DNA of 64,000 nucleotides, taken from contig NC_043014.1 in the NCBI RefSeq assembly GCF_006345805.1, positions 10,974,001 to 11,038,000 on the forward strand, written 5' to 3'. The DNA is from Octopus sinensis (Eukaryota). The number at the start of each line of letters is the position of its first letter. Within the stretch, counting starts at the first letter, position 1. Under the pieces are notes generated by a model. The model made no database searches. It saw nothing but the letters and a program-made list of their open reading frames with translations, and was not told where the DNA came from. Positions 1 through 64,000 of the stretch are shown one piece after another. The position numbers were made by a program, and so were the translations under genes.

Positions 1-3000
1 GTAAAAGCCTTGCCAAAACTGACCTCGCCTGTGCTTGTACCACATTAAAAGCCCTAAGTCCACTTGGCTGAGCAGTTGGTGTTAGGAAGGGAATCCAGCT
101 GTAAAAGACTTGCCAAAACTGACCTCGCCTGTGCTTGTACCACATTAAAAGCCCTAAGTCCACTCAGCTGAGCAGTTGGTGTTAGGAAGGGCATCCAGCT
201 GTAAAAGCCTTGCCAAAACTGACCTCGCCTTTGCTTGTAACATTAAAACAGTAAGTCCACTTGGTTGAGCAGTTGGTGTTTGGAAGGGCATCCAGCTGTA
301 AAAGCCTTGCCAAAACTGACCTGCCTGTGCTTGTACCACATTAAAAGCAGTAAGTCCACTTGGTGAGCAGTTGGTGTTAGGAAGGGCATCCAGCTGTAAA
401 AGCCTTGCCAAAACTGACCTCGCCTGTGCTTGTACCACATTAAAAGCAGTAAGTCCACTTGGTTGAGCAGTTGGTGTTAGGAAGGGCATCCAGCTGTAAA
501 AGCCTTGCCAAAACTGACCTCGCCTGTGCTTGTACCACATTAAAAGCAGTAAGTCCACTTGGGAGCAGTTGGTGTTAGGAAGGGCATCCAGCTGTAAAAG
601 CCTTGCCAAAACTGACCTCGCCTGTGCTTGTACCACATTAAAAGCCCTAAGTCCACTCAGCTGAGCAGTTGGTGTTAGGAAGAGCATCCAGCTGTAAAAG
701 CCTTGCCAAAACTGACCTCGCCTGTGCTTGTACCACATTAAAAGCAGTAAGTCCACTCAGCTGAGCAGTTGGTGTTAGGAAGGGCATCCAGCTGTAAAAG
801 CCTTGCCAAAACTGACCTCGCCTGTGCTTGTACCACATTAAAAGCCCTAAGTCCACTTGGCTGAGCAGTTGGTGTTAGGAAGGGAATCCAGCTGTAAAAG
901 ACTTGCCAAAACTGACCTCGCCTGTGCTTGTACCACATTAAAAGCCCTAAGTCCACTCAGCTGAGCAGTTGGTGTTAGGAAGGGCATCCAGCTGTAAAAG
1001 CCTTGCCAAAACTGACCTCGCCTGTGCTTGTATTACATTAAAAGCAGTAAGTCCACTTGGTTGAGCAGTTGGTGTTAGGAAGGGCATCCAGCTGTAAAAG
1101 CCTTGCCAAAACTGACCTCGCCTGTGCTTGTACCACATTAAAAGCCCTAAGTCCACTCAGCTGAGCAGTTGGTGTTAGGAAGGGCATCCAGCTGTAAAAG
1201 CCTTGCCAAAACTGACCTCGCCTGTGCTTGTACCACATTAAAAGCCCTAAGTCCACTCAGCTGAGCAGTTGGTGTTAGGAAGAGCATCCAGCTGTAAAAG
1301 CCTTGCCAAAACTGACCTCGCCTGTGCTTGTACCACATTAAAAGCAGTAAGTCCACTCAGCTGAGCAGTTGGTGTTAGGAAGGGCATCCAGCTGTAAAAG
1401 CCTTGCCAAAACTGACATCGCCTGTGCTTGTACCACATTAAAAGCCTAAGTCCACTTGGCTGAGCAGTTGGTGTTAGGAAGGGAATCCAGCTGTAAAAGA
1501 CTTGCCAAAACTGACCTCGCCTGTGCTTGTACCACATTAAAAGCCCTAAGTCGACTCAGCTGAGCAGTTGGTGTTAGGAAGGGCATCCAGCTGTAAAAGC
1601 CTTGCCAAAACTGACCTCGCCTGTGCTTGTACCACATTAAAAGCAGTAAGTCCACTTGGTTGAGCAGTTGGTGTTAGGAAGGGCATCCAGCTGTAAAAGC
1701 CTTGCCAAAACTGACCTAGCCTGTGCTTGTACCACATTAAAAGCCCTAAATCCCCTTAGCAGAGCAGTTGGTGTTAGGAAGGGCATCCAGCTGTAAAAGC
1801 CTTGCCAAAACTGACCTCGCCTGTGCTTGTACCACATTAAAAGCAGTGAGTCCACTCAGCTGGGCAGTTGGTGTTAGGAAGGGCATCCAGCTGTAAAAGC
1901 CTTGCCAAAACTGACCTCGCCTTGCTTGTACCACATTAAAAGCAGTAAGTCCACTCAGCTGAGCAGTTGGTGTTAGGAAGGGCATCGAGTTGTAAAAGCC
2001 TTGACAAAACTGACCTCGCTGTGCTTGTACCACATTAAGCAGCAGTAAGTCCACTCAGCTGAGCAGTTGGTGTTAGGAAGGGCATCCAGCTGTAAAAGCC
2101 TTGCCAAAACTGACCTCGCCTGTGCTGTACCACATTAAAAGCAGTAAGTCCACTCAGCTGAGCAGTTGGTGTTAGGAAGGGCATCCGGCTGTAAAAGCCT
2201 TGCCAAAACTGACCTCGCCTGTGCTTGTACCACATTAAAAGCAGTAAGTCCACTCAGCTGAGCAGTTGGTGTTAGGAAGGGCATCCAGCTGTAAAAGCCT
2301 TGCCAAAACTGACCTCGCTGTGCTTGTACCACATTAAAAGCAGTAAGTCCACTCAGCTGAGCAGTTGGTGTTAGGAAGGGCATCCAGCTGTAAAAGCCTT
2401 GCCAAAACTGACCTCGCCTGTGCTTGTACCACATTAAAAGCAGTAGTAAGTCCACTCAGCTGAGCAGTTGGTGTTAGGAAGAGCATCCAGCTGTAAAAGC
2501 CTTGCCAAAACTGACCTCGCCTGTGCTTGTACCACATTAAAACAGTAAGTCCACTCAGCTGAGCAGCTGGTTGGTGTTAGGAAGGGCATCCAGCTGTAAA
2601 AGCCTTGCCGAAAACTGACCTCGCCTGTGCTTGTACCACATTAAAAGCAGTAAGTCCACTCAGCTGAGCAGTTGGTGTTAGGAAGAGCATCCAGCTGTAA
2701 AAGCCTTGCCAAAACTGACCTCGCCTGTGTTGTACCACATTAAAAGCAGTAAGTCCACTCAGCTGAGCAGTTGGTGTTAGGAAGGGCATCAGCTGCTGTA
2801 AAAGCGTTGCCAAAACTGACCTCGCCTGTGCTTGTACCACATTAAAAGCCTAAGTCCACTTGGCTGAGCAGTTGGTGTTAGGAAGGGAATCCAGCTGTAA
2901 AAGACTTGCCAAAACTGACTTCGCCTGTGCTTGTACCACATTAAAACCCCTAAGTCCACTCAGCTGAGCAGTTGGTGTTAGGAAGGCATCCAGCTGTAAA

Positions 3001-6000
3001 AGCCTTGCCAAAACTGACCTCGCCTGTGCTTGTACCACATTAAGCAGCAGTAAGTCCACTGGCTGAGCAGTTGGTGTTAGGAAGGGCATCCAGCTGTAAA
3101 AGCCTTGCCAAAACTGACCTCGCCTGTGCTTGTACCACATTAAAAGCAGTAAGTCCACTTGGCTGAGCAGTGGTGTTAGGAAGGGCATCCAGCTGTAAAA
3201 GCCTTGCAAAACTGACCTCGCCTGTGTGTTGTACCACATTAAAAGCCCTAAGTCCACTCAGCTGAGCAGTTGGTGTTAGGAAGAGCATCCAGCTGTAAAA
3301 GCCTTGCCAAAACTGACCTCGCCTGTGCTTGTACCACATTAAAAGCAGTAAGTCCACTCAGGAGCAGTTGGTGTTAGGAAGGGCATCCAGCTGTAAAAGC
3401 CTTGCCAAAACTGACCTCGCCTGTGCTTGTAACCACATTAAAAGCCCTAAGTCCACTTGGCTGAGCAGTTGGTGTTAGGAAGGGAATCCAGCTGTAAAAG
3501 ACTTGCCAAAACTGACCTCGCCTGTGCTTGTACCACATTAAAAGCCCTAAGTCCACTCAGCTGAGCAGTTGGTGTTAGGGGAAGGCATCCAGCTGTAAAA
3601 GCCTTGCCAAAACTGACCTCGCCTGTGCTTGTATTACATTAAAAGCAGTAAGTCCACTTGGTTGAGCAGTTGGTGTTAGGAAGGGCATCCAGCTGTAAAA
3701 GCCTTGCCAAAACTGACCTCGCCTGTGCTTGTACCACATTAAAAGCAGTAAGTCCACTTGGTTGAGCAGTTGGTGTTAGGAAGGGCATCCAGCTGTAAAA
3801 GCCTTGCCAAAACTGACCTCGCCTGTGCTTGTACTACATTAAAAGCAGTAAGTCCACTTGGTTGAGCAGTTGGTGTTAGGAAGGGCATCCAGCTGTAAAA
3901 GCCTTGCCAAAACTGACCTCGCCTGTGCTTGTACCACATTAAAAGCAGTAAGTCCACTTGGCTGAGCAGTTGGTGTTAGGAAGGGCATCCAGCTGTAAAA
4001 GCCTTGCCAAAACTGACCTCGCCTGTGCTTGTACCACATTAAAAGCAGTAAGTCCACTTGGTTGAGCAGTTGGTGTTAGGAAGGGCATCCAGCTGTAAAA
4101 GCCTTGCCAAAACTGACCTCGCCTGTGCTTGTACCACATTAAAAGCCCTAAGTCCACTCAGCTGAGCAGTTGGGGTTAGGAAGAGCATCCAGCTGTAAAA
4201 GCCTTGCAAAACTGACCTCGCCTGTGCTTGTACCACATTAAAAGCAGTAAGTCCACTCAGCTGAGCAGTTGGTGTTAGGAAGGGCATCCAGCTGTAAAAG
4301 CCTTGCCAAAACTGACCTCGCCTGTGGCTTGTACCACATTAAATGCCCTAAGTCCACTTGGCTGAGCAGTTGTTGTGTTAGGAGGGCATCCAGCTGTAAA
4401 AGCCTTGCCAAAACTGACCTCGCCTGTGCTTGTACCACATTAAAAGCCCTAAGTCGACTCAGCTGAGCAGTTGGTGTTAGGAAGGGCATCCAGCTGTAAA
4501 AGCCTTGCCAAAACTGACCTCGCCTGTGCTTGTACCACATTAAAAGCAGTAAGTCCACTGGTTGAGCAGTTGGTGTTAGGAAGGGCATCCAGCTGTAAAA
4601 GCCTTGCCAAAACTGACCTCGCCTGTGCTTGTACCACATTAAAAGCAGTGAGTCCACTCAGCTGGGCAGTTGGTGTTAGGAAGGCATCCAGCTGTAAAAG
4701 CCTTGCCAAAACTGACCTCGCCTGTGCTTGTACACATTAAAAGCAGTAAGTCCACTCAGTGAGCAGTTGGTGTTAGGAAGGGCATCGAGTTGTAAAAGCC
4801 TTGACAAAACTGACCTCGCCTGTGCTTGTACCACATTAAAAGCAGTAAGTCCACTCAGCTGAGCAGTTGGTTAGGAAGGGCATCCAGCTGTAAAAGCCTT
4901 GCCAAAACTGACCTCGCCTGTGCTGTACCACATTAAAAGCAGTAAGTCCACTCAGCTGAGCAGTTGGTGTTAGGAAGGGCATCCGGCTGTAAAAGCCTTG
5001 CCAAAACTGACCTCGCCTGTGCTTGTACCACATAAAAGCAGTAAGTCCACTCAGCTGAGCAGTTGGTGTTAGGAAGGGCATCCAGCTGTAAAAGCCTTGC
5101 CAAAACTGACCTCGCCTGTGCTTGTACCACATTAAAAGCAGTAAGTCCACTCAGCTGAGCAGTTGGTGTTAGGAAGGGCATCCAGCTGTACAAGCCTTGC
5201 CAAAACTGACCTCGCTTGTGCTTGTACCACATTAAAAGCAGTAAGTCCACTCAGCTGAGCAGTTGGTGTTAGGAAGAGCATCCAGCTGTAAAAGCCTTGC
5301 CAAAACTGACCCGCCGCCTGTGCTTGTACCACATTAAAAGCAGTAAGTCCACTCAGCTGAGCAGCTGGTGTTAGGATGGGCATCCAGCTGTAAAAGCCTT
5401 GCCAAAACTGACCTCGCCTGTGCTTGTACCACATTAAAAGCAGCAAGTCCACTCAGCTGAGCAGTTGGTGTTAGGAAGGGCATCCAGCTGTAAAAGCGTT
5501 GCCAAAACTGACCTCGCCTGTGCTTGTACCACATTAAAAGCCCTAAGTCCACTTGGCTGAGCAGTTGGTGTTAGGAAGGGAATCCAGCTGTAAAAGACTT
5601 GCCAAAACTGACCTCGCCTGTGCTTGTACTACATTAAAAGCAGTAAGTCCACTTGGTTGAGCAGTTGGTGTTAGGAAGGGCATCCAGCTGTAAAAGCCTT
5701 GCCAAAACTGACCTCGCCTGTGCTTGTATTACATTAAAAGCAGTAAGTCCACTTGGTTGAGCAGTTGGTGTTAGGAAGGGCATCCAGCTGTAAAAGCCTT
5801 GCCAAAACTGACTCGCCTGTGCTTGTACCACATTAAAAGCAGTAAGTCCACTTGGTTGAGCAGTTGGTGTTAGGAAGGGCATCCAGCTGTAAAAGCCTTG
5901 CCAAAACTGACCTCGCCTGTGCTTGTATACAATTAAAAGCAGTAAGTCCACTGGTTGAGCAGTTGGTGTTAGGAAGGGCATCCAGCTGTAAAAGCCTTGC

Positions 6001-9000
6001 CAAAACTGACCTCGCCTGTGCTTGTACCACATTAAAAGCAGTAAGTCCACTTGCTGAGCAGTTGGTGTTAGGAAGGGCATCCAGCTGTAAAAGCTTGCCA
6101 AAACTGACCTCGCCTGTGCTTGTACCACATTAAAAGCAGTAAGTCCACTTGGTTGAGCAGTTGTGTGTTAGGAAGGGCATCCAGCTGTAAAAGCCTTGCC
6201 AAAACTGACCTCGCCTGTGCTTGTACCACATTAAAAGCCCTAAGTCCACTCAGCTGAGCAGTTGGTGTTAGGAAGAGCATCCAGCTGTAAAAGCCTTGCC
6301 AAATGACCATCGCCTGTGCTTGTACCACATTAAAAGCAGTAAGTCACTCTCGCTGAGCAGTTGGTGTTAGGAAGGGCATCCAGCTGTAAAAAGCCTTTGC
6401 CCAAAACTGACCCTCGCAGTCTGTGCTTGGTACCACATTAAACTGCCCTAAGTCCACTTGGTCTGTCAGCAGGTTGGTGTTAGGAAGGGCATCCAGCTGT
6501 AAAAGCCTTGCCAAAACTGACCTCGCCTGTGCTTGTACCACATTAAAAGCCCTAGTAGACCCTCAGCTGAGCAGCTTGGTGTTAGGAAGGGCTACACCCA
6601 GCTGTAAAAGCCTTGCCAAAACTGACCTCGCCTGTGCTTGTACCACATTAAAAGCAGTAAGTCCACTTGGTTGAGCAGTTGGTGTTAGGAAGGGCATCCA
6701 GCTGTAAAAGCCTTGCCAAAACTGACCTCGCCTGTGCTTGTACCACATTAAAAGCAGTGAGTCCACTCAGCTGGGCAGTTGGTGTTAGGAAGGGCATCCA
6801 GCTGTAAAAGCCTTGCCAAAACTGACCTCGCCTGTGCTTGTACCACATTAAAAGCAGTAAGTCCACTCAGCTGAGCAGTTGGTGTTAGGAAGGGCATCGA
6901 GTTGTAAAAGCCTTAACAAAACTGACCTCGCCTGTGCTTGTACCACATTAAAAGCAGTAAGTCCACTCAGCTGAGCAGTTGGTGTTAGGAAGGGCATCCA
7001 GCTGTAAAAGCCTTGCCAAAACTGACCTCGCCTGTGCATGTACCACATTAAAAGCAGTAAGTAGTCCACTCAGCTGAGCAGTTGGTGTTAGGAAGGGCAT
7101 CCAGCTGTAAAAGCCTTGCCAAAACTGACCTCGCCTGTGCTTGTACCACATTAAAAGCAGTAAGTCCACTCAGCTGAGCAGTTGGTGTTAGGAAGGGCAT
7201 CCAGCTGTAAAAGCCTTGCCAAAACTGACCTCGCCTGTGCTTGTACCACATTAAAAGCAGTAAGTCCACTCAGCTGAGCAGTTGGTGTTAGGAAGGGCAT
7301 CCAGCTGTAAAAGCCTTGCCAAAACTGACCTCGCTTGTGCTTGTACCACATTAAAAGCAGTAAGTCCACTCAGCTGAGCAGTTGGTGTTAGGAAGAGCAT
7401 CCAGCTGTAAAGCCTTGCCAAAACTGACCTCGCCTGTGCTTGTACCACATTAAAAGCACAGTAAGTCCAACTCAAGCTGAGAAGCTGGTGTTAGGATGGG
7501 CATCCAGCGTAACTAAGCTGCCAAAATTGCACCATCCCTGTCGCCTCCTGTACTTTTAACCTCCTAAAAGCAAAGCAAGTCCACTCAGCTGAGCAGTTGG
7601 TGTTAGGAGGGCATCGAGTTGTAAAAGCCTGCAAAAATACTGCCACTCGCCTGTGCTTGTACCACATTAAAAGCAGTAATGTCCACTCAGCTGAGCAGTT
7701 GGTGTTAGGAGGGCATCCAGCTGTAAAAGCCTTGCCAAAACTGACCGTCGCCTGTGCTTGTACCACATTAAAAGCAGTAAGTCCACTTGGTGAGCAGTTG
7801 GTGTTAGGAAGGGCATCCAGCTGTAAAAGCCTTGCCAAAACTGACCTCGCCTGTGCTTGTACCACATTAAAAGCCCTAAGTCCACTCAGCTGAGCAGTTG
7901 GTGTTAGAAGAGCATCCAGCTGTAAAAGCCTTGCCAAAACTGACTCGCCTGTGCTTGTACCACATTAAAAGCAGTAAGTCCACTCAGCTGAGCAGTTGGT
8001 GTTAGGAAGGGCATCCAGCTGTAAAAGCCTTGCCAAAACTGACCTCGCTGTGCTTGTACCACATTAAATGCCCTAAGTCCACTTGGCTGAGCAGTTGGTG
8101 TTAGGAAGGGCATCCAGCTGTAAAAGCCTTGCCAAAACTGACCTCGCCTGTGCTTGTACCACATTAAAAGCCCTAAGTCGACTCAGCTGAGCAGTTGGTG
8201 TAGGAAGGGCATCCAGCTGTAAAAGCCTTGCAAAACTGACCTCGCCTGTGCTTGTACCACATTAAAAGCAGTAAGTCCACTTGGTTGAGCAGTTGGTGTT
8301 AGGAAGGGCATCCAGCTGTAAAAGCCTTGCCAAAACTGACCTCGCCTGTGCTTGTACCACATTAAAAGCAGTGAGTCCACTCAGCTGGGCAGTTGGTGTT
8401 AGGAAGGGCATCCAGCTGTAAAAGCCTTGCCAAACTGACCTCGCCTGTGCTTGTACCACATTAAAAGCAGTAAGTCCACTCAGCTGAGCAGTTGGTGTTA
8501 GGAAGGGCATCGAGTTGTAAAAGCCTTGACAAAACTGACCTCGCCTGTGCTGTGTTACCACATTAAAAGCCCAGTAAGTCCACTCAGCTGAGCAGTTGGT
8601 GTTAGGAAGGGCATCCAGCTGTAAAAGCCTTGCCAAAAAACCTGACCTCGCCTGTGCATGTACCACATTAAAGCAGTAAGTCCACTCAGCTGAGCAGTTG
8701 GTGTTAGGAAGGGCATCGGCTGTAAAAGCCTTGCCAAAACTGACCTCGCCTGTGCTTGTACCACATTAAAAGCAGTAAGTCCACTCAGCTGAGCAGTTGG
8801 TGTTAGGAAGGGCATCCAGCTGTAAAAGCCTGCCAAAACTGACCTCGCCTGTGCTTGTACCACATTAAAAGCAGTAAGTCCACTCAGCTGAGCAGTTGGT
8901 GTTAGGAAGGGCATCCAGCTGTACAGCCTTGCCAAAACTGACCTCGCTTGTGCTTGTACCACATTAAAAGCAGTAAGTCCACTCAGCTGAGCAGTTGGTG

Positions 9001-12000
9001 TTAGGAAGAGCATCCAGCTGTAAAAGCCTTGCAAAACTGACCTCGCCTGTGCTTGTACCACATTAAAAGCAGTAAGTCCACTCAGCTGAGCAGCTGGTGT
9101 TAGGATGGGCATCCAGCTGTAAAAGCCTTGCCAAAACTGACCTCGCCTGTGCTTGTACCACATTAAAAGCAGCAAGTCCACTCAGCTGAGCAGTTGGTGT
9201 TAGGAAGGGCATCCAGCTGTAAAAGCGTTGCCAAAACTGACCTCGCCTGTGCTTGTACCACATTAAAAGCCCTAAGTCCACTTGGCTGAGCAGTTGGTGT
9301 TAGGAAGGGAATCCAGCTGTAAAAGACTTGCCAAAACTGACCTTGCCTGTGCTTGTACTACATTAAAAGCAGTAAGTCCACTTGGTTGAGCAGTTGGTGT
9401 TAGGAAGGGCATCCAGCTGTAAAAGCCTTGCCAAAACTGACCTCGCCTGTGCTTGTATTACATTAAAAGCAGTAAGTCCACTTGGTTGAGCAGTTGGTGT
9501 TAGGAAGGGCATCCAGCTGTAAAAGCCTTGCCAAAAACTGACCTCGCCTGTGCTTGTACCACATTAAAAGCAGTAAGTCCACTTGGTTGAGCAGTTGGTG
9601 TTAGGAAGGGCATCCAGCTGTAAAAGCCTTGCCAAAACTGACCTCGCTGTGCTTGTACTACATTAAAAGCAGTAAGTCCACTTGGTTGAGCAGTTGGTGT
9701 TAGGAAGGGCATCCAGCTGTAAAAGCCTTGCCAAAACTGACCTCGCCTGTGCTTGTACCACATTAAAAGCAGTAGTAAGTCCACTTGGCTGAGCAGTTGG
9801 TGTTAGGAAGGGCATCCAGCTGTAAAAGCCTTGCCAAAACTGACCTCGCCTGTGCTTGTACCACATTAAAAGCAGTAAGTCCACTTGGCTGAGCAGTTGG
9901 TGTTAGGAAGGGCATCCAGCTGTAAAAGCCTTGCCAAAACTGACCTCGCCTGTGCTTGTACCACATTAAAAGCCCTAAGTCCACTCAGCTGAGCAGTTGG
10001 TGTTAGGAAGAGCATCCAGCTGTAAAAGCCTTGCCAAAACTGACCTCGCCTGTGCTTGTACCACATTAAAAGCAGTAAGTCCACTCAGCTGAGCAGTTGG
10101 TGTTAGGAAGGGCATCCAGCTGTAAAAGCCTTGCCAAAACTGACCTCGCCTGTGCTTGTACCACATTAAATGCCCTAAGTCCACTTGGCTGAGCAGTTGG
10201 TGTTAGGAAGGGCATCCAGCTGTAAAAGCCTTGCCAAAACTGACCTCGCCTGTGCTTGTACCACATTAAAAGCCCTAAGTCGACTCAGCTGAGCAGTTGG
10301 TGTTAGGAAGGGCATCCAGCTGTAAAAGCCTTGCCAAAACTGACCTCGCCTGTGCTTGTACCACATTAAAAGCAGTAAGTCCACTTGGTTGAGCAGTTGG
10401 TGTTAGGAAGGGCATCCAGCTGTAAAAGCCTTGCCAAAACTGACCTCGCCTGTGCTTGTACCACATTAAAAGCAGTGAGTCCACTCAGCTGGGCAGTTGG
10501 TGTTAGGAAGGGCATCCAGCTGTAAAAGCCTTGCCAAAACTGACCTCGCCTGTGCTTGTACCACATTAAAAGCAGTAAGTCCACTCAGCTGAGCAGTTGG
10601 TGTTAGGAAGGGCATCGAGTTGTAAAAGCCTTGACAAAACTGACCTCGCCTGTGCTTGTACCACATTAAAAGCAGTAAGTCCACTCAGCTGAGCAGTTGG
10701 TGTTAGGAAGGGCATCCAGCTGTAAAAGCCTTGCCAAAACTGACCTCGCCTGTGCATGTACCACATTAAAAGCAGTAAGTCCACTCAGCTGAGCAGTTGG
10801 TGTTAGGAAGGGCATCCGGCTGTAAAAGCCTTGCCAAAACTGACCTCGCCTGTGCTTGTACCACATTAAAAGCAGTAAGTCCACTCAGCTGAGCAGTTGG
10901 TGTTAGGAAGGGCATCCAGCTGTAAAAGCCTTGCCAAAACTGACCTCGCCTGTGCTTGTACCACATTAAAAGCAGTAAGTCCACTCAGCTGAGCAGTTGG
11001 TGTTAGGAAGGGCATCCAGCTGTACAAGCCTTGCCAAAACTGACCTCGCTTGTGCTTGTACCACATTAAAAGCAGTAAGTCCACTCAGCTGAGCAGTTGG
11101 TGTTAGGAAGAGCATCCAGCTGTAAAAGCCTTGCCAAAACTGACCTCGCCTGTGCTTGTACCACATTAAAAGCAGTAAGTCCACTCAGCTGAGCAGCTGG
11201 TGTTAGGATGGGCATCCAGCTGTAAAAGCCTTGCCAAAACTGACCTCGCCTGTGCTTGTACCACATTAAAAGCAGCAAGTCCACTCAGCTGAGCAGTTGG
11301 TGTTAGGAAGGGCATCCAGCTGTAAAAGCGTTGCCAAAACTGACCTCGCCTGTGCTGTACCACATTAAAAGCCCTAAGTCCACTTGCTGAGCAGTTGGTG
11401 TTAGGAAGGGAATCCAGCTGTAAAAGACTTGCCAAAACTGACCTCGCCTGTGCTTGTACTACATTAAAAGCAGTAAGTCCACTTGGTTGAGCAGTTGCAG
11501 TTGGTGTTAGGAAGGGCATCCAGCTGTAAAAGCCTTGCCAAAACTGACCTCGCCTGTGCTTGTACCACATTAAAAGCAGTAAGTCCACTTGGCTGAGCAG
11601 TTGGTGTTAGGAAGGGCATCCAGCTGTAAAAGCCTTGCCAAAACTGACCTCGCCTGTGCTTGTACCACATTAAAAGCAGTAAGTCCACTTGGTTGAGCAG
11701 TTGGTGTTAGGAAGGGCATCCAGCTGTAAAAGCCTTGCCAAAACTGACCTCGCCTGTGCTTGTACCACATTAAAAGCAGTAAGTCCACTTGGCTGAGCAG
11801 TTGGTGTTAGGAAGGGCATCCAGCTGTAAAAGCCTTGCCAAAACTGACCTCGCCTGTGCTTGTACCACATTAAAGCCCTAAGTCCACTCAGCTGAGCAGT
11901 GTTGGTGTTAGGAAGAGCATCCAGCTGTAAAAGCCTTGCCAAAATTGACCTCGCCTGTGCTTGTACCACATTAAAAGCAGTAAGTCCACTCAGCTGAGCA

Positions 12001-12740
12001 GTTGGTGTTAGGAAGGGCATCCAGCTGTAAAAGCCTTGCCAAAACTGACCTCGCCTGTGCTTGTACCACATTAAAAGCCCTAAGTCCACTTGGCTGAGCA
12101 GTTGGTGTTAGGAAGGGCATCCAGCTGTAAAAGCCTTGCCAAAACTGACCTCGCCTGTGCTTGTACCACATTAAAAGCAGTAAGTCCACTTGGTGGAGGT
12201 TGAGTTGTGTTGTGTAGGAAGGGCATCCAGCTGAAAAGCCTTGCCAAAACTGACCTTGCCTGTTTTGCTTGTACCACATTAAAAGCCCTAAGTCCACTTG
12301 GCAGAGCAGTTGGTGTTAGGAAGGGCATCCAGCTGTAAAAGCCTTGCCAAAACTGACCTCGCCTGTGCTTGTACCACATTAAAAGCAGTAAGTCCACTCA
12401 GCTGAGCAGTTGGTGTTAGGAAGGGCATCCAGCTGTAAAAGCCTTGCCAAAACCGACCTTGCCTGTGCTTGTACCACATTAAAAGCAGTAAGTCCACTCA
12501 GCTGAGCAGTTGGTGTTAGGAAGGGCATCCAGCTGTAAAAGCCTTGCCAAAACTGACCTCGCCTGTGCATGTACCACATTAAAAGCCCTAAGTCCACTTG
12601 GCAGAGCAGTTGGTGTTAGGAAGGGCATCCAGCTGTAAAAGCCTTGCCAAAACTGACCTCGCCTGTGCTTGTACCACATTAAAAGCCCTAAGTCCACTTG
12701 GCAGAGCAGTTGGTGTTAGGAAGGGCATCCAGCTGTAAAA
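1..12740. repeat. Tandem array of a 100-bp unit, about 127 monomers, left end beyond the window
   Basis: Unit ctgtgcttgtaccacattaaaagcagtaagtccactcagctgagcagttggtgttaggaagggcatccagctgtaaaagccttgccaaaactgacctcgc repeated head to tail; exact 100-bp spacing at 9866-11366. Confidence 0.99.
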
Positions 12741-12841
12741 ATTCCTGCCGAAACAGTTGCAGAAGTCTGGTGCAGGTTTCTGCCTAGCCAAACCATCCCT
12801 CCCATGTCAGCATGGAAGGCAAATGTTAAACGATGATGATT
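12741..12841 (+). mobile_element. 3' end of a SINE (family B) continuing directly from the last satellite monomer
   Basis: tctggtgcagg...ccatccctcccatgtcagcatggaaggcaaatgttaaacgatgatgat matches the 3' end and (GAT)n tail of dispersed family-B copies. Confidence 0.85.
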
Positions 12842-13036
12842 AATCCCTGCTGTTCAGAAGTGAGTATGATTATGGCTGGAATACTTGACCAAAAGGGCTC
12901 CTGACCAAGAGCTGCTTCTATGCAAGGCTTCAATACTTCTCCACAATGGTAATACAAATATTTAAGTTAATTTACCACAGTCATTACTGATTTAATGACT
13001 CCCACAATAAAGCAGTACTGTTACTTACTGAAGTCA

Positions 13037-13073
<37 letters not shown>

Positions 13074-13162
13074 ATAACGGTTAAAATTAATTAATTAATA
13101 ATTAATAATTTTACCAAGTAGTTCGATATGTTAAAAGAACCATTATTGGTAAACTTATACAA

Positions 13163-13351
13163 AAATTCTATAATTGTGAGTATAATTATAATTAGAGTTC
13201 AGCAAAAATTTGCTTCACCACAAAACTTGCTGTCTGGGAGATTTTCTTATGGCAATGAAATAGTTAGTTTTAACTGCTATTTCTAAATTTCGGTATGTGG
13301 TGAAGCAAATTTTTTCTGAACCCTAATTATAATTATACTCGAAATTATAGA

Positions 13352-13355
<4 letters not shown>
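13163..13355. repeat. Inverted repeat with about 60-bp arms between (TA)n tracts (foldback/MITE-like)
   Basis: aaattctataattgtgagtataattataattagagttcagcaaaaatttgcttcaccaca (13163-13222) versus its near reverse complement at 13296-13355. Confidence 0.8.
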
Positions 13356-13390
<35 letters not shown>

Positions 13391-13491
13391 TTCTATTTCT
13401 TATGTTTCACAAAAACATAATTTGGCCCACAAATCAAACAAGCTTTTCTTTATGAAAGAAATCAATGTTGTTACACATTGCTTTATACATA

Positions 13492-13766
13492 ACTAGCAGT
13501 ATCGCCCGGCGTTGCTCGGGTTTGTAAGGGAAATAACTCTATAAGCAGTTTTAGAGAGTTACTTCCCTTATATAATAGCAAAAATGCACTAAAAATGGAA
13601 ATAAATGATGGTAAATTATTTTTAAAATCGTAGACTCATCGTAGACGCACGCTAATACCCAGAAGGGCTTGTGGGTAAACTGCACGGCAAAATGGGGGAG
13701 TAGTTGGGAATCTAAATCGTAGGAGACAGACACCACACAACTTCAGTTTTATATATATATATAGAT
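13492..13766 (+). mobile_element. Non-autonomous Helitron-like element
   Basis: Starts actagcagtatcgcccggcgttgctcgg and ends cacaacttcagttttatatatatatatagat; the same termini occur inverted at 34821-35216; class inferred from resemblance to non-autonomous Helitron termini. Confidence 0.6.
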
Positions 13767-13812
13767 ATTTGTCGACATTTTCTTCACTTATCCCATCTGC
13801 AGATGTTAAATC

Positions 13813-13848
<36 letters not shown>

Positions 13849-14048
13849 GTGGCAAACTGACAAAATCATTAGCACTCTGGGTGAAAAGCTTAGTGACATT
13901 TCATCCGTCTCTATGTTCTGAGTTCAAATTTCGCCAGAGTCAATAACATAAGTACCAACTGAATATAGGGGTCAATGTAATTGATTAGTCTCTTCCCCTA
14001 AAATTTCAAGCCTCATGCCTTTAGTAGAAAGGATTATTATTATTATTA

Positions 14049-60050
<46,002 letters not shown>

Positions 60051-60334
60051 CTGAAAGGAGAAAAAAACAGAAAGAACTATCAAATAATGCACTGGAAAAA
60101 CAGAGACAATAAATGACACAGTTTTTTATGTCTGACATAGGTTGTGGGACTTCACCCTACATTATTCTTTGCTATGTTCAATGAACATTTTAACCACATA
60201 CAAACACACATTATTTTTTTTTTAGTCTAACATATGTAGAAGGACTTGCCATAAACTTTTCCCATCTGACACGAGATCAATTCCCCCAATGGCCCCTCCA
60301 CTCTCAAAGGATCTTTGTCTTGCAACTTACTTGG

Positions 60335-60624
60335 TGACCCACCTAGTGCTGGTGCCACATAAAAAGCACCTAGTCCACAGTCTAAAGTGGTTGGCACTTG
60401 GAAGGGCATCCAACTGTAAAACCATGCCAAAAAAACTGACCCCCACCTGTGTTGGTGCCATGTAAAAAGCACTCAGTCCACTCTGCTCAGCAGGTGGTTG
60501 GTGTTTGGAAAGGCATCCAGCTGTAAAAACCTGAAGCCTGGTGCAGTCTTGTGCTTGGCCGGCTCTTGTCAAGCCACACAACCCATGCCAGCATGGAAGA
60601 CAAATGTTAAACGCTGATGATGAG
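60335..60624 (+). mobile_element. Family-B SINE with an internal duplication of the core (two units)
   Basis: Core ggaagggcatccaactgtaaa and ggaaaggcatccagctgtaaaa about 104 bp apart, followed by a normal 3' end and tail. Confidence 0.85.
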
Positions 60625-63600
60625 GATTTCTATTGAACTGTATCATCATTCAACATGCATGGTCTATCCTGCCATGAACTGGCCAACCAGAGAACTGCAC
60701 CAGGCTCTGTCCAATTATTTGCTTTTACATGGTTTGTACGGCTGACACCCTTTCAAGAGCCAACCATTTTACAGACTGCACTGAGTGCTTTTTTACACGG
60801 CATCACCACCAGTGCCATTATGGTGGCACTGGCACCCACTTCCGCTAATTTTGAAAATGATAAAGAATTTACTGAATTATTTTGGTCATTACTAAGCTGC
60901 CAATTGGAAAATAAATTAATATGGAATTTTAATGGGAAAGTTTTAGATCACTTTATAAAGAAATTTTATTTCTTTATTGTTCACAGGGTGCTAAACATAG
61001 AGGGAATGAACACGGAGAGACAAAGGGATTAAGTCAATTATATCAACCCCAGTGCATAACTGGTCCTTAATTTATCGACTCCATAAGGATGAAAGGCAAA
61101 GTCGACCTCGGCGGAATTTGAACTCAGAACGTAAAGGCAGACAAAATAATGCTAAGTATTTTACCCAGCGTGCTAAAGTTTCTGCCAGCTCAAAGAAGCA
61201 GGGAGAAGTCTTGGTATCAAAGGGGTTTATATGCAGATCACCCTATATCAATCTCCAGAATATTCAAACGTACTTTTTAGCAACACACACACACACACAC
61301 ACTACCTGGGTATGCTAAAGTTAGGCATACTGTATTTTTCCAATCCAATAAAAAGTAAACACAAAGATCACCCAAACAATGAATTAATACTAATACTAGT
61401 AGCTAATGCTTATTTGGGGAGAACGTACTAAATCTGATAACATAAAGCAAATCATCTCAAAAATAAAATCCCCCTGGGTCTTACCATGCGAAGGTGAGCT
61501 TATAATCCATGCTTTACAGCAATAAACCCAATTTTCCCTGAATATGCACTGCTGAAACAGAGTGCATCTCTTATGCCATCAAATACAGCAGTCTGTGTCT
61601 CATCGAGCCAATGAAGGAGGATTCTGCATAGTTACTCAACCTTCTAAACAAAGCAGACAAATCTCACTCAAATATTACCCTACTGTCCTTTCTAGAACAC
61701 TAAACAGATGATATCACCAGTCAGCATATTAGCCACAAGTCAATTTGAAAATTACAATGACCGTAAATAGTAACAAACAGAAGAAACACACTGGTGGTAT
61801 ATTCTAAAAACTATAAGGCGGCGAGCTGGCAGAAACGTTAGCATGTCGGGCGAAATGCTTAGCGGTATTTCGTCTGCCGTTACGTTGAGTTCAAATTCCG
61901 CCGAGGTCGACTTTACCTTTCATCCTTTCGGGGTCAATAAATTAAGTACCAGTTACGCACTGGGGTCGATGTAATCGACTTAATACCTATGTCTGTCCTT
62001 GTTTGTCCCTTGCGGGTAATAAAGAAATGGGTATATTCTAAAGACTACCGCATTGCGCATCTCACCCTTAATCACTACATAGCAGGTCAATGTGAAGCGA
62101 ATGGGTATTTGTGTATATGACAGGTGCATGGCTCAGTGGTTAGAGCGCTGGGCTCACAATAATGAAGTAGTGAGTTTGGTTCCTGGGCCAGGTTGTGCTG
62201 TGTTCTTGAGCAATACACTTTATTTCACGTTGCTCCAGTTCACTCATCTGTAGAAATGCGTTGCAGTGTAATTGTTACCAAGCTGTATCGGCCCCTTTGC
62301 CTTTCCCTTGGATAACATCAGTGGCATGGAAAAGGGAGGCTGGTATGCATGGGCGACTGCTGGTCTCCCATAAACAACCTTGCACAGACTTGTACCTTGG
62401 AGAGTAACTTTCTACCTGCAGCCTTATGGTGATTCATGACCAAAAGGGGTCTTTACCTTTTATATGCAACAGATGCAGGCTTGGCTATCAGGGAGCACAG
62501 CTGAAGCTGTCAGATAAGGCGGTGAGCTAGCAGAAATGTTAAAGCAACGGGTGAAATGCTTAGTGGTAGTTCATCTACCATTACGTTTTGAGTTCAAATC
62601 TTACGGCAAAAACAAACGTAAAGCTGTTTACCAGACAAATACAGAGATCAATTTATTCGACTAACCACATCTTTCTAAATAACGGCTTTCGTTAAAAACG
62701 AATATTATCACCCGAGCTGCTAAGGAAGGCGACGAACTGGCAGAGTCATTAGTCCGCCTTCACGTTCTGATCTCAAATTCCGCTGAGATCGACTTTGTCT
62801 TTCATCCTTTCGGGGTCGATAAATTAAGTACCAGTTATGCACTGAGGGTTGATGTAATTGACTTAATCCCTTTGTCTGTCCTTATTTGATCTCTCTGTGT
62901 TTAGGCCCTTGTAGGTAGTAAAGAAACAGGTATTTCCTCTGCCGCTACGTTCTGAGTTCAAATTCCGCTGAGATCGACTTTGCCTTTCATCCTTTCGGGG
63001 TCAATAAATTAAGTACCAGTTACGCACTGGGGTCGATATAATCGACTTAATCCGTTTGTCTGTCCTTGTTTGTCCCTTCAATGTTTAGCCCCTTCTGGGC
63101 AGTAAAGAAATAAGAAGCTTGCCTCCTCGGGTCCAGTCCAACAACATGGCACTTTAACCATCCGCATACTGACCAAAGCCTTACAAGTGGATTGGGTACA
63201 TGGAAACTGAAAGAAGCCAGTCATGTTATGTGTGTGCGTGTGTATTACTGTCTTCTTGCCGTGACAACATGCGATGATTGTAAACTAATGTAATCATGCA
63301 AGCAATGTCCTTTCTTTCCAATCACCTGTGAAAACATGTCCGATCACAGGGAAATATCACCTCACTAGGTACAGGAGTGGCTGTGTGTTAATTAGCTTGC
63401 TTACCAACTACACGGTTCCGGGTTCAGTACCACTGCGTGGCACCTTGAGCAAGTGTTTTCTACTATAGCCTCAGGCCGACCAAAGCCTTGTGAGGGATTT
63501 GGTAGGCGGAAACTGAAAGAAGCCCTCGTATATATATATGTATATATATAAATATGTGTGTGTGTTTGTCCCCCTAACATCGCTTGACAACCGATGCTGG

Positions 63601-64000
63601 TGTGTTGACGTCCCCGTAACTTAGCAGTTCGGCAAAAGATACCGATAGAATAAGTACTAGGTTTACAAAGAATAAGTTCTGGGGGCGATTTGCTTGACTA
63701 ATTTAGGTGTGTCATTCAAAAACCCTGCGGACTACGGTTTGCACATGACTGGTCTATTCAACACCTCACCAGCCGTATTCAGGTACTATTTAAGAAGAGT
63801 GGTCCCGGTGCGCGCACTCACGTATCCGAACTAGCTTAGTCGTGACTAGTCGATCCTTAATTTGTGTTTTTGTATTTTATTTACTTTATTTAGAAAAATT
63901 AGTTACTTTGCTTTAAAAAAATTATTTTGTGTGAAAAAAAAATATTTATTTAGTGTTTTATTTACTTTGCTAGGTAGTCGTCGTAGGATCGACTAGTCAC

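What the first reader, a model, noticed from the sequence alone, without database searches (positions are those of the whole stretch)
1..12841. At least 12.7 kb of SINE-derived macrosatellite apparently inside an intron of the essential gene SPT16
Seen in sequence: about 127 head-to-tail 100-bp monomers. The monomer is the central part of the dispersed family-B SINE: a 25-bp subrepeat (cctgtgcttgtaccacattaaaagc) plus the core gttggtgttaggaagggcatccagctgtaaaa..gccaaaactgac. The last monomer runs directly into an ordinary SINE 3' end with a (GAT)n tail at 12741-12841. Inference: the array arose by in-place amplification of the interior of one SINE copy. Because the SPT16 ORF is still open at 14121, the array would be transcribed as pre-mRNA of a housekeeping chromatin gene.
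Basis: partly seen in the sequence, partly recalled or inferred. Interest (0 to 1): 0.82.

Follow-up and report, generated by a model that had tools for sequence, protein, structure and literature searches.

The report
SINE-derived satellite array in octopus SPT16 intron
A real block of at least 127 tandem 100-bp repeats, built from part of a common short mobile element, has inflated one intron of an octopus housekeeping gene (SPT16) more than ten-fold compared with a related octopus; it is a good example of a known way that satellite DNA is born, not a new kind of element.

Summary
Positions 1-12740 are 127 head-to-tail 100-bp monomers, 93% matching, cut off by the window start. The monomer is homologous to a dispersed SINE-like retroposon. 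The last monomer runs into that element's normal 3' end, which has a (GAT)3 tail.

SPT16 lies on the minus strand, so the array is antisense to it. Its last visible exon (...FLDPESE, 14250-14121) ends at a GTAAGC donor. The remaining ~159 codons are not in the window.

The whole gene is collinear with Octopus bimaculoides at about 86% identity. That species and Argonauta have an intron at the same codon, 1.2 and 1.8 kb long; here it exceeds 14.1 kb. O. bimaculoides keeps only the last ~51 nt of this SINE plus tail, has no monomers, and has the next exon 565 bp further on.

The monomer-to-monomer junction already exists in a two-unit dispersed copy shared by both species, so the array grew from a pre-existing internal duplication. 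The architecture matches the SINE-derived satellites described in squamate reptiles.

Unverified: the far flank, genome-wide distribution, and in-place growth versus templated import. I rate it a new member of a known kind, of moderate-low interest.

The parts
1..12740 (+). Tandem array of 127 monomers of ~100 bp, written in SINE-sense orientation and antisense to SPT16. It is truncated by the window start.
   Evidence: TRF. nhmmer finds 127 hits. Monomer statistics and block duplications.
12741..12841 (+). Longer terminal unit: the SINE-like element's 3' region continuing from the last monomer to its terminus, with (GAT)3 at 12832-12840. It lacks ~10 nt present in the 12 other SINE copies aligned, between 12789 and 12790.
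   Evidence: Alignments A1 and A3. nhmmer core+3' probe aligns to 12709-12842, E=7e-16.
12791..12841 (+). The part of the SINE 3' end that is orthologous to the remnant in the O. bimaculoides intron (L002 70385-70437). Homology to O. bimaculoides stops exactly at 12791.
   Evidence: blastn. Pairwise alignment A2.
12842..14120 (-). Proximal part of the SPT16 intron, orthologous to O. bimaculoides intron L002 69805-70384. It carries a lineage-specific insertion at 12975-13363.
   Evidence: Collinear blastn chain.
14115..14120 (-). 5' splice site GTAAGC of the intron that holds the array. O. bimaculoides has the same donor sequence.
14121..14250 (-). SPT16 exon encoding (N)[43 protein letters not shown]. 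It is the last SPT16 exon in the window.
   Evidence: Translation. tblastn is 100% identical to the Argonauta and O. bimaculoides proteins.
14121..60065 (-). SPT16 (FACT large subunit) gene body: 22 exon matches covering residues 19-924 of the 1083-aa Argonauta hians ortholog, with no in-frame stops. The C-terminal ~159 residues are absent from the window.
   Evidence: tblastn. Tail searches were negative.
60322..60632 (+). Dispersed copy of the same SINE-like family with two monomer-like units in tandem (60322-60522), then the normal 3' end. It is orthologous to O. bimaculoides L002 40577-40767 and shows the array's unit junction.
   Evidence: nhmmer (60335-60414 and 60419-60522). Alignment A1. 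Collinear chain.
19132..19337 (-). Dispersed copy with one nearly full monomer-like unit (monomer positions 5-99, E=3e-13) plus the 3' end. It is orthologous to L002 65550-65770.
30532..31498 (+). Second expansion from the same family in another SPT16 intron: the 25-bp subrepeat x32.8 (30532-31343) running into core+3' end (31364-31498). The stretch is ~1.19 kb here against ~150 bp in O. bimaculoides.
   Evidence: TRF.. Unit homology z=6.9, 0 of 500 shuffles. Chain gap.

Best explanation
This is a SINE-derived satellite array sitting, antisense, in the intron of an octopod SPT16 gene that separates the exon ending ...FLDPESE from the exon beginning DEHEDDD....

Proposed history:
- A short retroposon of the dispersed 'family B' type was already in this intron in the common ancestor with O. 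bimaculoides. This family has a 25-bp subrepeat, a ~45-bp conserved core, a 3' region and a (GAT)n tail.
- Members of the family can carry two ~100-bp body units in tandem.
- After the split from the O. bimaculoides lineage, out-of-register recombination or repair between such units multiplied the unit to at least 127 copies. Candidate processes are unequal sister-chromatid or homolog exchange, replication slippage, and SDSA re-invasion. This step is inferred.
- Later multi-monomer block duplications followed.

The array has no function of its own. It is tolerated because it is removed with the intron, which has grown from roughly 1-2 kb to more than 14 kb.

Shown: array structure, SINE homology, terminal unit, conserved intron position, orthologous flank, absence of the array in O. 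bimaculoides, pre-existing junction.
Inferred: the amplification mechanism, its timing, its neutrality, and that the next exon lies beyond the array.
For: Array and monomers.

Homology to dispersed copies: 18 nhmmer hits in the window and 12 in the O. bimaculoides locus. There are 26 core+3' copies in both orientations.

Terminal unit is colinear with the SINE 3' end.

The junction gtaaaa(g)cc(t)tgccaaaa..ctgacc..cctgtg is present in a two-unit copy shared with O. bimaculoides.

SPT16 exons lie on the minus strand, 90-100% identical to the octopod proteins, and the last exon ends at GAA|GTAAGC.

The same intron exists in O. bimaculoides (1197 bp, GT..AG) and in Argonauta (~1.78 kb). Sepia has none at that position.

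Window 14120->12791 aligns to the O. bimaculoides intron at 84-92%. O. bimaculoides has no monomer there, and its next exon lies 565 bp past the remnant.

Block duplications: monomers 45-56 vs 103-114 at 98.9%, and 78-85 vs 99-106 at 99%.

There is no TE insertion inside 12.7 kb, although the other 51 kb carry 47 SINE pieces. That density predicts ~11.7 insertions, so the array is younger than most SINE activity (inference).

Monomer pairwise divergence (7.7%) is lower than the between-species divergence of aligned sequence (14%).

The same architecture is published for squamate sSats (PMC10702118).
Against: The 5' side of the array and the downstream exons are outside the window. Intronic location therefore rests on orthology of one flank.

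The O. bimaculoides ortholog has only a 51-nt remnant plus tail, so an ancestral full-length copy is assumed, not seen.

The remnant's 5' edge coincides within 1-2 nt with a ~10-nt gap in the window's terminal unit. That fits joining of two pieces at least as well as two independent deletions.

No second assembly, no reads and no RNA data were available.

The family's Pol III head was not found, so 'SINE' is a working label.
Confidence: 0.7

Rival explanations
1. Templated import. The ancestral intron held only the 5'-truncated 51-nt SINE remnant plus tail, as in O. bimaculoides. A break at its 5' edge was repaired by strand invasion into another SINE or array copy elsewhere (SDSA, BIR or ectopic gene conversion). 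That copied, and possibly expanded by re-invasion, array sequence into the intron.
For: Homology to O. bimaculoides stops at 12791. A ~10-nt discontinuity relative to the 12 other SINE copies aligned lies at 12789/12790. One event would explain both observations.
Against: Both halves of the terminal unit share the same subfamily signatures (AAACCATCC, GGAAGGCA, closest to the copy at 49999-50145), as expected for one original copy. No other array locus was seen in ~190 kb of octopod sequence examined. The other junction is unseen.
Confidence: 0.15
2. Assembly problem. The array is real sequence, but its length or placement is wrong. It could be a contig that ends in a satellite, a collapsed or expanded array, or a misjoin through the shared SINE 3' end. 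If so, the intron may not contain 12.7+ kb.
For: The array runs to the window edge. Long homogeneous arrays are classic sites of misassembly. The bridge between array and orthologous sequence is only ~50 nt of SINE (12741-12790).
Against: The monomers are diverged, with a non-periodic variant pattern and long-range block structure, which is unlike a collapse artefact. The transition from monomer to terminal unit to orthologous flank is seamless. The 3' exons are absent from the 14 kb where they would lie if the intron were short.
Confidence: 0.1
3. Functional element. The array is kept because it does something for SPT16 or for chromatin. Possibilities are splice-timing or decoy exons, a dsRNA/A-to-I editing substrate formed with inverted SINE copies in neighbouring introns, a small-RNA source, or a boundary element.
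For: The strand present in the pre-mRNA carries GAG|GTCAGT in 110 monomers, CTGCTCAG in 87 and CCTAAC in 123. Opposite-orientation copies of the family lie within 6 kb, at 18460-18537 and 19243-19337.
Against: The array is absent from the orthologous intron of O. bimaculoides and Argonauta. Monomers drift freely. No Rfam family matches. Argonauta SPT16 introns hold many unrelated arrays, so such arrays look like neutral clutter.
Confidence: 0.05

Closest known systems
SINE-derived satellites (sSats) of squamate reptiles (Vassetzky, Kosushkin & Ryskov 2023, Mob DNA 14:21, PMC10702118)
   Same: Both are tandem arrays whose unit is a portion of a SINE body, with a longer terminal unit that continues to the SINE terminus. 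Both show tens to hundreds of units, incomplete homogenisation, independent origin in different lineages, and related copies with only internal duplications.
   Different: This host is a cephalopod mollusc and the retroposon family is unrelated. The locus is inside a conserved housekeeping gene rather than subtelomeric. The number of loci in the genome is unknown here. The authors stated they did not know whether sSats exist outside squamates.
Satellites and minisatellites born from internal tandem repeats of transposable elements (own knowledge: Drosophila DINE-TR1 and Tetris, bivalve pearl/CvA MITE-satellite families, plant LTR 3'-UTR repeats)
   Same: An element that already carries a short internal tandem duplication seeds a long array by unequal exchange. 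Dispersed copies hold 1-2 units and some loci hold very many.
   Different: Those elements are DNA transposons, Helitrons or LTR elements. Here it is a SINE-like retroposon with a (GAT)n tail.
Octopus SINEs OR1/OR2/OK (Ohshima & Okada 1994; OR1 is a CORE-SINE, cited in PMC4824008)
   Same: The window is full of tRNA/CORE-like heads: 21 'family A' copies. It also holds a second abundant short retroposon family from which the array derives.
   Different: I could not match family B to a named family. No tRNA-like head was found on it. No sequence-level match appeared in the paper library.

Membership tests
SINE-derived satellite (sSat sensu Vassetzky et al. 2023) | Head-to-tail tandem array of many units | tested here: met
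   127 units, period 100, 93% matches.
SINE-derived satellite (sSat sensu Vassetzky et al. 2023) | Unit homologous to part of a dispersed SINE | tested here: met
   nhmmer hits to 18 dispersed copies in the window and 12 in O. bimaculoides, best E=3e-13 over monomer positions 5-99. Alignments A1 and A3.
SINE-derived satellite (sSat sensu Vassetzky et al. 2023) | Longer terminal unit continuing to the SINE terminus | tested here: met
   12741-12841 is colinear with the 3' region and (GAT)n tail of typical copies.
SINE-derived satellite (sSat sensu Vassetzky et al. 2023) | Several loci per genome with homogenisation between loci; subtelomeric preference | not testable with these tools
   No genome of the source species is available. 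A protein-level search with an array ORF and two metagenome DNA scans found nothing.
SINE (for the parent 'family B' element) | Short, highly repeated, dispersed in both orientations, with a simple-repeat 3' tail | tested here: met
   26 core+3' copies in 51 kb on both strands, most ending in (GAT)n.
SINE (for the parent 'family B' element) | Pol III-type head derived from tRNA, 7SL or 5S RNA | tested here: inconclusive
   ARAGORN and Rfam find nothing. Copies begin inside 25/62-66-bp subrepeats. Only 2 of 21 tRNA/CORE-like 'family A' heads abut a family-B core, which looks like adjacent insertions.
SINE (for the parent 'family B' element) | Target-site duplications and a 3' region shared with a partner LINE | not tested
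   No empty sites or LINE consensus were available.
SPT16 / FACT large subunit (host gene) | Collinear match to full-length SPT16 with its domain set (PF14826, PF00557, PF08644, PF24824, PF08512, PF21091) | tested here: met
   22 exon matches to Argonauta hians SPT16 residues 19-924, mostly 83-100% identical (the exon at 60065-59631 scored 38% over a stretched HSP), with no in-frame stops. Domains are as precomputed for the orthologs. The PF21091-bearing C-terminal tail is outside the window.
Macrosatellite | Very large repeat unit (commonly kb-scale, e.g. D4Z4) in arrays of tens to hundreds of kb | tested here: not met
   The unit is 100 bp, and the visible array is 12.7 kb. The definition is from own knowledge. 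Under looser definitions (unit of 100 bp or more) it is borderline.

The most novel reading that the evidence does not exclude
The array was not grown from a resident full-length SINE. It was seeded by break repair primed from a 51-nt SINE remnant that invaded another SINE or array copy. Under this reading, old SINE fragments act as landing pads that let satellite arrays jump into genes by templated repair. The antisense monomers then place up to about 100 splice-like decoys in an essential gene's pre-mRNA.
Probability: 0.12. Interest if true: 0.55.

Novelty: new member of a known kind. Interest (0 to 1): 0.3.

Why it matters
This locus documents the SINE-to-satellite route outside squamate reptiles, in a cephalopod. 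It offers an unusually clean before/after comparison:
- the same intron is 1.2 kb without the array in O. bimaculoides and more than 14 kb with it here;
- the two-unit intermediate is preserved as an orthologous dispersed copy;
- a second, smaller expansion of another segment of the same element lies in another intron of the same gene.

That makes it a convenient natural system for studying how tandem arrays start from retroposons, and how a highly expressed essential gene tolerates a large, homogeneous, splice-site-like intronic array. It does not reveal a new class of element or mechanism.

Tried and rejected
Species and second assembly:
- The first protein search, with a chimeric 279-aa query, returned only fragments. 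The second, with 824 aa, found Argonauta and O. bimaculoides but no identical protein.
- An exact-ORF look-up of a window ORF found nothing on record.

Genome-wide distribution of the monomer:
- A protein search with the 72-aa consensus array ORF gave no hit.
- Two exact-pattern scans of metagenome contigs, one of the unit junction and one of the core-junction, gave 0 hits.
- These are weak negatives, because the collections are not expected to hold octopus satellites.

RNA and literature:
- Rfam at gathering thresholds and ARAGORN found nothing in the window.
- A literature search for the core sequence gave 0 papers. Searches for octopus/cephalopod SINE-derived satellites found nothing specific.

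Rejected ideas:
- A strict higher-order repeat. Identity by lag shows only modest peaks at 21 and 37 monomers, plus scattered block duplications. A megablast self-comparison listed no long off-diagonal segments.
- The 62-66-bp subrepeats of typical copies being shortened 100-bp units. Beyond the shared 25 bp the alignment is not significant (z=2.1).
- The missing C-terminal exons hiding in 12842-14120 or elsewhere in the window. There is no match to the Sepia or octopod tails, or to O. bimaculoides exon DNA.
- Families A and B being one composite SINE. Only 2 of 21 heads abut a B core.
Full report
OBSERVATION

Tandem Repeats Finder reports a single array at 1..12740 with period 100, 127.1 copies, 93% matches and 2% indels. 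A profile search with the consensus monomer recovers 127 monomers in the array. Monomer lengths are 97-114 bp, so nothing larger than 14 bp interrupts the array.

Median identity to the consensus is 97% and mean pairwise identity is 92.3%. The array begins at base 1 of the window and shows no decay toward that edge, so it is cut off and 12.7 kb is a minimum.

PvuII sites (CAGCTG) occur 191 times. 125 of 127 monomers have at least one, and the largest fragment is 184 bp.

There is no strict higher-order repeat. Identity by lag has small peaks at 21 and 37 monomers. There are multi-monomer block duplications: monomers 45-56 match 103-114 at 98.9%, and 78-85 match 99-106 at 99%. This is the footprint of repeated unequal exchange.

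RELATION TO THE DISPERSED ELEMENT

The consensus monomer also hits 18 places outside the array in the window and 12 in the O. bimaculoides locus, on both strands. A probe made of a typical core plus 3' end finds 26 dispersed copies, plus the end of the array (12709-12842, probe positions 3-145 of 156, E=7e-16).

Alignments show that the last monomer continues colinearly into the element's 3' region and a (GAT)3 tail at 12832-12840. The 25-bp segment of the monomer is the same subrepeat that forms a separate 25-bp x 33 array at 30532-31343 (z=6.9, 0 of 500 shuffles).

The element is short, abundant and tailed with (GAT)n. However, I found no tRNA-like head on it: ARAGORN and Rfam return nothing, and copies start inside subrepeats. 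A distinct tRNA/CORE-like family, with 21 heads, only occasionally abuts it. 'SINE' is therefore a reasonable but unproven label.

THE JUNCTION PRE-EXISTS

A dispersed copy at 60322-60632 carries two monomer-like units in tandem, with the same unit-to-unit junction as the array (gtaaaaccatgccaaaaaaactgacccccacctgtg), followed by the normal 3' end. The last two array monomers align to it column by column.

This copy is orthologous to O. bimaculoides L002 40577-40767. The flanks match and it lies inside the collinear chain. The two-unit structure is therefore older than the species split. The array did not need a new junction, only further out-of-register exchange.

The array consensus is 77% identical to unit 2 of that copy and 73% identical to the single-unit copy at 19243-19345. 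The progenitor was a related member of the family, not an identical one.

THE HOST GENE

SPT16 is on the minus strand. Twenty-two exon matches, from 60065 down to 14121, cover residues 19-924 of the 1083-aa Argonauta hians SPT16. Identity is mostly 83-100%, and there are no stops.

The last exon in the window (14250-14121) encodes ...[11 protein letters not shown]. It ends in phase 0 and is followed by GTAAGC at 14120-14115.

The acidic C-terminal tail is about 159 residues and includes the conserved SSEESGKDWDELEEEA motif. It has no match anywhere in the window, whether the query is the Sepia tail, the octopod tail or O. bimaculoides exon DNA.

The array is antisense to the gene.

COMPARATIVE TEST OF THE INTRON CLAIM

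The window is collinear with O. bimaculoides CM046620.1:38.40-38.48 Mb (L002) across the whole gene. 19.4 kb align at a mean of 86%. The source is therefore another octopodid.

- O. bimaculoides has an intron at exactly the same codon. The sequence reads ...gagagtgaa|gtaagctttt ... tctgtttgcag|gatgagcat, and the intron is 1197 bp.
- Argonauta has one of ~1.78 kb.
- In Sepia pharaonis the exon is continuous.

In the window this intron is longer than 14.1 kb, several times longer than any other SPT16 intron visible here.

The O. bimaculoides intron aligns to window 14120->12791 at 84-92%. Homology stops exactly at 12791, inside the SINE 3' end. O. bimaculoides keeps only the last ~51 nt plus tail (L002 70385-70437) and has no monomer there. 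Its next exon lies 565 bp further on.

The right-hand junction of the array is thus anchored in bona fide orthologous SPT16 intron. The array, or at least its expansion, is specific to the window's lineage.

AGE (INFERENCE)

Three observations point to an expansion after the split from O. bimaculoides and after the main SINE bursts:
- The 51 kb outside the array hold 47 SINE pieces. At that density ~11.7 insertions would be expected in 12.7 kb, yet there are none.
- Monomer pairwise divergence (7.7%) is below the interspecies divergence of aligned sequence (14%).
- The array is absent in O. bimaculoides.

AN UNEXPLAINED DETAIL

Relative to the 12 other aligned copies, the terminal unit lacks ~10 nt between 12789 and 12790. 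This is within 1-2 nt of the point where O. bimaculoides homology begins.

One possibility is that two independent deletions hit the same spot. The other is that the 51-nt remnant is ancestral and the array-bearing piece was joined to its edge, for example by repair synthesis primed from the remnant on another copy.

Both halves carry the same subfamily signatures, which favours a single original copy. Outgroup genomes are needed to settle this.

MECHANISM AND FUNCTION

The best-supported reading is neutral tandem amplification of a retroposon body unit in an intron, tolerated because it is spliced out.

The pre-mRNA strand of the monomer carries GAG|GTCAGT in 110 copies, CTGCTCAG in 87 and CCTAAC in 123. 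Opposite-orientation family members lie within 6 kb. Cryptic splicing or dsRNA formation is therefore conceivable, but nothing supports selection for it.

Argonauta SPT16 introns contain many unrelated arrays, so intronic arrays are common clutter in octopod genomes.

COMPARISON WITH KNOWN CASES

The architecture is that of the SINE-derived satellites described in squamates: an array of a SINE portion, plus a longer terminal unit reaching the SINE terminus, plus related copies with short internal duplications (PMC10702118). The authors of that paper did not know whether such satellites exist elsewhere.

My literature searches found no cephalopod example. This is therefore a new member of a known kind, with a particularly clear orthologous 'empty' comparison.

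LIMITS

- The far flank and the 3' exons were not seen.
- No reads, second assembly or RNA data were available.
- Genome-wide distribution of the monomer could not be tested. The searches I could run were negative but uninformative.

Noticed in passing
window 30532-31498: A second expansion from the same SINE-like family in another SPT16 intron: the 25-bp subrepeat x32.8, running into the core and 3' end. The corresponding stretch is ~1.19 kb here and only ~150 bp in O. bimaculoides (L002 58388-58536).
   Followed up: partly
window 12789-12791; L002 70437: A ~10-nt gap in the array's terminal unit, relative to the 12 other copies aligned, coincides within 1-2 nt with the 5' edge of the SINE remnant retained in O. 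bimaculoides.
   Followed up: partly
L002 10001-71199 (O. bimaculoides SPT16 model, P0143): The deposited 843-aa O. bimaculoides SPT16 model looks mis-annotated. It skips the exons matching window 49720-44083 and ends by reading into the intron after the DEHEDDD... exon (...EEESGISFSLSF...). Further 3' coding sequence lies downstream at L002 74035-74112.
   Followed up: partly
window 14121; L001 15883-16158; L002 69804; L003 44757: The intron after ...FLDPESE is present in three octopods (this window, O. bimaculoides, Argonauta hians) but absent in the cuttlefish Sepia pharaonis, where one exon runs through into the acidic tail.
   Followed up: partly
window 13038-13387: A foldback, MITE-like element (67-nt arms at 13156-13222 and 13296-13362, 91% complementary) sits between two (TA)16 runs. 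The orthologous O. bimaculoides site has just one (TA)n (L002 70252-70275), so this is a lineage-specific insertion into a microsatellite.
   Followed up: partly
window 14878-15068: A near-perfect hairpin element (78-nt arms, 95% complementary, 35-nt loop) in the intron between the last two visible SPT16 exons.
   Followed up: no
window 28363-28741: An unrelated 26-bp x 14.7 minisatellite (GGGGTTAAACACCATTTCGCAAAAAG, 92% matches) in another SPT16 intron.
   Followed up: no
L003 38377-39670, 45174-45762, 52484-52930: Argonauta hians SPT16 introns and flank are packed with unrelated tandem arrays. These include a 77-bp unit x16.8 that recurs 13 kb away, and an 84-bp x7 array (99% matches) inside the intron orthologous to the one studied here.
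   Followed up: no
window 1-12740, minus strand: The strand present in the SPT16 pre-mRNA carries splice-like motifs in most monomers: CCTAAC (123), CTGCTCAG (87) and GAG|GTCAGT (110). Together they would delimit 44-nt pseudo-exons.
   Followed up: partly
window 15421-15575 and 20 other sites: There are 21 copies of a tRNA/CORE-like SINE head ('family A', resembling the octopus OR1 CORE-SINE type). Neither ARAGORN nor Rfam reports any of them.
   Followed up: partly

Follow-up and report, generated by a model that had tools for sequence, protein, structure and literature searches.

A 100-bp tandem array with 21-monomer higher-order repeat organisation, probably expanded from a SINE-like element in a late SPT16 intron of Octopus sinensis

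Introduction

The first 12.7 kb of a stretch of 64,000 nucleotides of Octopus sinensis DNA (NC_043014.1, positions 10,974,001 to 11,038,000 of the forward strand; hereafter the window) raise the question of how a tandem array of 100-bp monomers has come to be organised in kilobase blocks, from which sequence the monomers derive, and how far a resemblance to alpha satellite can be taken. A previous sequence-only reading had proposed a higher-order repeat (HOR) of 21 monomers, amplified in two stages and lying in a genic intron. According to the analysis presented here, the array is most probably (with a probability of about 0.8) a young, non-coding tandem expansion of the internal 100-bp segment of a SINE-like element, located in a late intron of SPT16.

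Organisation of the array

The tandem array extends over window positions 1-12740, where TRF reports 127.1 copies with 93% matches, and it has been split into 127 monomers by wrap-around alignment against the consensus (Table 1). The left edge of the window cuts the array, and the visible length of 12.7 kb is therefore a minimum. Monomers were typed A to U with the block copy at 9219-11321 as the reference. The 21-monomer unit A-U is complete three times (monomers 34-54, 55-75, and 92-112), and a partial unit H-U is formed by monomers 78-91. Monomers inside one block show about 5% divergence, and some types are identical in sequence (I, Q, and R; D and L; F and G).

The order of these types recurs. 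Per 100 columns, the mean number of differences is 3.45 between monomers 21 positions apart, 3.12 for a lag of 37, and 2.07 for a lag of 58, as against 4.8-5.9 (about 5.3) at other lags; shuffling the monomer order gives a mean of 5.24 (sd 0.21), and the observed value was reached in 0 of 5000 shuffles. In an alignment-free comparison, exact shared 120-200-mers also pile up at offsets of 37, 58, and 21 monomers. The proposed 21-monomer HOR is thus recovered by parsing and typing as the ordered series A-U, and the alternative of randomly ordered variants fails. Distinguishable monomers stand in order head to tail, position-equivalent monomers are closer to each other than neighbours are, and the copies are at least about 95% identical, which confirms a generic higher-order repeat organisation with a 21-monomer (2.1-kb) unit. 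With indels disregarded, identity between block copies reaches 98.8-100%, with 0-17 substitutions in 1.4-2.0 kb as compared with about 5 per 100 between neighbouring monomers; with indels included, it is 94.1-98.7%. The high identity of block copies, compared with the divergence between monomers, supports that whole blocks were copied after the monomers had diverged. This part of the two-stage amplification put forward earlier is upheld; its first stage, a tandem duplication inside a mobile element, had been missed.

Several sequence markers accompany this periodicity. For example, GGGAATCC is found at 3482, 5578, 9307, and 11408; AGTGAGTCC at 4647, 6756, 8370, and 10474; GCATCGAGTTG at 4782, 6894, 8507, and 10612; GGATGGG at 5374, 7494, 9103, and 11206; and GCAGCAAG at 5440, 9169, and 11272. 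Nearly all the marker positions given by the sequence-only reading are reproduced, with the exception of a GTCGAC site near 6556, in the K monomer of copy 2; no such site is present there, and the surrounding stretch is noisy. The only GTCGAC sites of the array are at 1550, 4453, 8177, and 10279. Instead of the clean 2.1-kb ladder that had been anticipated from SalI digestion, this sequence predicts fragments of 2903, 3724, and 2102 bp.

Other parts of the array depart from the complete unit. Rearranged blocks had been suspected in 1-3400, and in fact 8-, 6-, 14-, and 6-monomer versions fill 1-3392, every one of them opened by types A and then B'. A truncated HOR previously placed around 7500-7900 does exist, although its true span is 7823-9218, and 7509-7822 corresponds to a scrambled junction. 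Two monomers are hybrids. In monomer no. 15 (1493-1592), after which comes an L monomer, the B marker stands at column 8 and the K marker at column 61; monomer no. 75 (7509-7620), the last of HOR copy 2, is a U/N hybrid with the U marker first, the N markers after, and 16 inserted bases.

The minus strand of the array contains long ORFs, including one of 208 aa. They have been rejected as genes, with no homologues and with a frame rotated by the 100-bp unit; the 208-aa ORF had no match in the protein collection. On reasoning, long ORFs probably persist only where indels alter monomer length.

Table 1. Features of the array and its surroundings (window coordinates).
Feature	Position	Strand	Basis
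100-bp tandem array, 127 monomers, cut at left edge	1-12740	+	TRF, wrap-around parse
Short or rearranged block variants	1-3392	+	Variant table, monomer typing
8-monomer variant	1-793	+	Variant table, typing
6-monomer variant	794-1393	+	Variant table, typing
14-monomer variant, B'/K hybrid monomer at 1493-1592	1394-2797	+	Variant table, typing
Second 6-monomer variant	2798-3392	+	Variant table, typing
HOR copy 1, A-U, 21 monomers, 2097 bp	3393-5489	+	99.5% substitution identity to copy 3
HOR copy 2, 21 monomers, 2131 bp, indel-noisy	5490-7620	+	Parse, typing
Scrambled junction, three monomers, copy 2 to truncated copy	7509-7822	+	Parse, typing
Truncated copy, H-U, 14 monomers	7823-9218	+	Zero substitutions against H-U of copy 3
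HOR copy 3, 21 monomers, 2103 bp, cleanest, reference	9219-11321	+	Parse, typing
Degenerate partial last block: A, F/D/F, H, I, J-like	11322-12740	+	Parse, typing
3' domain of SINE-like element, ending ...CATGTCAGCATGGAAGGCAAATGTTAAACGATGATGAT, abutting last monomer	12741-12845	+	nhmmer, alignments
SPT16 exon, human residues ~889-934, then GTAAGC donor	14121-14250	-	PDB sequence search, sequence
Two-unit element copy, identical subfamily and unit junction	60335-60623	+	nhmmer 128.5 bits, alignment

The parent element

Alignments identify the monomer as an internal stretch of a dispersed, SINE-like element. Together with the right flank of the array, it matches about 25 dispersed copies in the window, on both strands (nhmmer). 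The flank can be aligned with their 3' domain as far as a (GAT)n tail, and this domain is present in 26 copies with variable 5' truncation in the 51-kb flank (nhmmer). The left end of the array lies outside the window, as would the 5' part of its parent element. The nearest relative of the array is the two-unit element copy listed in Table 1; further copies in the window contain internal tandem repeats of 25, 62-72, and 100 bp. The variable 5' truncation, the conserved 3' end, and the simple-repeat tail fit a retroposon to which no tRNA-like head is assigned. Neither RNA families nor tRNAs were found in the window by Rfam and ARAGORN. In exact-pattern scans, the monomer junction and the element 3' domain were absent from metagenome contigs, prokaryotic genomes, and viral contigs, so that these scans yielded neither another locus nor another species, and a literature search found no mention of the element and monomer sequence strings.

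As a tentative extension, the parent family may be a "satellite-seeding" retroposon, whose GGTGCCACATAAAAGCACC module would repeatedly start arrays of differing unit length (25, 62-72, and 100 bp) at many insertion sites. The SPT16 array would then be a satellite caught at birth, with blocks forming while the monomers are still about 95% alike. If this were true, individuals would probably differ in array length, and the array might have an influence on the splicing or expression of SPT16.

The host gene

Exons of SPT16 (a FACT component gene) lie on the minus strand down to 14121-14250, and those near the array are intact. They were detected by PDB searches in which the queries were joined stop-to-stop segments. 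The only close relative, a Logan contig of 1.8 kb (SRR11869391), shows about 95% identity in an SPT16 exon. The array begins 1.4 kb past the donor of the exon for residues 889-934, and window 1-14120 contains nothing that codes for what remains of SPT16, an acidic tail; the C-terminal exons and the acceptor side of the intron fall beyond the window. Because of this donor and the lack of acidic-tail coding sequence in 1-14120, the array very probably sits in a late SPT16 intron, in agreement with the genic intron suggested before.

How the blocks may have formed

The block structure most probably originated in three steps. The element family is prone to tandem duplication of the 100-bp-unit segment, as is seen in its copies. 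An array would then have grown from the 100-bp unit of a single inserted copy, through slippage during replication or unequal exchange between sister chromatids, and its monomers would have drifted by a few percent. Finally, out-of-register exchange between distant monomers would duplicate or delete multi-monomer blocks, a process consistent with the observed pattern; its products would be the three full 21-monomer copies, the 14-monomer truncated copy, and the 6-14-monomer derivatives, and the hybrid monomers would mark exchange points. In its behaviour, the array would resemble other higher-order-repeat satellites and large VNTRs. The assumption made here is that it most likely serves no purpose in itself and that its position in an intron is the reason why it is tolerated. 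Slippage driven by hairpins was also considered and rejected: neither the monomer DNA, on whichever strand, nor the 25-bp unit folds into more stable structures than shuffled sequences do (z = +0.9 to +1.7).

The succession of events could also be the reverse, with the left-hand 6-8-monomer units (A, B', ..., H, I) being older and the 21-mer being built from them by further duplication and divergence, in which case they would not have arisen from the 21-mer by deletion. In this respect, types J, K, and L share their marker class with A, B', and D (CC, TG, and TG.T; columns 53-54 and 65-68), and both Q and R are the same as I, which together suggest an older internal period in the 21-mer; moreover, variant B' is found in the left-hand units versus B in the right-hand ones. 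However, the 14-monomer unit at 1394-2797, in which the B'/K hybrid is followed by L-P, is most simply explained by a deletion inside a pre-existing 21-mer, and around lag 9 the lag profile does not show a distinct second minimum. The reverse order is thus regarded as possible but on balance doubtful.

A different concern is the quality of the sequence. Parts of the array are unreliable because indels between block copies (15-45 events per pair, mostly 1-nt and of homopolymer type) are 2- to 15-fold more numerous than substitutions. The 1-nt homopolymer indels look like long-read consensus noise, and part of the apparent divergence, possibly with the junction at 7.5-7.8 kb, may be assembly noise or a mis-join. 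If long reads over a simpler array (for example, a regular run of 21-monomer blocks, or fewer copies) had been joined wrongly or polished badly, the result could be the whole block pattern or, at the minimum, the scrambled junction together with the truncated copy. Such an artefact would account for indel events far exceeding the 0-17 substitutions, for the clustering of the noise in five stretches (2390-2800, 6290-6600, 7400-7720, 8520-8720, and 11420-11525), for the zero substitutions between the truncated copy and copy 3, and for the loss of the SalI site inside a noisy stretch in the K monomer of copy 2. It is nevertheless unlikely, given that random consensus errors could not produce about 25 marker substitutions in one and the same order 21 monomers apart, that 9-17 private substitutions between full copies are not expected from simple assembler duplicates, and that the neighbouring SPT16 exons are intact.

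Significance

A span of 64 kb brings together the parent element, a two-unit "seed," and the expanded array with its three block copies, its truncated copy, and the hybrids at the putative exchange points. It is a small, clean case of the emergence of block structure, useful for teaching or modelling the birth of satellites. For annotation purposes, the array should be masked as element-derived. A polymorphic insert of at least 12.7 kb, placed in a late intron of a gene for an essential histone chaperone, could influence how the SPT16 transcript is processed. Knowledge of satellites and centromeres is left unchanged by the array.

Comparison with other repeat systems

Within a unit of alpha satellite, monomers are diverged by 20-40%. 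One account of its HORs gives more than 95% identity for position-equivalent monomers and block-wise unequal exchange as the accepted mechanism (PMC5615363). Like these primate HORs, the SPT16 array has an ordered multi-monomer unit arranged head to tail, whose equivalent monomers are far closer than neighbours. Unlike the alpha-satellite monomer of about 171 bp, its monomer has 100 bp, is unrelated, and shares homology with a SINE-like element dispersed in the window; monomers differ by only about 5 per 100 and not by tens of percent; the full copies number three, within at least 12.7 kb and not megabases; and the unit length is irregular (6, 8, 14, and 21 monomers) and the location intronic. 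The kinship with alpha satellite invoked earlier therefore holds for form and fails for divergence, copy number, regularity of unit length, and centromere hints; the likeness is one of form only, with no pointer to a centromere. A functional role in chromatin like that of alpha satellite, either in association with a centromere or in the nucleation of heterochromatin, has nothing but the formal similarity of block organisation in its favour and is highly improbable in an intron of the essential, highly conserved housekeeping gene SPT16, with three to four visible block copies, monomers merely about 5% diverged that are pieces of a dispersed element, and a predicted monomer DNA structure no more stable than that of shuffled sequence.

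Closer parallels are found among human VNTRs. For example, an 18-kb array of a 61-bp VNTR at Xp22.33 contains irregular HORs of 1.6 and 2.5 kb, and the large intronic arrays with units of more than 2 kb are not among the VNTRs with demonstrated HORs in the same survey (PMC2588610). The SPT16 array shares with the human VNTR HORs the short unit, the array size of 10-20 kb, the irregular kilobase blocks in a complex arrangement, and the euchromatic position; it differs in organism and sequence, and in that its mobile-element origin can be read from the flank. Another example is the sSat of squamate reptiles, which is SINE-derived and ranges from 2 to hundreds of units, with longer loci being more homogeneous and locus-specific subvariants alternating di- or trimerically (PMC10702118). 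As in sSat, the unit of the SPT16 array comes from the interior of a short, dispersed element that resembles a retroposon; on the other hand, its block comprises 21 monomers versus two or three, its parent is classed only as SINE-like, and its host is not a reptile. Further satellites derived from mobile elements are known (PMC12692304, PMC7004042, PMC11121367). The SPT16 array is, in summary, a fresh instance of two known kinds, the higher-order repeat and the mobile-element-derived satellite.

Block structure of the array

The 100-bp repeat forms a single array at 1-12740 (127.1 copies, 93% matches, and 2% indels by Tandem Repeats Finder), which is cut by the left edge of the window and has a GC content of 48-49%, against 33-45% in the flank. 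Alignment to the consensus by a wrap-around dynamic programme resolved 127 in-register monomers, most of them differing from the consensus at 1-6 positions, and the variants return in a set order. Full copy 3, being the cleanest, was taken as the reference for 21 monomer types (A-U), against which all monomers were typed (Table). Every short unit on the left is opened by A and then by B', a variant with A at column 8 and CC; the variant of the right-hand units is B (A at column 8, T at column 41, TG.T).

Most monomer lags show a mean of ~5.3 differences per 100 aligned columns. Among monomers 34-121, lags of 21, 37, and 58 bring the mean down to 3.45, 3.12, and 2.07, respectively; lags 37 and 58 arise because copies 2 and 3 are separated by 16 monomers (two junction monomers and the 14-monomer truncated copy). 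Shuffling the monomer order gave a lag-21 mean of 5.24 (sd 0.21), and the observed value was reached in 0 of 5000 shuffles. In an alignment-free check, exact shared 120-, 150-, and 200-mers concentrate at 37-, 58-, and 21-monomer offsets. The 21-monomer higher-order repeat proposed in the sequence-only reading is thus borne out by ordered types, lag minima, and shuffles. Its marker coordinates were right to within a few bases, except for a GTCGAC near 6556, where copy 2 lacks the site, its K monomer having the sequence ...CCCTAGTAGACCCTCAGC.... Within the array this site occurs only at 1550, 4453, 8177, and 10279, so that SalI fragments of 2903, 3724, and 2102 bp are predicted instead of a simple ladder of ~2.1 kb.

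Table. Coordinates of the main features in the window.
Feature	Position	Strand	Detail
Left third, shorter units of 8, 6, 14, and 6 monomers			monomers 0-33
Full copy 1, A-U	3393-5489		monomers 34-54
Full copy 2, A-U, final monomer hybrid	5490-7620		monomers 55-75
Scrambled junction	7509-7822		monomers 75-77
Truncated copy, H-U	7823-9218		monomers 78-91
Full copy 3, A-U	9219-11321		monomers 92-112
Partial degenerate unit	11322-12740		monomers 113-126
Internal tandem repeat of element module	30532-31343		25 bp x 33
Internal tandem repeats of element module	22519, 33001, 36859, 46547		62-72 bp x 2-3
Human SPT16 residues 376-417	40542-40432	minus	
Human SPT16 residues 418-439	37796-37731	minus	
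Human SPT16 residues 439-471	36788-36690	minus	
Human SPT16 residues 472-505	34770-34663	minus	
Human SPT16 residues 510-539	33416-33327	minus	
Human SPT16 residues 531-645	~30190-26322	minus	
Human SPT16 residues 645-727	~23758-21608	minus	
Human SPT16 residues 728-832	~20665-15912	minus	
Human SPT16 residues 833-889	15408-15106	minus	
Human SPT16 residues 889-934	~14250-14121	minus	

Sequence quality

Counting substitutions only, whole-block alignment showed the full copies to be 98.8-99.5% identical pairwise and the truncated copy to match H-U of copy 3 at 100%; block identity is 94.1-98.7% once gaps count. Of the copies, copy 2 has diverged furthest. Each pair of block copies differs by 15-45 indel events, mostly single-base and in homopolymer context, against 0-17 substitutions, a ratio opposite to that of normal divergence and typical of a repeat that resisted polishing and retains long-read consensus errors. 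Insertion counts locate noise patches at 2390-2800, 6290-6600, 7400-7720, 8520-8720, 11420-11525, and 12127-12334, where near-identical repeats carry closely spaced 1-nt indels of homopolymer type and insertions reaching 16 bases; these patches are probably unpolished long-read consensus. Since the noise is patchy, with zero indels in 9822-11321, true block identity is probably at least 99%. Random errors cannot yield ordered marker substitutions; little weight should be placed on the scrambled junction or on the lost SalI site.

Parent element of the monomer

Assembly noise and a mobile-element origin were both missed in the sequence-only reading. Two queries, a dimer of the monomer and the final two monomers together with the right flank (12535-12860), returned ~25 related stretches on both strands of the 51-kb flank. 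By alignment, the 105 bp to the right of the array (12741-12845) are the 3' domain of a dispersed element, which terminates in ...CCAACCCATGCYAGCATGGAAAGCGGACGTTAAACGATGATGAT with a (GAT)n tail before unrelated sequence, and the monomer is an internal segment of this element (...CCTGTGCTGGTGCCACATAAAAGCAC... to ...GGAAGGGCATCCAGCTGTAGAAAC..CTGCCAGA..GAC). An nhmmer search using a 143-bp consensus for the 3' domain found 26 dispersed copies and one at the array, with homology extending 53 to ~340 bp upstream of the common 3' end. Copies truncated to varying extents at the 5' end but sharing one 3' end, followed by a simple-repeat tail, are the pattern of retroposons; SINE-like is used here as a provisional label for the element. 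Neither ARAGORN nor Rfam gave any match for the element, and no tRNA-like head was assigned.

Examples of element copies, on both strands of 12741-64000, lie at 15593-15734, 32765-32909, 40821-40964, 46691-46834, and 58858-59001; the longest (~300-340 bp) contain 2-3 upstream units of ~66 bp. Among the dispersed copies, the one at 60335-60623 is most closely related to the array; it has two 100-bp units, the array's unit junction (GCCAAAA..CTGACC..CCTGTG), and the same 3' domain type. Other copies repeat the module with other unit lengths (Table), and the family is therefore prone to internal tandem duplication, the array being its largest expansion in the window. The 25-bp repeat (unit GTGCCGGTGCCACATAAAAGCGCCT, 77% matches), inside or beside a copy with its 3' domain at 31365-31496, represents another expansion of this module, independent of the array and with its own unit length.

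Two other repeats were observed. A second dispersed family with tRNA-like A-/B-box motifs (GCAGGAGTGGCTGTGTGGTAAG...GGTTCCGGGTTCAGTCCCACTGCGTGGCAC) occurs at ~15500-15592, where ARAGORN called no tRNA, and elsewhere (e.g., 46480-46545, reverse). A 26-bp minisatellite at 28363-28741 (14.7 copies of GGGGTTAAACACCATTTCGCAAAAAG, 92% matches) is unrelated to the array.

Host gene

Three minus-strand ORFs (54953-55315, 43921-44316, and 42308-42649) correspond to the N-terminal and peptidase-M24-like domains of the FACT subunit SPT16; their closest named matches are arthropod SPT16 (54-60% identity), and one further match reaches 95%. Further exons (Table) were placed by joining stop-to-stop minus-strand segments and comparing them with solved structures (PDB chain 9eh2_x, E = 1.6e-140). 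Most of the gene occupies 14121-55315 on the minus strand, where similarity to human SPT16 up to residue 934 picks out at least 16 exons; its introns are crowded with dispersed repeats, and first and last exons were not identified within the window. The exon for residues 889-934 ends in ...CCTGAGAGTGAA/GTAAGC, a good splice donor. Human SPT16 has an acidic tail of ~113 residues beyond that point, and no D/E-rich open frame was found on the gene strand in positions 1-14120, in a scan that does recover the internal acidic exon at 36788. The remaining exon(s) therefore lie to the left of the window, and the array begins within the next intron, 1.4 kb past this donor. The earlier placement in a genic intron is in this way supported by inference, the downstream exon being outside the window.

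Other observations concern the same gene. Logan contig SRR11869391_2284399 (1089-1421) carries an SPT16 exon ~95% identical to window 43921-44316, whose intron flanks are alignable for ~100 bp only, and thus comes from a related but different species. A MITE-like inverted repeat flanked by two (TA)16 runs (13038-13387; arms of 67 nt, 91% complementary, at 13156-13222 and 13296-13362) lies in the intron, between the array and the SPT16 exon. In the SPT16 sense (minus strand), each monomer of 1-12740 carries a branch-point and acceptor-like CCTAAC...CTCAG and, 44 nt later, a donor-like GAG/GTCAGT, giving 127 weak candidate cryptic exons.

Probable origin of the array

The window displays the ordered 21-monomer pattern, block copies closer to each other than neighbouring monomers are, an element-derived flank, a seed-like dimer, and, at the breakpoints of blocks, hybrid monomers. 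One of these, monomer 15 (1493-1592), combines the B marker (A, column 8) with the K marker (G, column 61) and is followed by L, so that C-J are missing, as an unequal B-K exchange would predict; in monomer 75 (7509-7620), the U marker (C, column 55) is followed by the N markers (G and T, columns 96 and 99). The block-wise amplification proposed in the sequence-only reading is supported by the order of the blocks and their closeness. Most likely, one inserted element copy expanded its 100-bp unit via slippage or unequal sister-chromatid exchange, the monomers then gained a few private changes, and exchanges many units out of register duplicated and deleted blocks. The latest duplication is that of the truncated copy and copy 3, which show 0 substitutions. 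The use of B' on the left and B on the right is the local gradient expected of neighbour-biased exchange. The short left-hand units may be either ancestors or deletion products of the 21-mer; within the 21-mer, J, K, and L are similar to A, B', and D, a hint that a shorter period came first. Hairpin-based slippage is not supported, monomer folding being no better than that of shuffles.

Comparison with known satellites

Higher-order repeats are defined generically as adjacent monomers amplified and homogenised together (PMC5615363), and the array is one by this definition. It is not an alpha-satellite-type array, and the alpha-satellite and centromere analogy drawn earlier was an over-reach: the monomer here is 100 bp long and has a mobile-element origin, divergence between monomers is only ~5%, just three full units are visible, and the array lies within an intron of a housekeeping gene. 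It belongs to already known kinds of repeat, and its chief appeal lies in presenting every stage of satellite birth together. Reviews count SINEs as one of many mobile-element sources of satellites and stress euchromatic arrays (PMC12692304), and a limpet satellite has been traced to a Nin-SINE (PMC11121367). The nearest precedents are large human VNTRs and squamate SINE-derived satellites. Some of the former have irregular kilobase-scale higher-order repeats, such as the 61-bp repeat of Xp22.33 with units of 1.6 and 2.5 kb in an 18-kb array, and intronic large arrays (>2-kb units) are also catalogued (PMC2588610). In the latter, loci range from two to over a thousand units, homogeneity is higher in longer loci, and subvariants specific to single loci alternate, forming di- or trimeric patterns (PMC10702118).
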